In this document: positions 1 to 64,000 of the stretch, in pieces
Layout: every line of letters starts with the position of its first letter
Numbering within the stretch: the stretch's first letter is position 1
Assembly: GCA_950097145.1 (NCBI GenBank)
Contig: CATNCF010000010.1
Location: forward strand, 536 to 64,535
Length of the DNA: 64,000 bases
Reading direction: 5' to 3'
Source: an uncultured Lachnospiraceae bacterium
Lineage (GTDB): Bacteria; Bacillota; Clostridia; Lachnospirales; Lachnospiraceae
Notes under the pieces: generated by a model
What the model was told of the DNA's origin: nothing
The model's input: only the letters and a program-made list of their open reading frames with translations
The model's database searches: none
Made by a program: the position numbers and the translations under genes

Positions 1-273
1 TTCCACTTCCACCGTATATTCTGCATAAGGCTGTGTCAATTGCTCTGGTTCCATACTGTATTCCAGAGGAGGAGCAGCCAATGTCAGAATTTCTGACTGG
101 CCTTCCGCATCGGTAGATATCTGCTCCAATGTACTTTCTGGATCTCCTGTATAAGAAATTCTTACTTTCGCATCCTCCACTGGAATTAATCCAACGGCAG
201 AAGTCACCTGAATTTTCATGGTCCCATTATCTACATGGTTTATTTGTGCCGCCCGTAAATTCTGTTTTTGCAT
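1..273 (-). CDS. sleC: Spore cortex-lytic enzyme SleC-like protein, N-terminal part (runs off the left window edge)
   Basis: Not in ORF track. Manual translation from ATG at 273 (RBS GAGGTG) is open to base 1: MQKQNLRAAQ...IQVTSAVGLIPVEDAKVRISYTG...TDAEGQSEILTLAAPPLEYSMEPEQLTQPYAEYTVEVE. This resembles the clostridial SleC pre/pro region (L-APx-YS--P---PY--Y-VE). Confidence 0.7.
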   Translation of the reverse strand, partial: MQKQNLRAAQINHVDNGTMKIQVTSAVGLIPVEDAKVRISYTGDPESTLEQISTDAEGQSEILTLAAPPLEYSMEPEQLTQPYAEYTVEVE

Positions 274-303
274 AAGCACCTCTTAATTTCTACACTTATT
301 AAT

Positions 304-329
304 AGTTTATGCCAGAATTATAGAAATGT
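304..329 (-). promoter_or_regulatory. Putative sigmaK-type (mother cell) promoter for sleC
   Basis: Minus strand AC-N16-CATAAACT matches the AC-N16/17-CATAnnnT consensus. Confidence 0.4.
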
Positions 330-332
330 ACT

Positions 333-360
333 AAAAAAGAATCTCGCTTTGCGAGATTCT
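333..360 (-). terminator. Intrinsic terminator after the 61-aa ORF
   Basis: AGAATCTCGC-ttt-GCGAGATTCT perfect stem, with a T-run on the minus strand. Confidence 0.7.
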
Positions 361-545
361 CAGAAAAGTACAGACTCTAAAACAGCATTGTCATTCCGGC
401 TTACATACCTCTGTTCCATGATTAATTTTCTGGCACACAACGTACCGCTGATACAGACTGCCAGCACGGCAATGAAAAATATTATCATGCCGCCCCGCTT
501 CTTAGTTCCATTAATATCTGCAAATTCGTCTCTCTTTTTCATCAT
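360..545 (-). CDS. Small single-pass membrane protein, hypothetical
   Basis: 61 aa, basic N-terminus then one hydrophobic helix; GAGTGA RBS-like sequence; terminator immediately after the stop. Confidence 0.55.
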   Translation of the reverse strand: MMKKRDEFADINGTKKRGGMIIFFIAVLAVCISGTLCARKLIMEQRYVSRNDNAVLESVLF

Positions 546-655
546 CTATCACTCTTTTCTGTATTGATAACTGCATTTTATCATTAGTTTATTGTAAAAT
601 CTTTAATTTCATTCTATTAATTTCTTAAAAAAACTATAAAAAACAATAAACACGA

Positions 656-713
656 AAACATCATGCCCAGTGCAATTTTTAATAAAATCGTTTTTATTCT
701 GAGCATGATGTTT
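656..713 (-). terminator. Probable terminator hairpin after the beta-helix gene
   Basis: AAACATCATGCCCAG ... CTGAGCATGATGTTT inverted repeat. Confidence 0.5.
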
Positions 714-789
714 CTTATCTGTATTTTATTATATTACTCCAGCCGTGAAATAGCAACATACTCTCTTATTCTCACTGTAGTACTATACA

Positions 790-2853
790 CTATTTTTGGA
801 TTTTTTTCTTACCGGCAAATATTTTATTTGATGCAATCTTATTAATCTTGCCATTGTTATATACCCACACGCCATACCCGGCCTGCTTATTCTTTGCATT
901 AATCGTGTTATAACTCAGTATTTTTATTTTGCTTCCGGGAGCATTTACATTAACACCCGCTTTTTTCTTGGAAGTAAAGGTGTTTTTATTAGACGGGGTG
1001 CCGCCTACCGTACCGGCATAACCTTTAGAACTTACAATTAATGCATATTCTTTCGCTGCTACAACTGTGTTTTTGTGGACAGCGTCTACTTTTCCTTTAT
1101 TTGTGATAATAATTCCTCTTAATCCGGCTGTGATTTTATTCCCTGCGATTTTCTTTACGCTTCCTCCAAATATATTAATTCCGGTACCTCCTGCCGCGCC
1201 GGAAGTGTCAATGGTATTGCTTAAAATTGACGTAACTTTTGCGTTCGGTGCAATTTTCAGGGAAGAGCACTTTGAAATAGCCGGGGAACTAATCTTATTG
1301 TAAGACAACTCTTTCACTGCCGTTTTTTTGCCAGAAATAATAATTGTTTCTTTCTTGCCGGACTTAAAGGTATTCCCGCCTTTTTTGCCGCCCACAGTTG
1401 TAACCGTTCCGCCTGTCGCTACGTATAATGCGCTGTCATTCTTAGCGGTTACTTTATTGGAACGCAAATTTGGCGCCTTGCCGGAAACCGTTATGGTAAT
1501 GCCACGGTAATCGGATTTAATATCATTCCCTGTCAGATTTTTCAAAACACTTTTTTGCGCAAGAGCCACTCCGTCCCTCTTCGATGTTATCTTATTATTC
1601 AAAACATCCGTGACAGAAGATTTCTCCAGGATAAAAATGCCGCGTCCATTTGCTTTTATGGTATTATTACTTATAACTGCATTAGAAACAGGCTCATCTT
1701 TCTTTACTTTGTTTTTCTTATAACTGCTGCTGGCAATCATAATGCCGTCTTCTCTGGCTTTTGATATTGTGTTGTCTGCAACAGTAACCCCTTTTCCACC
1801 ATAAACCCGGATAGGAGTCGCATAATTACCGTTAATGGTGTTATTCGTTATTTTACAATTGTCAAAGGCGAATGTTCTGATCGCACATCCGGCAACTGTA
1901 GAATTAGAATACAGAAACTTATTATTTGAAATCTCTACATTTTTGGTGTGTGTTCCAGCAATAGAATGATGATCTCCCACACCGCAGGGATAATCCTTAA
2001 ATGTACAGCCAGTAACTATAACATTTTCACAAACAGTATTATCTCCGTCAAAGGCTGCCGCCCAGTCTTCACCCTTTCCTGAAATATCAATTTCCAAAGC
2101 CTCTTTGGAAATATATTTATCATATTCATCCTTGGTTTCCTGGAACAGGTATCCGTCAAATGTACAATTTGAAACTGTAATATCCTTGCACCCGTTAAAT
2201 TCCAGGAGATGATTTGTGCCGTTATGCAGGAATGTAACATCTGCAACCCTTATCCCACGGGCATGTCCAAACGTTATCAGATTCGCCCCAGTCTTTGTAT
2301 TTTTATTCCCGTCAATGGTTCCGTTTTTTAATGTAATATCATGAGACAAATCATATCCGCCTTTTACATTAGATACACCATTGCCATTTTTACGGTTGCC
2401 ATTTTTATCACAGTTTGCAAAAATATTGGTTCCGGTGGTTTTACCAATCATATTTTTTGTAGCCTGCAGGGTATTGCCGCCTAAGTCAATCTCTGTCATA
2501 GAACGAATGTTCAGCGTACCAAAAGGACTGTCAGAAGACGAGTATCCAACTGGGAACACACAAGATTTTGCCCCCTTGTCAGAAACCAATTCTATATGCA
2601 GAGTATACTTTTCATTGGAATCTGCCGCTTCCAGTGCATTACGAATTTTGGTATAATTGGCATAGTCAGAATTCTTAGCTGTAGATAAGGAAACTCTAAT
2701 ATACACATCTGTATCTGTTGTCCTATTCTTATCAACCGCATAAAAATCTGTATCTTCCTGAACCGCAGCATCTGCTTCAGCGGCATTCGAAAACCAAAAC
2801 AGACCTATTACAAGAAAAAATGCCAGAACCTTAACCGAAAAAAATTGTTTCAT
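790..2853 (-). CDS. Secreted right-handed parallel beta-helix protein (pectin-lyase-like fold)
   Basis: Start moved to MKQFFS (RBS GGAGGT); signal peptide ending AEA/ADA; many I-x-x-N-x-I/F repeats; Lys-rich C-terminal half. Confidence 0.75.
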   Translation of the reverse strand: MKQFFSVKVLAFFLVIGLFWFSNAAEADAAVQEDTDFYAVDKNRTTDTDVYIRVSLSTAKNSDYANYTKIRNALEAADSNEKYTLHIELVSDKGAKSCVFPVGYSSSDSPFGTLNIRSMTEIDLGGNTLQATKNMIGKTTGTNIFANCDKNGNRKNGNGVSNVKGGYDLSHDITLKNGTIDGNKNTKTGANLITFGHARGIRVADVTFLHNGTNHLLEFNGCKDITVSNCTFDGYLFQETKDEYDKYISKEALEIDISGKGEDWAAAFDGDNTVCENVIVTGCTFKDYPCGVGDHHSIAGTHTKNVEISNNKFLYSNSTVAGCAIRTFAFDNCKITNNTINGNYATPIRVYGGKGVTVADNTISKAREDGIMIASSSYKKNKVKKDEPVSNAVISNNTIKANGRGIFILEKSSVTDVLNNKITSKRDGVALAQKSVLKNLTGNDIKSDYRGITITVSGKAPNLRSNKVTAKNDSALYVATGGTVTTVGGKKGGNTFKSGKKETIIISGKKTAVKELSYNKISSPAISKCSSLKIAPNAKVTSILSNTIDTSGAAGGTGINIFGGSVKKIAGNKITAGLRGIIITNKGKVDAVHKNTVVAAKEYALIVSSKGYAGTVGGTPSNKNTFTSKKKAGVNVNAPGSKIKILSYNTINAKNKQAGYGVWVYNNGKINKIASNKIFAGKKKIQK

Positions 2854-2927
2854 ACTTTTACCTCCCTTTCCCTTCGCTGATGCACAGACATCCATCAGCG
2901 CTCCCTTGATATTCGAAGAACTGGTTT

Positions 2928-3992
2928 TTATTTTACCTCTCTGGTCCAGCCATATTTGTCTTCTACGTTTCCCCACTGGATTCCTGTCAGATAATCGTAC
3001 AATTTCTGAGTCAGTTCTCCAATTTTAAAATCATTTACAGTAACTATATCATCCTTATACATAAACTCTCCTACCGGTGAAATCACTGCTGCTGTTCCTG
3101 TTCCGAAGGCTTCCTCCAGACTTCCGTCATGCCCTGCTTTCATCAGATCATCTACTGATAAATGCGTTTCATTTACTTTATAGCCCCAGTCTTTCAAAAT
3201 ATGGATAATCGAATCTCTGGTAACCCCTGGCAGGACGGTTCCTTCTATAGGAGCTGTATAAATTTCACCATTGATTTTAAACATGATGTTCATAGTGCCA
3301 ACTTCTTCCACGTACTTTCTGTTTACGCCGTCCAGCCAGAGCACCTGCGTACAGCCCTTCTCTTCAGCCCTCACCTGGCCTAAAATAGAAGCCGCGTAAT
3401 TGCCTCCGCATTTGGTATCTCCGGTTCCTCCTTTCACTGCACGAACCAATTCGTCTTCTACCAGAATTTTTACCGGATTAATGCCCTCAGGATAATATGC
3501 CCCCACTGGGCAGCAGATTACCATAAATTTATAAGAAACTGCCATATGAACGCCCAGGGCTGATTCCGTTGCAAACACAAAAGGACGGATATAAAGGGAA
3601 GTTCCAGGCTCAGAAGGAATCCAATCTTTCTCTATCTTAACCAGTTCCTCCACAGCTTCCACAAACAGTTCCTCTGGCACTCCCGGCATACACAGTCTTG
3701 TATTCGAGTTAATCATTCTCCTTGCATTCATTTCCGGACGGAACAATAATATCTTGTCTTCCTTGGTACGATATGCTTTCAGTCCTTCAAAAGTCTCCTG
3801 GGCATAGTGCAGGGTCACACAGGAGGGACTGATTTCCACCGGCCCATAAGGTTCAATCCTGGCGTCATGCCAGCCTGTGCCTTTATCCCAGTCCATTACA
3901 AACATATAATCCGTCATATACTTGCCAAATCCCAGATTACTCTGGTCTGGTTTCTCTTTTAATACATCTCTTTTTACAAACTTGATATCCAT
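2928..3992 (-). CDS. ilvE: Branched-chain amino acid aminotransferase
   Basis: LHYAQETFEGLKAY, LFRP, YIRP, KCGGNY (PLP Lys), LPGVTR, GTGTAA motifs; start at MDIKF with GGAGG RBS. Confidence 0.95.
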   Translation of the reverse strand: MDIKFVKRDVLKEKPDQSNLGFGKYMTDYMFVMDWDKGTGWHDARIEPYGPVEISPSCVTLHYAQETFEGLKAYRTKEDKILLFRPEMNARRMINSNTRLCMPGVPEELFVEAVEELVKIEKDWIPSEPGTSLYIRPFVFATESALGVHMAVSYKFMVICCPVGAYYPEGINPVKILVEDELVRAVKGGTGDTKCGGNYAASILGQVRAEEKGCTQVLWLDGVNRKYVEEVGTMNIMFKINGEIYTAPIEGTVLPGVTRDSIIHILKDWGYKVNETHLSVDDLMKAGHDGSLEEAFGTGTAAVISPVGEFMYKDDIVTVNDFKIGELTQKLYDYLTGIQWGNVEDKYGWTREVK

Positions 3993-4170
3993 AATCGCTC
4001 CTCCATCCTGTTCTTTCTCTATTGTTTCTATCAATTATTATACTTTTTGAGAACGCTGTCAAGATTATTCTTAAGGCTTATACTCTTTATAACTTTTTTT
4101 CATAATCCAGTAGGCAAATTCCATAAAATGTTGTATACTTTATCTAAAGATTCAGTAAAGGAGAATAATT

Positions 4171-4686
4171 ATGCATCAATTTCAACCATACCCTACCGAT
4201 TTGTTAGAACTCAATCCATTTACCAAAATATCGGAAGAATGGATGCTGATTGCTGCCGGCAATCAGGAAAAAACCAACGCCATGACTGCAAGCTGGGGCG
4301 GAATGGGCGTCCTCTGGGGCAAAAATGTGGCTTTTATCTTTGTCCGGGAACATCGATATACCAAAGAATTTATAGACAACGAAGCATATTTTTCCTGCAC
4401 TTTTTTTGACAAAAAGTATAAAAATGACCTGAAATATTTTGGCGTAGTCTCTGGCAGGCAGGAAGATAAATTCAAAGTCTCCGGCCTCAATGTCAACTTC
4501 AAAGACAACATTCCCTTTGTTGATGAGGGAAATTTTATCTGCCTCTGCCGGAAAATGGCTGCCGTCCCCATAAACGAAGGGCATTTTCTGGATCCGGAAA
4601 TCAAAGAAAAATGGTATTCTGGCAAAGAAGAAGGAAATCTTCATACATTATATATAGGAGAAATTATAGAATTCCTGGCAAGATAG
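4171..4686 (+). CDS. Flavin reductase-like family protein
   Basis: NAMTASWGG, SGR--DKF and C-terminal H-LYIGEI motifs; AAGGAG RBS. Confidence 0.85.
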   Translation: MHQFQPYPTDLLELNPFTKISEEWMLIAAGNQEKTNAMTASWGGMGVLWGKNVAFIFVREHRYTKEFIDNEAYFSCTFFDKKYKNDLKYFGVVSGRQEDKFKVSGLNVNFKDNIPFVDEGNFICLCRKMAAVPINEGHFLDPEIKEKWYSGKEEGNLHTLYIGEIIEFLAR

Positions 4687-4744
4687 CCGCCATTTTTTTA
4701 CATTCCAGGAGGCAGGCGCTGCCTGCCCCTGTATCCATCTTTTG

Positions 4745-5749
4745 CTAAATCTTTCTGACAGATCCCCGTTCTTTTAATTCTACCCCAAGCACCACATTCT
4801 CTGCTGGAACATCTTGATTTTTGATATGTTTCATCAATAACTGACAGACAACATCCGCCTTTTTTTTGATATCCTGCCGTATGGTGGTTAAAGGCGGAGT
4901 CAGATACCTGCTCATTCTGATATCATCAAACCCAATCACTGAAAGATCATCCGGTATGCCCAATCCGGCCTGGTATGCAGCAGCATAAATACGGCTGGCA
5001 CAAAAGTCCGAGGTGGTAAAAATTCCTGTCACCGGATCAGAGCCCCGGCAGAGTTCTTCCAGCATTTGTTCCAAATGTTCCGTCCCAGAATCAATAATAT
5101 GTTCCGGCGGCATAGAAATACCGTTATCACGCAGGCAGGTACAAAACCCTTGCAGCCGGTGCATAATAACGCCATTGCCCACCGCTGCCGGACCGATAAA
5201 CGCAAGGTTTCTGTGGCCGTTTTTCAAGAGGTATTCCGCTGCTGTCTCACCTCCCTGATAATCATCAATGCCTACGTTGGTAATACTGCGGATCGAACTG
5301 TAACTGTCTGTAAAAATCAGGGGAATGGTATTGTCTTTCTGTATCTTTTTAATATTTTCATCAAACATGCCAAGAAACACTGCCCCGGCAACATTCCAGG
5401 ATTTCAGACTATAATTGATATCCGTGTAATCTTTTACATAATGTATCATCAAATCATAGCCTTCTTTTTGAATCTGCCGGGCAAGCTCCCCAAAAAAACT
5501 GCTGTTATAACTGTCCTCTAAGGGTGCGCTCTCCTCGTCGTAATCTGACAACAGCGCCGCAATCAGCCGGGAAGCTCTGGACGCAAGGGCACGGGCAGAG
5601 GAATTCGGCACATATCCCATTTCTTCTGCAATCTTTTTAATCCTCTGGGCCGTCTTTTGTGAGACGTCTTTTGTTTTGCCATTCATCACACGGGATACTG
5701 TCATACTGCTTACTCCCGCCTGTTCTGCAATATCTTTTAATGTGACCAT
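4745..5749 (-). CDS. LacI family transcriptional regulator
   Basis: N-terminal HTH TLKDIAEQAGVSSMTVSRVMN, YVPNSSARAL hinge, IPDDLSVIGFDD, PPLTTIRQ. Confidence 0.95.
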   Translation of the reverse strand: MVTLKDIAEQAGVSSMTVSRVMNGKTKDVSQKTAQRIKKIAEEMGYVPNSSARALASRASRLIAALLSDYDEESAPLEDSYNSSFFGELARQIQKEGYDLMIHYVKDYTDINYSLKSWNVAGAVFLGMFDENIKKIQKDNTIPLIFTDSYSSIRSITNVGIDDYQGGETAAEYLLKNGHRNLAFIGPAAVGNGVIMHRLQGFCTCLRDNGISMPPEHIIDSGTEHLEQMLEELCRGSDPVTGIFTTSDFCASRIYAAAYQAGLGIPDDLSVIGFDDIRMSRYLTPPLTTIRQDIKKKADVVCQLLMKHIKNQDVPAENVVLGVELKERGSVRKI

Positions 5750-5768
5750 TCCTGTTCTCCCTGCTTTT

Positions 5769-5782
5769 TGTTATCGCTAACA
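5769..5782. promoter_or_regulatory. LacI-type operator 1 (autoregulation of the repressor gene)
   Basis: TGTTATCGCTAACA, a near-palindrome with central CG, just downstream of a minus-strand TG-n-TATAAT (5785-5793). Confidence 0.75.
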
Positions 5783-5843
5783 TTATTATAACAGAACATC
5801 AAAAATTTTCAACAAAATATATCTTGATTTTTCCGAAAAAATA

Positions 5844-5872
5844 TTGACAATTCCACATATACTTCTTATAAT
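5844..5872 (+). promoter_or_regulatory. SigmaA promoter of the GH31 gene
   Basis: Perfect TTGACA-N17-TATAAT. Confidence 0.85.
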
Positions 5873-5879
5873 TATTAAA

Positions 5880-5895
5880 ACGTTACCGCTAACGT
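5880..5895. promoter_or_regulatory. LacI-type operator 2 at the GH31 transcription start
   Basis: ACGTTACCGCTAACGT, same GTTAnCGCTAAC core as operator 1, 7 bp after the -10 box. Confidence 0.8.
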
Positions 5896-5990
5896 AAATT
5901 TCTCAACTATGATTGCAATATCTGCGATTCTGCAGAAACAATTTATCGCAAACACAGTGAACGGCTGACAAATTTTATTCGGAGGTAAAC

Positions 5991-8366
5991 ATGAAAAAAG
6001 AATTACAGGCACAAGTGCATCCATTGACAAACCCTGCAAATATTATCCAGGGAAACCATTACAGAATTTCTATCCTTACAGAATGCCTGTTCCGTCTGGA
6101 GTACCAGAAAGACGGCATATTTGAAGATCATGCCACGCAAACGGTATGGAACCGGAATTTTCCAGAAACTCCCTATAGACTGCTGGACAAACCAGACGGG
6201 CTGGAAATTATTACTGCAAAAGTACATCTAATTTATGATAAAAATGAATTTACGCCCCATGGCTTATCCATAGAGGCCGTGGGCGATTACAGCGCTTACG
6301 ACAGTATCTGGCATTATGGAGAACAATTTGAGAGCCTGGGCGGAACAGCAAGGACACTGGACATGGCAGACGGCAGCATTCCTCTGGAGCACGGCATTAT
6401 CAGCAGAAACGGTTTTTCTGTGCTTAACGACAGCAAATCCCTGATTTTGCTGGAAGACGGATGGATCAGCCCCCGCAAATGTAAATGTACTGACATTTAT
6501 TTCTGGGCATATGGACATGACTATCTGGGCGCCCTGCGGGATTTCTGCCATTTATGCGGAAAAAGCCCCATGGTGCCCAGATATGCCCTGGGAAACTGGT
6601 GGAGCCGCTATTATAAATATACACAGCAGTCTTACAAAACGCTGATGGAACGTTTTGCAAAAGAAAACATTCCTTTTTCCGTGGCAGTTCTGGACATGGA
6701 CTGGCATCTGACAGAAATTGATAAGAAATATGGCAGCGGCTGGACGGGTTATACCTGGAACCTGGAGTTGTTTCCAGAACCCCAGTCGTTCCTGGAATGG
6801 CTTCATGAACATCATATGCGGGTGACTCTGAATGTTCATCCAGCCGGAGGCATACAGGCCCATGAAGAAGTATACCCCCAAATGGCGGAAGCCATGGGCG
6901 TAGATACAGAACTGGAACAGCCTGTAATCTTTGACGCCGCAGACCCAAAATTTCTGGAAGCATGTTTCCAGCATATTTTTCATCCCATGGAAGAAGAAGG
7001 AGTGGATTTCTGGTGGCTGGACTGGCAGTCCGGGGGCTATTGCAAAACGGAAGGGCTGGACCCCTTGTGGGTAATGAACCACTATCATTATCTAGACAAT
7101 GGGAGAGATAAAAAACGGCCCATGACATTTTCCAGATATGCCGGTCCTGGAAGCCACCGCTACCCCGTTGGATTTTCCGGAGATACCATAATTACCTGGG
7201 ATTCCCTGGCTTTCCAGCCATATTTTACCGCCACCGCTTCTAATATCGGATACGGCATGTGGAGCCATGATATCGGAGGACACATGCTGGGAGTTCGGGA
7301 TGACGAGATGGCTGGAAGATGGCTGCAGCTCGGCGTATTTTCCCCGGTGATGCGGCTGCATTCCAGCAACAATGAATTTGCTGGCAAAGAACCCTGGAAC
7401 TATAAGCTGGAAGTACAAAATATGATGAAAAAGTTCCTCCGCCTGAGACATGAACTAATTCCCTATCTCTATACCATGAATCACCGGACATACGAAGAAG
7501 ATATCCCTCTGGTACTGCCAATGTACTACCATTACCCGGAATGTGAGCAGGCATATGAAGTGCCAAACCAGTACGAGTTCGGCAGCCAATTGTTAGCGGC
7601 GCCTATTACATCTCCTCATGTTTCCCGCCTCAATGTGGCAAAGGTAACTGTCTGGCTTCCAGAACATCTCTATTTTGATTTCTTTAACGGAAGAAAATAC
7701 CAGGGTAAAAGGACAGTGGCTATGTACCGGGACATAAACTCCATCCCTGTACTGGCAAAAGCCGGGGCGATTATCCCCATGACCAGTGAAATCCAGAATG
7801 CAGAAGCAAATCCCCACTCCCTCTGCATCCATGTTTTTGCGGGAGCTGACGGTACTTTCACCCTCTACGAAGACGACGGCGCTTCCACTGAATATCAAAT
7901 GGGAATATGCGCGAATACAGAGATGCATTTTTCTTGGAGAACGGATCCAAAATTTGTAATAGAAAGCGCCAAAGGCGCTCTGGAATTGATTCCTGAACAC
8001 CGCACCTATACAATTTTATTCCATGGTATCCAGCCCTGCAGCGCCAGACTCACCATAAACGGCGCACAGGCAGATGCTTGTCAAAAGTATGATGAAAAAC
8101 AGCATATTCTTTCCTGCGAAATTAAGGACGTATCCATTTCTGACAGGCTGTGTATCCATCTATCTCATGCAGTGCTTGCAGAAAATAATGTCATTGACGA
8201 TATCTATGAATTTTTGAATCGGGCTGAAATTTCCTATTCTTTAAAAGAATCCTTATATCAGCTTGTGATGAAGCAGCAAAACCCTGTAGTTTTATTGTCT
8301 GAACTCCAGTCTATGGATTTGGACAAAGATTTGCAGGGCGCGCTTGTAGAACTTATTACGGCTTAA
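5991..8366 (+). CDS. Glycoside hydrolase family 31 (cytoplasmic alpha-glucosidase-like)
   Basis: PRYALGNWWSRY, VLDMDWH, WWLDWQ (nucleophile Asp), FSGDT (acid/base Asp), SHDIGG, RLH and YEDDG motifs; GGAGG RBS. Confidence 0.92.
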   Translation: MKKELQAQVHPLTNPANIIQGNHYRISILTECLFRLEYQKDGIFEDHATQTVWNRNFPETPYRLLDKPDGLEIITAKVHLIYDKNEFTPHGLSIEAVGDYSAYDSIWHYGEQFESLGGTARTLDMADGSIPLEHGIISRNGFSVLNDSKSLILLEDGWISPRKCKCTDIYFWAYGHDYLGALRDFCHLCGKSPMVPRYALGNWWSRYYKYTQQSYKTLMERFAKENIPFSVAVLDMDWHLTEIDKKYGSGWTGYTWNLELFPEPQSFLEWLHEHHMRVTLNVHPAGGIQAHEEVYPQMAEAMGVDTELEQPVIFDAADPKFLEACFQHIFHPMEEEGVDFWWLDWQSGGYCKTEGLDPLWVMNHYHYLDNGRDKKRPMTFSRYAGPGSHRYPVGFSGDTIITWDSLAFQPYFTATASNIGYGMWSHDIGGHMLGVRDDEMAGRWLQLGVFSPVMRLHSSNNEFAGKEPWNYKLEVQNMMKKFLRLRHELIPYLYTMNHRTYEEDIPLVLPMYYHYPECEQAYEVPNQYEFGSQLLAAPITSPHVSRLNVAKVTVWLPEHLYFDFFNGRKYQGKRTVAMYRDINSIPVLAKAGAIIPMTSEIQNAEANPHSLCIHVFAGADGTFTLYEDDGASTEYQMGICANTEMHFSWRTDPKFVIESAKGALELIPEHRTYTILFHGIQPCSARLTINGAQADACQKYDEKQHILSCEIKDVSISDRLCIHLSHAVLAENNVIDDIYEFLNRAEISYSLKESLYQLVMKQQNPVVLLSELQSMDLDKDLQGALVELITA

Positions 8367-8421
8367 AGTATGATGTAGTTTCAGAGCTGGGTTTGATACC
8401 AATCAAATTGCCTGCGGGCAT

Positions 8422-8466
8422 AAATTAAGGTACTGCAATTCCTGAAGGATTACAGTACCTTAATTT
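8422..8466. terminator. Bidirectional terminator between convergent genes
   Basis: AAATTAAGGTACTG ... CAGTACCTTAATTT 14-bp stem. Confidence 0.8.
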
Positions 8467-8543
8467 TTAAATTATTTAAGCAGTTTTCTCCTGCCTTTCT
8501 TCTTCCTACTACTTTAAGTTCTTTACTGTTCTATAAAAATGAA

Positions 8544-9728
8544 TTAAATAGCGTCAACAAAGCGGGAACTTCCCTGTACATTGTACGCCCCGGCAGCCGT
8601 ATAGCCGCTGGCCGTATTTGCTTTCGTAGTGGAATAATAATCTACCAGTGATGCGTTGGTTGCAATGGAAGAACCATAGTCTTTGAAAAATTTCTGTACC
8701 TGGGACATATCTGATTTTTTAAATGTGTCCTCGTCAATGGTCATTTTTCCTTTTTCATCCACATTGATTCCAAACTGTTTAAGAGCTTCCTTATTCTGCT
8801 CTGTTTTTTCCTTGATTTTAGCCAAATTCGCCGTTACACCGGAATTTGTATTTGATTTGGCTGCATCAAACATTTTGTTGTAATTATTGACAAAACTCTT
8901 TGCTGTGGAAAAAATCTTGTCAATATCGTATTGATCTGTCTCCTTGCCATCTTTATCCTTAATCTTTTCATATAATTTGTCTGATGCAAGGGCTTCTCCG
9001 TCTGCTTTCAGGGCTGCTGCACTGGAACCTGCTGTGTTGTCTTTCTCATCACTGACTGCGCCGCTGTAGGCAACTCCCGCAAACTGAAGACGGGACATAA
9101 CGGTAGAACCATAACTCATGCTGTTCTTGGAAGAAAACAGATCCTGCACTTTCGAGAGATCAGCCTGTTTCATCTTACCCTCATTAAATTGAAGAGTTCC
9201 ATTTGAATTGATGGTTACGCCAATTTCTGAAAGCTTATCAGCATTTTCAGCCGTAGCTTTCATCATATTTGCTATATATGCAGTCTTATTTGTCATCGTG
9301 GAACGTTTTGATGCATTCACAACATCATTATACTCTGACACGAAAGACTTCAATGCAGAGGCTGTCTTACCCTGTGCACTCTGGCCATTTTCTGTGTCTT
9401 TATAGGTATTGTCGTTCTGTAACGCTGAAACAGAATTCTTAAGGCTTGAAATTCCAGATTCCAGATTGGAATTCGCCTCTTTCACTTCATCGGAAACCTT
9501 CGGATTCCTTCTCTCTTCCAGAATTTTGTCCAGGACATAACTTTTATTACCATTCGTGCCAGACGCCGAAGTACTTGAACTCTGTCCCATACCATAATAA
9601 GACTTCAAAAGTCTGCCGTAGCTGCCATTCTTAAGGCTGGCATAATCTGAGAGAAAATTCATATTTCCTGAACTGCCGCTGGATGAGAGGCCGCTAAATA
9701 ATTGAGAATAACCTTGATTCATACTCAT
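8544..9728 (-). CDS. Hypothetical protein with two tandem FliD(HAP2)-C-like repeats
   Basis: KSFVxxYN ... LxxxG(V/I)x(I/V)xxxGxxxxxE ... D(L/M)SxVQxxF occurs twice; start moved to MSMNQ (GGAGTG RBS). Confidence 0.65.
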   Translation of the reverse strand: MSMNQGYSQLFSGLSSSGSSGNMNFLSDYASLKNGSYGRLLKSYYGMGQSSSTSASGTNGNKSYVLDKILEERRNPKVSDEVKEANSNLESGISSLKNSVSALQNDNTYKDTENGQSAQGKTASALKSFVSEYNDVVNASKRSTMTNKTAYIANMMKATAENADKLSEIGVTINSNGTLQFNEGKMKQADLSKVQDLFSSKNSMSYGSTVMSRLQFAGVAYSGAVSDEKDNTAGSSAAALKADGEALASDKLYEKIKDKDGKETDQYDIDKIFSTAKSFVNNYNKMFDAAKSNTNSGVTANLAKIKEKTEQNKEALKQFGINVDEKGKMTIDEDTFKKSDMSQVQKFFKDYGSSIATNASLVDYYSTTKANTASGYTAAGAYNVQGSSRFVDAI

Positions 9729-9786
9729 TTTCATCACTCCTTTGAATAAAAACATGGACTTCCATATCCGTATACTGCTGTATTAT

Positions 9787-9814
9787 ATATCGGCGTAAAA
9801 CCTTATAATTATTA
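9787..9814 (-). promoter_or_regulatory. Sigma28 (SigD/FliA) promoter
   Basis: Minus strand TAAT-N16-GCCGATAT; the -10 box is a perfect consensus match. Confidence 0.7.
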
Positions 9815-9904
9815 TAAGTATAGCACACACATTTCAGAATCTCAAGATACATTTTAAAAGCTTTTTATCAAAAATCTCTCTTGCCGCTCAATAAAGGCAT
9901 TCCC

Positions 9905-10426
9905 CTAAATCACCTCAATCTGGCACATCTCCATGGTAAGCAATGCCGCCTGATGGGATTCAGGCGTAACGCCTGCACAGCACCCTGCATCCACCTTTAT
10001 CGTACGTTCCGGCATCGCTGCCTTTAGCAGAAGGGCGTTGCTGACCACACAGATATCCGTGCACAGTCCCGCCAATTCAATCTCCAATGGCTCTTTTTCA
10101 TTTTCTTTCTGCAAAAGCTCCATCAATTCCATGGAACCAAAAGAGGGTTTATCAATAATATGGGAAGGTTCTGCCAGTTTCTCAATTTCCGGATGCAGTT
10201 TCCACCCTTCCGTGTCCTGGACACAATGAACCACAGGAAGCTTCTTCCCTTCGGCAGTGTCCAGATAATTTTCACTATGGGTATCTCTGGTCACATAAAC
10301 ATTTGATTTCTTATAGGCTTTCATTTTCTCAATCACCGGATTTACAATTTTCTGAGCCTCAATCGTTCCCAGGGCGCCGTCAATAAAATCCTTCTGCATA
10401 TCCACCACAACTAAAATCCTGCGCAT
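9905..10426 (-). CDS. Isochorismatase/nicotinamidase-family cysteine hydrolase
   Basis: VVDMQKDF, TRDTH, HC, IDK, GLCTDICV motifs. Confidence 0.9.
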   Translation of the reverse strand: MRRILVVVDMQKDFIDGALGTIEAQKIVNPVIEKMKAYKKSNVYVTRDTHSENYLDTAEGKKLPVVHCVQDTEGWKLHPEIEKLAEPSHIIDKPSFGSMELMELLQKENEKEPLEIELAGLCTDICVVSNALLLKAAMPERTIKVDAGCCAGVTPESHQAALLTMEMCQIEVI

Positions 10427-10449
10427 TTCCTGCCTCCTTATGGGTAAAC

Positions 10450-10974
10450 TTATTTTCGGAAATATTCTGACCTTCCGGCACAGGAAGTGCTGATGGACTC
10501 AATGGCCACTCCTCCGCCCCGGACAATCTCAATCTGCTTAAATTTACTTTTCAATAGATCAATCAATTCATTATTCCGCCGTTCCGTCATTTTACATTCC
10601 AGCAGAATACTGTCCGTGCCAATGTCGGACACTTCCACATGGAATACCTGTGCGATCTGGAACAATTCCGCCTTATCTTCCACCGTGCATTCTTTGACCT
10701 TTGCAAACAAAATCTCCTTCATGTGAATGGGTTTATCCGTAAAATCCATTACCTTAATGACTTCCACCATCCGGTTCAACTGCTTTTTAATCTGTTCAAA
10801 AGTAATATCGTCACTGGTCACGCAGATTGTCATACGGGAGACAGTCTCATCCTCAGTAGTCCCCACGGTAAGGCTCTGCATATTATAGGACTTCCCGGAA
10901 AAAAGACCGGAAATCTTAGCCAGGACACCCACCTGATTTTCCACATACAATGCAATCCATCTGTTCTTTGTCAT
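10450..10974 (-). CDS. ilvN: Acetolactate synthase small (regulatory) subunit
   Basis: ACT domain ENQVGVLAKISGLFS, SRMTI, EQIKKQLNR; directly follows ilvB. Confidence 0.9.
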   Translation of the reverse strand: MTKNRWIALYVENQVGVLAKISGLFSGKSYNMQSLTVGTTEDETVSRMTICVTSDDITFEQIKKQLNRMVEVIKVMDFTDKPIHMKEILFAKVKECTVEDKAELFQIAQVFHVEVSDIGTDSILLECKMTERRNNELIDLLKSKFKQIEIVRGGGVAIESISTSCAGRSEYFRK

Positions 10975-10992
10975 AATTCCTGTCTCCTTTCC

Positions 10993-12717
10993 TTATTTTA
11001 GAATCATCTCTGTCATGGGATTTCCCCCCTTGACCATCGGAAGCACAATTTCTTCCGTAGCAATCATAAATTCGATGAGTACAGGAGTGCCGCACTGTTT
11101 TGCCTGTTCAAAGGCGGGTGCAATCTCTTCTTCTTTGGTTACCCGGATACCGCAGGCTCCATAGCTTTCCGCCAGCTTTACAAAATCCGGTTCATAAGGC
11201 GGGCAGGCTGCATTCGGCCCTTTGCAGTCTCCTGGACACCCTTTTCTCCTTCTCAGGCAGGTAGCCTCATAGCGCTTGCCATAAAAAAGCTGCTGCATCT
11301 GGCGTACCATACCCAGATAATAATTATTAAAAATACAAACAATCACCTTGGCATCCTGGGCCATTGCCGTGGCAAGCTCCTGAAGATTCATCTGCATGCC
11401 GCCGTCGCCGCTGATACAGATCACGGTCTTATCTGGGCATCCGATTTTCGCTCCAATTGCCGCTGGGAATCCAAATCCCATCGTGCCCAGTCCCCCGGAG
11501 GTAATAAACTGTTTCTTCTCATTCAGTTCTATGTACTGGGTTGCCCACATCTGATGCTGTCCAACGTCTGTCACAATAATTCCTTCCTGGAGCTGCCGAT
11601 TCAGTTCTTCCAGAATCATTTGAGGCGTCATGCCCCGGTCCCGGCGCATTTCCAGAGGATTTTCCTGGTTCCACTCCTGAATCTGCTCCATCCATTCCTG
11701 TGTCTGCTGCGGCTCCGCCCACTCTAACAGCTTCTCCAGAGCCAGATTTGCATCCGCCACAATGGGCACATCCACTACTACATTTCTGGAAATGGAAGCT
11801 GTGTCAATATCCACATGGACAATCTGCGCCTTTGGTGCAAACTCATTGAGATCTCCGGTAATCCGGTCATTAAACCTGGTACCAATGGAAAACAGCACAT
11901 CACATTCACCTACCGCCATGTTGGCCGCATACCGCCCATGCATACCGCTGTTTCCCACATAACAGGGATGGTCTGTGGGGACAGCTCCTTTTCCCATCAC
12001 GGTAGTTACCACTGGAACCCTAGTTTTTTCCACCAATTCCAGCATTTTATCATTTGCCCTGGCAATATTGATGCCGCCGCCTATCAAAAACAAAGGTCTT
12101 TTAGCCGACTTTAAGAGCTTATAGCCCTTCTTCAACTGTCCGATATGGACACTCTCATTGGGTTTATACCCCCGGATAGCCACAGACAAGGGATACTCGC
12201 CCGGTCCCATGGCCGTCTGAATATCCTTAGGCAGATCAATCAATACCGGGCCAGGCCTGCCCGTCTTTGCAATATGGAATGCCATCTTTAAGATTTTGCC
12301 CAGATCTTTCCGATCCCGGACTGTCACGCCATATTTGGTGATGCTCCTGGTCATACCCACAATATCCACTTCCTGAAACGCATCATTTCCAATTAAATTC
12401 AACGGTACCTGCCCGGTAATACATACCAGCGGAATACTGTCATAATGGGCGTCGGCCAGCCCGGTAATAATATTAGTAGCCCCTGGGCCGCTGGTTACAA
12501 TACAGACTCCTGTCCTTCCTGTGGCACGGGCATATCCTTCCGCCTCATGAACCAGTCCCTGCTCATGGCGGGGCAGAACCAGTGAGATTTCCTCATGTTT
12601 ATACAATTCATCCATAATATCAGTTACCATTCCTCCAGGGTAACCAAATACGGTATCTACGCCTTCTTCCAGCAGCGCCTTTACAAACAGTTTTCTTCCT
12701 GTTATATCCATTGCCAT
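10993..12717 (-). CDS. ilvB: Acetolactate synthase large subunit
   Basis: FGYPGG, RHEQ, TSGPGATN, DAFQE, DVGQHQMW, SGGLGTMG, GDGG...NN TPP motif. Confidence 0.95.
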   Translation of the reverse strand: MAMDITGRKLFVKALLEEGVDTVFGYPGGMVTDIMDELYKHEEISLVLPRHEQGLVHEAEGYARATGRTGVCIVTSGPGATNIITGLADAHYDSIPLVCITGQVPLNLIGNDAFQEVDIVGMTRSITKYGVTVRDRKDLGKILKMAFHIAKTGRPGPVLIDLPKDIQTAMGPGEYPLSVAIRGYKPNESVHIGQLKKGYKLLKSAKRPLFLIGGGINIARANDKMLELVEKTRVPVVTTVMGKGAVPTDHPCYVGNSGMHGRYAANMAVGECDVLFSIGTRFNDRITGDLNEFAPKAQIVHVDIDTASISRNVVVDVPIVADANLALEKLLEWAEPQQTQEWMEQIQEWNQENPLEMRRDRGMTPQMILEELNRQLQEGIIVTDVGQHQMWATQYIELNEKKQFITSGGLGTMGFGFPAAIGAKIGCPDKTVICISGDGGMQMNLQELATAMAQDAKVIVCIFNNYYLGMVRQMQQLFYGKRYEATCLRRRKGCPGDCKGPNAACPPYEPDFVKLAESYGACGIRVTKEEEIAPAFEQAKQCGTPVLIEFMIATEEIVLPMVKGGNPMTEMILK

Positions 12718-12790
12718 CTCTATCACCTCTATAAAATGTTTTCCTGTTATTGTAACAGATAAATTCAGATTGTGGAAGTCCCTTTTTCTC

Positions 12791-13741
12791 TCAAATCCAT
12801 CCCGCTGTTTTCAGCAAAAAAATCCACCCTGTCAGGGTGAAAGAAGCCAGGAGTGTTGTCATCACCACAATACTGGCTGTCAATGTTCCATCATTTCTCA
12901 TGTTTTTCGCCATAATGTAACAACTGGGCGTCGTGGGGCTTGCCAGCATAATTAATATTCCGATCATCTTCTCTCCGGTAAATCCCATTGCCGCCGCCAC
13001 CGGAACCAGCAGCGCCGGCTGTACCACCAGCTTGATAATAGCCGACGCAAAACTGGGTTTTATCTTGGCAAGGGCTTTCCTGCCCTCATAGCCCGCCCCC
13101 AGTGAAATCAAAGCCAGGGGCGTCGCCATCTGCGCAATATTGGCTATTGTCTTATTCACGATTACCGGGAAGGATATACGAAACAGCGATACCAGCAAAC
13201 CAATAAATATACTGATAATAATAGGATTTCTCAGGATATTCAAAAATGCCCGGCGGATTTTCACCCAAGTGTCTGTTCTGTCTTCTGTTTCCCCCTCAAA
13301 GGTCAGCACAATGACAGAATAAATATTGTACAGGGGAACCGCCCCGATAATCATCAGAGGCCCCATAGCCGACTGCCCATACAAATTTTGAATAAATGCC
13401 AGTCCCATTACTGCTGCGCTGCTTCGGAAGGAAGCCTGGACAAAAGCGCCTGTCATGGTCTTGTCCTTTAAAAATAACTTTGCCCCGCCCCAGATCAGCC
13501 AGAAACACACAGAACTTGCAATGGCACAGAACATCACATATCTTAAGTCAAATACTGCCCGGATGTCTACCGAAGCAATATCCCGAAACAGCAGAACCGG
13601 AAGGGTCACATTAAAATTAAACTTATTTGCCACAGCGGCAAAATTATCATTCAGCATTCCAGTCTGCCTCAGCCCCCATCCCAGTACCATCACTAGGAAA
13701 ATCGGAATCGTTACATTGAGGCTGAATATAAAATTTTCCAT
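12791..13741 (-). CDS. AEC (auxin efflux carrier) family transporter
   Basis: About 10 TM helices; LP-LLF, PLALISLG, KLVVQP, ASPT motifs. Confidence 0.85.
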   Translation of the reverse strand: MENFIFSLNVTIPIFLVMVLGWGLRQTGMLNDNFAAVANKFNFNVTLPVLLFRDIASVDIRAVFDLRYVMFCAIASSVCFWLIWGGAKLFLKDKTMTGAFVQASFRSSAAVMGLAFIQNLYGQSAMGPLMIIGAVPLYNIYSVIVLTFEGETEDRTDTWVKIRRAFLNILRNPIIISIFIGLLVSLFRISFPVIVNKTIANIAQMATPLALISLGAGYEGRKALAKIKPSFASAIIKLVVQPALLVPVAAAMGFTGEKMIGILIMLASPTTPSCYIMAKNMRNDGTLTASIVVMTTLLASFTLTGWIFLLKTAGWI

Positions 13742-14236
13742 TTATATGCGCTTCCTCTCATACTTCTGAAAATAATATTCCAGATCAAAATAAGTCTGTT
13801 CTTCGCTTTCTTCTGCCAATTCCCAGGCTTCTATATGATCAAGATTAGGAAACCAGGCGTCCGCCTGATATTCGTAATCAATTTTGGTAATGAGGGCGGT
13901 ATCGCACTGATCCAATAGCTGTCTGTATATGCTCTCCCCGCCAATCACATAGATCTCCTCACTGGCATACTCCTCCAGTTTTTGAAAAAGCTCCTCCATG
14001 CTGTACACCAGAACCGCATCCTTTACTTTATAATTCCTGTCTGTTGTAAGCACAATATTGGTACGGTTCTTCAAAGGCTGCCCCCCTGGAAAGCTCTCCA
14101 ACGTCTTTCTTCCCATAACCACTACTTTTCCTGTGGTAATCTGACGGAACCGCTTCATATCATCAGGAATCCGCACCAATAACGCATTGTTCAGCCCAAT
14201 TCCCCAATTTCTGTCCACTGCCGCAATTAAATTCAT
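13742..14236 (-). CDS. folA: Dihydrofolate reductase
   Basis: IAAVDRNWGIG, VMGRKTLES, PLKNRTNIVL, VIGGESIY, DAWFP. Confidence 0.95.
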   Translation of the reverse strand: MNLIAAVDRNWGIGLNNALLVRIPDDMKRFRQITTGKVVVMGRKTLESFPGGQPLKNRTNIVLTTDRNYKVKDAVLVYSMEELFQKLEEYASEEIYVIGGESIYRQLLDQCDTALITKIDYEYQADAWFPNLDHIEAWELAEESEEQTYFDLEYYFQKYERKRI

Positions 14237-14250
14237 AATTCCCTCCTAAA

Positions 14251-15099
14251 CTATACCGCAACGGGAATATCCCGAAGCTGCGGTCCTGTCACATAATTGT
14301 CAAGCCTCACATCGCCGCTGGTAAACTCATAGAAATCCTTGATTTCCGGATTCAGCCAGAATACAGGGGCTTCATTTGTCTGCCTTGCAATCAGTTCTTT
14401 CACCAATGGGATATGACGGTCGTAAATATGTGCATCGGCAATCACATGAACCAGCTCTCCCACTTCCATGCCGCTGACCTGGGCCAGCATATGCATCAAT
14501 ACGGCATACTGGCACACATTCCAGTTATTTGCCGTTAGAATATCCTGGGAACGCTGATTCAAAATAGCATTCAGAACTAATTTTTCCTGTCCCGGCTTCT
14601 GCGTTACATTAAATGTCATACTGTAGGCGCAAGGGTAGAGATTCATTTCATTTAAATCCTGATGCACATACAAATTCGTCATAATCCGGCGGCTGAAGGG
14701 ATTATGTTTCAAATCATACAGCACTCTGTCAACCTGATCCATCATGCCTTCTTTATACTGATGCTTTACCCCCATCTGATAACCATATGCTTTCCCAATA
14801 GAACCTGTCTCGTCTGCCCACGCGTCCCATATATGGCTGTTTAATTCATGGATATTATTGGATTTCTTCTGCCAGATCCAGAGCATCTCATCCGTACAGC
14901 TTTTGATGGCGGTTCTGCGCAGGGTAATTGCCGGAAATTCTTCCGCTAGTTGATAGCGGTTCACTACGCCAAATTTCTTAATGGTATACGCGCTGGTTCC
15001 ATCCTCCCAGTGCGGGCGGACCTTCTCTCCTTCTGTGCTGACGCCGTGCTCCAGAATATCCTGGCACATATCTATAAAAATGCGATCTGCTAAACTCAT
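14251..15099 (-). CDS. thyA: Thymidylate synthase
   Basis: IWDAWAD, YGYQ, SRR, LYPC (catalytic Cys), QRSQD, DAHIYDRH. Confidence 0.95.
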   Translation of the reverse strand: MSLADRIFIDMCQDILEHGVSTEGEKVRPHWEDGTSAYTIKKFGVVNRYQLAEEFPAITLRRTAIKSCTDEMLWIWQKKSNNIHELNSHIWDAWADETGSIGKAYGYQMGVKHQYKEGMMDQVDRVLYDLKHNPFSRRIMTNLYVHQDLNEMNLYPCAYSMTFNVTQKPGQEKLVLNAILNQRSQDILTANNWNVCQYAVLMHMLAQVSGMEVGELVHVIADAHIYDRHIPLVKELIARQTNEAPVFWLNPEIKDFYEFTSGDVRLDNYVTGPQLRDIPVAV

Positions 15100-15269
15100 A
15101 ACTGCCTCCTGATCTCTATTTACGGTGAACTGTAAAAATATTATATTTATTTCTCATAAACTCAAATGCAGTACCCTTCTTGTATTAATACATTAATGTT
15201 ACTGCCATTGTAACATGAAGCAATCCTCAAGTAAACGATAGTTTACAAATCTTGGGTTGTTTCACGAAG

Positions 15270-15416
15270 GTTGTTATTCACGGCCAGGGGGGACGCTCAT
15301 AGTAACGATTCGGGGCGATATTTATAGTTTTGCTTCGCAAAAATCGCCCCTCATGCCTGAATCTTATTCTTACGGAATGTGCAGCCCGTGCGTATTCCTG
15401 ACCCGTGAAAAGTAAC
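15270..15416. mobile_element. Short IR-bounded intergenic element (MITE/REP-like), degenerate
   Basis: Ends GTTGTTATTCACGG / CCGTGAAAAGTAAC; internal hairpins GGGGCGAT..ATCGCCCC and TTTTGC-ttc-GCAAAA; GC-rich within an AT-rich intergenic region. Confidence 0.55.
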
Positions 15417-15519
15417 AACTGACACTACAATTTTTATTTTTTTATCAAAAGTTCAAGACTTTTTCACAAAATTGGTGTATACTGAGAACAGAAAATTATG
15501 AACTAAGGAGAATTATCAT

Positions 15520-15783
15520 ATGAGTCAGGCAAAAGTAGACCGTTATAAAAATGAAAAAGCAAACCGCAAGAAGAATATGAAAAAGCAGAAAGCAAAAAAC
15601 GCTATCGCCGCAGCCTGCGGTACCGTGGTATGTATCGCAGTAGTGGGCTGGATAGGCTATTCTGCCTATGGATATTTCCGCACAGGAGATGATAAAAGCA
15701 CTCCAACACAGACAGAAGTAAATCTGGATGCCCTCAGTAATTATATCAGCACACTGCACACTTCAGACAGTACGGCTGAGTAA
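15520..15783 (+). CDS. Small basic membrane-anchored hypothetical protein
   Basis: AAGGAG RBS; Lys-rich N-terminus, one TM helix. Confidence 0.75.
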   Translation: MSQAKVDRYKNEKANRKKNMKKQKAKNAIAAACGTVVCIAVVGWIGYSAYGYFRTGDDKSTPTQTEVNLDALSNYISTLHTSDSTAE

Positions 15784-15792
15784 TCTTTTAAA

Positions 15793-15900
15793 GCACAGGG
15801 GCTGTTGCAAAACGAGAGATTTCTACACGATATGGTACAAATTCTTTTGCATTGTTACGATATCGTGTAGAATTCCTGTATTCTGCAGCAGCCCCTGTGC
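15793..15900. repeat. 108-bp long imperfect hairpin between convergent genes
   Basis: GCACAGGGGCTGTTGCA ... TGCAGCAGCCCCTGTGC outer arms plus TTCTACACGATAT ... ATATCGTGTAGAA inner arms. Confidence 0.75.
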
Positions 15901-15999
15901 CGTGCCGGGCACAATTGCAAAGCAATATATTCTTCTTATGCGAGTGCGGATATGATTTTTGATTCCATCCCCCGGTACTGAAACACAGAGCAGCTTTTC

Positions 16000-16626
16000 T
16001 TACCAGACAGACAGGGAATCCTTTGGATTCTCATCTTCAAATTCAAACACGCACCTCTCGTATGCGTTGATGATATGAGTATCTTCATATTTATCATACC
16101 GCTTATAGCATCTGCCATATGTCAGATGCACATGTCCATGAAGAAAATATTTCGGACGGTATTTCTCCATCAGGGTACGGAATACCTGAAATCCCTGGTG
16201 CGGCAGATCACGGCCGTCGTTCAACTGATAAGCCGGCGCATGGGTCACTAATATGTCGAATCCGCGTTTTCGAAACAACTGAAACTTCAGTTTTGACGCC
16301 CTCTGTTTCATCTGCCAGTCTGTATACTGATATTTTCCTGAGTTGTACCGCATAGAGCCTCCAAGCCCCAGAATCCGCACACCCTGATAGACATAAATTT
16401 GATCTTCAATGCAGACGCAGCCGTCTGGAGGGGAATCGTCATATTTTCCGTCATGGTTCCCATGCACATATAACACGGGGACAGAAGAAAGGGTCACTAA
16501 AAAGGAAAGGTAATTGGGATCCAGATCTCCACAGGAGATAATCAGATCAATACCCTCAAATATTCTCTTGTCAAAATATTCCCATAAATACTTGGATTCT
16601 TCATCTGCAATTGCCAGTATCTTCAT
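16000..16626 (-). CDS. Calcineurin-like metallophosphoesterase
   Basis: ADE, CGDL, HGNHD, THAP, HGHVH metal-binding motifs. Confidence 0.9.
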   Translation of the reverse strand: MKILAIADEESKYLWEYFDKRIFEGIDLIISCGDLDPNYLSFLVTLSSVPVLYVHGNHDGKYDDSPPDGCVCIEDQIYVYQGVRILGLGGSMRYNSGKYQYTDWQMKQRASKLKFQLFRKRGFDILVTHAPAYQLNDGRDLPHQGFQVFRTLMEKYRPKYFLHGHVHLTYGRCYKRYDKYEDTHIINAYERCVFEFEDENPKDSLSVW

Positions 16627-16633
16627 GGTAGGA

Positions 16634-18550
16634 TCAGCCTTCCTTTTTCTTTACTCCCTGCTGTTTCATCACAGGTTCCGCCTGCTCTTTTAACTCTTCC
16701 TTAGGCGGAATAACGCCCACAACATTTTCTGCAAGCCAGTCCATGGTCATAATCTCTTCCGGCGTCAAGCTAAGATCGGGATCATCCAGAACCACCCCCG
16801 TCTGGGAATATAAAATTCCCGCAAAAGGATTAAACGTCTCCGCACTGATAGAAGTTTTCAAAAGCCCTGCCAGCCGTTTCAGCCCAATGGGAAGATACTT
16901 GGAGAAAACCACGTCCACCACGCCTTCTGACATTCCCCACCAGTAATTAATCGCCTTTTTCACCGGAGCGTCGTCATCATATTTCCAGGTCCCGTCCATA
17001 ATAGTCCAAATCAGCCGCTCATAAAACTTGCCCCAATGCCACAGAGGCATTGCAAAATTCCTGAGCCGTCCCTCATTAATATGGTAAATGCCAAAAAACC
17101 GGGAAGCCTCCTCTGGAATCGTCATATCCTTTCCTGATACACAGGAAGAACCAATTTCCCGGATCCGCTCCTCAATATCCATCTCTTTCTTGGCGGACCA
17201 TTCCAAATACACCTTTGAACGGGGATTAATCATCTTTGCACCCAGAGCAAAGGCATTGATATTTGCAATCGATCCATAGATGGGATAATCCGCAATGTAA
17301 GTCAGACGGTTATTCTCCGCCATAGCCCCTGCAATAGCTCCTACTAAAAATTTTGCCTCATACATCCGGGAATAATACGTGCGAATATAGCGGTGGGAGG
17401 TATTCAAGGAACAATTTAAAATACGAACCTTTGGATTGGCAATGGCTGCCTTCACACTGGCCTGTGCAAAAGGAGGCGTTGTAGTAAAAATCAAATCACA
17501 TCCTGCATTCACAGCGTCTTCCAATAAGGAATCTATATTTTCCCTGGTTCCATTTTCATAGGTCATGGTATGTACCTCATCTGGAAAGGTCTGTTCCAGA
17601 TGAAGCCTGCCCAGCTCATGGGCATAGGTCCATGCTGAAGTCCCGGGGGTTTTCTCATAGATAAATGCAATCTTCAGCTTCCGCGTCCCGGGAGCATGCA
17701 GATGCAGAATGCTGAACAATGATTTTTTCTTCTGGTTCGGTTTCATTTTCAAATCAATTTCTGATTCCTGTCCCAGAAGCATAAACTCCTCCCAGCTCTT
17801 TGTAATCAACGTCTGCATTTCCCTGGTGGTTTTCTGATCAATGGCGTCATATCCATACAGGGTAATAAAGGCCAGAAATGCATCCCCCGGCGCAATTTTC
17901 AGCTTATCTCCGCCTTTTTCCTGATATTGCGAAGTAAACCTTGCGTAAATAGAACTGAACTTCAGAAGTTCTTCCTCTGACCACCGTTCCTCCGGCTCTT
18001 TCCCCACGGCCTCCTGCAGTTTCGCATACCCGCCCTCCTGGGTAAACCAGATATAATTAATGGGTGCATATTGATAGAAATCCAGAAATTCATAATACAT
18101 CTTATTTTCTTTTTCCTGGGTGCGTTTGGGGATAATACGGGTGACAGTTCCCAAAATTGACACAGCCCCGGAATATTTCATTACACTGACTCTTTTATTG
18201 CCCTCCACCACATAAAATTTATGCATATATTCATAAGCCTTAATAGGTTCACGGATTCCCTCTTCCACATGGGAATCCAGCAGGTTCCCCCATTTAACGG
18301 CAAATTCTGTATCTTCCCGCAGGATCGGCATAAAATTTCCAGCAAAGGAACTGCTTCTTGCGAAGGTCTTTGTCCCCGCAATCTGCTCGATTGGAATCTG
18401 CACCAGGCCAATGGGAGTCTCAGAATAAGAACTCCTGTCCGGCAGAATATCATCCAGCACCTGCAAGATGGGTTTCGCTCCCCGGAGCAGCCGCATTTGA
18501 TAATCCTTCTTCCCTAGTTTCAGCGCCTTCCTGTATTCTTCTTTGCCCAT
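16634..18550 (-). CDS. Cytoplasmic fusion: N-terminal ParB/Srx-like domain + C-terminal BMP/PnrA-like ligand-binding domain
   Basis: PIKAYEYMHKFYVVEGNKR (ParB-fold GxxR); C-terminal half KIAFIY...SAWTYAHELGR, DLIFTT, YEAKFLVGAIAG, INAFALGA typical of BMP proteins; no signal peptide or lipobox. Confidence 0.75.
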   Translation of the reverse strand: MGKEEYRKALKLGKKDYQMRLLRGAKPILQVLDDILPDRSSYSETPIGLVQIPIEQIAGTKTFARSSSFAGNFMPILREDTEFAVKWGNLLDSHVEEGIREPIKAYEYMHKFYVVEGNKRVSVMKYSGAVSILGTVTRIIPKRTQEKENKMYYEFLDFYQYAPINYIWFTQEGGYAKLQEAVGKEPEERWSEEELLKFSSIYARFTSQYQEKGGDKLKIAPGDAFLAFITLYGYDAIDQKTTREMQTLITKSWEEFMLLGQESEIDLKMKPNQKKKSLFSILHLHAPGTRKLKIAFIYEKTPGTSAWTYAHELGRLHLEQTFPDEVHTMTYENGTRENIDSLLEDAVNAGCDLIFTTTPPFAQASVKAAIANPKVRILNCSLNTSHRYIRTYYSRMYEAKFLVGAIAGAMAENNRLTYIADYPIYGSIANINAFALGAKMINPRSKVYLEWSAKKEMDIEERIREIGSSCVSGKDMTIPEEASRFFGIYHINEGRLRNFAMPLWHWGKFYERLIWTIMDGTWKYDDDAPVKKAINYWWGMSEGVVDVVFSKYLPIGLKRLAGLLKTSISAETFNPFAGILYSQTGVVLDDPDLSLTPEEIMTMDWLAENVVGVIPPKEELKEQAEPVMKQQGVKKKEG

Positions 18551-18607
18551 AGATCTCCTCCTGTTTCCTTTCTATCTTCCATATGTCCAAGATACTCCCA
18601 AAGATTT

Positions 18608-19819
18608 TTACAAATTTGTCCTCACCAGCTTCGGTTTATAGCCTTTGGCTTCCAATGCGTCCATAATCTGAGCTTTGTGCTCTGCGCCAAAAGCTTCCAT
18701 AGTAATCCGAAGTTCCACGGCTGCATTCCGGTTGGTGGTGACAAACTGATTATGCTCCAGCTTAATCACGTTCCCCTGCTGCACAGCAATGGTATCTGCA
18801 ACCTTGCTCAGTTCTCCCGGCTTATCCGGCAGAAGCACTGATACAGTAAAGATACGATCTCTGAAAATCAGTCCCTGCTGCACCACGGAGGACATAGTAA
18901 TCACATCCATGTTGCCGCCGCTTAAAATAGATACCACCCGCTTCTGCTGCACATTCAGGTGACGCAGAGCTGCAACTGTAAGAAGTCCGGAATTCTCCAC
19001 TATCATCTTATGGTTCTCCACCATATCCAAAAACGCAACGATCAGCTCGTCATCTTCCACTGTAATAATCTCATCCAGATTTTCCCGGATATATGGGAAA
19101 ATATTTTCACCTGGAGTCTTTACCGCCGTACCGTCTGCAATAGTGCTGACGCCTGGAAGCGTCACCACTTTCCCAGCCTCAAAGGACGCCTGCATACAGT
19201 TTGCACCTGCCGGTTCCACGCCAATCACTTTAATTTTGGGATTCAGCAGCTTTGCAAGGGCTGAAACTCCTGTGGCAAGCCCGCCTCCGCCGATGGGAAC
19301 CAGAATGTATTCTACCAGGGGAAGTTCTTTGAAAATCTCCATGGCAATGGTGCCCTGTCCCGTAGCAACTGCAAGATCGTCAAAAGGATGAATAAACGTA
19401 TAACCATGTTCTTCGGCTAATTCATATGCCTTATTGCATGCCTCGTCATAGACATCGCCATATAATATCACCTCAGCCCCATAAGATTTGGTGCGGTTTA
19501 CCTTAATCAGCGGCGTGGTAGTAGGCATTACGATAGCTGCCTTCACTCCAAAACATTTCGCCGCATAGGCGACGCCCTGGGCATGATTTCCCGCAGAAGC
19601 GGTAATAAGTCCCCGTTCCCGTTCTTCTTCGGTCAAAGTGCTGATCTTATAGTAAGCGCCCCGCACTTTATAAGCTCCCGTAAACTGCATATTTTCCGGC
19701 TTCAGATATACCTTATTTCCCGTCTGTTCGCTTAAGAAATCACTGTATACCAGCTTCGTTTCCAGCGTTACTTCCCCAACAATCCTGCTTGCCTCCTCAA
19801 ATTTATCCAATGTCAGCAT
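18608..19819 (-). CDS. ilvA: Threonine ammonia-lyase with C-terminal ACT domain
   Basis: LKPENMQFTGAYKVRGA, ASAGNHAQG, PIGGGGL, SGGN, LPDKPGEL; start moved to MLTLDKF. Confidence 0.92.
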   Translation of the reverse strand: MLTLDKFEEASRIVGEVTLETKLVYSDFLSEQTGNKVYLKPENMQFTGAYKVRGAYYKISTLTEEERERGLITASAGNHAQGVAYAAKCFGVKAAIVMPTTTPLIKVNRTKSYGAEVILYGDVYDEACNKAYELAEEHGYTFIHPFDDLAVATGQGTIAMEIFKELPLVEYILVPIGGGGLATGVSALAKLLNPKIKVIGVEPAGANCMQASFEAGKVVTLPGVSTIADGTAVKTPGENIFPYIRENLDEIITVEDDELIVAFLDMVENHKMIVENSGLLTVAALRHLNVQQKRVVSILSGGNMDVITMSSVVQQGLIFRDRIFTVSVLLPDKPGELSKVADTIAVQQGNVIKLEHNQFVTTNRNAAVELRITMEAFGAEHKAQIMDALEAKGYKPKLVRTNL

Positions 19820-19853
19820 CTTTCTCACTCTCCTGTTCTTTCCTCTATTTTGA

Positions 19854-20798
19854 TCACTGCGCAGTCTCTTCCTCTCTGGAGAACAATGCATTGACAAACT
19901 GCTCCGAATCAAATTTCTGCAGATCATCAATGGTTTCACCTACTCCAATGTATTTCACCGGAATGCCCATTTCAGACTGGATGGCAACTGCAATTCCGCC
20001 TTTTGCAGTTCCGTCCATTTTAGTCAAAATAATGCCCGTAATATCTGCCACTTCTGAAAACTGTTTCGCCTGTGCCAGAGCATTTTGGCCTGTGGTTCCG
20101 TCCAGCACTACAAGGGTCTCCCGGAATGCATCCGGATACTCTTTTTCCAAAATGCGGTGGATTTTCTTAAGCTCCTCCATAAGGTTCTTTTTATTATGCA
20201 GCCGCCCCGCCGTATCACAGAGCAGTACATCCGCATTTCTCGCCTTTGCCGCCGCCACAGCATCATAAACCACAGAAGCCGGGTCGGCTCCCTCCTGTCC
20301 GCCAATCATTTCCACGCCTGCCCGATTTGCCCACTCACTGAGCTGTTCCCCTGCCGCTGCACGGAAGGTATCTGCCGCTGCAAGCACCACTTTTCTCCCC
20401 TGATCCTTAAGTTTCCCGGCAAGCTTGCCCACAGAAGTGGTTTTTCCCACGCCGTTGACCCCGATCACCAATACCACGGATTTCTCCTGTTCGAACCGAT
20501 ATGCAGTTTCTCCCACATCCATCTGTTCCTTAATGCTGGCAATCAAAAGTTCCTTGCAGGCCCCAGGTTCCTTGATATGCTGTTCCTTCACCTTCTGTTT
20601 TAAATTCTCAATAATTTCAGTGGCGGCATGGACTCCCAAGTCTCCCATAATCAGAATCTCTTCGATTTCTTCGTAAAACTCTTCGTCAATACTGGAAAAC
20701 CCGCTGAAAATAGAATCAATGCCTGAAACAATATTGTCTCTTGTCTTGGTGAGTCCCTGAACCAGACGCCTGAAAAATCCCTTCTTTTCTTCTGCCAT
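19854..20798 (-). CDS. ftsY: SRP receptor FtsY
   Basis: [31 protein letters not shown]. Confidence 0.97.
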
Positions 20799-20813
20799 AA
20801 TGATACTTCCTTT

Positions 20814-23800
20814 CTATTGATCTAAATCTTCTTCGATCAGATTTACAGAAACCAGGGTGGAAACTCCCTTCTCCTGCATGGTAATGCCATAGAGGCGGTC
20901 AGCCGCCGCCATAGTTCCTCTTCTATGAGTAATCACAATAAACTGGGTGTTCTCTGTCAGTTTGTGCAGATATGCCGCAAAACGTCCTACATTGGAATCG
21001 TCCAGCGCCGCTTCAATCTCATCCAGCAGACAGAACGGCGATGGCTTAAGGTTTTGAATGGCAAACAGCAGGGAAATCGCTGTCAGCGATTTTTCACCGC
21101 CGGACATCTGCATCATATTCTGCAGCTTCTTTCCCAGTGGCTGAGCAATAATGCGGATTCCGCATTCCAGAATATCTTCCCCCTCCACCAGTTCTAAAGT
21201 ACCCTTCCCGCCGCCAAACAGTTCTTTGAAGACCTTATTAAATTCTGCCTGTATCTGGGCAAACTTCTCCATAAACTGTTTGCGCATACCTGTATCCAGC
21301 TCTTCAATAATCTCCAGAAGGGTTTTTTCTGCTTCCACCAGATCGTCATGCTGGGTCTTCATAAAGACATACCGTTCCGACAGGCTGCGGTAATCCTCAA
21401 TAGCATTAACATTGACATCCCCCAATTTACGGATTTCGTCCTTAATCTCTGTAATCCTCTTTTTTAGCTCTGCAGGATTATCAAATTCCTGATTCCGAAG
21501 CTCCATGGCATTGTGGAAGGTGAGTTCATATTCCTCCCACATGTAATTGCTTTGATTTTCTGCCCGTTCCTGAAGTTTTTCCTTCTGGCTGTTCAGGCGG
21601 TACTGCTCCTTGTCCAGATCGTTGATCCGCCTGGAAAATTCCTCTTGTTTCTGGAAAAATCCATGATATTTCTCAGACATTTCCTCCCTGTTTTTCTGGC
21701 TTTCTGCAATTTTCCGTTCCAGTTCTTCATAAGCTGTCTTTGACGATAGTATCGTCTTACTGATTTCTTCAATATCCCGCTGCTTTTTTTCCGCGTCCTG
21801 CCTGGAATCATCCCGTTCCCTTTTTGCCGATTGATAGTCTTCCTCCAGCTTTCTCAGCTCTCCCTGGACACGGGAAATATTTTCTTTCAGGAAATTTACT
21901 TTCTGTATCAGATTTGCCTCCTCCAACTGCACCTGAGAGACAGAATCCTGACTTTCCTTTGCAAGACGGTTCTGCCTGTCTAAAATGCCCTGGAGATTCC
22001 GATTCTCTTCTTCAATCTCCTTCTCTCGGCGGTCAGCGGCCTGAATCTCCTGCTGTATCAGACTGCTGTTTTCACCGATCTCCTTTAATTGATATTCCAA
22101 CTCCCTGCTCTCCATCTGAAGACTGGAAAATTGGCTGTCGTTTTCTTCTTTTTGTTCCCTGGCTCGGTCTAAGTTCATTTTCTCTGTATTCTGGGCAAGC
22201 ATTGCCTGTTTCAAATCCTCCCGGATTTGTTCCGCCTCCTCTTTCAGAAGCTCTCTTGCAGTACGGATTTCTTCCAGACGGTCCTGGTGCTTTTTCATGG
22301 CTTCCTTTACCGTTTCTGTCACGTTCTGCAGCTCTTCAATCTCACGCTTTCTCCCCAGCAGATTGCTGGTATTCCGAAAAGCCCCCCCCGTCATGGAACC
22401 TCCAGGGCTTAAGGATTCTCCTTCCAGGGTTACAATCCGTAAACTGTACTGATACTTCCGTGCCAGTGCAACGGCATGGTCAATGGTATCTACAACATAA
22501 GTTCTGCCCAGCAGATACGTTTTTAATCCTGTAAATTGACTGTCTGCATGTACCAGCTCACTGCCAACGCCAATAACACCCGGTTCTTTTAATGCCGCCT
22601 GATTCACCTGCTGGGCTTTCTTACCTACGCTGGTCAAAGGCAGAAAAGTTGCCCGGCCAAAACGGTTTTTCTTCAGGTATTCTATCATGTTCTTTGCGGT
22701 TGCTTCGTCGCTGGTGACAATATTCTGGATACTGCCTCCCAGGGCTGTTTCAATGGCAGTCTCGTATTGTTTCTCCACCTGCATGAAATCCGCCACTACT
22801 CCCAGAAGTCCCGGTTCTGTTTCTTTCCTCTCCATTACCCGCCGGATAGCGTTCCCGTAACCGTCATAGCGTTCTGCAATATTTACCAGGGATTCCAGCC
22901 TGGACTGCTCCCTGTGATACCTGGCGGTATCCTGTTCCAGGGCTCTTGCCGTCTCTGCCTGCTTCTTATGCCATTCCTGGCTTTTCTGATCCAGCTTCTG
23001 TTCTTTGTCCAGCAGCTCCAGGTAATGTTCCTTGGCTTCCTGATATTTGCGCTCACATTCTTCTGCCATATACTGCAGGTCTTCTTCTTCGCTTTTCTGC
23101 TCCAGAAACCGTTTGTTAAGCTCTGCCTTACGGATATTTACCTGCTCTTTCATGGTGTCATAACGCTGCTGCTTTGCTTTGGTAGACGCCTTGTTGTTCA
23201 GCAGCTCAATCATTTCATTCTTGCCGTCTTCCATTCCCCGGCTGCAGCGGGCAATTTCTTCCTGTATCTCCTGGCAGCGGGCCATAACGCTGCTTTTCTG
23301 TTCTTCTACAGACTTTAAAAGTTCATTGGCCTCCTGAAGCTCTTTATGAAAATTCTCTTTCTGTCCTGTGCGCTCTGTTTTATCCCGTTCAATCTCTTCC
23401 TGACGTGTCTTGAAATGTTCTTCACTCTGCTGCAGGGCATGAATCTGTTCTTTTAAGACATTGATCTGTCCCTCCAGTTTTCCCTTAAGGACTGTGGTAT
23501 CTCCAAGTTCCTCTCTAAGAGCCACCAGGGCATCGTCTGCCTCTTTCATATGCTGCTCCATCTGTTCATATTCTGCCTTAATGCTGTGATAAGAACGATT
23601 GGATTCTTCGAAATCACGATCCACAATCCGGATCTTCTCTTCCAAATCTTTGGACTGCTCCTGCACCCGCTCCATATCCATCAGGAACATATTTACGTCA
23701 TAATTCTTTAATGCCTCTCTCTTCTTCAGATAAATTTTCGCCTTCTCGGCCTGCCGTTCCAGCGGTCCCACCTGCTTTTCAAGTTCTGCCAGGATATCGT

Positions 23801-24374
23801 TGACACGCACCAGATTCTGGCGCTCATCTTCCAGCTTCTTCTGAGCCGCAGCTTTCCTCCGCTTATATTTCACAATTCCTGCGGCCTCGTCAAAAAGCTC
23901 CCGCCGTTCTTCCGGCTTCCCGCTTAAAATGCGCTCAATCTGTCCCTGGCCGATAATGGAATATCCTTCCTTGCCGATCCCTGTATCATAAAACAATTCA
24001 TTGACATCTTTCAAACGGCAGGTTGTGCCATTAATCAGATATTCGCTTTCTCCTGAGCGGTACACCCGCCGGGCTACTGTCACTTCATTGTAATCCACAT
24101 TAAGCTGCCGGTCGCTGTTATCCAGGGTAATCGCCACATAAGCATAACTCAATGGCTTACGGCTCTCCGTTCCGGAAAATATTACGTCCTGCATACTGGA
24201 GCCTCTTAGCTGCTTTGCCCTCTGTTCTCCCAGCACCCAGCGCACAGCGTCTGCCACATTACTCTTACCGCTTCCATTTGGTCCCACAATCCCGGTGATT
24301 CCATTATGAAATTCAAAAAGAATCTTATTGGCAAAGGATTTAAAACCATGAACCTCTATACTTTTTAAATACAT
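20814..24374 (-). CDS. smc: Chromosome segregation protein SMC
   Basis: [14 protein letters not shown], coiled coils, hinge [26 protein letters not shown]. Confidence 0.97.
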
Positions 24375-25081
24375 GAACTCCCTCCGCAGCCCTCAGGTAA
24401 CTGGTGTTTCAGTTTCATAAGCGTCTGATATGCCGCCTCTTGTTCTGCGCTCTTTTTGGTCCTGCCTGTTCCCTGTCCGTAAATGGTATCCCCGATCCTT
24501 GCCTCAACCACAAATTTTTTATCATGGTCAGGCCCTTCCTCTCTCACCAGGAAATACTGCAATTGCTGATTATAGTTTCCCTGTACAAGCTCCTGCAGGA
24601 TAGTCTTGCTATCAAAAAAGAGCTGTTTATGCTCAATATCATTCAGCACAAACTGAAAAATAAACTCTTTTGCACTAGCAAAACCACCGTCCAGATAAAT
24701 CGCTCCAATCACTGCTTCCAGGGCGTCTGACAAAATAGATTTCCGTTCCCTGCCTCCCGTTTGATTTTCTCCTTTTCCCAGGAGAAGATACCTGCCCAGA
24801 TCCAGATCTCTGGTACAGAATGCAAGGGCAGGTTCGCAGACCATGCTTGCCCTAAGTCTGGTTAATTCTCCTTCTGGATAATCTGGATACCGGTGATACA
24901 AAAATTCACTGGAGACAATCTCAAGCACCGCATCCCCGAGAAATTCCAGCCGCTCATTATCGGCCTGTTTTCCCATATGACGTTCATTGGCATAGGAACT
25001 GTGGGTCAGCGCCTGTTTGAGCAGCCTTCCATCCTGAAAATGATACCCTATCTTTTCTTCAAATTCTTTTTGTAATTTCAT
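24365..25081 (-). CDS. rnc: Ribonuclease III
   Basis: ALTHSSY, NERLEFLGDAVL, dsRBD; start moved to MKLQKEF. Confidence 0.97.
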   Translation of the reverse strand: MKLQKEFEEKIGYHFQDGRLLKQALTHSSYANERHMGKQADNERLEFLGDAVLEIVSSEFLYHRYPDYPEGELTRLRASMVCEPALAFCTRDLDLGRYLLLGKGENQTGGRERKSILSDALEAVIGAIYLDGGFASAKEFIFQFVLNDIEHKQLFFDSKTILQELVQGNYNQQLQYFLVREEGPDHDKKFVVEARIGDTIYGQGTGRTKKSAEQEAAYQTLMKLKHQLPEGCGGSSCI

Positions 25082-25211
25082 AACTATATCCCTTTCCTGG
25101 AGCAGCCGCTTACAAAAAAGCGCCTGCATTCAAATAAGGGCAATCTGAAAAAGACATTCAAAAATTCCTTTCAGACACCCTTATCCTTTATAGCTGCCAT
25201 TCAATTTTCCA

Positions 25212-25442
25212 CTAATTCAGCGCATTTTTAATCTGTTCCACTGCATCGCCCACAGTCACAATTTTCTCTGCTTCTTCGTTGGCAATCTCAATATCAAACT
25301 CTTCTTCCAGTCCCATGATAATCTGGAAAATATCCAGAGAATCTGCTCCCAGATCATCTACAAATGTTGTGTCCATTGTGATCTCTTCCACGTCAACGTT
25401 TAATACTTCTGCAATGATTTTTTTCACCTTTTCAAATTCCAT
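25212..25442 (-). CDS. acpP: Acyl carrier protein
   Basis: DLGADSLD; GGAGG RBS before MEFEKV. Confidence 0.97.
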
Positions 25443-25515
25443 GATTTCCTCCAATCCATGCGTTTCTCAGCACACACAAACAATTAGCAAAAATATATTC
25501 CGCTTATGTTCTTCC

Positions 25516-26538
25516 CTATTCTCCTTCCACGGGAGATGTTCCAATATTTCTTCTGATTTTTTCATTGATTTCCTGTTCTTTGAAAGTAACACACTGAATA
25601 ATGGAATTGGTTACTTCCTTTGCCTTGGAACTTCCATGGGTCTTCACTACAAGGCCATTCAGTCCAAGAAGAGGCGCCCCGCCGTACTCACTGGCATCAA
25701 AAGCTTTCATGGTTTTCTTCAATGCGGGCTTCACCAGTAATGCCCCCACCTTACTCCTGAGATTTTCAAACATCCCTTTTTTTACCAGGCTTAAGAAGGT
25801 AGAGCCCACACCCTCATACAGCTTGAGAATTACATTACCTACAAATGCTTCGCAGACAATCACATCTGCCTCTCCATGGGGAATGTCCCTTGCCTCTATG
25901 CTTCCCACAAAATTGATATCGGGACAATTCTTTAACAGTGGAAATGTCTCTTTCACCAATGCATTTCCCTTTTCCTCCTCAGCGCCGATATTGACGATGG
26001 CAACCCTTGGATTCTTAACCTGCAGTACGTTTTCCATATAAATAGAACCCATTTTGGCAAACTGTACCAGATGGGATGCCCTGGCATCTACGTTTGCACC
26101 ACAGTCAATCAACAGGGATACGCCTTGTTCCGTGGGAATCAGCGGTGCCAGCGGAGGGCGTTCCACGCCTTTGATCCTGCCAACAATAACTTGTCCTCCC
26201 ACCAGAATCGCTCCAGAACTTCCTGCGGACACAAATGCATCTGCTTTCTTCTCTTTCACCATATTCATTCCCACTACAATGGATGACTGCTTCTTCTTGC
26301 GAATCGCCATTACCGGCGGTTCTGCTGTCTCGATCACCTCGGGGGCATGAACCACTTCGATCTGCGGACCCTGATACGAATGTTTTGCAAGCTCTTCTTT
26401 GATGACATCCTGCCTGCCTATCAGATATACTCTGATATCCTGACGCAGTGTAACAGCATCAATCGCTCCTTTTACCATTTCTGCCGGAGCATAATCCCCG
26501 CCCATGGCGTCTACTGCTACCTTTACCATTTCTTCCAT
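25516..26538 (-). CDS. plsX: Phosphate acyltransferase PlsX
   Basis: AVDAMGGDYAP, DCGAN, NIGAEEEKG, GGAPLLG, KTHGSS. Confidence 0.97.
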   Translation of the reverse strand: MEEMVKVAVDAMGGDYAPAEMVKGAIDAVTLRQDIRVYLIGRQDVIKEELAKHSYQGPQIEVVHAPEVIETAEPPVMAIRKKKQSSIVVGMNMVKEKKADAFVSAGSSGAILVGGQVIVGRIKGVERPPLAPLIPTEQGVSLLIDCGANVDARASHLVQFAKMGSIYMENVLQVKNPRVAIVNIGAEEEKGNALVKETFPLLKNCPDINFVGSIEARDIPHGEADVIVCEAFVGNVILKLYEGVGSTFLSLVKKGMFENLRSKVGALLVKPALKKTMKAFDASEYGGAPLLGLNGLVVKTHGSSKAKEVTNSIIQCVTFKEQEINEKIRRNIGTSPVEGE

Positions 26539-26663
26539 GAAATTTCCTCCTTACGGCACAAAAGGCAGAAAAAGATTTTCCTTTTTTTGCTAATGCCTCT
26601 CTAAGAATATACTATAAGTACTATCAGAAATCAACCTAAAAATAACATCTTATGAAAGCATTT

Positions 26664-27305
26664 TTATACCCGATCCAATTCCTCTTCCCTGGTCCGCTCT
26701 TCTTCTGTCATGTATTTACGGAAAATCCGCTCAAGAATAAAGCTGGCAGTCAAGGCATGGACCGCTGGCAGGAACACAATGAGCAGCGGCGCCATGTAAA
26801 ATAAAAAAACCGCAATTAATATCAGCGCCAGCAGTAAAACTGTCATGGGCAAATGTGCCACAACCAGCAGAATTGCATTTTTCATGGATTGTTTTCTTGT
26901 ATTTTCAAACCGCGCCATATAGGGAAACAAGTAAGAACTCCAAGCCAGCAGTACGGTCATTCCCACAAAAAATACTACTGTCAGTATACTCATAATCGTT
27001 TCATCTTTTGTATATTGGCGCATGATATTCCAATCAGCTCCAAGAACCATCCCATTAAGAAGGACCAGCAGCCATATCGGCACTGTCTGCTTGAAATTAT
27101 CCCGAAATGACGCCAGATAATCCCGGAAAATATACCCTCTGTCCTTACGCAGAACTTTATACACTGTATAATACAATGCTGTAGCAGCCGTACCAATAGT
27201 AAAAACAGGAATACAACTTACGAGAAACAGCACACTTAATAACATGCAGTCTGTAAATTTATTGAGCGCTCTCATGATGCCGCTGTCATAATTAAATATA
27301 CCCAT
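26664..27305 (-). CDS. YesL/DUF624 family membrane protein
   Basis: IPVFTIGTAATALY, F--NFKQ, 4-5 TM helices. Confidence 0.8.
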   Translation of the reverse strand: MGIFNYDSGIMRALNKFTDCMLLSVLFLVSCIPVFTIGTAATALYYTVYKVLRKDRGYIFRDYLASFRDNFKQTVPIWLLVLLNGMVLGADWNIMRQYTKDETIMSILTVVFFVGMTVLLAWSSYLFPYMARFENTRKQSMKNAILLVVAHLPMTVLLLALILIAVFLFYMAPLLIVFLPAVHALTASFILERIFRKYMTEEERTREEELDRV

Positions 27306-27357
27306 TTTTCAAATTCCTTTCGCGCCAGTGCGCATATTATTTATTCTATAGAATAAT

Positions 27358-27387
27358 AAAGCCTCCCCGGTAATGGAGAGGCTCTTG
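27358..27387 (-). terminator. Terminator after rpmF
   Basis: AGCCTCCCC-ggtaat-GGAGAGGCT stem with T-rich tail on the minus strand. Confidence 0.6.
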
Positions 27388-27390
27388 TGA

Positions 27391-27570
27391 CTAATCCTGA
27401 GGAATAATCTCTTTTTTGTTATAGCTTCCGCAGTTCTTGCAGACTCTGTGAGGCATCATTAACTCCCCGCATTTACTGCATTTTACTAAGGTCGGAGCAG
27501 TCATTTTCCAGTTTGCTCTTCTCTTATCTCTTCTTCCTTTGGAAGATTTATTTTTTGGACATATAGACAT
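27391..27570 (-). CDS. rpmF: 50S ribosomal protein L32 (Zn-ribbon type)
   Basis: PKNKSSKGRRDKRR, CSKCG, HRVCKNCGSY. Confidence 0.97.
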   Translation of the reverse strand: MSICPKNKSSKGRRDKRRANWKMTAPTLVKCSKCGELMMPHRVCKNCGSYNKKEIIPQD

Positions 27571-27572
27571 GG

Positions 27573-28094
27573 TCACACCTCCTTAAATTTGTTAAAAATA
27601 TCCTGGATTGCTGCCATTCTTGGATCAGGCTCTGTGTTCTGGCACTGACATTCTGTCATATTCAGATTGGCTCCGCACCGCTTACAGATGCCTTTGCAAT
27701 CTTCCCTGCACAGAACCTTCATTGGCCAACTCACCAAAATTTCTCCAAAAATAAGTTGATCTACATCCAGATTTGTTCCTATCATGTAGCTGAATACTTC
27801 CATGCTGTTCTCTTCATCGCTTCCAGTAAGATCAATCTCTTTATCAATCACGATGGAAAAACTGCTGTCCACGTCTTCTAAACAGCGATCACATGGAATT
27901 GCAATTGTAACTTTCGTCTTGCCCTGAATAAGCAGCCGCTTATTATTTTCATTGACAAACTTCAGTTCAAAGGGTGCTTTTTTCACAATGGGAAACCGTC
28001 CCAATTTGGAATCAAAGGACATCAGTTCCACTTCTACCCGCTTGGACACTTCTTTGTTCTCACTGGTAATTATGTCTGCTAATTCTACTCTCAT
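27573..28094 (-). CDS. yceD: YceD/DUF177 family protein
   Basis: CDRCL, LCREDCKGICKRCG, DPR; canonical position upstream of rpmF. Confidence 0.9.
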   Translation of the reverse strand: MRVELADIITSENKEVSKRVEVELMSFDSKLGRFPIVKKAPFELKFVNENNKRLLIQGKTKVTIAIPCDRCLEDVDSSFSIVIDKEIDLTGSDEENSMEVFSYMIGTNLDVDQLIFGEILVSWPMKVLCREDCKGICKRCGANLNMTECQCQNTEPDPRMAAIQDIFNKFKEV

Positions 28095-28289
28095 GGCAGT
28101 CTCCTATCCACACTCGATATATTATACATAGCAATCTGCAGTTTGTCAACCAAAATTTACTGTGAAAGTCTCCGACTTTCATAGTAAGGATGGCCATGCT
28201 GCCGGACGGCTGGATGAGCACGATGGCAGATTTACTTTGAAAGCTAAAGCTTCGTAAATCCCTCAAACAGCAGAACACATGATAAACAT

Positions 28290-29483
28290 TTATTTTAAAA
28301 CCAGCGCTTCTGTCTCTCTTGCAATTGCAAGCTCTTCATTGGTAGGCAGGCAAATGACTGTCACCTTGGAATTTGGTGTGGAGATAATTGTCTCCAAGCC
28401 ATGCACCTCATTTGCCTTTTCATCCAGTTCAACCCCCAGATAACCCAGATAATCACAGATGCCTTTTCTGGTGTTGGGGCCGTTTTCCCCTACCCCTGCG
28501 GTAAAACAGATTACATCCACACCGTTCATAGCTGCAGTGTATGCGCCTACATATTTTGCCGCACGATAGATATACGTATTAAGAGCGCGGATTCCTGCGT
28601 GGTCATTTTTCTCTGCCGCATCTTCCAAATCCCTGAAATCACTGGAAATATGGGACAATCCCTGTACTCCTGATTTCTTATTCAGTATATCCATCATGCC
28701 TTCCAAATCCAGGTTTTCCTTCTTCGCAATATATTCCATAGCTCCAGGGTCAATATCTCCGGAACGTGTTCCCATAATCAGTCCTTCTAAAGGTGTGAGT
28801 CCCATGGATGTATCAATGGATTTACCATTTTTCACCGCACAGATCGAAGCTCCGTTGCCAAGATGGCATACAATCGTCTTCAATTCTTCGCAGGGTTTTC
28901 CAACAATCTCAGCGGCCCGCTTAGACACGTAACTGTGGGAGGTGCCATGGAATCCATACCTTCTCACTTTATATTTCTCATAGTAATCATAATCAATGCC
29001 GTACAGATAAGCTTCCTCCGGCATAGTTTGATGGAATGCGGTATCAAATACTCCCACCATAGGCACATTGGGCATCAATTCCTGACATGCACGGATTCCA
29101 ATAAGATTTGCCGGATTGTGCAGAGGCGCCAGTTCGTTACATTCTTCAATAACCTTCAGCACTTCTTCATTTAAAATTGTAGATGACGCAAATTTTTCTC
29201 CGCCATGAACCACTCTGTGTCCCACTGCCCCAATTTCATCCAGGCTCTTTAATGCGCCGGTCTTAGGGTTTACCAGTGCATCCAGCACCATCTGGATTGC
29301 CTGCTTATGCGTGGGCATATCAGCATCCGTAATTTCTTTCTCACCGCCCGCTTTCTGATACACCAGTCTGCCGTCCAGACCGATTCTCTCACAAAGCCCT
29401 TTTGCCAGTACTGCCTCCGTATCTGAATCAATCACCTGGTATTTTAAAGATGAGCTTCCACAATTGACTACTAATATATTCAT
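28290..29483 (-). CDS. ackA: Acetate kinase
   Basis: NCGSSSLK, GHRVVHGG, APLHNP, FDTAFH, YGFHGTSH, HLGNGAS, TNEE. Confidence 0.97.
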   Translation of the reverse strand: MNILVVNCGSSSLKYQVIDSDTEAVLAKGLCERIGLDGRLVYQKAGGEKEITDADMPTHKQAIQMVLDALVNPKTGALKSLDEIGAVGHRVVHGGEKFASSTILNEEVLKVIEECNELAPLHNPANLIGIRACQELMPNVPMVGVFDTAFHQTMPEEAYLYGIDYDYYEKYKVRRYGFHGTSHSYVSKRAAEIVGKPCEELKTIVCHLGNGASICAVKNGKSIDTSMGLTPLEGLIMGTRSGDIDPGAMEYIAKKENLDLEGMMDILNKKSGVQGLSHISSDFRDLEDAAEKNDHAGIRALNTYIYRAAKYVGAYTAAMNGVDVICFTAGVGENGPNTRKGICDYLGYLGVELDEKANEVHGLETIISTPNSKVTVICLPTNEELAIARETEALVLK

Positions 29484-29536
29484 TTTTTTCTCCTTTCCTG
29501 TGCTCTTCCTAACAGGATTCTGCAACCTTTTTATCC

Positions 29537-29565
29537 ATTATAAACCAATTTTTTTTTGTGTACAA
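29537..29565 (-). promoter_or_regulatory. SigmaA promoter of ackA
   Basis: Minus strand TTGTAC-N17-TATAAT. Confidence 0.65.
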
Positions 29566-29676
29566 GGGGATATTTTGAAAAGCCGGCATTCGAAACTGCC
29601 TCCGCCAATATTTTTTCCACAAATTGATAAAAGTATTTTTTCTGCTCTGCTTTTCATTGTGATGTTTTTTAAAAAA

Positions 29677-29823
29677 AAGGTGCAAAGTCTTAATTAATAG
29701 TACCTCGCTGCAAGCGCAGTGTATTTACACACTCGCAGCATTCGTCAAACAGCTTGTAAACATGGCTATTTTCCTAAGTGCCCTGCGGATACATTACTCG
29801 TGGGAATAAAGACTTTACACCTT
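29677..29823 (-). repeat. 147-bp IR-bounded structured element forming the 3' end of cassette 1
   Basis: AAGGTGCAAAGTCT ... AGACTTTACACCTT (13/14 IR), internal GC hairpins, T8 tail on the minus strand. Confidence 0.75.
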
Positions 29824-30121
29824 AATTTGTTTGATTATTTCGTTGTTTTATTCTTTGATAATATCAATGTCTATTAAATTCACACCTATGACATTTAATA
29901 ATGCTTTCAAAGAAAGATAATCCGTTTTTAACTCTGCGTATGTTTTTGTCGCGTTTTCTTCCTTTGCAACCATCATATATCGCTGAACTTTTTTAAATTG
30001 TTCAATAGCATCTTTTGCTATTTCTGCATTACTTGGCATACAATCACCGTCCTTTTATATGCTCTGTTTCTATGATGATCTCATTATAGCAATAAGGGGT
30101 TCTGGTGTAAAGTCTTTATTC
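29804..30121 (-). mobile_element. Small-gene cassette 1 bounded by a perfect 18-bp inverted repeat
   Basis: GAATAAAGACTTTACACC (29804-29821) and GGTGTAAAGTCTTTATTC (30104-30121) enclose promoter, leader and ORF; mobility is inferred. Confidence 0.55.
29848..30039 (-). CDS. 63-aa helical hypothetical protein (cassette 1 payload)
   Basis: RBS AAGGACGGTGA, promoter TTTACA-N17-TATAAT (30083-30111), downstream terminator-like IR. Confidence 0.8.
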   Translation of the reverse strand: MPSNAEIAKDAIEQFKKVQRYMMVAKEENATKTYAELKTDYLSLKALLNVIGVNLIDIDIIKE

Positions 30122-30122
30122 A

Positions 30123-30218
30123 GTTATCAAATATTTTTCCCCACAAGCTATAGAAAAAGCAAAGGATTTAGGCGTAAAACTTTGGGACAGAGATAGACTA
30201 AATGAAATAATTGGGTAA
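30123..30218 (+). pseudogene. 3' fragment of an Mrr-type restriction endonuclease gene
   Basis: Manual translation VIKYFSPQAIEKAKDLGVKLWDRDRLNEIIG-stop resembles the Mrr_cat C-terminus (YFT-QA---A----V-LWDR--L); no start codon. Confidence 0.55.
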
Positions 30219-30330
30219 GGCAAAATTGCCCCTATAAAACCAACTTCTAAAACAATGCAATAAGGCTTATGATTAAAAAACGGAATGACTTAGGCTATGA
30301 GAAGAACCGTAAGGGGGATGGGCAGGCGGC

Positions 30331-30376
30331 AAAAAGGTGCAAAGCCTTAATAATTCAATAACAACTTTACACCTTT
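30331..30376 (-). terminator. Terminator of cassette 2, built from the cassette IR
   Basis: Minus strand AAAGGTGTAAAG-N20-CTTTGCACCTTT-TT. Confidence 0.75.
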
Positions 30377-30662
30377 GGTTTTTAGGTTCTTTATGCAGTT
30401 ATAGCTGACTGTCTGTCAATGGCGGTTTCTGATAAAGTTTGCGCTCAACAAATTTCTTTTCAAGTGCAAGCTGCTTTTTAACCGCTTCAATGTCATTTTC
30501 TTCTGTAATCATCTCAAGCCGTTCGATTAGTTCAAGCTGATCCAGTAGATAGCCATTATATTCTTTTTCATTATTTGGCATACAATCACCTGCTTTCTAT
30601 AGCCTGTTTATATGGTAGTTTTATTATACCAGACACAAGGTTTAGGTGTAAAGTTTTTATTC
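30356..30662 (-). mobile_element. Small-gene cassette 2 bounded by a 16/18 inverted repeat
   Basis: CAATAACAACTTTACACC (30356-30373) and GGTGTAAAGTTTTTATTC (30645-30662); mobility is inferred. Confidence 0.5.
30399..30581 (-). CDS. 60-aa charged helical hypothetical protein (cassette 2 payload)
   Basis: RBS AAAGCAGGTGA, promoter TTTACA-N18-(TGG)TATAAT (30623-30652), downstream terminator. Confidence 0.8.
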   Translation of the reverse strand: MPNNEKEYNGYLLDQLELIERLEMITEENDIEAVKKQLALEKKFVERKLYQKPPLTDSQL

Positions 30663-31142
30663 ATATTTTGATGTCAATCGTTACATTTACAAATATATGG
30701 GGATTGAGTGTACTATTACATGCAATACTAAATAGCATATTGTATGCATATAAATTACAACTATTCAATGCTACGACAAATTCTAATATATGGTTTATAC
30801 TTGCCCAGCCGTGACATGATACATTTACCATTGTTTGAACAGATTCAATGAAATTATAGTTTTAAGATACTGGTTTAGAATGTCCCTGTGACGCTCCGTA
30901 AGGCGCATACAAGGGTTTATTGTTGATTAGTATAGGAGATAAAATAATGCTGAAAATGATAGATTCAGACACTAAAAAACCCGCAACTGACGAATTGGTT
31001 TTATCAGTTATGGACTTTTGATAATGTCCAAATATTTAATTAAATGATGTGAAGGATCATTCCTTTCTTACTGCTCACAAAATAAGAACTTATATTCTGG
31101 TTACCTAACTTCTGAAACCCTTATTTTTATCAGCTTTATAAA

Positions 31143-31215
31143 AGCTGCTGACGGGAATCGGACCCGTGACCTCCGCACTACCAATGCGACGCTCTACCGA
31201 CTGAGCCACAGCAGC
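31143..31215 (-). tRNA. tRNA-Thr (GGT)
   Basis: Cloverleaf GCTGCTG acceptor stem, anticodon loop TT-GGT-AG; CCA not encoded; upstream TTGACA-N17-TATATT (31251-31279). Confidence 0.95.
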
Positions 31216-31298
31216 GTTTCCTGTTGTCTGGATATCCAAACGACTTGTTTAATATACTATATTTTTATATAATTGTCAATTATTTTTTACAAATTTTT

Positions 31299-31907
31299 TC
31301 ATACTTTTTTAAGAATTTTTCCCCGAATGCGCTGCAGCGCATTGTCAATTGCTTTTGGTTCTTTTTCCAATTCCTCTGCAATCTGCCTGTAGTTCATCCC
31401 CCTGAAATATAGCTGCAGCACCTGCTGTTCAAAAGAACTCAAATTCTTTTTCAGCTTCTCCTGGACAGCCCTGGTATTCTCCTGGTCAATCAGAAGCTGT
31501 TCCGGATTGGCATTCTCAAAAGATTCCAGGATATCGAGGAGGGTTCCTTCTCCCTCCTGCCCCATCTCTGCATTCAGGGAAACATAAGTATTCAAAGGCT
31601 GGTGCTTTTTCCGCTGGGATGCCTCCACCGCGTGATAAATCTGTCTGGTAATACAAAGATCGGCAAAACGATAAAAAGAGACATCACGCTCCATCTGAAA
31701 ATCCCGGATAGCCTTAAACAGTCCAATCATTCCTTCCTGGATCAAATCATCTGTATCTCCCCCCATCAGAAACATGGCATTGGCACGTTTTCTCACCAGA
31801 TTCTTATACTTATCCATGATATAGTCTGTAATTTCCTCCTGACCGCAGCGAAGCTGCTCAATCAGGTCTTCATCTTTTATATTCTGATACTCTGTCTCTT
31901 TCTGCAA
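31299..31907 (-). CDS. sigH: RNA polymerase sigma factor SigH
   Basis: DDLIQEGMIGLFKAIRDF, RKKHQPLNTYVSL, KAIDNALQR; canonical position after cysS-mrnC-rlmB; TTG start. Confidence 0.92.
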   Translation of the reverse strand: MQKETEYQNIKDEDLIEQLRCGQEEITDYIMDKYKNLVRKRANAMFLMGGDTDDLIQEGMIGLFKAIRDFQMERDVSFYRFADLCITRQIYHAVEASQRKKHQPLNTYVSLNAEMGQEGEGTLLDILESFENANPEQLLIDQENTRAVQEKLKKNLSSFEQQVLQLYFRGMNYRQIAEELEKEPKAIDNALQRIRGKILKKV

Positions 31908-32011
31908 ATTGTTTCCCTCGGTATTTATAAATTGATTACAAAGGATAAAGCCGGCATGATATTCACTCCACGAAAGCTGACTTTATCCATTTACTTCGCT
32001 TCGCAAATGGA

Positions 32012-32749
32012 TCACAATCTCTGGCGCACAATTTCATAAGCAAGCACCCCCGCCGCCACAGAGGCATTCAAAGAATCAATCTCGCCTGCCATAGGGATCG
32101 ATGCGGTAAAATCACAATTTTCTTTTACCAGCTTGCTGACTCCTTCCCCCTCACTGCCGATCACCAGCCCGATAGGCCCTTTTAAATCCAGTTCGTACAT
32201 CGTAGTTCCATCCATATCTGCACAGACAAACCACATCCCCTTCTCTTTCAGCTCCTTAATAGTCTGTGAAAGGTTTGTCACCTTTGCCACAGGAGTATAA
32301 TTCAATGCGCCCGCTGAAGTCTTTGCCACCGTTGCAGTCAGTCCCACGGCTCTGCGCTTGGGAATAATGACGCCATGGGCGCCGGCGAGGTTTGCAGTAC
32401 GTATCACAGCCCCCAAGTTATGGGGATCTTCCATATTATCAAGCAAAATCAGAAAAGGCGCCTCATTCTTTTCTTCTGCTGCCCTTAGCATATCCTCTAC
32501 CTGGGCATATTCATAGGCCGCCGCAAACGCGAGAACTCCCTGATGCTTTTTTGTCTCAGAAAGCTGATCCAAACGCTCCTTTGCCACATAAGTTATAATG
32601 GTATCATGCTTTTTAGCCTCCCTGACAATGGACCTGACTGGCCCATCCTGACAGCCGTCTAGCACAAACAGCTTGTCTATCGTTTTACCGGAGCGGAATG
32701 CCTCCAGGACAGCATTCCTCCCTTCAATGGTTAATTCCTCGTATCGCAC
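32012..32749 (-). CDS. rlmB: 23S rRNA Gm2251 methyltransferase (TrmH family)
   Basis: EGRNAVLEA, HQGV, DPHNLGAVIRTA, GSEGEG, SLNASVA. Confidence 0.93.
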   Translation of the reverse strand: MRYEELTIEGRNAVLEAFRSGKTIDKLFVLDGCQDGPVRSIVREAKKHDTIITYVAKERLDQLSETKKHQGVLAFAAAYEYAQVEDMLRAAEEKNEAPFLILLDNMEDPHNLGAVIRTANLAGAHGVIIPKRRAVGLTATVAKTSAGALNYTPVAKVTNLSQTIKELKEKGMWFVCADMDGTTMYELDLKGPIGLVIGSEGEGVSKLVKENCDFTASIPMAGEIDSLNASVAAGVLAYEIVRQRL

Positions 32750-33186
32750 TCCCGTACTCCTTTCCCGATTTTCGCAAGTCCCTCCAAAATCAGCTCCATC
32801 ATTCGTTCCATCTGGTCTTCCAGATATAAATATCCCATCAGGGCCTCAAATCCTGTGGCTCTGCGGTACTCTCCCACAGTTGCATTCTTGGCTGTCGTGA
32901 AAGATTTTGCATTTCTGCCCCGCTTATACACAGCAAGCTCTTCCTCCGTCAATTCCTGCATCAGCGCTCCCGCAAGTTCAGACTGGGTTTGTGCCTTTAC
33001 AAGCTGGCTCGCCTGCTTATGCAGGCTGTTTACATGGGCGTTTCCTTTTCCCACCACCAATGAACGGATGATAAGTTCGTAAATTCCGTCTCCGATATAG
33101 GCAAGTACCAATGGCGAATAACTGCGGATATCCTGGCCTTCCATGCTAAATTTCTCTAAAAAATATGCATTTATGCCCTTTTCCAT
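32731..33186 (-). CDS. mrnC: Mini-ribonuclease III
   Basis: [33 protein letters not shown]. Confidence 0.93.
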
Positions 33187-34577
33187 TTTACCCCTTCTCT
33201 GGTATCTTCTAACACAATTCCTTTGTTCAGCAGTATCCCGCGTATTTCATCGGCACGGGCAAAATTCCTTTCTTTTCTTGCTGCCTGACGTTCCTCAATG
33301 AGGTTTTCTATCTCTTCATCTAAAATTTCTTCGTTTTTCTCCAATATAATGCCTAAAATATCACAGAGCTGACCCAAACGGTTGTAAAGCCGCTCCAGAA
33401 GTTCCACAGAAGTTTCTTCGTTTACCCTGGTATTACTGTATTTTACCAGCTCAAATATGGAAGCTATGGCGTCTGCTGTGTTAAAATCATCGTCCATTGC
33501 TTTTTCAAATTTCTCTACAAACGCGCCGCTGCCGTTCCAGATTTCTTCTTCCTCTGCCGTCATGCCCTCATGTTTTGCATTCTTCTTTAAATGTTTCAGA
33601 TTCTCCGCCGCATTCACAATGCGTTCCAAACTGCTTTTTGCCGCCTCCATCAGTTCCGCACTGAAATTCAAAGGACTTCTGTAATGAGCGCTGAGCATGA
33701 AGAAACGAAGTACCTGTAAATCATATTTTTCACTGATCTCTCTTACTGTAAAGAAATTTCCCAGAGACTTTGACATTTTCTTATTATCAATATTCAGAAA
33801 TCCATTGTGAAGCCAGTATTTAGAAAAGATCTTGCCATTGCATGCCTCGCTCTGGGCAATTTCATTTTCATGGTGGGGGAAAATCAGATCCTCGCCGCCG
33901 GCATGGATATCAATTTCTTCTCCCAAGTATTTTTTCGCCATGACGGAACATTCGATATGCCAGCCCGGCCTGCCCTGACACCAGGGAGATTCCCAATAAG
34001 GTTCCCCTTCTTTCTTAGGCTTCCACAACACAAAATCCAGAGCGTCCTCCTTCTCCTCTCCCGTAACCTTGATTTCCCGGTGCCCAGCCTGCAGATCATC
34101 CAGATTCTTATGGGACAATTTACCGTATTCTTCAAATTTCCGTGTCCGGAAATAAACGGTCCCGTCTTTTGCCGGATAGGCAAACCCTTTGTCAATCAAC
34201 GTAGAAATCATTTCCAGCATTCCGTCAATTTCCTGAGTGGCAAGCGGATGGAGCGTGGCGGGCTTTACATTCATATCTGCCATGTCCTTTTTACACTCTT
34301 CAATATAACGGCTGGAGATTTCCTGAGCCGAAACGCCTTCCTCCACTGCCTTTTTGATAATTTTATCATCCACATCTGTAAAATTTGATACATAGTTCAC
34401 TTCATAGCCCTTGTATTCCATATAGCGGCGCACCGTATCAAATACAATCATAGGCCGTGCATTTCCAATATGGATAAAATTGTATACAGTGGGACCGCAC
34501 ACGTACATCTTTACCTTTCCTTCTTCCAAAGGCTGAAAGTCTTCCTTTTTTCTGCTTAATGTATTGTAAACCTTCAT
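33171..34577 (-). CDS. cysS: Cysteine-tRNA ligase
   Basis: [31 protein letters not shown]. Confidence 0.98.
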
Positions 34578-35287
34578 GTATTCCTCCTGATTTCCTGCCT
34601 GTTCTTTTTTTCTGCCAGCGCCTGCTGTTCTTTCAGTTCCCGCAGCTCCTTCTCCAGATCAATCAGCTTATTGCACAATGCTGAATTCTCATGCTGAAGC
34701 ACAGTGATATCCTCCATCACAGGATCCGGAAGGTGAACCTGGTCCATATCGCTCCTTGGTACCTTAATATTGTCCCTCTTTACGATTCTTCCCGGCACGC
34801 CCACCACGGTGCAATTGGGCGGCACCTCTTCTAATACTACGCTTCCAGCTCCGATTTTGCTGTTTTCCCCAATGGTAAAAGAACCTATCACCTTAGCTCC
34901 TGCACTTACCATCACATTATCACAGAGAGTTGGGTGGCGTTTCCCAGTCTCCTTGCCAGTACCTCCCAGGGTAACTCCCTGGTAAAGCGTCACATTATCT
35001 CCTATAATCGTAGTCTCGCCAATAATCACACCGCTGCCATGATCAATGAAAAAGCCTCTCCCTATGACTGCCCCAGGATGAATCTCAATTCCTGTTTTCC
35101 GTGCAGCCTTCTGGGAAATCCTCCTTGCACGGAAGAAATGGCCTTTCAGATACTGCTTATGGGCCTTACGATAACTGAGCATCACCCGGAAGCTGGGATA
35201 CAAAAGTACTTCTAAGGGAGACTTGATGGATGGATCACGCTCCCGTATGATCTCATACTCTTCTCTGATCTGCTGAAACATTCCCAT
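34574..35287 (-). CDS. cysE: Serine O-acetyltransferase
   Basis: [29 protein letters not shown] hexapeptide repeats. Confidence 0.95.
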
Positions 35288-35426
35288 ATCCTGAACGCTT
35301 CCTTTCTCATCTACAATGCTGTAACTTATTCAAAGTTAGTTTATGCAGAAACTTTGCTTTTGTCAATAAGAGAGCGAAAAAAGAATTTCGAAGCGCTCCG
35401 TATAAAGGGCATATGCTCTCCTTCTT

Positions 35427-36548
35427 TTATACCCACTCGTTCAAATATACAGAAACATCTTTCCATAATTCCTCTGTCAGTCTGGATATATCCAGTTCTA
35501 TCGTGGCTTCTTCCTCAGAAATCCGAAAGATTCTTCCTCCATCCCAGTCCAGGATAATCCGGTAACAGCCATTATTGGCTTCTATGACAGAATCCCTCAC
35601 TTTCACCTGGAACGTGCGGCGCGTCCTGCTTTTCAGCAAAGGCACAGTCTCTGTAAGGCTTGTAATGCGCACCATCATTTGTTCAAAAGGAAAAACTGCC
35701 CTGGAAACTGTATTTCCTGCTATTCCCGCTTCCTGCAAAGCTTCCTGGCTGATGATCATGCCTTCCTCCTCTGAGACATACTCATCCAGTAAAAGTTCCT
35801 TTATCTCTGCCCTGCCGCTGTCCTCTGGCTGTATGTTCCCGGTATCACTGACTGCAAAGGTAAGCATACCGCATAAAACTCCGCTGTGCAAAAGCAGCAG
35901 GATTCCCCCATGTTCTACCTTCGTTTCCTCCAGCAGGCGCTTATAATAATACCCGTCCCGGCTGATCACCAGATCATGACGCCTCATAAGAATCCCATTG
36001 GAAAATTCCACCATTGCCGGGATATCACCTTCCGCCGCCTCCTTCCACTTGAAACCTCTTTTTTCCTTCCCATAAGAAAAAGGCGCGTTTGCAGCCTTTA
36101 CCATTCCCTGTTCTTCTTTCTGGATGCCTGTCCGTTCCATATCTGGAAAAAAAACAAATCCCTGCCCTTGATAATAGGCAGGGTCTGCCGGAAGAAGGAA
36201 GGTAAAAGGCATTTTTCTCTGTTCCAGATCCCGCAGAAGATGCCACATGACCCGCCCCATCTTTCCCTGCCTGCGGCAGCCGGGGTCTGCCGCAACTGCC
36301 ACAAGATAGGGAATCCGTTCCTGTCTTCCATTCATCCAGATCTTATAAGGATTTAAGTGAATCATGACCTGGAAAAAACCATCCTTCACAGATGAGTTTC
36401 CTTCCATTACAAGAATCTCGTTATCCCTGGTTTTCCACTGATAATAATAGTCCACAAAAGCATTGGAATCTTCGGGAAAAGCAGTCTCATATAAACTCCT
36501 TGTGTTCTGCTTCTCCCACTGTTCCAAATAGTATATCCTGCCATCCAT
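35427..36548 (-). CDS. GNAT family (Eis-like) N-acetyltransferase
   Basis: VAADPGCRRQGKM acetyl-CoA motif, L-PA---YY--GF, C-terminal D----NNG SCP2-like region. Confidence 0.8.
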   Translation of the reverse strand: MDGRIYYLEQWEKQNTRSLYETAFPEDSNAFVDYYYQWKTRDNEILVMEGNSSVKDGFFQVMIHLNPYKIWMNGRQERIPYLVAVAADPGCRRQGKMGRVMWHLLRDLEQRKMPFTFLLPADPAYYQGQGFVFFPDMERTGIQKEEQGMVKAANAPFSYGKEKRGFKWKEAAEGDIPAMVEFSNGILMRRHDLVISRDGYYYKRLLEETKVEHGGILLLLHSGVLCGMLTFAVSDTGNIQPEDSGRAEIKELLLDEYVSEEEGMIISQEALQEAGIAGNTVSRAVFPFEQMMVRITSLTETVPLLKSRTRRTFQVKVRDSVIEANNGCYRIILDWDGGRIFRISEEEATIELDISRLTEELWKDVSVYLNEWV

Positions 36549-36549
36549 A

Positions 36550-37101
36550 TTACAATTCCTTTTGTTTTGCACATCCGCTGCAGGCGCCGCAGTTTTTGCC
36601 GCTGTCAAATGCTGTCATGCTTGCCTCATACAATCCTGCAAGGGAACAAACCGCCTGGGAAGAAATCCCTTCTTCCCTGCCGGTAAATCCAAGTTTCTCC
36701 TCTGTGGTCGCCTTAATATTAATCTGATGTCCTGCTATCTGCAGAACCCCCGCAATATTGTGTTCCATCTCATCAATATAGGGGCGCAGCTTTGGCTTCT
36801 GGGCAATAATTGTGGCGTCAATATTCTCAATTACATAGCCCTGCCGTCCCACAAGCTCTGACACATGCGCCAGCAGCTTCAGACTGGAAATCCCCCGGTA
36901 TGCCGGATCTGTATCTGGAAAATGCTTTCCGATGTCCCCAAGCGCCGCTGCCCCAAGCAATGCATCCATCACTGCATGTACCAGCACATCTGCATCAGAG
37001 TGTCCGTCTAGACCCATAGTATGGGGAATTTCCACACCGCCCAGAATCAGCTTCCTGCCTGGGGTCAGCCTGTGCACATCATATCCAATTCCAACTCTCA
37101 T
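36550..37101 (-). CDS. ispF: 2-C-methyl-D-erythritol 2,4-cyclodiphosphate synthase
   Basis: [39 protein letters not shown]. Confidence 0.97.
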
Positions 37102-37106
37102 ATTCT

Positions 37107-37631
37107 TTATTTACCTTCATACGTAATCAGGCTGTCTATTTCAAAGCCTTTTAGTCGTTCTCTTCCTTTTAACCCGGCAAGCTCCATGACAAAGCAGATT
37201 TTTACCACTTCACCGCCAAGCTGTTCAATCATGCCGATAATCGCCTCGATGGTTCCTCCGGTGGCAATGAGGTCGTCAATGATAACCACCTTCTGGCCTG
37301 GCCGGATAGCGTCCTTATGTATCTCAATCGTTGCGCTTCCATATTCCAGGTCATATTCTGCACTCAGTGTCTCACGGGGAAGTTTCCCTTTTTTGCGGAC
37401 TGGCACAAAGCCCTTATGGGCTTCGTATGCCACCGGAACTCCGAAGATAAATCCTCTGGATTCTGGTCCCACTACCACATCATATTCCACATCTTTCAGG
37501 CTTTCCAGAAGTCCGTCAATAGCAAGTTTTAAGCCGTCCGCTTCCTGCAGAATGCTGGTTACATCCCTGAAAATAATTCCCGGTTCTGGGAAATCCGGAA
37601 TGCTTACTACATATTCTTCTAATTTTTTCAT
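37107..37631 (-). CDS. apt: Adenine phosphoribosyltransferase
   Basis: [38 protein letters not shown]. Confidence 0.97.
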
Positions 37632-37689
37632 AATTTTATCCTCCGTTTTTATTACTTCAATTGATTAAGACGCTTTTGTCTCCCGAATC

Positions 37690-38793
37690 TTAATTTAAAA
37701 GTTCCCCTGCACACTGTAATGCCGCCTCTACCGTATCGTCCATATCATAATACTTATACTGTCCCAGCCTTCCTCCAAAGACTACATTTCCTTCCTTCCT
37801 GGCAAGTTCCTGATATCTTTCATAAAGTTTGGCATTTTTCTCATCGTTCATGGGATAATAAGGCTCGTCCCCCTTCTTCCATTCTTTGGGGTATTCCCGG
37901 GTAATCACCGTCTTTTCCTGCGTCCCATACTCAAAATGCTTATGTTCGATGATTCTGGTATAGGGCACTTCATATTCTGTATAATTCACCACCGCATTTC
38001 CCTGATAGTTCTCCTGTTCCAGAAGTTCCGTCTCAAAACGCAGGGAACGGTATTCCAGTTCTCCATAACAATAACCGAAATATTCATCAATCATTCCCGT
38101 ATAAATCACCGTATCTGCCAAATCTTTATACATTTCCTGCTTTTCCAGAAAGTTTTCATTCAGGCGGACTTCTGTTCCCTCCAGCATCCGCTCCACCATC
38201 TTGGTGTAGCCGCCCACAGGAATTCCCTGAAACTTGTCATTAAAATAATTATTATCATAAGTAAAACGCACTGGCAGGCGTTTGATAATGAATGCCGGCA
38301 GCTCAGCGGCCCGCCTGCCCCACTGTTTCTCTGTATATCCTTTTACTAATTTTGTATAGACATCCGGCCCTACCAGGTTGATTGCCTGTTCTTCTAAATT
38401 CTTGGGCTCCGCCACAGAATATTCCCGCTTCTGCTGTTCAATCTTCTCCTGTGCCTCCTTAGGCGTAACCACTCCCCATAATCTGTTAAAGGTGTTCATA
38501 TTAAAAGGCATATTATAAATCTCGCCCTTATAATTTGCCACCGGGGAATTGGTGTAACGGTTAAATTCTGCAAACCTGCCCACATAGTCCCACACCACTT
38601 TGTTTGAAGTATGAAAAATATGGGCGCCGTATTCATGAACCTGTATGCCTTCCACTTCCCTGGTATAAATATTCCCTGCTATGTGATCTCTTTTATCTAT
38701 CACAAGGCATTTCTTTCCTGCCGCTCTTGCCTCCTGGGCAAATACTGCTCCAAACAACCCTGCTCCCACAATCAAATAATCGTATGTTTTCAT
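37690..38793 (-). CDS. glf: UDP-galactopyranose mutase
   Basis: IVGAGLFG, YGAHIFHT, YTEKQWG, TRIIEHKHF, EPYYP, GRLGQYKYYDMD; start moved to MKTYDYL (AAGGAG RBS). Confidence 0.96.
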   Translation of the reverse strand: MKTYDYLIVGAGLFGAVFAQEARAAGKKCLVIDKRDHIAGNIYTREVEGIQVHEYGAHIFHTSNKVVWDYVGRFAEFNRYTNSPVANYKGEIYNMPFNMNTFNRLWGVVTPKEAQEKIEQQKREYSVAEPKNLEEQAINLVGPDVYTKLVKGYTEKQWGRRAAELPAFIIKRLPVRFTYDNNYFNDKFQGIPVGGYTKMVERMLEGTEVRLNENFLEKQEMYKDLADTVIYTGMIDEYFGYCYGELEYRSLRFETELLEQENYQGNAVVNYTEYEVPYTRIIEHKHFEYGTQEKTVITREYPKEWKKGDEPYYPMNDEKNAKLYERYQELARKEGNVVFGGRLGQYKYYDMDDTVEAALQCAGELLN

Positions 38794-39090
38794 CTGCTGC
38801 TCCTTATTCTGCTTTTTCATCATATCTGTCTGCATACAAATCTTACAGCATGTATGCTTTGCCTTCCTTATATAGTATAGTATATGCTCTTTTTTTATAC
38901 AAGTTATTTCTTCGCTCTTATCCATTAATCTATACATTTGTGAATATCCCATCAACAAACATTTTCCTATCTTTTTCGACGGCAGTCTCCTGAATTCTCC
39001 ATAATAGACCAGCATTCCTGTTTAATTCTTTGCGTTATCTTAACACCAATTTTTCCCATGTTCTGCTATAATATGATTGAGGTGATAAAT

Positions 39091-39255
39091 ATGACATCTA
39101 ATAGTATAGTAAATAATAACGCCATTGAGTTAATGGAACAATTACAAACAGAAAACACCCATTTGATGGAAGAAAACAAAAAGCTGAGTGAAACAGTAGA
39201 CTGGATGCATGACATGATCTGGAGGCTTGTGCACACACAGCATTCGGAAAACTAA
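39091..39255 (+). CDS. 54-aa coiled-coil hypothetical protein
   Basis: GAGGTG RBS 6 nt before ATG, TG-n-TATAAT just upstream, heptad pattern. Confidence 0.65.
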   Translation: MTSNSIVNNNAIELMEQLQTENTHLMEENKKLSETVDWMHDMIWRLVHTQHSEN

Positions 39256-39314
39256 CAGTTTACTTGCTGGACAAGTGTCCGGCAAGTCTTTTTTTACCAT
39301 ATTGGCAATCCACC

Positions 39315-40715
39315 TCAAATACAGCATTTGTATATCTTATCTGCAATTTCATCTGCCTTCGTTATATCTACGGAAGAATAATTCATAACATATATATTTT
39401 CCGGCTTCCTAGTCTGCCCATAATAATAGAAAGACAGCGGAACCAGCTTAATTCCCCGGGTTCTGGCACGCTCCAGAAACGACGCTTCTGAAATCTGGGT
39501 ATGGACAGTCATCAGAAAATGAAGCCCTGCCTCTTCTCCTGAGATGGAAATCATGTCTCTTTGTGTTCTTTTTTGAAGCGCTTCCAATAAACTGTCTCTT
39601 TTCCTGCGGTAGTAATTTCTTAAACGGTTGATATGATTTTCAAACTTTCCCTCCTGAATAAATTTTGCAAGGGTATACTGCTCGAAATTGGAGACAGTAC
39701 AGGAATAAAACGATAATTTTTCATAAAATTGTGATAAAAGCTGTTCTGGCAGTACCATGTAGCTGATTCGGACAGTGGAACAAAGTGTTTTAGTAAAAGT
39801 ATTCATATAAATCACACTTCCTGACATATCTATACTCTGCAGCGTGGGAATGGGCCTGCCGCTTAACCGCAGCTCACTGTCATAATCATCTTCAATAATA
39901 AAACGCCCTTCTTCTCTGGAGGCCCAGCCCAAAAGTTCGTACCGTCTGCTGATAGGCATGATAATCCCAGTGGGATACTGGTGGGACGGCGTAATATGTA
40001 CAATATCCGCCTGCTGGTTTTCCAGATCAGAAGTACATACGCCTGCCTGATCCATGGCAATCCATCTGCAGGGAACACCGTAACTGCCGTATATCTTCTC
40101 AAGTTTGCGGTAACCCGGGTTTTCCACGGCATAAACCTTTTCCCTTCCCAAAAGCTGAATCAGAAGCCCATAAAGGTATTCTGTTCCGGCGCCGATAATA
40201 ATCTGTTCCGGCTTTACATGCATATCCCGAAACGCTTTCAGATAACCTGCAATACTCTCCCGCAGCGCCAGAATCCCTCCGCAGGCTGAATTGGTCATCA
40301 ACTGGACGCGGCTGTCATTTAACACCTCCCGGATCACTTTAGACCAGATGGTGAATGGAAAAAGGCCAGTCTCTGTCTGATTGCTGGAAAAATCTGCCAG
40401 CCATCCCCCCTCCTCTCCTGTCAGGGAAACCATTTCACTGTGAAGCACAGTGTTCTCCTCCTGTACAGGATATTTAAAATCAGATACATAAAAGCCTTTT
40501 TTGGGAATGGAATAAATATATCCTTCCGCCATAAGCTGGGCATATGCGTTTTCTACTGTCATGACACTGACCCCCAGATTTTTTGCAAACTGCCGCTTCG
40601 AGGGCAGCTTATCCCCCGCTTTTAAAACCCCCTGGATAATATCATGTTTCATACTTTTGCCCAAAAATTCATATAAAGAATCTGACCCTGAATTTGCTAT
40701 ATTATAAGTAATCAT
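39315..40715 (-). CDS. pdxR: MocR/GabR family PLP-dependent regulator
   Basis: GntR wHTH KLPSKR...TVENAYAQL-AEGY plus aminotransferase-like domain (TPSHQYPTG, IEDDYDSE); divergent from pdxST. Confidence 0.9.
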   Translation of the reverse strand: MITYNIANSGSDSLYEFLGKSMKHDIIQGVLKAGDKLPSKRQFAKNLGVSVMTVENAYAQLMAEGYIYSIPKKGFYVSDFKYPVQEENTVLHSEMVSLTGEEGGWLADFSSNQTETGLFPFTIWSKVIREVLNDSRVQLMTNSACGGILALRESIAGYLKAFRDMHVKPEQIIIGAGTEYLYGLLIQLLGREKVYAVENPGYRKLEKIYGSYGVPCRWIAMDQAGVCTSDLENQQADIVHITPSHQYPTGIIMPISRRYELLGWASREEGRFIIEDDYDSELRLSGRPIPTLQSIDMSGSVIYMNTFTKTLCSTVRISYMVLPEQLLSQFYEKLSFYSCTVSNFEQYTLAKFIQEGKFENHINRLRNYYRRKRDSLLEALQKRTQRDMISISGEEAGLHFLMTVHTQISEASFLERARTRGIKLVPLSFYYYGQTRKPENIYVMNYSSVDITKADEIADKIYKCCI

Positions 40716-40834
40716 ATGTTATTTCTGTCTCAAACTGACCTTTCTGAATATCTTTAAATTGGCTATTTCAACAATGCCACATTTGTATTATACTCTTCAC
40801 GTTCCATGAAGTAAAGCAAATTTGGAGGTTCAAT

Positions 40835-41707
40835 ATGGAAGAACGATATACATTAAACAGGCAGCTTGCCCAAATGCAAAAAGGCGGCGTCATTATGGAT
40901 GTAACCACGCCGGAACAGGCAAAAATTGCAGAAGAGGCAGGAGCATGTGCCGTCATGGCTTTAGAACGCATTCCCGCTGATATCCGCGCTGCCGGAGGGG
41001 TTTCCAGAATGAGTGATCCCAAAATGATCCGGGGCATCCAGAACGCAGTCTCCATTCCGGTTATGGCAAAATGCCGGATCGGACATTTCGCGGAAGCACA
41101 GGTGTTAGAGGCAATTGAAATTGACTATATTGATGAAAGCGAAGTGCTCTCTCCGGCAGACGACGTGTACCATATCAATAAAAGAGACTTTAAAGTTCCT
41201 TTTGTATGCGGCGCCAGGGACTTAGGGGAAGCGCTGCGCAGGATTAACGAAGGCGCTTCTATGATCCGCACCAAAGGCGAACCCGGAACCGGAGATATTG
41301 TGCAGGCAGTCCGCCACATGCGCAGGATGAACAGCGCCATTTCCAGAGTAAAGGCTATGCGTGAAGATGAATTATTTGAGGAAGCAAAAAAACTGCAGGT
41401 TCCCTATGAACTGGTGTTATCTGTCCATAAAAACGGAAAGCTTCCTGTGGTAAACTTTGCCGCAGGCGGGATTGCCACTCCGGCAGACGCGGCGCTGATG
41501 ATGCAGTTAGGGGCGGAAGGCGTATTTGTGGGCTCTGGTATCTTCAAATCCGGAAATCCCCAAAAACGCGCCAATGCTATCGTAAAAGCAGTTACAAATT
41601 ATGCTGACGCCAGGATGATTGCAGAATTGTCCGAAGATCTTGGAGAAGCTATGGTGGGGATCAATGAACAGGAAATAAAGCTTCTTATGGCAGAAAGAGG
41701 CATCTGA
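40835..41707 (+). CDS. pdxS: PLP synthase lyase subunit
   Basis: [50 protein letters not shown]. Confidence 0.98.
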
Positions 41708-42270
41708 TGAAAATTGGAATACTAGCTGTCCAGGGAGCGTTTTTGGAACAGGAAGCCGTACTGGATCAATTAAATGTTCCCTGGAAAGAAATACGATGTG
41801 AAAAAGATTTAGAAGATCATTTTGACGGCCTGATTTTCCCTGGAGGAGAGAGCACTGTGCAGGGAAAACTTTTGAAAGAACTGCATTTATTTGATCCCCT
41901 TCTTACAATGATTCAGAATGATCTTCCTGTGCTTGCCACTTGTGCCGGCATGATCCTGCTTTCTGAAAAAATAGATGGAAAACCTTCTCCCTATTTCAAA
42001 ACCATTCCCATGGATGTAAAGCGGAACGCCTATGGCCGGCAGCTTGGCAGTTTCCATACAGCGGCAGAATACAAAGAGCTTGGCTGTGTGCCTATGACCT
42101 TTATCCGTGCTCCCTATGTCTCAAAGGCCGCAGACAGCGTTTCTATTTTGTCAGTGGTGGACAGTCATATTACAGCCGTACAGTACCGCAATCAGACTGC
42201 CCTTTCTTTCCATCCGGAGTTAGATCCGGATTTACGCATTCATCAGAAATTTTTAGATCTGTGTTCGTAA
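41707..42270 (+). CDS. pdxT: PLP synthase glutaminase subunit
   Basis: LAVQGAF, PGGEST, TCAGMI, RNAYGRQ, FIRAP, FHPEL. Confidence 0.97.
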   Translation: MKIGILAVQGAFLEQEAVLDQLNVPWKEIRCEKDLEDHFDGLIFPGGESTVQGKLLKELHLFDPLLTMIQNDLPVLATCAGMILLSEKIDGKPSPYFKTIPMDVKRNAYGRQLGSFHTAAEYKELGCVPMTFIRAPYVSKAADSVSILSVVDSHITAVQYRNQTALSFHPELDPDLRIHQKFLDLCS

Positions 42271-42291
42271 ATAGAAAAACTATCTATTAAT

Positions 42292-43092
42292 TTAATCTTC
42301 CCGCCTGCGCACCAGAACAATTTTGGTGATTCCATTGCTGGAATCATCTTTTCTGGTCTGCAGTTCCGGGAAAGATTCAATTAGTTTTCCAAACTTATGG
42401 AACCCATAATTCCGGCAGTCAAAATCTGAGTACAATTTCTGTATCATATTCCCCAGCTCTGACAAATACATCCATCCGTCCTCATCTGAATTTTCATCAA
42501 GCAGGGAAAATACCGTCTCTTTAATGGCACGCAGATTGGTAATAGGCTGCGCATCTTTGGGCTGTTCCCGGGGCAGGGCCCGTTCTGTGGGCACGCATCG
42601 GATCTCCTGCTTCCTGATTCTCTCCGGCATGTTCGCCTTTTGTTCCGGATGATGATTTTTATATAAAACGTCCAGTGTCTTAAACTGTTCACATGCCCTT
42701 ACAAAGGGTTTTGGCGTCTTGCTCTCTCCCATGCCGATGACCCGCTTGCCGGATTCTCTTAAGCGCATGGCAAGTTTGGTGAAATCACTGTCGGAAGATA
42801 CGATAATAAACCCGTCCACATCATTGGTATATAAAATGTCCATGGCATCAATAATCATGGCTGAATCGGAAGAATTCTTTCCCACGGTATAGCTGTACTG
42901 CTGGATAGGGGACAGGGAATTCTCCAAAAGGGAATCCTTCCAGGAATTCTTGGCGCTCGCCGTCCAGTCTCCGTAAATTCTGCGGATTGTAACATTTCCC
43001 AGTGTCTGGGCTTCTTTGGTGACAATTTCGATATATTTTGAAGACACATTTTCTGCGTCAATTAACAGGGCGTATTTATTTTCGTCTCTCAT
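42292..43092 (-). CDS. NYN (LabA/DUF88) domain protein with C-terminal OST-HTH/LOTUS domain
   Basis: LLIDAEN, RIYGDW, GKNSSD, SSDSDF acidic PIN-like motifs; FDCRNYGFHKF. Confidence 0.9.
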   Translation of the reverse strand: MRDENKYALLIDAENVSSKYIEIVTKEAQTLGNVTIRRIYGDWTASAKNSWKDSLLENSLSPIQQYSYTVGKNSSDSAMIIDAMDILYTNDVDGFIIVSSDSDFTKLAMRLRESGKRVIGMGESKTPKPFVRACEQFKTLDVLYKNHHPEQKANMPERIRKQEIRCVPTERALPREQPKDAQPITNLRAIKETVFSLLDENSDEDGWMYLSELGNMIQKLYSDFDCRNYGFHKFGKLIESFPELQTRKDDSSNGITKIVLVRRRED

Positions 43093-43148
43093 GTTCTGTT
43101 CCTTTCCCAATGTCTCAAATTCATAAATCAATTACGTACTGCACCCAG

Positions 43149-43233
43149 CATACAATTATCTGCTTGCTGTATACACAGCTTATACAGTAGATTTATTATA
43201 CCAATAAGCATTTTGGGTGTAAAGCCTTTATTC
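43149..43233 (-). promoter_or_regulatory. Third copy of the cassette IR/promoter/leader module, upstream of the NYN gene
   Basis: GGTGTAAAGCCTTTATTC (17/18 to cassette 1), TTTACA-N17-TATAAT, 43-nt leader ending AAGCAGATAATTGT-ATG. Confidence 0.75.
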
Positions 43234-43312
43234 AGATTAGATCACTAAAAATCCAAATCAGAAATGGAACCTTGTACATATCTAAAAAGCCGAAGTTCTT
43301 TCACGCCTGACT

Positions 43313-43342
43313 GCATAAAATCTCCCTCATCTCCACATAATA
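43313..43342 (+). promoter_or_regulatory. SigmaG-type (forespore) promoter
   Basis: GCATA-N18-CATAATA matches the GHATR-N18-CATWHTA consensus. Confidence 0.6.
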
Positions 43343-43357
43343 TACCGAGGTGATTTT

Positions 43358-43510
43358 ATGGCATCCTATGTAGCGCCTGCTCTGCGGGAAAAATTTGAAT
43401 CGTTATCTACAGAACTAAAGGATTGTATTCTGGAGCACAATGTACGCCTGAATACCCTCCAGGATTTAATCCAGGTTCTGGAAAAAATCGTGGCAGAGGG
43501 CGAGGAATAA
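43358..43510 (+). CDS. 50-aa small acidic protein, probably forespore-expressed (below ORF-track cutoff)
   Basis: MASYVAPALREKFESLSTELKDCILEHNVRLNTLQDLIQVLEKIVAEGEE; GAGGTGA RBS. Confidence 0.7.
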   Translation: MASYVAPALREKFESLSTELKDCILEHNVRLNTLQDLIQVLEKIVAEGEE

Positions 43511-43658
43511 TCCTCTCTCTGCCGTTACATAACGGCCATATCTCCGAATTAGACAAAAGCCGCACAAATTTTTATCTGTCTGATAGAAAAATCCTGGAAA
43601 TATCTTGCAAAATTTCTCTTCTTCCTATATATTATGTATATTGAAAGGAGAGATGCAT

Positions 43659-44936
43659 TTGGACTCGAGCGAGGTCATACAATTACTATTTGTTATCATT
43701 CTACTATTATTATCTGCCTTTTTTTCCTCTGCGGAGACTGCATTGACCACCTCCAATAAGATCCGCCTGAAAAATCTTGCGGATGAGGGAAATAAGCGGG
43801 CACAGCGGGCGCTGGAAATCACCAACGACTCTGGCAAGATGCTGAGCGCCATTCTAATTGGCAACAATATTGTTAATTTATCAGCTTCCTCCATTGCAAC
43901 GGCCCTTGCCATTCAAATTTTTGGAAACGCCGGCGCTGGAATTGCAACAGGAATCCTTACAGTCCTGGTCCTTATTTTTGGTGAAATTTCACCCAAGACC
44001 TATGCCACCATTCACGCAGACAATATTTCCCTTGCTTATTCAGGGATTATTCTGGGGCTTATGAAAATTCTGACTCCCGTAATTTTTATTATCAATAAAT
44101 TGTCTATGGGATTTTTAATGCTGCTGCGGGTCAATGTCTCCAGTGAACATGGAACACTTACAGAAGCAGAACTAAGGACCATTGTGAATGTGAGCCATCA
44201 GGAAGGGGTTATTGAGCCAGAAGAACACGCAATGATTAACAATGTTTTCGATTTCGGTGATTCCCAGGCAAAAGAAATCATGGTTCCCAGAATTGATATG
44301 ACATTTGCCGATATTAACAGCAGCTACAATGAGCTGATTGAGCTATTCCGGCAGGATAAATTCACACGCCTTCCCATTTACGAGGATTCCATTGACAATG
44401 TCATCGGCACCATTAATATGAAAGACCTGCTTTTATACGAAGCCAGCAAGGACAGCTTTTCTGTGCGGGACATTCTGCGCAAGCCCTACTACACCTATGA
44501 ACACAAGAAAACCGTAGAGCTTTTAATTGAAATGAAGCAGTCTTCGTTCAACATTGCCATCGTCCTTGATGAATACGGCGTCACAGCGGGACTTATTACA
44601 CTGGAAGATATTTTAGAAGAAATCGTAGGAGAAATCCGCGACGAATACGATATAGACGAAGAAGATCCTATCCAGAAACTAAACGACCGGGAATATATGG
44701 TACAAGGTTCTATGAATCTGGAAGATCTGTGCAATAAATTAAACTTAAAACTTTCTTCAGAAGATTACGACACCGTAGGCGGTTACATGATTGAATTTCT
44801 GGATCACCTGCCGCAAAAAGGAGAATCCGTCACCACGCCCGAACATGTTTTTCTCCGTGTAGAAGATACCGACAAAAATCGTATCAACAAACTGTTTTTA
44901 CGACTGCCGGCTGACAACTCCAAAGAAAACTCGTAA
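43659..44936 (+). CDS. HlyC/CorC (CNNM-CBS-CorC) family transporter
   Basis: SAFFSSAETA, ILIGNN, FGEISPK, MVPR, DEYG, TLEDILEEIVGEI; TTG start chosen on RBS spacing. Confidence 0.92.
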   Translation: MDSSEVIQLLFVIILLLLSAFFSSAETALTTSNKIRLKNLADEGNKRAQRALEITNDSGKMLSAILIGNNIVNLSASSIATALAIQIFGNAGAGIATGILTVLVLIFGEISPKTYATIHADNISLAYSGIILGLMKILTPVIFIINKLSMGFLMLLRVNVSSEHGTLTEAELRTIVNVSHQEGVIEPEEHAMINNVFDFGDSQAKEIMVPRIDMTFADINSSYNELIELFRQDKFTRLPIYEDSIDNVIGTINMKDLLLYEASKDSFSVRDILRKPYYTYEHKKTVELLIEMKQSSFNIAIVLDEYGVTAGLITLEDILEEIVGEIRDEYDIDEEDPIQKLNDREYMVQGSMNLEDLCNKLNLKLSSEDYDTVGGYMIEFLDHLPQKGESVTTPEHVFLRVEDTDKNRINKLFLRLPADNSKENS

Positions 44937-45022
44937 TAAAAAGCGCCCCTGGATCTGCTGTGTCAGATTCAGGGTCTATTCATTTGTATTTTTCCAGCTC
45001 TTCAATATGGCAGCCGGTGGTG

Positions 45023-45186
45023 ATATTACTAAGGCGGTTAAATGTCGAATGAATTTTACGCAGAATAAATTTCTATCTGCAAGGCGGAAGATTGAGCTGT
45101 AGCGAGTGCTACAGCGATTGATGACAACGCAGCAGATAAAAATATAGACAAGTAAAAACATCGACATTTAACCGCCTTAGTAATAT
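45023..45186. mobile_element. 164-bp MITE/REP-like element with a perfect 26-bp terminal inverted repeat
   Basis: ATATTACTAAGGCGGTTAAATGTCGA ... TCGACATTTAACCGCCTTAGTAATAT; internal GCTGTAGC-gagt-GCTACAGC hairpin. Confidence 0.7.
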
Positions 45187-45227
45187 AATCAGATAAAATG
45201 CTGTGATGTTTAGCCGCTGGAGGAATA

Positions 45228-45917
45228 TTACAATCTTATCGTAACAGGGAGATCCAGCCTCATTTCTTCCGGCGTCACCTGACAGTCATAAGCCAGCACT
45301 TTTACCCCCTCTCTGCACGCTTCCCGCAGCGCCTCTCCGAACTGTGGATGCGTCCGGTCATTAGGTTCAAAATGCCGGATGCCTTTCATCTGGATCACAA
45401 ATAAAATGCAGGCTTCGTACCCTTCTGCCACAGCCCTTTGAAGTTCCCGTATATGGCGGATCCCCCGCTCTGTGGGAGCGTCAGGAAAACGTGCAATGCC
45501 TTCTTCTTCCAATGTAACGCCTTTCACTTCAAGAAAAATCCTTCGCCCACATTCTGCCTCCACATAAAAATCAATCCTGGATTCTCCATATCTGCACTCT
45601 GGCTTTACATATGTAACATTGGAAAACAACTGATTGCCGCCGTCTTTGAGCCACTCTGAAACTGCACGGTTTGGCGCCTGGGAATCCATATTAATGATTC
45701 TGTCTCCCTTCCTGACAGACACCAGATCATACGCCGTCTTCCGATTGGGATTGGAACTTTTGTCCAGCCAGACTTCCGTCCCCGGCTGCAGCAATTCCCG
45801 GCATCTGCCCGTATTTTTCACATGGCATGTTTCTATCCGTCCGTCCATCTCCACCAAAGCTGTAAAACGATTGGGACGCTCCAGAAAATTTCCTTTCTCT
45901 ATATGCAAATATTTCAT
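45228..45917 (-). CDS. sfsA: Sugar fermentation stimulation protein SfsA (PD-(D/E)xK nuclease fold)
   Basis: RPNRF, HVKNTGR, SRIDF, EVKGVTL, FPDAPTERG-RH. Confidence 0.95.
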   Translation of the reverse strand: MKYLHIEKGNFLERPNRFTALVEMDGRIETCHVKNTGRCRELLQPGTEVWLDKSSNPNRKTAYDLVSVRKGDRIINMDSQAPNRAVSEWLKDGGNQLFSNVTYVKPECRYGESRIDFYVEAECGRRIFLEVKGVTLEEEGIARFPDAPTERGIRHIRELQRAVAEGYEACILFVIQMKGIRHFEPNDRTHPQFGEALREACREGVKVLAYDCQVTPEEMRLDLPVTIRL

Positions 45918-45927
45918 TTCCTTACAC

Positions 45928-46102
45928 GTAACAGTTCAGCCATGGTCAGCATGATGGGTGAATCATGCTGGCATGAATGAGCACATCGTGCTGACCAGGA
46001 GCAGAATGCCCCTTAAGCCTCAGACAGAAGCTGCAAAGCAGCGGATAGCCTGTTTTACAGGCGGTCTGTGGCTTGTTTGAGGGACATGGGCTGAACTGTT
46101 AC
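45928..46102. mobile_element. 175-bp MITE with 14-bp TIRs and an 8-bp target site duplication
   Basis: GTAACAGTTCAGCC ... GGCTGAACTGTTAC flanked by CCTTACAC at 45920-45927 and 46103-46110. Confidence 0.88.
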
Positions 46103-46329
46103 CCTTACACCGTCCTTTTCAAATTTTTCCATTGTAAATATCACAAAAATATTGTATCATAATATTTAAACCTTGACACCCCCACTACAAGGATTTATAA
46201 AAATGTAAGAGTGAGTGGAAAAACCGTGAAATTATGTTCTGGATGGCTCAAATCAAAAGAGGTGATGACTTTAAATAATGTAATTAAATATCAAGATGCT
46301 AAAGCATGAATGCCAAGGAGGAATGAAAT

Positions 46330-48204
46330 ATGAAAAGAGTGATAACTTTTATAGTTACCTTATGTCTATGTTTGCAGCCCAATTTTACAGTATTTGCACA
46401 AACAGCGCAGACAGCAGTCAGCCAGGATGATGGCGAAGAATCCATCGGCGATTGGGAATTTAAAGTAAATGATGGCAGTGAAACAGTTACAATTACAAAA
46501 TACGTTGGAAAGGGTTCCAAAGTCAGCGTTCCAAGCTCCATCAATGGAAAAAAAGTAGTTTCCATTGGGGATTCGGCGCTTTCTTGGTGTAACACAATTA
46601 CCAGCGTACAAGTCCCAGACAGTGTGGTACACATTGGAAAATCGGCATTCTCCCAATGTGTAAAACTAGAAAACGTGACGCTTCCGTCTGGCATCCAGAA
46701 GATTGAAGATTACACCTTTTACAGTTCTGGAAAACTGGCGAGCATCAACATCCCGTCCAGTGTGGCAAGCATCGGGGATTATGCATTTTCTGAGTGTTTC
46801 GGCCTTACCCATGTCAACATCCCGTCCGGCTTGACAAGTATCGGGGACTATGCATTTTCTGAATGTGAAATGTTGACAGAACTGGAACTGCCATCTGGCG
46901 TTCAGAGAATTGGAAGATCTGCATTTTCCTCATGCTGGCGCCTGGAAAAAATAAACATTCCATCTGGCATCAAAAAGATAGAAAATTCTCTGCTGCATGG
47001 CTGCGGCAAATTGAAAAGTATTACAATCCCATCCGGGGTGACCAGTATCGAAAGCGAAGCATTTTCCGGCTGCAAACGCCTGAAAAGCATTACCATTCCA
47101 TCGGGAGTGACAAGTATCGGAGACGGTGCGTTTTCCGGCTGTGGGAATATCACAGAACTTAAACTCCCATCGGAAATTACCAAGATTGGAAACAGTACAT
47201 TTTCTGGCTGCACTAAATTGAAGAGCCTTAACATTCCATCCGGAGTGAAGGCGATTGGGAATTATGCCTTTTCTAGCTGTAACAGCCTGAAAAGCATTTC
47301 CATCCCATCTGGTATTACAAAAATTGAGTATTGTACATTTGCTGGCTGTAAGGAATTAAAAAATATTAAAATTCCAGAAAGCGTGGAAGAGATTGGCTGG
47401 GAAGCATTTTATGGATGCAGCGGTATTACAAAGATCAATATCCCCGCAAATGTTAAGAGTATTGGAAAGGAGGCATTTGCAGCCTGCGGCAGTCTGAAAG
47501 AAATTAATGTATCTGGTAAAAATAAGTTGTATGACAGCCGGAAAAACTGCAATGCAATTATTGAGAAAAAGACAGATAAATTAATTGCAGGATGTAAGAA
47601 GACAAAAATCCCATCCAATGTAAAAAGTATTGGCCCTTCCGCGTTTTCAGGAAGTATCGGTTTGACAAGCATTAAGATTCCAAATAGTGTCAAAACCATT
47701 GGCCCCTCTGCTTTTAATGGCTGCAGCAGTTTGAAAAGCATTTCCATCCCTTCCAAAGTAACAAAAATCGAAACCAGTACTTTTTCTGGCTGCAAAAACC
47801 TGAAAGACATTAATCTGCCAGCAGGCCTCAAAAATATCAAAGCCTTTGCGTTTAATAACTGTAAAAAATTGAAAAGCATTACAATCCCCTCCAAGGTTAC
47901 AAACATTGGAAATAGCGTATTCGAGGGCTGCAGCAGTATCAAATCTATCACGCTTCCTTCCAAGGTAACAAGAATTGAAGAATGCACCTTCAAAGATTGT
48001 AAGAAATTAAAGACGATCACAATTAAGTCTAAGAAATTAAAATATACTGGGGCTTCTTCCGTATATGGAATTGTGAAAAATGCCAAAATTAGAGTTCCAA
48101 AAGGAAAAGCGAAAGCTTATAAGAAACTGTTCGTAAATTCCCGTGATTGGGAAGGGATAACAACTGGTTATGAGAGTACTATGAACTTTGTGGAATTCAA
48201 GTAA
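46330..48204 (+). CDS. Secreted BspA-type (LRR_5) leucine-rich repeat protein
   Basis: Signal peptide; many 23-aa L-SI-IPS-V-SIG--AF-GC repeats; AAGGAGG RBS. Confidence 0.92.
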   Translation: MKRVITFIVTLCLCLQPNFTVFAQTAQTAVSQDDGEESIGDWEFKVNDGSETVTITKYVGKGSKVSVPSSINGKKVVSIGDSALSWCNTITSVQVPDSVVHIGKSAFSQCVKLENVTLPSGIQKIEDYTFYSSGKLASINIPSSVASIGDYAFSECFGLTHVNIPSGLTSIGDYAFSECEMLTELELPSGVQRIGRSAFSSCWRLEKINIPSGIKKIENSLLHGCGKLKSITIPSGVTSIESEAFSGCKRLKSITIPSGVTSIGDGAFSGCGNITELKLPSEITKIGNSTFSGCTKLKSLNIPSGVKAIGNYAFSSCNSLKSISIPSGITKIEYCTFAGCKELKNIKIPESVEEIGWEAFYGCSGITKINIPANVKSIGKEAFAACGSLKEINVSGKNKLYDSRKNCNAIIEKKTDKLIAGCKKTKIPSNVKSIGPSAFSGSIGLTSIKIPNSVKTIGPSAFNGCSSLKSISIPSKVTKIETSTFSGCKNLKDINLPAGLKNIKAFAFNNCKKLKSITIPSKVTNIGNSVFEGCSSIKSITLPSKVTRIEECTFKDCKKLKTITIKSKKLKYTGASSVYGIVKNAKIRVPKGKAKAYKKLFVNSRDWEGITTGYESTMNFVEFK

Positions 48205-48291
48205 ATCCATAGATGGATATCCTGTTTTGCGGCATATACAAAACAGGGGAACCCAGTATATATGATGTATTCCGTATATAAGAATATAACT

Positions 48292-48317
48292 AGGGACGCT
48301 TTAAAAAGCGTCCCTTT
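48292..48317. terminator. Terminator between the LRR gene and glgP
   Basis: AGGGACGCTTT-aa-AAAGCGTCCCT stem. Confidence 0.75.
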
Positions 48318-48322
48318 GTCTC

Positions 48323-50584
48323 TTATGATAATCTCCAGATATCTTTATTATACTCTGCAATGGTTCTGTCGGAAGAGAAAAATCCTGCCTTAGCCGTGTT
48401 CACAAGCATTTTTCTCGCCCATGCCGTCCGATCTTGATAATCTTTATAACATTCTTCTCTCTTTGCCGCATAATCCTTATAATCCAACAATGTCATAAAC
48501 CAGTCTTTATTGAGAAGTTCCTTGTAAAGCCGTTCCAGATTTTCTTTCTGGCCCACCTTCAGAACAGTATCACTCACAATAAAATCCACTGCTTCTTTGA
48601 TGTCTTCGTCTTTTTCATAATAATCCTTGGAAACATAATCTGCTTTCTCGTAGTGCTCAATTACAGTATCCGAACTTTCACCGAAAATATAAATATTCTC
48701 CTTTCCGACTAAATCTGCAATCTCCACATTTGCCCCATCCATGGTTCCAAGGGTTACTGCGCCATTCAGCATAAACTTCATATTTCCAGTTCCAGAAGCC
48801 TCTTTGCTGGCCAGGGATATCTGCTGGGAAATATCACATGCCGGAATCAGTTTTTCTGCCTTGGTTACATTGTAGTTTTCCACCATAACCACTTTCAAAT
48901 AGGGACTTACCTCTGGATCTTTATTAATGATTTCCTGGAGACAGAGAATCAGATGGATAATATCTTTGGCAATCACGTACGCGGGAGCTGCCTTAGCCCC
49001 AAAAATGACCGTAATGGGAGTTTCAGGCTTTTTGCCTTTTTTGATCTCCAGATATTTATGAATTACATAAAGCGCATTCATCTGCTGGCGTTTATACTCA
49101 TGAAGACGCTTAATTTGAATGTCAAAAATAGAATTTTCATCAATTTCCACACTCTGTGTCTCTTTCAGATATGCAGCAAGAGTTCTCTTATTTTCTTTCT
49201 TTATATCCAAAAGCTTCTCCAGAACTTTTGCATCATCAGAAAAAGCAAGAAGCTTTTCTAACTCATCTGCATCCTTGTGCCAGCCAGTTCCGATAAGTTC
49301 ATCCAGATAATGGCTCAGACCCTTGTTACAGTGCATCAGCCAACGGCGGAATGTGATTCCATTTGTCTTGTTATTGAATTTTTCTGGATAAATTTTATAA
49401 AAATTATTCAGCTCATTTTTCTTTAAAATCTCTGTGTGCAGATAAGCCACCCCGTTCACACTATATCCATAATGGATATCCATATGCGCCATATGCACAC
49501 GGCCTGTTTCATCAATAATTGCCACAGATTTATCTGCAAAATTGTCTTTTACCATAGTATCTAGTTCACGGATAATGGGCATTAACTGAGGTACTGCCTT
49601 GTTCAGATAATCCATTGGCCATTTTTCCAGCGCTTCTGCCAGAATGGTATGGTTGGTGTACGCACAGGTTTTGGACACGATATCAATGGCATCTTTCATG
49701 CGGATTCCCCGCTCCATCAGTAAGCGGATCAATTCCGGAATTACCATACTGGGATGTGTATCATTAATCTGAATTGACGCATATTCCGGTAAATCATACA
49801 GATTACACCCTTTTGCCTGGCATTCGTCCAGAATCAGCCTTGCCCCGTTGCTCACCATAAAATACTGCTGGTACACACGCAGCAGCCTCCCTGCCTCGTC
49901 CGAGTCATCCGGGTATAGGAACAAGGTAAGGTTTTTACAAATATCTTCTTTGTTAAAATTAATCCCTTCCCCTACCAGCGCTTCATCCACAGTCTCTATA
50001 TCAAATAAGTGAAGCTTGTTGGTACGGTTGTCATATCCAGTCACATCTAAATCATACATTCTGGACTGAACGGTAAATCCTCCAAACTGAATCGGATACG
50101 AAACATCTGTTCTGGTAAGCCAGCTCTCCTTCTCTATCCAAGGATTCTTATTTTCCTTCTGCATATGTTTTTCAAATGTCTGCAGAAACAGTCCAAAGTG
50201 ATAATTCAGCCCGATGCCGTCTCCATTTAATCCCAAAGACGCCATAGAGTCCAAAAAACATGCTGCAAGCCGTCCCAAACCGCCATTTCCCAGGGAAGGT
50301 TCCGGTTCTATCTGCTCAATAAGATTAATATCCTTGCCATACTGTTTCAGCATGTCTGCCACTTCATCATAAATCCCCAAGTTAATCAAGTTATTTGACA
50401 ACAGTTTTCCAATGAGAAATTCTGCTGAAATATAATAAATTTTCTTCTTTCCTTTACTGCTTTCTTTTTCCTTTGCAAGCTCTTTTACAAGTCCCATAAG
50501 TCCATAATAAATTTCTTCATCTGTGCAGGCTGAAATATTATTACAGCATTTCTTTTCTAATAATTCTCTCACATTCACACTCAT
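48323..50584 (-). CDS. glgP: Glycogen/maltodextrin phosphorylase
   Basis: [40 protein letters not shown] (PLP Lys). Confidence 0.96.
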
Positions 50585-50777
50585 TTCTGTTCTCCTTTTT
50601 ATTCTAAGCGTTCCCTTTTTTCTCATTGCTTATTCCCGGAGTTTACTGTTATCCAGGCTGTTATACATTGATTTTTGCTTACAAGAAAATTATATCTGGT
50701 TTTTCCATTTTTTTCTTGCTGTATGATAGCAAAATATAGTACAATACTATCAAAATAATAAAAAGGACGTCTTTCTT

Positions 50778-51650
50778 ATGAACATCTCAGAATATGAAAA
50801 TTCTCAGGAAACAAAATCCCATGGGCATGAGAACTTCCCCTTTAACATTTATCTGTGCAGCATCCCTCTGGATTTTACTCTGGTGCCTGCCCACTGGCAC
50901 AATGACATGGAAATTATTTATATAAAGAAAGGAAATGGCAGAATTTCTGTGGATCTTGTTCCTTATGAAGTATCTCAGGGAGATATTATCGTTGTGCTTC
51001 CTGGCCAGCTTCACGCCATTTACCAGTGTTTTGATGCTTCTATGGAATACGAGAATATCATCTTCCAGCTTTCTATGCTGATGGCCCCCCAGGGCGACTT
51101 TTGCACAGAAGAATTTTTCCAGCCGCTTATGCAGGGAAAAATGTTCTTTCAAAGCTGCTATACCACAGACTGTCCCAAACACCCTGCCCTCTCCAGATGC
51201 CTAAACGCCCTGGACGAAATCTGTAAAAACTTCTCCCCAGGGTTTCAGCTCGCTGTGAAAGCACAGCTCTTTTCCTTTTTTTATGAACTTGCCTCTTTTG
51301 CCAAGACCTCCACGCCCCATCGAACCCATAAATCACTGGGAAGGCTTAAGGACATATTGAAGTATGTAGAGACGAACTACCAGGATAAAATCTCTATCGC
51401 TGACGCTGCCGGAATCTGTGGCTTCAGCCAATCGCATTTTATGAAATTTTTCAAGAAAAGCATGTCTGTATCTTTTACAGACTATTTAAATGATTACCGT
51501 CTCACCATGGCCTCCAGGCTTCTCGTTTCCTCTGAGGATTCCGTCAGTAATATTGCCTCGGAAACCGGATTTGACAATCTTTCTTATTTTAACCGGATGT
51601 TTAAGAAGAAATACCAGTGTACACCCATGCAGTTCCGCTGCAAAAATTAG
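50778..51650 (+). CDS. AraC family transcriptional regulator (cupin + HTH)
   Basis: HWH--MEI cupin motif; C-terminal IASETGFDNLSYFNRMFKK; divergent from glgP. Confidence 0.93.
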   Translation: MNISEYENSQETKSHGHENFPFNIYLCSIPLDFTLVPAHWHNDMEIIYIKKGNGRISVDLVPYEVSQGDIIVVLPGQLHAIYQCFDASMEYENIIFQLSMLMAPQGDFCTEEFFQPLMQGKMFFQSCYTTDCPKHPALSRCLNALDEICKNFSPGFQLAVKAQLFSFFYELASFAKTSTPHRTHKSLGRLKDILKYVETNYQDKISIADAAGICGFSQSHFMKFFKKSMSVSFTDYLNDYRLTMASRLLVSSEDSVSNIASETGFDNLSYFNRMFKKKYQCTPMQFRCKN

Positions 51651-51688
51651 CTGGCTGTTTTATTTCCGTTTGATTGAAAGCGCCGCTG

Positions 51689-51892
51689 TTATGAAGAATT
51701 CTTTCGGATATCAATCAAACGGAATAAATCGTCATACAACTCTCCCCTATCTTCCAAATCAATCATCAGCCATTTCTGCCCGTTTCCTTCTCTGGTATAG
51801 ATATCCTGAAGTTCTGCCGCACATTCGGGTAATATTGCCTTAGCAGCCTCTCTTTCCTTTTTCCCTATGACAATCATAACTGTAAAATAAGG
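51689..51892 (-). pseudogene. 5'-truncated DUF3788-like gene fragment
   Basis: PYFTVMIVIGKKE...EGNGQKWLMIDLED...LIDIR; in-frame stop immediately upstream, no RBS. Confidence 0.55.
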
Positions 51893-52051
51893 TTATACCT
51901 TTCCAAAAATAATCGTGACAAAATTCATGACAAAAATAATTACTATTTTTGATAATACCACATGAACACCAGCCATAAATCAAAACAAAAAAGAACCGCC
52001 AACCCTTGATTCCTCTGGGAAATCCTCAAGTTCACGGCTCTTATCTATGAG

Positions 52052-52124
52052 AGCGATAGACGGGGCTCGAACCCGCGGTCTCGACCTTGGCAAGGTCGCG
52101 CGTTACCAACTACGCCACTATCGC
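52052..52124 (-). tRNA. tRNA-Gly (GCC)
   Basis: Cloverleaf GCGATAG acceptor stem, GACC-TT-GCC-AA-GGTC anticodon arm, GGTTCGAG T loop; promoter TTGACA-N17-TAGAAT (52161-52189). Confidence 0.96.
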
Positions 52125-52248
52125 ATACCTTATATATTATGTATCTCTCACACAAATAGAATTCTACTACACTTTTGTTGACTTGTCAATAGCATATTCC
52201 ATCTTTTTTTTCATATAATAGACCAAAGAGAAATTAAGGAGGAGTTCT

Positions 52249-52689
52249 GTGAGTTCCAAAACCAAAATCGTTGTTCTGCATTTAAAAGAACTGATCTATA
52301 CAGCAATCTTTGCAGTATTAGGAATCCTGCTGATTTTACTGCTGATTTTTATGTTCCTGCCAGACAACAAAGACAAAACCACAAAAGAAACCATGAAATA
52401 TACGGCGGGAGTATACACTTCCTCCATTCAGCTAAATGACAATGCCATCGATGTAGAAGTGATGGTGGACAGTACCCACATCAACTCCATCAGCCTGGTG
52501 AACCTGGACGAAACTACTGCTGCCATGTACCCGCTGATGCAGCCTGCACTGGATAACCTCAGTCAGCAGATTTACGAAAAACAGTCACTGGAAAATATCT
52601 CCTATGAGGAAGAGAACCAGTATACCTCTATGGTTTTGCTGAAAGCAATCCAGTCGGCGCTGGACAAAGCCAAATTCACAGAAGAATGA
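52249..52689 (+). CDS. Membrane-anchored hypothetical protein (FMN-binding-like C-terminus)
   Basis: GTG start with AAGGAGG RBS; one TM helix; Y--GVY...V-V-V...A--AL-KA pattern. Confidence 0.7.
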   Translation: MSSKTKIVVLHLKELIYTAIFAVLGILLILLLIFMFLPDNKDKTTKETMKYTAGVYTSSIQLNDNAIDVEVMVDSTHINSISLVNLDETTAAMYPLMQPALDNLSQQIYEKQSLENISYEEENQYTSMVLLKAIQSALDKAKFTEE

Positions 52690-52713
52690 TACATAGCTGT
52701 CTCTTTCAATGTT

Positions 52714-52805
52714 ATTACTCCGGCGGTTAAATATTGATTCATTTTACGCAGTATATGAAAATTTGCCCTGCGCAAGGTGCTTTGATATTTAACTGCCGGA
52801 GTGAT
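52714..52805 (+). repeat. 92-bp hairpin element, shortened relative of the 45023-45186 element
   Basis: Shares ATTACTnnGGCGGTTAAAT arm and ATTTTACGCAG interior; 24-bp stem. Confidence 0.7.
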
Positions 52806-52816
52806 CTCATGGCCTC

Positions 52817-53656
52817 CTACACTGCCATGATAATTCCTCCGTCACTGGCATACATGCTGCTAATGCCCGCCGTATCTAGTACAAACACCTCTTTAAAATT
52901 CCCCATCTGCTTTACCTTAGCTGCAGCCTCTTTCGCCCGTTTCGGTGCATTGCAGTGAGAAATGGCAAAAATTTTCTCTTGCGGATTCCTGGTTTTTTCC
53001 ACCAGGTCCGTAATCATTTTATCTATGGCTCGCGCCATTCCTCTTGCCTGGCTTAACTGACAGATGGAACCCTCCGGGGTTGCGCCCATCACCGGCTTAA
53101 TGTTCAGTGCACTGGCCACAAATGCTTTCATACTACTAAGCCTTCCATTTTTGCGGAGTGTCTCTAACGTTTCAAGTACAAAGGAGGTATTCATCCCTTC
53201 AATGTAAGCTTCCACACGTTTCACAATCTCTTGGAAAGAAAGCCTCTCTTCTTCGTATTCCCTGATTTTCATAGCAATCAGAGTCTGCCCTACCGATGCC
53301 GATTTCGAGTCAAATACATAAATATCTTTCTCGCCTTTCTCTTCCAGGTATAATTTTCTGCCAAGCTGCGCACTATTGCAGGAACCGCTGAGCTGTGCGG
53401 AAAGCGTCACTGCATAGACATGTTCCGCATCACAGTCATAGGCTTCCATATACCGTTCAGGAGAAGGGCAGGTGGATTTCGGGCAATTGGGGCTTTCCCG
53501 TACCCTCCGCAAAAACTCTGCCTGATCAAAAGACGCATCGTCAATCATTTGGTAATCATCTACAAATATTTCCAAAGGCACCGACTCAAAATGTCCGTCT
53601 CCTTTTAACTTCTCCGGCAATTCTCCGCAACTGTCCACAACAATCTTATAACTCAT
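52817..53656 (-). CDS. DegV family fatty-acid-binding protein
   Basis: IVVDSC, PKSTCPS, LSAQLSGS, FDSKS, LRKNGRL, LNIKP. Confidence 0.92.
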   Translation of the reverse strand: MSYKIVVDSCGELPEKLKGDGHFESVPLEIFVDDYQMIDDASFDQAEFLRRVRESPNCPKSTCPSPERYMEAYDCDAEHVYAVTLSAQLSGSCNSAQLGRKLYLEEKGEKDIYVFDSKSASVGQTLIAMKIREYEEERLSFQEIVKRVEAYIEGMNTSFVLETLETLRKNGRLSSMKAFVASALNIKPVMGATPEGSICQLSQARGMARAIDKMITDLVEKTRNPQEKIFAISHCNAPKRAKEAAAKVKQMGNFKEVFVLDTAGISSMYASDGGIIMAV

Positions 53657-53840
53657 GTTCTTCCTCCTGAATATTTCTGCAATATAAATCCTGATATATT
53701 CTTACTCATCTTCTGTATATAGTATTCTTCTTTGCTATATTTGATTTTCAAAATAACTTCACAAACTACACATCATTATTTTACATAGTTTTAAATACCA
53801 CTTAATACTAGCATAAATATCCAGATTTGAAAAGCCTTTT

Positions 53841-55103
53841 TTATTCCTGGTCAAAACAAAAACTAATTTCTTTCCAAAGACTGTCCTCGATATAATTAAT
53901 CTGCGTTATCCCACCGCAGTAATCTCTAATGTGCCCATCCTGTATGAAATACTGAAATGCCTGCTCCTTTAAGCTGTCATCAGAAAAACGAAGAGTTACC
54001 ACCTGCTGGTGTTCCCATGCCTGGGAAAGTTTGCCGCCAATGAAATCCAAATCCCATTCTTCTATATAGTTTCCTTCTTTTATATAGTAATTATTCAGCA
54101 CTGCATTACATTCCGGCAGCTTTAGTTCTGAATCTGGCTGGTGTCCCATCTGCAGTTCCGCAGTAGTCATGGCCATGTAATTATAATCAATAAACGACGT
54201 CTCCCTTCCTTCTTGATTGCGGTATCCATTATTGCCCCATGTGGCGTCCATATAATAATATTCTCCATCCAGACGGATCAGGTTCCATGCATGGGGTTCT
54301 CCCCGGGCTGTACCCGACACAATGGCGCTCTCAATGCCTAACTGTCCAAGAAGATACTGGACTGCACACGCATAACCCTGACATACTGTTTCTTGGCGTA
54401 AAAATACACTCACAATGTTCTGGCTGTCCTCGGCATTCTCCACATACTCTGTGTTTAAAGCCAGCAGCTCATAGACATACTTCGCTTTATCATAATCGGT
54501 ATCATTAATGGAAATACCAGCAAGCCATGCTTCCACAATTCCATCAATCTGCTTCTGAAGTTCCAGCCGCTGTTCCTTTGTCATCGTATATTTTGGGGAA
54601 AATTCCAGGCTCATTAGTTCCTCCCCCTTGGTATATCGGGTAAACACATACCCATCCACCCAGAACAGCCCTCCGTAATCACTGCAGACCGCCTTATAAG
54701 CGCGCTGCATCAATTCCGTATCCGTAGTAGAAATCTGTACATCTTTTTCCTGGTCCAGAATCGCAGACAGCATCTCATCATAGACAGTCTGTCCCGCACT
54801 GTCAAGCTGCTGATAGGCATATTTCTCCAGAGAAATCCGTTCTGGAGGCAGCTCCTCCTGGTTCTTTGTCTCCAGGTTCTCTGCCGGCTGTTGGTTCTGG
54901 CTCTCCAAAATATCTTCTGATTGTTGGTTTTGACCCTCCAAAACACCCTCTGACTGATGATTCTGGAAAAAATAGTTAGATACATCCATCTGGGAACAGC
55001 CAGCGCCAAAACTCCACATCAAAACAAACGTTAAAGACGCCGCTAATCTTGTATGGATTTTTTTCTTGGGATTTTTTCCAGTAATCCTTTTCTTCCATTC
55101 CAT
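53841..55103 (-). CDS. Transglutaminase-like domain protein, probable lipoprotein
   Basis: VCQGYA, HAWN, MDATW Cys-His-Asp triad; GAGC lipobox-like motif. Confidence 0.85.
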   Translation of the reverse strand: MEWKKRITGKNPKKKIHTRLAASLTFVLMWSFGAGCSQMDVSNYFFQNHQSEGVLEGQNQQSEDILESQNQQPAENLETKNQEELPPERISLEKYAYQQLDSAGQTVYDEMLSAILDQEKDVQISTTDTELMQRAYKAVCSDYGGLFWVDGYVFTRYTKGEELMSLEFSPKYTMTKEQRLELQKQIDGIVEAWLAGISINDTDYDKAKYVYELLALNTEYVENAEDSQNIVSVFLRQETVCQGYACAVQYLLGQLGIESAIVSGTARGEPHAWNLIRLDGEYYYMDATWGNNGYRNQEGRETSFIDYNYMAMTTAELQMGHQPDSELKLPECNAVLNNYYIKEGNYIEEWDLDFIGGKLSQAWEHQQVVTLRFSDDSLKEQAFQYFIQDGHIRDYCGGITQINYIEDSLWKEISFCFDQE

Positions 55104-55116
55104 AAAATACCTCATT

Positions 55117-56397
55117 CTATATTCGAAAATATGCACAGATCAGATCTGTCAAAGCTTTCATATCTCTGGTTCCCATAGTCTCTACCGCCGAATGCATGGC
55201 AAGCAGCGGGATTCCTACATCCACCGTTTTCACAGGAAGAAAGCTTGAAGCTATAGTTCCCAGCGTACCGCCCCCCGGCATATCAGAACGATTCACAAAT
55301 TTCTGATATGGAATATTTTCTTTTCTGCAGATCTGTTCTATCACTGCTACGGCTTCACAGTCTGTAGCATAAGACTGGGAACTTGCTTCCTTAATACACA
55401 ATCCGCGCCCCAGAACTGGTTTGTTGGTAATATCCATTTTCCCCATTTTATTGGGATGCAGGCCGTGGGCCACATCTACTGACAGGAAAAATGCATGATA
55501 CAAACATTCCGCCCACTGCGCTGGTGTTTTTCCAAAGCATTCCAGTATATGGTGCAAAAGATTAACGAGCAGCATAGAACCCGCCCCCTGCTTGGTACGG
55601 CTGCCTACTTCTTCATGATCAAACAATGCGATTACATTGATACCCTTCTGCCTGCGGCTCTCTATGATTCCTGTCAGTAAAGACTGTACGGAGGTGAGAT
55701 TATCAAGCCGCGGAGAGAGAATCAATTCTCCGCTTATCCCTGCATATCTGGGGCTCTCTTGACAGTAGACCCACAATTCATAATCCAAAATATTCTCTAT
55801 CTTACAGTCAAGTTCCTTAGCCAGAAAATGAAGAAAGGGCTGCTCCTTCTCCTCACTGACAAGCCCAAACACAGGCAGAAGATCGGTCTGCTTATTTAAT
55901 TCTATTCCTTTATTAACATCACGATTCATATGCACAGCAAGATTTGGAATGACTCCCAGCGTCCGTTCCACTGAAATGGGGCGAATCTTTGGATGCATCA
56001 CATCACTGCCTGCAAGAGCCACACGTCCGGAAATGCTTAAGGGACGATCCAGCCATGTATTTAAAATAGCTCCCCCATATACTTCTACATTTACCTGGGC
56101 ATATCCCCCTGCCTCCACATCCGGGCTGGGTTTGATCCGAAGGCATGGAAAATCCGTATGGGCCGCTGCAATTCGCATGGCGTCTAATCCCGCCTGCCTG
56201 CCGATGGTAAACGCAAACAATGTGGTATCGTGGTGTTTTACATAATATTTTCCATCTTCTGAAATACTCCATGGCCGCCCAAATCCTAATTCTTGAAAAC
56301 CTGCTGCTAAAAGCTGTTCCTCTGCTTCCTTTACCACCAGAACTGCACTGGTTCCCCTTTCCAGTAAATGAAATAATGCTTCTTCTGACTGTTCCAT
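55117..56397 (-). CDS. apeB: M18 family aminopeptidase
   Basis: AHTDFP, YGG----WLDRPL, RLDNL, DHEEVGS, DVAH, AMHS. Confidence 0.9.
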   Translation of the reverse strand: MEQSEEALFHLLERGTSAVLVVKEAEEQLLAAGFQELGFGRPWSISEDGKYYVKHHDTTLFAFTIGRQAGLDAMRIAAAHTDFPCLRIKPSPDVEAGGYAQVNVEVYGGAILNTWLDRPLSISGRVALAGSDVMHPKIRPISVERTLGVIPNLAVHMNRDVNKGIELNKQTDLLPVFGLVSEEKEQPFLHFLAKELDCKIENILDYELWVYCQESPRYAGISGELILSPRLDNLTSVQSLLTGIIESRRQKGINVIALFDHEEVGSRTKQGAGSMLLVNLLHHILECFGKTPAQWAECLYHAFFLSVDVAHGLHPNKMGKMDITNKPVLGRGLCIKEASSQSYATDCEAVAVIEQICRKENIPYQKFVNRSDMPGGGTLGTIASSFLPVKTVDVGIPLLAMHSAVETMGTRDMKALTDLICAYFRI

Positions 56398-56593
56398 GCT
56401 CTGCCTCCTGTTTGATTCGATAAACTGTATCTGTTTTGATTACTATCTCCCACTACTATACTATAAATACATAGGTTTTACCAGTATTGAAAAATGGAAT
56501 TGAATGCCATCCAAAAATCTGTTAAGATAAAATCATTATCATAAATCTGCTGAAAATTATAATGATTTTCACAGCAAAAATCTGGAGGTACTT

Positions 56594-57100
56594 ATGACAG
56601 CATTAGCCATTTTAAATATAAAAGAATTTATGCATATTTTACTGCGCACGGACACTTTTGACAGCTTCCTTCTGGCAGAAGGTTCCATCACTACCTACAT
56701 AACATTTGTCCTGGACGGACACTGCCACAGAGATTTTTTCAGTCCTGAAGACGAAGCTTACGAAAAAATCATAGAAGAAGAACACATCCCTTTTTCTCTG
56801 GTCCGCCCTGCCTGCTTTGAACTGATAAAAGGAAAACGCACCCCCTCCTCCTTCAAATTTGTATTTCAGCTATCCAGAGAAAACCTGGCGCGCACCCTGG
56901 CGTCTCTCGACCATTCTCTCTCTATGGGAGATGTTTCAGGAATGTATTTGAATCTCATTTACCAAAATCAACAGCTCACCTGTACCACAGGCGTTTCCCG
57001 CCGCACCTTTTCCATGGACAAGTCCCTGGAACATGCCTGGGATGAAATGATAAAACGCTTTCTGAAAAATCATAAAATTCCTTTTGAACCACTTGTATGA
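56594..57100 (+). CDS. Conserved hypothetical protein (DUF5721-like)
   Basis: GGAGG RBS; FD-FLL-E, IKGKRTP, W-E pattern recalled from Lachnospiraceae hypotheticals. Confidence 0.7.
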   Translation: MTALAILNIKEFMHILLRTDTFDSFLLAEGSITTYITFVLDGHCHRDFFSPEDEAYEKIIEEEHIPFSLVRPACFELIKGKRTPSSFKFVFQLSRENLARTLASLDHSLSMGDVSGMYLNLIYQNQQLTCTTGVSRRTFSMDKSLEHAWDEMIKRFLKNHKIPFEPLV

Positions 57101-57239
57101 TCGCAATTTTATCCACTTAATCCTCTTAAAACATGGGGATTTCACAAATTCCGCAAATTTTCCTTTACTTCTTGGAGAGAATGTGCTATCCTAAATTCAT
57201 GTCACAAAGTGACATAGATTATATATTGGAGGTACTGAC

Positions 57240-57440
57240 ATGCAAGGTACAGTAAAATGGTTTAATAACCAAAAGGGATATGGCTTCATCTCTGATGAAT
57301 CTGGAAACGACGTATTTGTTCATTATTCTGGATTAAATATGGAGGGCTTCAAATCCTTAGAAGAAGGCGCTGCAGTTGAATTTGACGTAACCGAAGGTTC
57401 CAAGGGACCTCAGGCTGTTAATGTAACTGTCGTTCGCTAA
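57240..57440 (+). CDS. Cold-shock protein (CspA family)
   Basis: [24 protein letters not shown]. Confidence 0.97.
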
Positions 57441-57530
57441 TTTCATCAGGTTCTCAATGTACCTTTGTCTGAATATAGAATTTCGATTTTTTATTAAGAT
57501 ATAAGATATTTGAAGAAACGCAGGTGATTG

Positions 57531-57557
57531 CAAAAAGCTGCCAATGGCAGCTTTTTG
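57531..57557. terminator. Bidirectional terminator
   Basis: CAAAAAGCTGCC-aat-GGCAGCTTTTTG. Confidence 0.85.
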
Positions 57558-57642
57558 TTATTTCATAATATGCGCACTGGCACAAGAGGAATGTAATTGC
57601 ACACTTTACTCTCTATTGCCAACTAATTGTCAGTTTCATACC

Positions 57643-58095
57643 TTATCTGTTTCTGCACTTCCATATCAGTATCATTCCGCCCAGGAAAATGCATAGGTCT
57701 GAAATATTAAAAATAATCCGGTTCAGCCGGTTCCAGGGCGTATGAAAACTAAAATAATCCACCACATAACCCCTGAAAATTCTATCATAGTAATTGCTGG
57801 CGCCGCCTCCCAGAAGAAGGCTCAAGCCCAGAATCGTCCCAAAATTTTCCTTCTTTCTCACAAGAATGAACCAGAATATTCCCAATATCAGCAGCATAAT
57901 TCCACAAGCTGCCTTGAATGTTCCCTGACATTTCTTTAAAATATTCAGCGCTGTACCTGGATTATGGTATCTGCGCAGTAAAATTCTGCCTTTACAGATT
58001 TCTCGCTCCTCTCCCAGGTTTAAATGCTTCTCCATATAGTTTTTTAGAAAAAAGTCCCCTCCAAATATGGTTAAAATCACTGCTGTGTATTTCAT
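57643..58095 (-). CDS. lspA: Signal peptidase II
   Basis: HNPG-A, GGASN--DR, VVDY, FNISD catalytic aspartate motifs. Confidence 0.85.
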   Translation of the reverse strand: MKYTAVILTIFGGDFFLKNYMEKHLNLGEEREICKGRILLRRYHNPGTALNILKKCQGTFKAACGIMLLILGIFWFILVRKKENFGTILGLSLLLGGGASNYYDRIFRGYVVDYFSFHTPWNRLNRIIFNISDLCIFLGGMILIWKCRNR

Positions 58096-58199
58096 TCCCT
58101 GCTTCCTCCTGACGCTTACTCTTAGCTTTATGTATTTCCCATTCTACCACATTCACTCTCTCTGGTAAATATTTTCTGACAACTCTTCCGGCAACAAAT

Positions 58200-59882
58200 T
58201 TACCGAATCCTGATTTCTTCAAATGCACGGTACAGATTCAGTCTGCCCCATCCATATGCCCGATCTGGATAGGTACGTTTTGGATCACGTTCTGCGCTTC
58301 GAATCAGCATATTCTTAATATCTACACCTGAAATCGCAGAATAGTTTCCCCGGACAATGCCCCATTCCATCATAAGGGCCACCGCCCCTGCAGTGACTGC
58401 CGAAGCCGCGCTGGTACCGCTTCTTGTGACAAACATATCTCCCGGCGCCGCGCCAAACACTTCTACCCCCGGCGCCACAAAATTTGGCTTTATCGTACCA
58501 TCCGCTGCAAATCCTCTGCCTGACCTGAGGTAAATACTGTTATCCCTGACATCATAAGCGCCTACCGTCATAGGAACTACGGCGGCAGAAGGCACCGTAA
58601 TGGTAGTATCCGGGTTGGACCGCACAAAAAAGACCTCTCCCGTAAGAAACTCTTCCAGCGGCAGCCACATATGGAAGGAATGCCCAATTTGCCCTTCCTG
58701 GTATACCCGGATATTCCACAACCCCTGAGTGGGTTTTTCAAAACGGATATAAATCACCTGAGAACCGTCCAGAATTCCTAAAATCCGGTAATCCACAGAT
58801 ACCTTAGTATCCTCAAATAAAAAGCTATATTCCCGTCCCCCAGAAAGAATATATTCACTGGGCATCCGTTCTCCCGTGGGAGAAATGATATCCACCAAAA
58901 ACCGCTGGGGAGCCTGCGCCCACATTTCCACATAAAATCCCTGTACGCCCGCGCCAACGTTGATTTCCACATTACGTATGGTTTCTTCCTCTTCCAATTC
59001 TCCCAGGAAATGATGGCGGGAATTGCCCTCATTCCCAGCTGCCACTACTACGGCGTGTTCCTTGTACAAAGCCATAAAATTCAACATGGTGGACAAAGGG
59101 CTGATTCCGGTGTGGCTGCCAAGATCTGTTCCAAGGCCTACGCAGATTACAAGAGGCATATGACGTTCCTTCGCAAGCCTGCTTAAATATTCCACTCCTG
59201 CCATAATATCATTTTCCTGATATGCCGTTGCATCTGGATTGATAAAATAGAACTCTCTCAAATATTCCTTTGCCGGTTTCAGCTTCACCATTGCAATCTT
59301 ACAATAAGGGGCCGTCCCTGAAAAATTTTTTTCCGGTATTTCACTTCCTGCCGCCACGCTTGCCATATAGGTTCCATGCCCATCTTCATCGGTGACTGGA
59401 ACAATATCTCTGGGTTTGTCACAATTTAATGCGCGATTAATTTTTTCATCCTGGTATTCTGTTCCATAAAGAAACCCCTCAGGCGGTGTTCCGCTTCGGT
59501 CGGTCTGATCCCAGATCGCGGCAATTCTGGTACTGCCGTCGGTGTTTCGGAACACCTGGCTCACGTAATCGATCCCAGAATCCAAAAATCCAATCAGCAC
59601 CCCCTGTCCTTTCAATCCCAAAGTCGGCTGATTCTGCAGCCTTAGAATACCGCTTACCTCCAAAGCGCTCTCATCCATAGGTGCATAACATCCCGGAATC
59701 GAATTAAAGCTATAATTTTTGATACTTAAAGGAGGATTTCCCTCTCTTGGAAGATAGAGTATGCTAAAATTATCATTCAATTTCTGTACACAAGAATCTG
59801 CCGGTTCTCTGGTGGCTTCCAGAATGTAGTCCATAATTATATCATAGTAATCATTTGAATAGACAGCTTCTTCACAATCCAT
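58200..59882 (-). CDS. S8 subtilisin-like peptidase, clostridial germination Csp type
   Basis: Intact triad: FLDSGID, GHGT, SGTSAAS; IWDQT, AAGNEG, jelly-roll insertion; no signal peptide. Confidence 0.88.
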   Translation of the reverse strand: MDCEEAVYSNDYYDIIMDYILEATREPADSCVQKLNDNFSILYLPREGNPPLSIKNYSFNSIPGCYAPMDESALEVSGILRLQNQPTLGLKGQGVLIGFLDSGIDYVSQVFRNTDGSTRIAAIWDQTDRSGTPPEGFLYGTEYQDEKINRALNCDKPRDIVPVTDEDGHGTYMASVAAGSEIPEKNFSGTAPYCKIAMVKLKPAKEYLREFYFINPDATAYQENDIMAGVEYLSRLAKERHMPLVICVGLGTDLGSHTGISPLSTMLNFMALYKEHAVVVAAGNEGNSRHHFLGELEEEETIRNVEINVGAGVQGFYVEMWAQAPQRFLVDIISPTGERMPSEYILSGGREYSFLFEDTKVSVDYRILGILDGSQVIYIRFEKPTQGLWNIRVYQEGQIGHSFHMWLPLEEFLTGEVFFVRSNPDTTITVPSAAVVPMTVGAYDVRDNSIYLRSGRGFAADGTIKPNFVAPGVEVFGAAPGDMFVTRSGTSAASAVTAGAVALMMEWGIVRGNYSAISGVDIKNMLIRSAERDPKRTYPDRAYGWGRLNLYRAFEEIRIR

Positions 59883-59915
59883 ATTACTACTCTTTCTTTT
59901 TTTATCAGCATATGC

Positions 59916-59949
59916 CAAAAAAGAGGATTCCATGAACGGAATCCTCTTT
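59916..59949 (-). terminator. Terminator after the GH51 gene
   Basis: AAAGAGGATTCC-atgaac-GGAATCCTCTTT stem with a T-run on the minus strand. Confidence 0.8.
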
Positions 59950-59969
59950 CTGTAAGCAGCATACTTCTG

Positions 59970-62900
59970 CTATTTGACAGTTACCTTAACCTTTTTGGTC
60001 TTTTTATTAAAAGTTGTTACTTTAATATAGGCTGTTCCTTTTTTCTTTGCCTTTACAACTCCCTTGGAATTCACAGTTACTACTTTCTTATTAGAAGAAG
60101 AATATTTCAGCACATTGCTTGCTGTTCCTTTTGGAAGCGTCACCTTAACTTTACAGGTCTGTCCTTTCTTCAATTTCTTCTTTGAAAGTGTTACTTTGGA
60201 AATTTTCTTGGGCTCTTTTTTTATGGTAATCTTGTATTCTGTCACTTGTCTGCCATTCTTATTGACTGCCTGAATGGTTACCGTACCTGTCTTCTTGGAA
60301 GATACCACACCCTTGCTGCTTACCGCTGCAATCTTCTTATTGGATGTTATATAGGTGCAGTTCTTTGTCTTTACAGAATACTTCTCTTTTAAGCCTATGG
60401 TCGCTTTCTTTTTTGTAACCTTCATTTTCACAAGATTTCCAATAGCCGTCTGCAGATTCTTGTGTGCTTGATCTACCTGGGCCTGTGTAGCATTTTTGTC
60501 ACTGGCAATTCTTTTCGCCTCACTCAAAGCTGCTGCAAATATGTTCCAGCTCTGTTTTGTATAATCAGCTTTCTTATAATTTTTCTCTGCCAAATTCGCT
60601 GCATTTGCCAGATTCTTAATAGAATCCTGGGATACTGGAGGAATTACTTCCCCGGTCTTTCCACTGTAGTTCACCTTTACAACCGTAAGGGACATGGCCG
60701 GAACTTCATAGACCAGCTTTCCGCCGCTGATGGTTGTATTAGAAGTAACTGGAGCGATCTTTTTCTGTTCCGTAATGGTATTCATATCCATAGCATTTCC
60801 GGACAGGCTGATTAATTCCACCTTTGTCCCTTCTGAAACACTTGGATAATTTAATGTAATCTCTTTGGAGTAATCTGCATGGTTGACCAATTTCGTGTAA
60901 ATATAATCATCATCTTCCGAAGATACATAATACAGATCTGTCTGATGCCCTTTCTTCTCATCATAGGACGCCGTATCAGAATTGTATTTCTCCAGCGTTG
61001 TATTAAGAATGTGCTTTCCGTAATTGTTGGAATACATAGTCTGCACATAATAGCTTGGGGTGCCGTAGCTGCTGTAAGCGTCAAATTTAATCAGGTTATA
61101 ATCCCAGTCTCTGCAGCCTTCCCGCTCAAAGAGGGGCGCATAAGAAGCATGGCGGACAATGTCGCCGTTGCGCTCAATGCCAGTCATATAAGCCGCCTCA
61201 CTGATGGCCGTATCCAGCACATTTTCTTTGGTGGAAGTAAGATGCCCTGCATACTCGCCAATAAATACATTGCTGCCGCCTTCATTCAGACGTTTGTAAC
61301 CGTCATACAGATAATCATCATTCAAAAGCGTATTGCTGCCGTCTCCGGCATAATTAATATAATAATGCTCATCCACCAGCGTCTGCCCTGGCATTTTGCT
61401 GTTAATCCAGCCCCACGCTTCTGTATTCTGGCTTCCCTGATAGTAAGGTCCCGTAGAAGAAATTAATGTAATCTTTCTGTCTGGATAATGTTCTTTGACA
61501 TAGTTCTCCACATAGTTTTTGATCCAAATATAATTGTCATAATAGGTTTTGCCCCAGTTCTCATTGCCGATTCCCAGATAATTTAAATCAAAAGGCTTCT
61601 CATGCCCATTTTGTACCCGCTTGGAGGCCCAGAATTTCTGTGTTTCATCGGCGCTTTCAGGACTTCCCCAGCAGTAATCAATAAGGTTTGTTGCATGCTC
61701 TGCAAATGGCTTGAGGGCGTCCCCTGTAAAAGGATCTGCCGTTTCGCAGAACTGGCAGAAAATTCCTGCGCTTAAAATCGGGAACGCCTGCGCCCCTAAA
61801 TCCTCACAGAGCGTCAATATCTCATGATAGCCAAACTGATAGGACATCATGTAGCCATACCTTTCTGTATAATTCACTGATTTCCAGGGACTTCCCCAGT
61901 AGCTTCCAATGGCTCTTCTCTCTTCCAGTGGCCCAACGGAATCTTCCCAATTGTAATAGCCATCGGTTCCATAGCTTCCTTCCACCACGCATCCGCCTGG
62001 GAAACGGATAAAGCTTGGATTCAATTCCTGAAGTTTTTCTACCAGGTCTTTTCTTAAGCCTTTACCGTAAGAATAGTTTTTATTGCCATAACCGTAACCG
62101 TCTGTGGGGATCAGGGATACCATATCAATATACATGGCGTCTGAACTGCCTGCCCCTTCAAAATTCAATACCAATGTACCAAGTTTTGTGTCATTTCCTG
62201 TCAATGAAGCCGTAATCTTCTCCCATTTTCCAGTCTTTTTTAATTCCAGCGCAGCTTCATTAGTAAGAGTTGTTCCGGCGTCATCCACCACGTTCAGCTT
62301 GACCGTTCCGGCATAAGCGCTGTCCGCCTTCATCCACATGGAAAAATCATATTTCTTGTCTTTCGTGATTGCCATGGCGGATTTATCCATTTTTGCCATC
62401 TCTACAAACCCATGGTTGGACAATTTCTGGCTGCCTGTAATTTTTGCATAGTTTTTATTTTTATCATTTAAACCTGCTTCTCTTTCTACGGTAAAATTAG
62501 AAGCTGCGCTGCTGTCCCAATGGAGCTTCCAGGATTTCTGATCGCCCTTTACTTCCGGCGCTGTTGCAGAATGTATATTCTGATAATTTTCAAAGGAATT
62601 ATTCTTTACCAGTTCCGTGGAAAGGCCGCCGTCTGCAGAACTGTTGATATCTTCATAAAATACGCCAAACAATTCCTGGCTGATATCAACGCCTTTATTC
62701 TTTTGATCGATGGTCATAGCATATTCTGTCGTTTTATCTGATAATACCAATATCTCAATTTCTTTGTCTTTTTTAATACTCTCGTTAGCTGCCAGCGTAC
62801 AAGTGGCTGTCATAGTAACCTTTGTATCCCAGGCTGGAGGCGTAATCTTGCCGTCGTCTGAAATTACGGCTGGATTGCTGCTCTTCCAGGTAACGTTTAC

Positions 62901-64000
62901 TTTATCATTCATTGCCTTTGCCGGCAGTGTCAGGCTCTTTCGGATACGGCTTGCCACCCTGCCTTCCTTAACTTCTGGGATTACCAGGGAACTGCCTGCT
63001 GATGACACCACAAATTCATCGCTGACATTAGAATGCACCTTCCAGCGGTATACGCCGCAGGAGTCTCCCACAACAGTCATATTCATACGGATAGATTTGG
63101 TAGAAATCTCTCCAATTGTAATCTGGTTATATTTATCATACTTTGAAAAATTTCTGCTATTGGAAATCAATTCTGCATCTTTCCATTCCCCTGCCGCATC
63201 CTTATATTGGAATCCTACATCGGAGGGAATCTTCATGCCCGCTTCACTTCCATACCAGTACACCTCAAATACTTTCGTGGTTACCGGTTCCTCCCAATCG
63301 TACTGAATCCAGCATTTGGTTCCTGCTGCCTGGGGCCAGTTCCCCCAGCCGAGGCCTGTTCCAATGGAAGAACCCGCAGGCTCAAACTCTGCATTATTGA
63401 TACCGTCCACAGTTTCCCAATCAGAGGTATAATGGGCGCTTGGCTTTGCATAAACGGCTGCATCCGGCAATTTCAAGTCTTCACTGGGCTCTTCTGGTTC
63501 TACCGGCGTTGGTTTTGGAAAATCTTCTGGCACATCGCCAAGAAGTTTCCAGTCATTTACTGCAACTGGCATCTTATTATTTCCAGACTTTGCATGTACC
63601 ATGGTAATACGGATTTTAGAAGTTGTGACTGGCTCAAACTCATAGGTTTTCTCAACGTTGCCTTCAAAAATCCAATCACCTGTTCTAGTTACTTCTGACC
63701 ATTCGCCTGCTTCTGTTTCATATTCCACCTTGATATCCGCAGGGCAGACTACCCCATTGACATCGTCGTAGAACTTAATGCTGCTTCCTTTAATTTCTGC
63801 CTTTCTGTCGCCAAAATCATACATCATCCACTGATCTTTTGCCGCAAGATCTGGATCTCCATGTGCATTCCAAAATGATTCCATATTCTCATCCGCAAAA
63901 TTATCAGCTCCCATGCCATATCCTACATAACTGACGGAAGGCTTTGCATAATCCCTCAGAGCCGGATTATCCATTTCCTCCCATTTCTCCGCTGCCAGCA
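59970..64000 (-). CDS. Large modular GH51 alpha-L-arabinofuranosidase-like protein (5' end probably beyond the window)
   Basis: FYEDIN, RFPGGC, GNENWG (acid/base), VDEHYY, IGEY (nucleophile), SYAPL; discoidin-like, Ig, FIVAR and two Big_2-like modules; frame stays open to the window edge. Confidence 0.88.
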   Translation of the reverse strand, partial: LAAEKWEEMDNPALRDYAKPSVSYVGYGMGADNFADENMESFWNAHGDPDLAAKDQWMMYDFGDRKAEIKGSSIKFYDDVNGVVCPADIKVEYETEAGEWSEVTRTGDWIFEGNVEKTYEFEPVTTSKIRITMVHAKSGNNKMPVAVNDWKLLGDVPEDFPKPTPVEPEEPSEDLKLPDAAVYAKPSAHYTSDWETVDGINNAEFEPAGSSIGTGLGWGNWPQAAGTKCWIQYDWEEPVTTKVFEVYWYGSEAGMKIPSDVGFQYKDAAGEWKDAELISNSRNFSKYDKYNQITIGEISTKSIRMNMTVVGDSCGVYRWKVHSNVSDEFVVSSAGSSLVIPEVKEGRVASRIRKSLTLPAKAMNDKVNVTWKSSNPAVISDDGKITPPAWDTKVTMTATCTLAANESIKKDKEIEILVLSDKTTEYAMTIDQKNKGVDISQELFGVFYEDINSSADGGLSTELVKNNSFENYQNIHSATAPEVKGDQKSWKLHWDSSAASNFTVEREAGLNDKNKNYAKITGSQKLSNHGFVEMAKMDKSAMAITKDKKYDFSMWMKADSAYAGTVKLNVVDDAGTTLTNEAALELKKTGKWEKITASLTGNDTKLGTLVLNFEGAGSSDAMYIDMVSLIPTDGYGYGNKNYSYGKGLRKDLVEKLQELNPSFIRFPGGCVVEGSYGTDGYYNWEDSVGPLEERRAIGSYWGSPWKSVNYTERYGYMMSYQFGYHEILTLCEDLGAQAFPILSAGIFCQFCETADPFTGDALKPFAEHATNLIDYCWGSPESADETQKFWASKRVQNGHEKPFDLNYLGIGNENWGKTYYDNYIWIKNYVENYVKEHYPDRKITLISSTGPYYQGSQNTEAWGWINSKMPGQTLVDEHYYINYAGDGSNTLLNDDYLYDGYKRLNEGGSNVFIGEYAGHLTSTKENVLDTAISEAAYMTGIERNGDIVRHASYAPLFEREGCRDWDYNLIKFDAYSSYGTPSYYVQTMYSNNYGKHILNTTLEKYNSDTASYDEKKGHQTDLYYVSSEDDDYIYTKLVNHADYSKEITLNYPSVSEGTKVELISLSGNAMDMNTITEQKKIAPVTSNTTISGGKLVYEVPAMSLTVVKVNYSGKTGEVIPPVSQDSIKNLANAANLAEKNYKKADYTKQSWNIFAAALSEAKRIASDKNATQAQVDQAHKNLQTAIGNLVKMKVTKKKATIGLKEKYSVKTKNCTYITSNKKIAAVSSKGVVSSKKTGTVTIQAVNKNGRQVTEYKITIKKEPKKISKVTLSKKKLKKGQTCKVKVTLPKGTASNVLKYSSSNKKVVTVNSKGVVKAKKKGTAYIKVTTFNKKTKKVKVTVK

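Follow-up and report, generated by a model that had tools for sequence, protein, structure and literature searches.

A ParB/Srx-DUF4032-like-BMP fusion protein of Lachnospiraceae is paired with a metallophosphoesterase in a widespread two-gene module

Results

The window, a 64,000-nucleotide stretch of contig CATNCF010000010.1 from an uncultured Lachnospiraceae bacterium (GCA_950097145.1), carries two adjacent genes on its reverse strand. The first (16634..18550, minus strand, stop codon included) was defined from its open reading frame and translation and encodes a 638-aa ParB/Srx-DUF4032-like-BMP fusion protein; the second (16000..16626, minus strand, stop codon included) encodes a 208-aa protein that we identified with the Pfam Metallophos family as a metallophosphoesterase (MPE). 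A sequence-only reading of this DNA had placed a phosphoesterase 7 nt after the stop of the larger protein, and the junction indeed reads TGA-tcctacc-ATG, with the MPE gene running from 16626. Ribosome-binding sites can be read from the sequence for both genes: GGAGG at 18557..18561 (minus strand), 6 nt ahead of the ATG of the fusion gene, and, for the MPE gene, GGAAGG at 16638..16643 (minus strand), within the final codons of the preceding gene. Roughly 100 nt past the MPE stop, two-arm complementarity and RNA folding revealed a long imperfect palindrome (15793..15900, minus strand) with 2 × 50-nt arms that are 78% complementary and a fold of –61.2 kcal/mol (z –9.7); no T-run was found 3′ of it. 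It may be the 3′ hairpin of the operon, and its belonging to the module is uncertain. We conclude that the fusion gene and the MPE gene form a two-gene operon for a predicted cytoplasmic enzyme or sensor pair.

The genome has one copy of the fusion gene. Genes lying up to 10 kb from the pair are ilvA (57 nt upstream of the fusion gene), ftsY, smc, rnc, plsX, thyA, folA, a gene for an AEC-type transporter, ilvB, and ilvN. ABC transporter genes are absent from this 10-kb neighborhood, as the sequence-only reading had noted, and all five BPD_transp_2 permease genes of the genome are on contigs other than that of the pair. The first 40 residues of the 638-aa protein, read directly, include 16 charged ones and lack both Cys and a hydrophobic run, and thus the protein has no lipoprotein signal, again as first proposed. 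Pfam nevertheless assigns it to Bmp (60.1 bits versus a cut-off of 24.1) and to no other family. The protein has more than 7800 homologs, nearly all full-length among the 120 matches listed, and NCBI names them “BMP family ABC transporter substrate-binding protein,” which bears out the earlier suspicion of mis-annotation. No NCBIfam model was found for the 638-aa protein, nor for the standalone ParB-DUF4032 proteins, MPE fusions, or kinase-DUF4032 proteins described below.

The recognized part of the fusion protein is its C-terminal half. Residues 289 to 615 (16706..17686, minus strand), assigned by Pfam Bmp and by PDB sequence matches that cover both lobes (Brucella 3s99, E 1.9e-30; AtzT 6pi5, E 3.1e-28), read as a complete BMP/PnrA-type (PBP type I) fold that is predicted to be cytoplasmic. 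Unlike AtzT and 3s99, this domain is fused to another protein and comes without a lipoprotein signal or transporter. We compared its pocket with the AtzT contact set (Tyr45, Ser97, Glu165, Asn169, Trp194, Asn218, and Asn220), mapping positions from a HMMER alignment rather than from structure. Only the stacking aromatic Tyr45, as W307, and Ser97, as Thr/Ser358, are kept; Glu165 is replaced by Gly426 (Gly in 96 of 126 sequences), Trp194 and Asn218 are lost to two 5-residue deletions, and the Asn169 position is variable. Most of the residues with which AtzT binds purines are thus altered or missing here, so that one cannot take the ligand to be a nucleoside or purine; we therefore rejected the AtzT analogy for the ligand, and the earlier assumption that the BMP domain binds nucleosides is not supported.

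The N-terminal half has no such database label. A Pfam scan of 31 N-terminal halves gave only chance matches, with neither ParB_N (PF02195) nor any helix-turn-helix (HTH) family among them, a profile of the N-terminal half found no match among PDB sequences, and standalone relatives reached at best E 0.0064 against PF02195, which did not pass the cut-off. Lacking a ParB_N match, the 638-aa protein would escape a survey based on PF02195. The ParB/Srx-like motif that had drawn attention to this region is present as EPIKAYEYMHKFYVVEGNKRVSV. An AlphaFold2 (AF2) model of residues 1 to 290 has a pLDDT of 88.5, rising above 90 across the ParB/Srx-core stretch, and every Foldseek PDB match with E ≤ 1e-3 was ParB, Noc, KorB, or Srx at probability 1.00. 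Noc matched at 6e-5 and Srx with a TMt of 0.65; PadC and SbnI were also matched, the latter with an rmsd of 2.8 to 3.1 Å over 91 columns. A profile of the wider family returned ParB, SbnI, and SerK alone from the PDB, with SerK and SbnI at E 0.4 to 0.9. The predicted structure thus bears out the proposed fold and places a domain of about 100 residues in the ParB/Srx fold superfamily, with its core at residues ~40 to 145 (18116..18433, minus strand) as delimited by the invariant columns of alignment A1, the AF2 model, and Foldseek.

Within this core, alignment A1 has an invariant block G59-T60...R65, and the P-motif is E116-G117-N118-K119-R120, retaining the Box II GxxR. G117 and R120 do not vary among 31 sequences and keep a conservation of 95% or more among 126; K119 is likewise either invariant or conserved to at least 95%. 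The corresponding DGnHR of the wider family aligns both with D58-G-V-H-R of SbnI and with GERR of ParB, so that SbnI Asp58 corresponds to D in the wider family and to E116 in the 638-aa protein. The family has no clearly conserved counterpart of SbnI Glu20. Box III (ENxxR) is likewise not conserved; the stretch is variable (consensus EKENxIYYEF), and several members lack E-N. From the analogy with characterized relatives we infer that the ParB/Srx domain is probably an NTP-binding module.

Following the core, residues ~146 to 264 (17759..18115, minus strand) are all-helical in the AF2 model and related to DUF4032 by hhalign. Alignment A1 matched alignment A4, the ParB_N-DUF4032 family, at 99.2% (E 1.2e-19, residues 23–229) and alignment A2 at 98.5%. 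Members of A4 exceed the cut-off of Pfam DUF4032 (PF13224), a family that gave no match on the 638-aa protein itself. By these profile comparisons the N-terminal half is a divergent member of the ParB_N-DUF4032 family. A literature search on DUF4032 found nothing relevant. In Actinomycetota, DUF4032 is preceded by a Kdo/WaaP protein-kinase-like domain in seven of seven proteins examined, and thus a phosphotransfer fold takes the place of ParB there. No MPE gene was found within 1.5 kb of these kinase-DUF4032 genes, indicating that the MPE tracks the ParB domain and not DUF4032. What follows the N-terminal half differs by lineage: BMP in Lachnospiraceae and, elsewhere, RAM (an AsnC/RAM amino-acid-sensing form in Desulfobacterota), Usp, Cys-rich/Fe-S-like, alpha/beta-hydrolase, and GH13 domains. 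We considered whether the GH13 add-on is GlgE proper and rejected this, having found weak generic GH13 matches alone. The C-terminal domain is therefore a lineage-specific add-on.

The 208-aa partner scores 43 bits against Pfam Metallophos (cut-off 21.5), and its AF2 model (pLDDT 92.6) has a calcineurin-like fold, with MPPED2, TT1561, and Dbr1 as the best Foldseek structures (E 1.6e-9 to 1e-6). Invariant residues are D8, G33-D34, G56-N57-H58-D59, H129, H143, and H163-G-H165-x-H167. Thus, of the five signature motifs (DxH, GD, GNH[D/E], H, and GHxH), II to V are invariant; motif I keeps Asp8 and lacks its His in all 23 members, which makes the metal site atypical. The protein is, as judged from these motifs, a catalytically equipped metallophosphoesterase. 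It shares fold and motifs II to V with the small metallophosphodiesterases MPPED2, TT1561, and Dbr1 but differs from them in its low identity (13–19%), the lost motif-I His, and an extra invariant H143-x-G-F block. We considered orthology between TT1561 and the MPE and rejected it because, alike as the structures are, TT1561 was not recovered by sequence: it is missing among the sequence-profile matches; a search of the literature on TT1561 gave nothing relevant.

We found the two genes to be coupled more deeply than first supposed. Of 30 Lachnospiraceae loci, 29 have an adjacent MPE gene, as do 74 of 80 ParB-DUF4032 loci from more than ten phyla, represented mostly by uncultured metagenome bins. 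In a phylum-level search within the window's own phylum, the MPE gene is adjacent in 16 of 29 loci, 14 of these pairs being among the 15 full-length standalone genes. The gene order of the Lachnospiraceae pair, co-oriented with its 7-nt gap, is inverted relative to the wider family. Among 201 genera of Lachnospiraceae, the two genes are found in the identical 70 genomes and neither occurs elsewhere; in three of the 70 they are on separate contigs. Four natural single polypeptides (P0354, P0363, P0385, and P0393) join MPE, ParB, DUF4032, and Usp in one chain. ParB-DUF4032 and MPE are the only families common to the compared multi-phylum loci. MPE identity across phyla is 38 to 49%, versus 26 to 29% for the ParB protein. 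We conclude that the ParB-DUF4032 core and the MPE constitute an ancient module of many phyla, adjacent, co-inherited, and sometimes fused, and that the Lachnospiraceae BMP fusion with its MPE is the gut-Clostridia version of this widespread two-gene module.

The surroundings of the pair are not conserved. Its genomic position varies within Lachnospiraceae, and ilvA is adjacent in 2 of 30 and 3 of 21 loci in two neighborhood counts; we therefore rejected ilvA, and equally thyA/folA, as functional context. In some lineages the pair is flanked by nth, and in some by a 119-aa ORF that looks MazG-like by eye, a resemblance outside any family test. Among 2.9 million viral contigs in IMG/VR there were 15 matches, a number on which we rejected a phage origin of the module.

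Discussion

The general role of the ParB-CTPase fold as an NTP module has been recognized only recently. The 638-aa protein shares with ParB/Spo0J, Noc, KorB, and PadC the fold, the GxxR P-motif, and a Box I-like block with a conserved Arg, and, like the ParB-CTPase-fold proteins surveyed by Kaljevic et al. (PNAS 2025, PMC12704722), it is fused to lineage-specific domains. It differs from canonical ParB in having no HTH, C-terminal dimerization domain, ParA partner, or conserved Box III, in its [D/E]GN[H/K]R motif in place of GERR, and in its obligate MPE partner. BMP, DUF4032, and phosphoesterase go unmentioned in that survey and its supplements. With SbnI of S. aureus, SerK of Thermococcus, and sulfiredoxin it shares the core fold and, with the first two, a DGxHR-type motif, its acidic residue lining up with SbnI's catalytic Asp58, and a helical domain after the core; it departs from SbnI and SerK in its marginal sequence similarity, the lack of a clear Glu20 counterpart, and its other C-terminal domains. 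SbnI and SerK are free serine kinases and, together with sulfiredoxin, phosphotransfer enzymes of the ParB/Srx fold; we know of no MPE partner for any of the three. The actinobacterial Kdo/WaaP-kinase-DUF4032 proteins (PF06293 and PF13224) resemble the module in carrying DUF4032 directly after an NTP-using domain and are unlike it in that this domain is protein-kinase-like and no MPE is adjacent.

Our preferred reading, held tentatively and by analogy with these relatives, is an NTP-using ParB/Srx phosphotransfer enzyme whose product is removed by the MPE and whose activity is gated by a ligand through the BMP domain. The ParB/Srx domain would transfer a phosphoryl group from an NTP, as SbnI, SerK, and sulfiredoxin do, to a substrate that DUF4032 helps to hold. 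The MPE would hydrolyze either the product so phosphorylated or an intermediate derived from a nucleotide, and the BMP domain would close on a small cytoplasmic ligand, probably not the purine of its nearest solved relatives, and thereby gate activity. Two observations lean toward phosphotransfer, short of proof: the SbnI/SerK-type [D/E]GxxR P-motif, as far as motif likeness can suggest function, and the kinase domain that stands in for ParB in the DUF4032 proteins of Actinomycetota. SbnI D58 is described as needed for kinase activity where PMC9641203 cites Verstraete 2018. Against phosphotransfer, in the alignments, count the missing Glu20 counterpart and the unconserved Box III, and the lack of an MPE beside kinase-DUF4032 genes weakens a simple kinase/phosphatase parallel. 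The atypical metal site of the MPE, without its motif-I His, also counts against this reading. Hydrolase and GH13 add-ons are no less compatible with a regulatory module than with a kinase, and the remodeled BMP pocket could mean that this domain is a scaffold and not a sensor.

A real if rather unlikely possibility is that no phosphotransfer by ParB takes place, and that the MPE is the output, a phosphodiesterase with, say, a cyclic or linear nucleotide as substrate; the ParB-DUF4032-sensor protein would be its regulatory subunit, an NTP switch set by whatever ligand the variable C-terminal domain binds. The better conservation of the MPE relative to its partner and the invariance of its catalytic motifs II to V are what one would expect of such an output, its nearest structure, MPPED2, is a nucleotide phosphodiesterase, and Usp, RAM, and BMP are classic small-molecule sensors, the first of them found fused with MPE and ParB in single chains. 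ParB-fold proteins are, moreover, best known as switches, and ParB/Srx folds include pure NTP switches and nuclease-like domains (PMC12704722). What speaks against this reading is that the P-motif is of the kinase-type DGxHR of SbnI and SerK and not the GERR of CTP switches, that Box III, which serves hydrolysis in ParB switches, is unconserved, and that the hydrolase and GH13 add-ons are enzymes and not sensors. Canonical ParB uses Box III for CTP hydrolysis, orphan ParB-like proteins often do without it, and nucleotide specificity in this fold is not predictable from sequence (PMC12704722).

We regard as improbable a ligand-gated DNA-binding protein, either a transcription factor or a DNA clamp, with LacI/PurR-like logic. 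LacI-family regulators also carry the type I binding-protein fold, which counts for such a protein, and Foldseek alignments to Noc, KorB, and ParB extend over 225 to 240 columns into the helix-turn-helix region; these long alignments, however, have an rmsd of 14 to 19 Å and a TM of 0.22 to 0.24, no better than the ~90-residue core. SbnI combines kinase activity with a role as a DNA-binding regulator (PMC9641203), but a Pfam HTH is found in none of 31 members here, and DNA binding leaves the obligate MPE partner and the hydrolase and GH13 fusions unexplained.

A nucleic-acid processing or anti-phage pair, in which a ParB-like nuclease domain and an Mre11/Dbr1-like phosphodiesterase would act on DNA or RNA, seems to us quite improbable. 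The module MPEs match the PADLOC candidate defense model PDC-S10 at 40 to 60 bits, yet none of the PADLOC models matches the 638-aa protein. The nearest MPE structures include Dbr1, the genomic position is variable within Lachnospiraceae, and nth or the 119-aa ORF stands beside the pair in some lineages. Weighed against these are its presence as a single copy in one-third of the genera, the exactly matching inheritance of both genes, the scarcity of viral matches, flanks of ordinary, unconserved housekeeping genes, and RAM, Usp, and BMP sensor add-ons that suggest metabolism.

The sequence-only reading was right that the pair lies directly downstream of ilvA, but the Ser/Thr-related substrate drawn from that position is not supported, since nothing but the pair itself is conserved. 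A SerK/SbnI-like free amino-acid kinase acting on Ser, Thr, or a related metabolite can appeal to the P-motif, to ilvA in the genome of the window, and to the Desulfobacterota AsnC/RAM add-on as a sign that amino acids matter to some members; with so few ilvA-linked loci and matches to SerK and SbnI at mere E 0.4 to 0.9, we consider it highly improbable. Finally, the database reading of an ABC transporter substrate-binding protein, which agrees with the Pfam Bmp score and the NCBI name, is effectively refuted by the missing signal peptide and lipobox, the 288-residue cytoplasmic-type N-terminal half ahead of the BMP domain, the lack of ABC genes within 10 kb with permeases only on other contigs, the conserved MPE partner, and the altered pocket residues.

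The module escapes Pfam-based surveys and yet is present in about one-third of sampled Lachnospiraceae genera, and the label “ABC transporter substrate-binding protein” is a systematic, correctable mis-annotation in thousands of gut genomes. Strict pairing, natural fusions included, marks ParB-DUF4032 and MPE as a functional unit, and the swap between a ParB/Srx and a protein-kinase-like domain ahead of DUF4032 offers a concrete hypothesis to test. Solving the module would yield a new activity or regulatory logic for the ParB/Srx fold and a function for DUF4032. A broader idea, which we hold to be doubtful, is that ParB/Srx-DUF4032 and MPE make up an unrecognized, widespread writer/eraser phosphorylation system acting on a metabolite or protein, with swappable sensors (BMP, RAM, Usp, and Fe-S). 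If true, the system would be built on a nonclassical kinase fold, its add-ons would feed different cellular signals in, and the Lachnospiraceae form would represent a ligand-gated kinase that is common in the guts of humans and animals.

The fusion and phosphoesterase genes form a single operon

The 638-aa fusion protein, which joins ParB/Srx, DUF4032-like and BMP domains, is encoded by a minus-strand ORF at 16634-18550, and its 208-aa metallophosphoesterase (MPE) partner by an ORF on the same strand at 16000-16626. The junction read from the sequence is TGA-tcctacc-ATG, exactly the 7-nt gap described in the sequence-only reading; the ribosome-binding site of the MPE gene (GGAAGG) lies within the final codons of the fusion gene, whose own GGAGG stands 6 nt 5′ of its first ATG. 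We conclude that the two genes are a single, translationally close-coupled operon.

Of the first 40 residues of the fusion, 16 are charged and none is cysteine; thus, as proposed earlier, the protein has no lipoprotein signal. Also as proposed, no ABC transporter gene (permease or ATPase) lies within 10 kb, where the neighbors include ftsY, smc, rnc, plsX, thyA, folA, an AEC transporter gene, ilvB, and ilvN; the five BPD_transp_2 permease genes of the genome are all on other contigs (C28, C41, and C46). The fusion is present in one copy, and with it as query no other, ordinary lipoprotein-type BMP protein was detectable in this genome (82.8% complete). NCBI names its homologs “BMP family ABC transporter substrate-binding protein,” the misannotation that had been anticipated, and the transporter role this name implies is a less likely reading. 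Every feature described in the sequence-only reading was thus borne out.

The gene directly upstream is indeed ilvA (TIGR01127), which had been taken to hint at a Ser/Thr substrate, but ilvA is near the pair in only 3 of 21 loci, making such a substrate a less likely reading. The ilvA ORF as listed (18608-19939, minus strand) has a GTG start and shares 86 nt with the end of ftsY (19854-20798). Because the TIGR01127 match starts at residue 61, and because a homologous ilvA ORF (locus L165) opens “MDELTLEKFEEA,” which by eye resembles the Met41 stretch MLTLDKFEEA, the true start may be Met41, near 19819. About 100 nt past the MPE stop is an imperfect 108-nt palindrome (15793-15900; two 50-nt arms, 78% complementary; RNA fold −61.2 kcal/mol, z −9.7) with no T-run behind it, and its inner 13-mer does not recur in the window. 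This structure may act as a 3′ stabilizer or terminator, or be a palindromic element. In the 900 nt separating the MPE gene from thyA, each strand has a small 87-aa ORF (15520-15783, +/−).

The MPE accompanies the ParB/Srx protein across phyla

Coupling to the MPE is our strongest result. A close homolog of the MPE adjoins the fusion in 29 of 30 Lachnospiraceae loci, at fusion identities down to 47%, and twenty neighborhoods of 12-18 kb share no other conserved gene except antisense shadow ORFs inside the pair genes. In a sample of 201 genera, 70 genomes encode the fusion (E < 1e-100), and precisely these 70 have an MPE ortholog, a match that is a pattern rather than a statistic because related genomes are not independent samples. 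In three of these genomes the pair is split between contigs, and in one a distance of 3.6 kb separates the genes.

The obligate pairing extends to standalone ParB_N-DUF4032 genes. An orthologous MPE (38-49% identical to that of the window) is immediately upstream in 14 of 15 full-length loci of the phylum, and an MPE is directly upstream in 74 of 80 loci from named genomes of Limnochordia, Peptococcaceae, Desulfobacterota, Atribacterota, Anaerolineae/Thermoflexia, Bipolaricaulota, Thermotogaceae, Methylomirabilota, Caldisericota, Fusobacteria, an actinomycete, and one Bathyarchaeia bin; several of the six loci that break the rule appear to reflect contig ends or ORF calling. After clustering all ORFs, ParB-DUF4032 and MPE were the only families common to the multi-phylum loci. 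Finally, four proteins (P0354, P0363, P0385, and P0393) carry MPE, ParB, DUF4032, and Usp in a single polypeptide, with domains in the ancestral gene order. Together, adjacency, co-inheritance, and fusion argue that the long and short proteins act as a unit, bearing out the conserved coupling suspected from the sequence.

Flanking associations are lineage-specific. In Limnochordia-like Bacillota (L034-L039 and L071-L095), a conserved 106-110-aa protein with no family assigned (N-terminus approximately KGRWTRPTDKSAVY) flanks 25 loci upstream, and nth lies downstream of the pair in 27. A 119-aa ORF, MazG-like by eye, is common to nineteen loci and in a Chloroflexia example (L142) is just upstream of the MPE. 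One Lachnospiraceae genome has, on another contig (G006:C25:1070-3210), a second fusion copy that is read through two TGA codons and has MPE fragments alongside; possible explanations are a pseudogene and recoding. A further genome (G160:C24/C26) has two full-length fusion paralogs and one MPE match, read through one TGA.

The MPE has an atypical predicted metal site

Pfam assigns the 208-aa protein to Metallophos. Residues invariant in 23 orthologs from both architectures are D8, G33-D34, G56-N57-H58-D59, H129, H143-x-G-F, and H163-G-H165-x-H167, while the motif I (DxH) histidine is present in none. The confident AlphaFold2 model (pLDDT 92.6) is nearest to MPPED2 (E 1.6e-9), TT1561, Dbr1, and purple acid phosphatases, and the sequence profile also matches Dbr1, MPPED2, and LpxH. 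From these structural neighbors and the missing histidine, the MPE is predicted to be small and phosphodiesterase-like, and its first metal site to be atypical. All MPEs tested match the PADLOC phage defense candidate model PDC-S10 (40-60 bits). As the long protein matched no defense model, we regard this as no more than a lead; nucleic-acid processing or defense by the pair is a less likely reading.

The N-terminal half belongs to the ParB_N-DUF4032 family

No Pfam or NCBIfam model matched residues 1-288 in the fusion or 30 homologs, and a profile of the N-terminal half found nothing among PDB sequences. A confident AlphaFold2 model of this half (pLDDT 88.5; 31 aligned homologs) matched ParB/Srx-fold proteins exclusively in Foldseek, including Noc, KorB, ParB with CDP or CTPgammaS, SbnI, PadC, and plant and human sulfiredoxin (TMt up to 0.65), confirming the fold that had been proposed. 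The alignment contains an invariant block, G59-T60...R65...F69...F73-x-P75, and an invariant E116-G117-N118-K119-R120, which corresponds to the GxxR phosphate motif of this fold. Where ParB has Box III, the matching stretch of this alignment is not conserved. DNA binding by the long protein, as the Noc and ParB matches might suggest, is a less likely reading. C-terminal to the core, residues 146-264 form an all-helical domain.

With the N-terminal half as query, 400 genomes of the phylum yielded weak matches (E 1e-8 to 6e-4). Apart from a single 127-aa short form, these lie in ORFs of 306-344 aa that have DGNHR and no BMP. The standalone ORFs encode ParB_N-DUF4032 proteins: Pfam gave sub-threshold ParB_N and DUF4032 on some and above-threshold DUF4032 on others, and the protein Atlas grouped them with ParB_N+DUF4032 clusters. 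Profile-profile comparison matched the N-terminal half of the fusion to this family at 98.5%, and to a 23-sequence multi-phylum alignment at 99.2% (E 1.2e-19; residues 23-229, helical domain included). Against PDB sequences, the family profile found solely Spo0J/ParB and the free serine kinases SbnI and SerK, with the family DGnHR aligned to ParB GERR and SbnI D58-G-V-H-R; Asp58 and Glu20 are needed for SbnI kinase activity, according to a secondary account (PMC9641203, citing Verstraete et al. 2018). A literature search found no published work on the family, and it is absent from a recent survey of ParB-CTPase fusions (Kaljevic et al., PNAS 2025, PMC12704722), an absence probably explained by PF02195 missing the family.

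In all 7 of the 7 Actinomycetota proteins examined, the strong DUF4032 match came after a Kdo/WaaP-type protein-kinase-like domain; thus, the domain N-terminal to DUF4032 has either a classical kinase fold or a ParB/Srx fold. Such a swap would be expected if both N-terminal domains did equivalent jobs, a hint that agrees with the SbnI/SerK-type motif. However, no MPE lies within 1.5 kb of the kinase-DUF4032 genes, so the MPE tracks ParB rather than DUF4032, which speaks against a simple kinase parallel. The kinase-DUF4032 proteins (L195-L208, Actinomycetota; ~400-520 aa) are common, being found in 20 of 101 sampled genomes and in the control Corynebacterium glutamicum; they have no NCBIfam model and are a second uncharacterized DUF4032 architecture.

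The BMP domain is one of several interchangeable add-ons

The only Pfam match on the fusion was Bmp (residues 292-452, 60.1 bits), and the BMP fold is complete, since 3s99 (E 1e-30) and AtzT/6pi5 (E 1e-28) aligned over residues 289-615 in a PDB sequence search. Guanine in AtzT is sandwiched by Tyr45 and Trp194 and hydrogen-bonded to Ser97, Glu165, Asn218, and Asn220, and Asn169 is in the second shell (PMC6834077). We mapped the pocket by HMMER alignment (chain index + 5 = paper numbering, checked on Ser97-Phe98) and read its columns in 126 diverse full-length homologs. Compared with AtzT, the fusion keeps an aromatic residue for Tyr45 (W307; W in 116 of 126) and Ser/Thr for Ser97 (position 358; 98 of 126), but not Glu165 (G426; G in 96 of 126) or Trp194 and Asn218, each of which falls within a 5-residue deletion of its own; Asn169 corresponds to N430, variable in the family. 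With most of these contacts changed or deleted, the cleft is kept within the family but is not the purine-binding site of the closest solved BMP proteins, which undercuts the premise that this BMP domain binds nucleosides.

The C-terminal domain of the ParB-DUF4032 core differs among lineages: BMP in Lachnospiraceae and a second family of this class, RAM (Lrp/AsnC ligand-binding) in Desulfobacterota, one to several Usp copies in Anaerolineae and others, a Cys-rich ferredoxin-like tail in Limnochordia-like Bacillota, and elsewhere alpha/beta hydrolases of dienelactone-hydrolase/AXE1 type or GH13 amylase-family domains. Thus, BMP can be exchanged for any of several other add-ons, and those that look like sensors are BMP, RAM, Usp, and the Cys-rich tails. 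We rejected GlgE proper for the GH13 add-on, the matches being generic GH13.

Our results establish the domain architecture and the obligate pairing. The mechanism is a matter of inference, with two readings ahead of the others. We rank second, as rather doubtful, a reading in which the long protein would be an NTP switch of the ParB type controlling the MPE, itself the output enzyme. We tentatively favor phosphotransfer, in which the ParB/Srx domain would carry out an NTP-dependent transfer, the MPE would process its product, and the BMP domain would gate the reaction.

Follow-up and report, generated by a model that had tools for sequence, protein, structure and literature searches.

A dispersed family of predicted self-expressing small-gene units with co-varying inverted repeats in gut Lachnospiraceae

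Two neighbouring minus-strand segments of an uncultured Lachnospiraceae bacterium, here called U1 and U2, are very probably autonomous one-gene transcription units of a common family, each with a near-consensus predicted housekeeping-type promoter carrying an extended -10 element, a very long Shine-Dalgarno sequence and an intrinsic terminator. The explanation preferred on balance is that they are self-expressing small-gene units, shuffled in the manner of promoter-early stem-loop (PeSL) cassettes and possibly equipped with a promoter-specific terminator. Both were studied within a 64,000-nucleotide stretch of DNA, which as a whole is called the window. The layout read from the DNA in the original prediction was recovered in both units and runs from an A box with the -35 hexamer through TGnTATAAT, a strong Shine-Dalgarno sequence, the ORF and the B arm to a C arm and a U-run. 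The reported identity of the inverted repeat was likewise reproduced, at 18/18 positions in U1 and 16/18 in U2. The features are as follows.

30662-30645, minus strand: U2 A arm, GAATAAAAACTTTACACC, containing the -35 hexamer TTTACA at 30652-30647
30628-30623, minus strand: U2 -10 element TATAAT with TG extension (TGgTATAAT), spacer 18 nt
30598-30585, minus strand: U2 extended Shine-Dalgarno sequence, AGAAAGCAGGTGAT
30581-30399, minus strand: U2 ORF, 60 aa, type-2 family (MPxNEKEYNG...ERKLYQKPPL), predicted helical hairpin
30373-30356, minus strand: U2 B arm, terminator 5' arm and start of the loop, matching the inverted A arm at 16/18 positions
30344-30331, minus strand: U2 C arm, CTTTGCACC at 30344-30336, and U-run (five T) at 30335-31
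30123-30215, plus strand: restriction-nuclease gene remnant, 31 codons matching the last 29 positions of Mrr_cat
30121-30104, minus strand: U1 A arm, GAATAAAGACTTTACACC, containing the -35 hexamer TTTACA at 30111-30106
30088-30083, minus strand: U1 -10 element TATAAT with TG extension (TGcTATAAT), spacer 17 nt
Upstream of the U1 ORF, minus strand: U1 start region, GGTGAT, 3 nt, then ATG
30039-29848, minus strand: U1 ORF, 63 aa, type-1 family (MPSNAEIAKD...GVNLIDIDxIKE), predicted helical hairpin
29821-29804, minus strand: U1 B arm, perfect inverted copy of the U1 A arm
29698-29803 (or to 29804, overlapping the last B-arm base), minus strand: copy of a dispersed ~105-nt repeat in the U1 hairpin loop
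29687-29671, minus strand: U1 C arm, CTTTGCACC at 29687-29679, then a run of eight T
43128-43233, minus strand: U3, third copy of the promoter-leader block, carrying only a 7-codon remnant of a type-1 ORF

The 18-mer, allowing up to three mismatches, occurs six times in the window against 0.08 occurrences expected. In a promoter scan of 1.9 kb, the sites of U1 and U2 reached 11/12 plus the TG extension and were among the four best-scoring; the only other site reaching 11/12 was the promoter-like site upstream of tRNA-Thr. The U2 Shine-Dalgarno sequence is complementary at 13 of 14 positions to the usual 3' tail of 16S rRNA, the rRNA itself being absent from the assembly. A Shine-Dalgarno sequence of this length is not specific to the units, and ordinary genes follow three of its seven copies in the genome. 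In U2 the B:C hairpin, with a 14-bp stem (-16.8 kcal/mol) and U5 behind it, classifies as an intrinsic terminator. The claim that B pairs with a third arm ahead of a U-run was sound for the arms themselves, but has to be amended for U1, where B and C are separated by an inserted 107-nt repeat in the loop. This repeat has five further copies elsewhere in the genome, and the last base of the perfect 18-mer of U1 derives from it.

Searching the genome with a promoter-leader profile gave matches on contigs C10 (three), C34, C25 and C1, with weaker ones on C60, C16 and C22. Within the genus, 22 of 49 genomes contained matches to the DNA of U2, as many as 10 in a single genome, and the promoter-leader block and the hairpin were also found in other Lachnospiraceae genera. 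The scan for the motif through the genome and its relatives, which had been suggested at the outset, therefore shows that it recurs outside this contig, this species and this genus. The hairpin was present in 19 of 301 family genomes (a control pattern in three). Seven inverted A/B pairs lying 250-280 nt apart were found in 6 of the 49 genus genomes, with none for the control, and all seven enclose a -10 element, a Shine-Dalgarno sequence and an ATG. As judged by homology, the U1/U2 family is dispersed through mouse-gut Lachnospiraceae with several copies per genome, and its promoter-leader block and predicted terminator hairpin are homologous even where the small ORFs of the units differ. The two blocks flank at least three small-ORF families here and more in other genera, in agreement with the notion of a reusable expression chassis. 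Rfam models applied to positions 29300-31300 found the tRNA only. A general literature search yielded no description of such units, nor of a promoter box that is an inverted copy of the terminator arm of its own unit.

The type-2 (U2) and type-1 (U1) proteins are represented by 491 and 399 protein clusters, respectively, mostly 75-95% identical, and are predicted to fold as helical hairpins (pLDDT 83 and 87). Neither family has a Pfam assignment. Candidate cultured carriers of type-1 genes are Schaedlerella arabinosiphila DSM 106076, Eubacterium plexicaudatum ASF492 and Otoolea muris DSM 111138. Eight small proteins searched against Pfam and PHROGs gave no match above threshold, and a PDB sequence search, Foldseek and the ESM Atlas returned only generic helical hairpins or unnamed clusters. 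The two payloads had been considered dissimilar, but they have fold, length, N-terminus and a turn motif in common and their profiles align at 64% probability in hhalign, so that this view was given up for U1 and U2; the two proteins are probably ancient paralogs. In genome G005 a type-2 gene is followed by a type-1 gene as one operon. A type I toxin-antitoxin module was also considered and rejected, because the proteins are hydrophilic helical hairpins rather than a small hydrophobic toxin and no conserved antisense promoter lies opposite the B arm.

The context of the units is chromosomal, with sigH, tRNA-Thr and ackA. The proposal that they reside in variable islets was substantiated in that both are missing from this site in the nearest relatives, although the ends of the islets are not clean. 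Among the three nearest relatives no clean empty site was seen; the units are absent, unrelated sequence stands in their place and no insertion boundary can be read. The restriction-enzyme fragment noted beside U1 is real and is the tail of an Mrr_cat domain, beginning 2 nt outside the A arm of U1. In one low-depth RNA contig 100 nt are skipped at 30123-30224, and a second skip, of 585 nt, contains 29 foreign letters; both probably stem from other strains or units.

Evidence for exchange of modules came from three places. A type-3 ORF stands at about 85% DNA identity behind two unrelated promoter blocks, the similarity beginning at the Shine-Dalgarno sequence. The U3 block, a separate insertion, stands in front of an NYN/OST-HTH gene (42292-43092) and is absent from the three nearest relatives. 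Units of genomes G046 and G006 lie in different contexts and are 84% identical exactly from the A box to the C arm with its T-run. The expectation of exchangeable modules was therefore met by blocks that are re-assorted, with one ORF behind two promoter blocks and a U3 block present in this genome only. Comparison of these loci suggests that recombination has probably shuffled the blocks, as is known for PeSL cassettes in T4-like phages (Arbiol et al., 2010, PMC2839356; Comeau et al., 2014, PMC4122927). According to excerpts of these two papers, PeSLs are conserved modules, present repeatedly, that unite a sigma-70-type promoter and its AT-rich upstream tract with a Shine-Dalgarno sequence and a terminator stem-loop, all of which are found here. 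The excerpts also describe unrelated genes swapped between common modules, as the modules here flank their ORF families, and the formation of mini-circles by recombination between modules; for the units, neither mini-circles nor inter-unit recombinants were observed directly, the data being contigs only. By the same excerpts the two systems differ in that PeSLs belong to phage and number about 50 per genome, whereas the units are chromosomal in Lachnospiraceae, with one match to a viral contig, and number about 8-10. Furthermore, the PeSL stem-loop is fused to or overlaps the promoter between consecutive genes, whereas promoter box and hairpin of the units lie at opposite ends of the gene. A promoter box that is the inverted copy of the terminator 5' arm and co-varies with it does not appear for PeSLs in the excerpted text.

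Other known elements resemble the units in part. Similar to the phage morons of Hendrix and colleagues, which are independent promoter-gene-terminator units inserted between other genes, the units are independent insertions of promoter, gene and terminator. Unlike morons, which lack common ends, they lie outside prophages and have homologous regulatory ends.

The inverted repeat is a family-wide feature, and its A and B arms co-vary within units. Arm pairs from one unit scored 17.6 against 11.5 for cross pairs, and none of 121 shuffled controls reached 12; since the units are related by descent, these scores overstate the number of independent events. Variants matched between A and B of one unit comprise AATAGAC, AATAAGAC, AATAAAGAC and AATAAAAGAC, as well as GGGGTTACAC in L198, and length variants are matched within units as well. 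A count over the unit arms gave no excess of wobble-compatible A/B differences once one recurrent site was set aside. A with B forms a longer, more stable duplex than B with C. In thermodynamic folding, which considers a span of about 280 nt and thermodynamics only, A:B was the more stable in 17 of 21 units. With the RNA of the unit's own promoter, B paired with C in all 21; with read-through RNA, B paired with A in 14, and seven retained B:C even with A included. For U1 and U2, A is paired with B in the predicted minimum-energy structure and also in the centroid when A is included, and the fold of U1 with A has z = -3.6, with none of 100 shuffles folding as well.

These observations lead to the question how the three arms might act. 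Just ahead of the transcription start stands arm A, which includes the -35 hexamer; the terminator consists of a 5' arm, B, complementary to A, and a 3' arm, C. As A overlaps the -35 element, transcripts of the unit's own promoter do not contain it and would terminate at the B:C hairpin. RNA entering from upstream would carry A, which could pair with B before C is made, and the A:B-paired RNA would then either escape termination or be cut at the long duplex. In this way a unit would express itself without polarity on its neighbours. That three alternative arms may constitute an RNA switch is proposed tentatively, with less than even confidence; that they may serve as a promoter-specific terminator, A switching the terminator off or creating a processing site, is the more doubtful of the two proposals.

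The surroundings of the units bear on this model in different ways. Four units lie between close co-directional genes. At about half of the units the upstream gene is divergent, so that read-through is unlikely there. Elsewhere, most type-1 genes have no hairpin and many have no A box; the three-arm design is thus dispensable for the type-1 gene. A first count had pointed to an orientation of three-arm units away from neighbouring genes, but no bias was left under a stricter count. Contigs from two RNA libraries span A arms, the data being contigs only and RNA libraries being able to hold DNA.

The proposed switch shares with leader attenuators the three arms that give alternative pairings. 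Fold-back inhibition of IS10/Tn10, reportedly described by Davis, Simons and Kleckner in 1985, is also similar, in that an upstream segment present only in transcripts started outside the element pairs downstream and changes the fate of the RNA. The units differ from both in that the competing arm overlaps the unit's own -35 element and lies about 280 nt away, across the whole ORF, and in that the proposed target would be the terminator and not the ribosome site.

A different reading, which is possible though rather unlikely, regards the arms as recombination boundaries only. A and C would be direct repeats, the -35 box resembling the terminator 3' arm, at which small genes could be exchanged, excised or inserted through short homology, as with PeSLs; the A/B inverted repeat would be a side effect of the requirement that B pair with C and have no role in RNA. 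The proximal 11 nt of A are indeed identical to C in many units, the modules are re-assorted and variable islets house the units. Metagenome contigs also break at the hairpin, where the depth is more than 10 times that of the neighbouring sequence, and excerpts of PMC2839356 and PMC4122927 document such behaviour for PeSLs. However, C lacks the distal 10 nt of A, which correspond to the loop side of B and whose length variants are matched between A and B, so that exchange between A and C fails to explain the A/B match. Composite hairpin-plus-promoter motifs are moreover rare (3 of 401 genomes), and homology to the relatives does not break at the arms.

It is improbable, though worth weighing, that a common DNA-binding regulator accounts for the repeat. 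The box of about 21-27 bp (TTGATAATTGAATAAAGACTTTACACC) would then be an operator with one copy at the promoter and a second, inverted copy in the DNA of the hairpin, and one protein would repress or loop all units as a regulon. This would suit the conservation of the box well past the -35 hexamer, its two distances from the -10 element (12 nt and 17-18 nt) and its position ahead of unrelated genes (NYN and DUF2164). Yet several spacing variants of the box coexist in one genome while matching within each unit, which fits pairing in cis better than one protein. Furthermore, no regulator gene recurs beside the units, and a distance of 15-110 bp separates the half-sites within the hairpin.

Mobility by way of the arms was considered as well. 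Mobile insertion cassettes and MITEs, such as MIC231 of Bacillus cereus and the Correia elements of Neisseria, are short elements of this kind; the inverted repeats of Correia elements carry promoter elements and form hairpins cut by RNase III when transcribed. The units resemble them in having a short segment, free of any transposase gene, between inverted repeats, and in a repeat that includes promoter elements and can pair as an RNA duplex. That A and B are terminal inverted repeats of a non-autonomous cassette of this type, moved by a transposase encoded elsewhere, is nevertheless very improbable. Repeats of 18-33 bp do bracket a passenger gene, the copies are dispersed in varied contexts and their presence varies between species. 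But there are no target-site duplications, conserved homology continues past the B arm through C and the T-run, and the inserted segments exceed the unit and have ragged ends. The copies are old and diverged rather than near-identical, and low in number. A search for the Y1 family in the genome (completeness 83%) found no transposase gene, and none stands beside 80 loci. No gene at all recurs beside these 80 type-1 loci, and the recombinase-, integron- or pdif-type mechanism once envisaged was not supported.

Integron cassettes with attC sites were also rejected. They resemble the units in their variable content and in a small gene followed by an imperfect palindrome, part of which recurs at the 5' boundary. 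The units, however, carry promoters of their own, form no visible array and have no integrase gene nearby or other recurring gene beside them, and their 5' copy is inverted and 18-27 nt long, whereas the integron core site is direct and 6-7 nt long. An array model, in which the 3' arm of one hairpin would serve as the -35 element of the next promoter, was discarded after giving three matches in 401 genomes with no clear gene behind any of them.

Inversion of a phase-variable segment between A and B, another early suggestion, has hardly any likelihood left. A segment of about 300 bp does lie between inverted repeats, and inversion would rebuild the promoter, since the -35 hexamer is inside the repeat. 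But contigs from four runs, in which rare variants would be invisible, contain no opposite-strand joint at the arms. JGI metagenome contigs matched neither the normal nor the inverted junction of U1 and so favour neither state. The expected inverted state would be a full hairpin followed by a -10 element, leader and ORF; hairpin and -10 occur together in only 3 of 401 genomes, none with a leader or ORF behind. No invertase gene is located nearby. Plain local duplication of one small gene, with nothing common elsewhere, is in effect refuted: U1 and U2 are adjacent and co-oriented, encode probable distant paralogs of the same fold and have a counterpart in the operon of G005, but each ORF has relatives in other genomes (80-95%) far closer than its neighbour, the motifs occur on other contigs and in other species and genera, including the matched genomes of the genus, and neither unit is present here in the nearest relatives.

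In gut Lachnospiraceae, annotation pipelines have called hypothetical or missed what the analysis describes as a family of portable small genes that bring their own expression signals. Two conserved families of proteins of about 60 residues thereby gain a defined, if predicted, promoter, ribosome site and terminator for study, and modular shuffling of the PeSL type, known from T4-like phages, is extended to bacterial chromosomes. If the proposed mechanism is true, a strongly expressed gene could sit anywhere, even within an operon, without polar effects, and the family of portable small genes would possess a built-in insulation device. Should the three-arm reading hold, it would represent a simple natural terminator that acts only on transcripts of its own promoter, of interest for regulation and for insulated expression parts in gut Firmicutes.

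The minus strand was read across the islet that separates the tRNA-Thr gene (31215-31143) from the acetate kinase gene, whose start lies near 29484, and this confirmed the two units of one layout that had been claimed in the original prediction. In each of these units, U1 and U2, the -35 element lies in a box termed the A arm, the B arm is an inverted copy of A and forms the 5' arm of the terminator, and the C arm forms its 3' arm.

Features of U2 and U1 in window coordinates
30662-30645, minus, U2 A arm
ending at 30623, minus, U2 -10 element TGgTATAAT
before the U2 ORF, minus, U2 leader end, AGAAAGCAGGTGAT-TGT-ATG
30581-30399, minus, U2 ORF of 60 aa
30373-30356, minus, U2 B arm
between the B and C arms, minus, U2 loop of 20 nt
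30344-30336, minus, U2 C arm, then five U
30121-30104, minus, U1 A arm
ending at 30083, minus, U1 -10 element TGcTATAAT
30039-29848, minus, U1 ORF of 63 aa
29821-29804, minus, U1 B arm
29687-29679, minus, U1 C arm, then eight U

The proposed A/B inverted repeat was found with 18/18 matches in U1 and 16/18 in U2, the last base of the perfect U1 18-mer being derived from an insert. This insert is a 107-nt copy (29698-29804) of a dispersed repeat of ~105 nt, which begins TTTATTCCCGCGAGCAATGTACCCGCAGGGCAC, had no match in an Rfam search and interrupts the loop of the U1 terminator hairpin; further copies lie in the present genome (G000) at contig positions C4:500-604, C3:35994-36064, C62:11364-11425, C24:40095-40174, and C5:43350-43399. 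Allowing up to three mismatches, six copies of the 18-mer are present in the window, where chance would give 0.08. In a promoter scan of 1.9 kb, the U1 and U2 promoters each scored 11/12 plus a TG extension and ranked within the best four sites, and the only other site at 11/12 was promoter-like and lies ahead of tRNA-Thr. In U2, the hairpin stem spans 14 bp (-16.8 kcal/mol) and runs directly into U5. The leader end is complementary at 13/14 positions to the usual 16S rRNA tail, the rRNA itself lying outside this assembly, and the same sequence also stands before ordinary genes; the similarity of the leader ends is therefore simply that of a strong ribosome site. The predicted restriction-enzyme fragment beside U1 (about 30121-30218) aligns with the C-terminal 29 positions of Mrr_cat at E = 0.0024.

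U1 and U2 are members of a family and not a local curiosity. A promoter and leader profile located strong copies on G000 contigs C10 (three, one of them at window 43233-43128), C34, C25, and C1, and weaker copies on C60, C16, and C22. U2 DNA was matched, as whole units, promoter-leader alone, or hairpin alone, in 22 of 49 genomes that represent species of the genus, and a single genome had up to 10 matches. Seven A/B inverted pairs spaced 250-280 nt were present in six of these 49 genomes (control, 0), and all seven enclose a -10 element, a Shine-Dalgarno sequence, and an ATG. In a sample of 301 Lachnospiraceae genomes, one per genus, 19 contain the hairpin GGTGYAAAG-N8-38-CTTTRCACC and 3 a control pattern; the loop of the hairpin is likewise conserved. 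According to record titles, the carriers are mouse-gut Lachnospiraceae (Acetatifactor, Schaedlerella, Eubacterium plexicaudatum ASF492, and Otoolea muris); only one viral contig with a gene of the U2 ORF family (type-2) was found. Genes of the U1 ORF family (type-1) in other genomes mostly have other terminators, whose stems drift by base changes that compensate each other, and the A box is missing from many of these genes. On G000 contig C54 (locus L007, about 1500-1530), an A/C-like box and TTTTT lie 3 nt upstream of GTGCGCC..., apparently the 5' end of a group II intron. Insertion after terminators is known for some bacterial introns of this group, and the C54 intron seems to have taken such a site.

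Both ORFs are real genes. Related clusters number 491 for the U2 protein and 399 for the U1 protein, mostly 75-95% identical and all hypothetical, and none contains a Pfam domain. Both proteins are predicted helical hairpins, with helices 5-27 and 31-50 in U2 (pLDDT 83) and 4-27 and 31-51 in U1 (pLDDT 87), the predicted turn coinciding in both with a common EEN/KEN motif; sequence and fold searches returned nothing beyond generic hairpins. Direct comparison of the two proteins was weak (E = 0.088), as was that of narrow type-1 and type-2 profiles (5% probability). A broader type-2 profile aligned 48 columns with type 1 at 64% probability (E = 6.6e-5), and some type-2 members also matched the type-1 model. 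Given this alignment and the alike folds, the payloads, originally described as showing no obvious similarity past MPxN, are read instead as probable ancient paralogs within one superfamily. In one operon at locus L171 (1289-1684, the G005:C4 locus), a single A-box promoter precedes a type-2 gene and, 25 nt behind it, a type-1 gene. U2 and U1 stand in this order too, a hint at a joint action of the two proteins. Proteins of a third family, type-3 (MTGKE..., 40-43 aa; L048 3074-3202, L049 2989-3108), match SAM_DprA weakly (E = 5e-4) and by eye resemble the SinI/SinR helical hook; they may be small protein-binding regulators.

The proposed reusable expression chassis was upheld, as one promoter type and the hairpin surround several ORF families in several genera. 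In G000, the U1/U2-type promoter precedes type-2 ORFs on C25, C22, and C60, type-1 ORFs on C1 and C32, and the third family (40-43 aa) on C34 and C16; in other genera, ORFs of 45, 57, 56-79, and 106-112 aa lie between this A box, with a ribosome site of GGTGA type, and this hairpin. Two promoter-leader blocks were distinguished: the first has TTTACA, 17-18 nt, TATAAT, and one leader type, and the second has the same box (AGACTTTRCA) 5 nt nearer a TATACT and a different, hairpin-forming leader. The first block is combined with 3/3 ORF families, the second with 2/3, and the hairpin with 3/3. Re-assortment is seen most clearly in the type-3 ORF, whose DNA is ~85% identical from Shine-Dalgarno to stop codon between G000, where it follows the second block without a hairpin, and G059, where it has the first block and the hairpin. 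The second such case is U3, a third promoter-leader copy (43128-43233, minus) with a 7-codon type-1 ORF remnant before an NYN/OST-HTH gene (42292-43092). Since U3 is absent in the three nearest relatives, it looks like promoter capture by this gene. In G009, a DUF2164 gene stands behind a U3-type promoter. At L001 (G000 C1:225145-225060, minus), a GC-rich hairpin and U-run lie ~40 nt beyond an A-box promoter (TTTACA, 17 nt, TATCAT), with no ORF; the locus may be an emptied unit or encode a small RNA. A similar arrangement, with promoter and family hairpin but no ORF, is present at G000 C4:33800.

The A/B repeat follows a consensus at the level of the family; for example, the A arm of U2 agrees with the B arm of U1 at 17/18 positions and with its own B arm at 16/18. 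The extended A box (about 21-27 nt) is an inverted copy of the B arm and first loop half, not of the C side. A/B scores averaged 17.6 for own pairs versus 11.5 for cross pairs, and reached at least 12 in 22 of 121 units and in no shuffled control. The A-run variants AATAGAC, AATAAGAC, AATAAAGAC, and AATAAAAGAC are each present in both arms of a given unit, as is GGGGTTACAC in L198, and several variants are found together in G000. Thus, the A and B arms co-vary within units across the family, which, with variants coexisting in one genome, argues against the suggested single protein binding both ends and for pairing in cis.

According to PMC2839356 and PMC4122927, the promoter-early stem-loop (PeSL) modules of T4-like phages have a recombinational role. 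A purely recombinational role of the present arms fits in part, as it agrees with the module shuffling but leaves the A/B-specific matches unaccounted for. A recombinase- or transposase-mobilised cassette, one of the original proposals, lacks support, with no target duplications or exact ends and no transposase gene beside 80 type-1 loci; a search for Y1 transposase genes in G000 (83% complete) found none. Relatives lose homology to G000 at about 30963 and 29575, away from the arms, and the C34 unit is replaced by unrelated sequence at the corresponding G049 site. The G046 and G006 units, in different contexts, are 84% identical over a stretch that begins with the A box and stops precisely at the C arm and T-run, and no neighbour gene recurs at more than 6 of 80 type-1 loci. 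The tRNA-Thr/ackA slot is variable, with other genes in G009 and G049 (SigH 90-91% identical), a type-1 unit immediately past the tRNA in G046, and a 3' remnant plus hairpin in G019; the islet is a general accessory-gene hotspot. In G050 (L085, about 1640-3855), the tRNA-Thr-adjacent slot holds 124-aa and 611-aa genes without family assignment. The suggested invertible segment has no support, as four sequencing runs (contigs only) contained no inversion joint at the arms and 0 of 401 genomes an inverted-state unit. A simple local duplication is ruled out by the closer relatives that each ORF has in other genomes and by copies of the motifs in other contigs and genomes.

By folding, the A:B duplex exceeds B:C in stability in 17 of 21 units. 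In A-containing RNA, B is paired with A in 14/21 units and B:C is retained in 7/21, whereas own-promoter RNA forms B:C in 21/21; U1 and U2 form A:B in both minimum-energy and centroid structures (U1 z = -3.6). From these outcomes we infer a possible three-arm RNA switch, in which own-promoter transcripts would end at the B:C terminator, and transcripts from upstream would be antiterminated or processed at the long A:B duplex. Against it stand the units that keep B:C despite A and the divergent upstream gene in about half of units.

Of the original prediction, layout and chassis were upheld, and mobilisation, inversion, and unrelated payloads found no support. No description of such three-arm units was found in the literature searched. 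U1 and U2 are PeSL-like, chromosomal, self-expressing small-gene units of unusual three-arm promoter/terminator design, which share module shuffling with the phage cassettes but differ in being chromosomal and in a three-arm design of their own.
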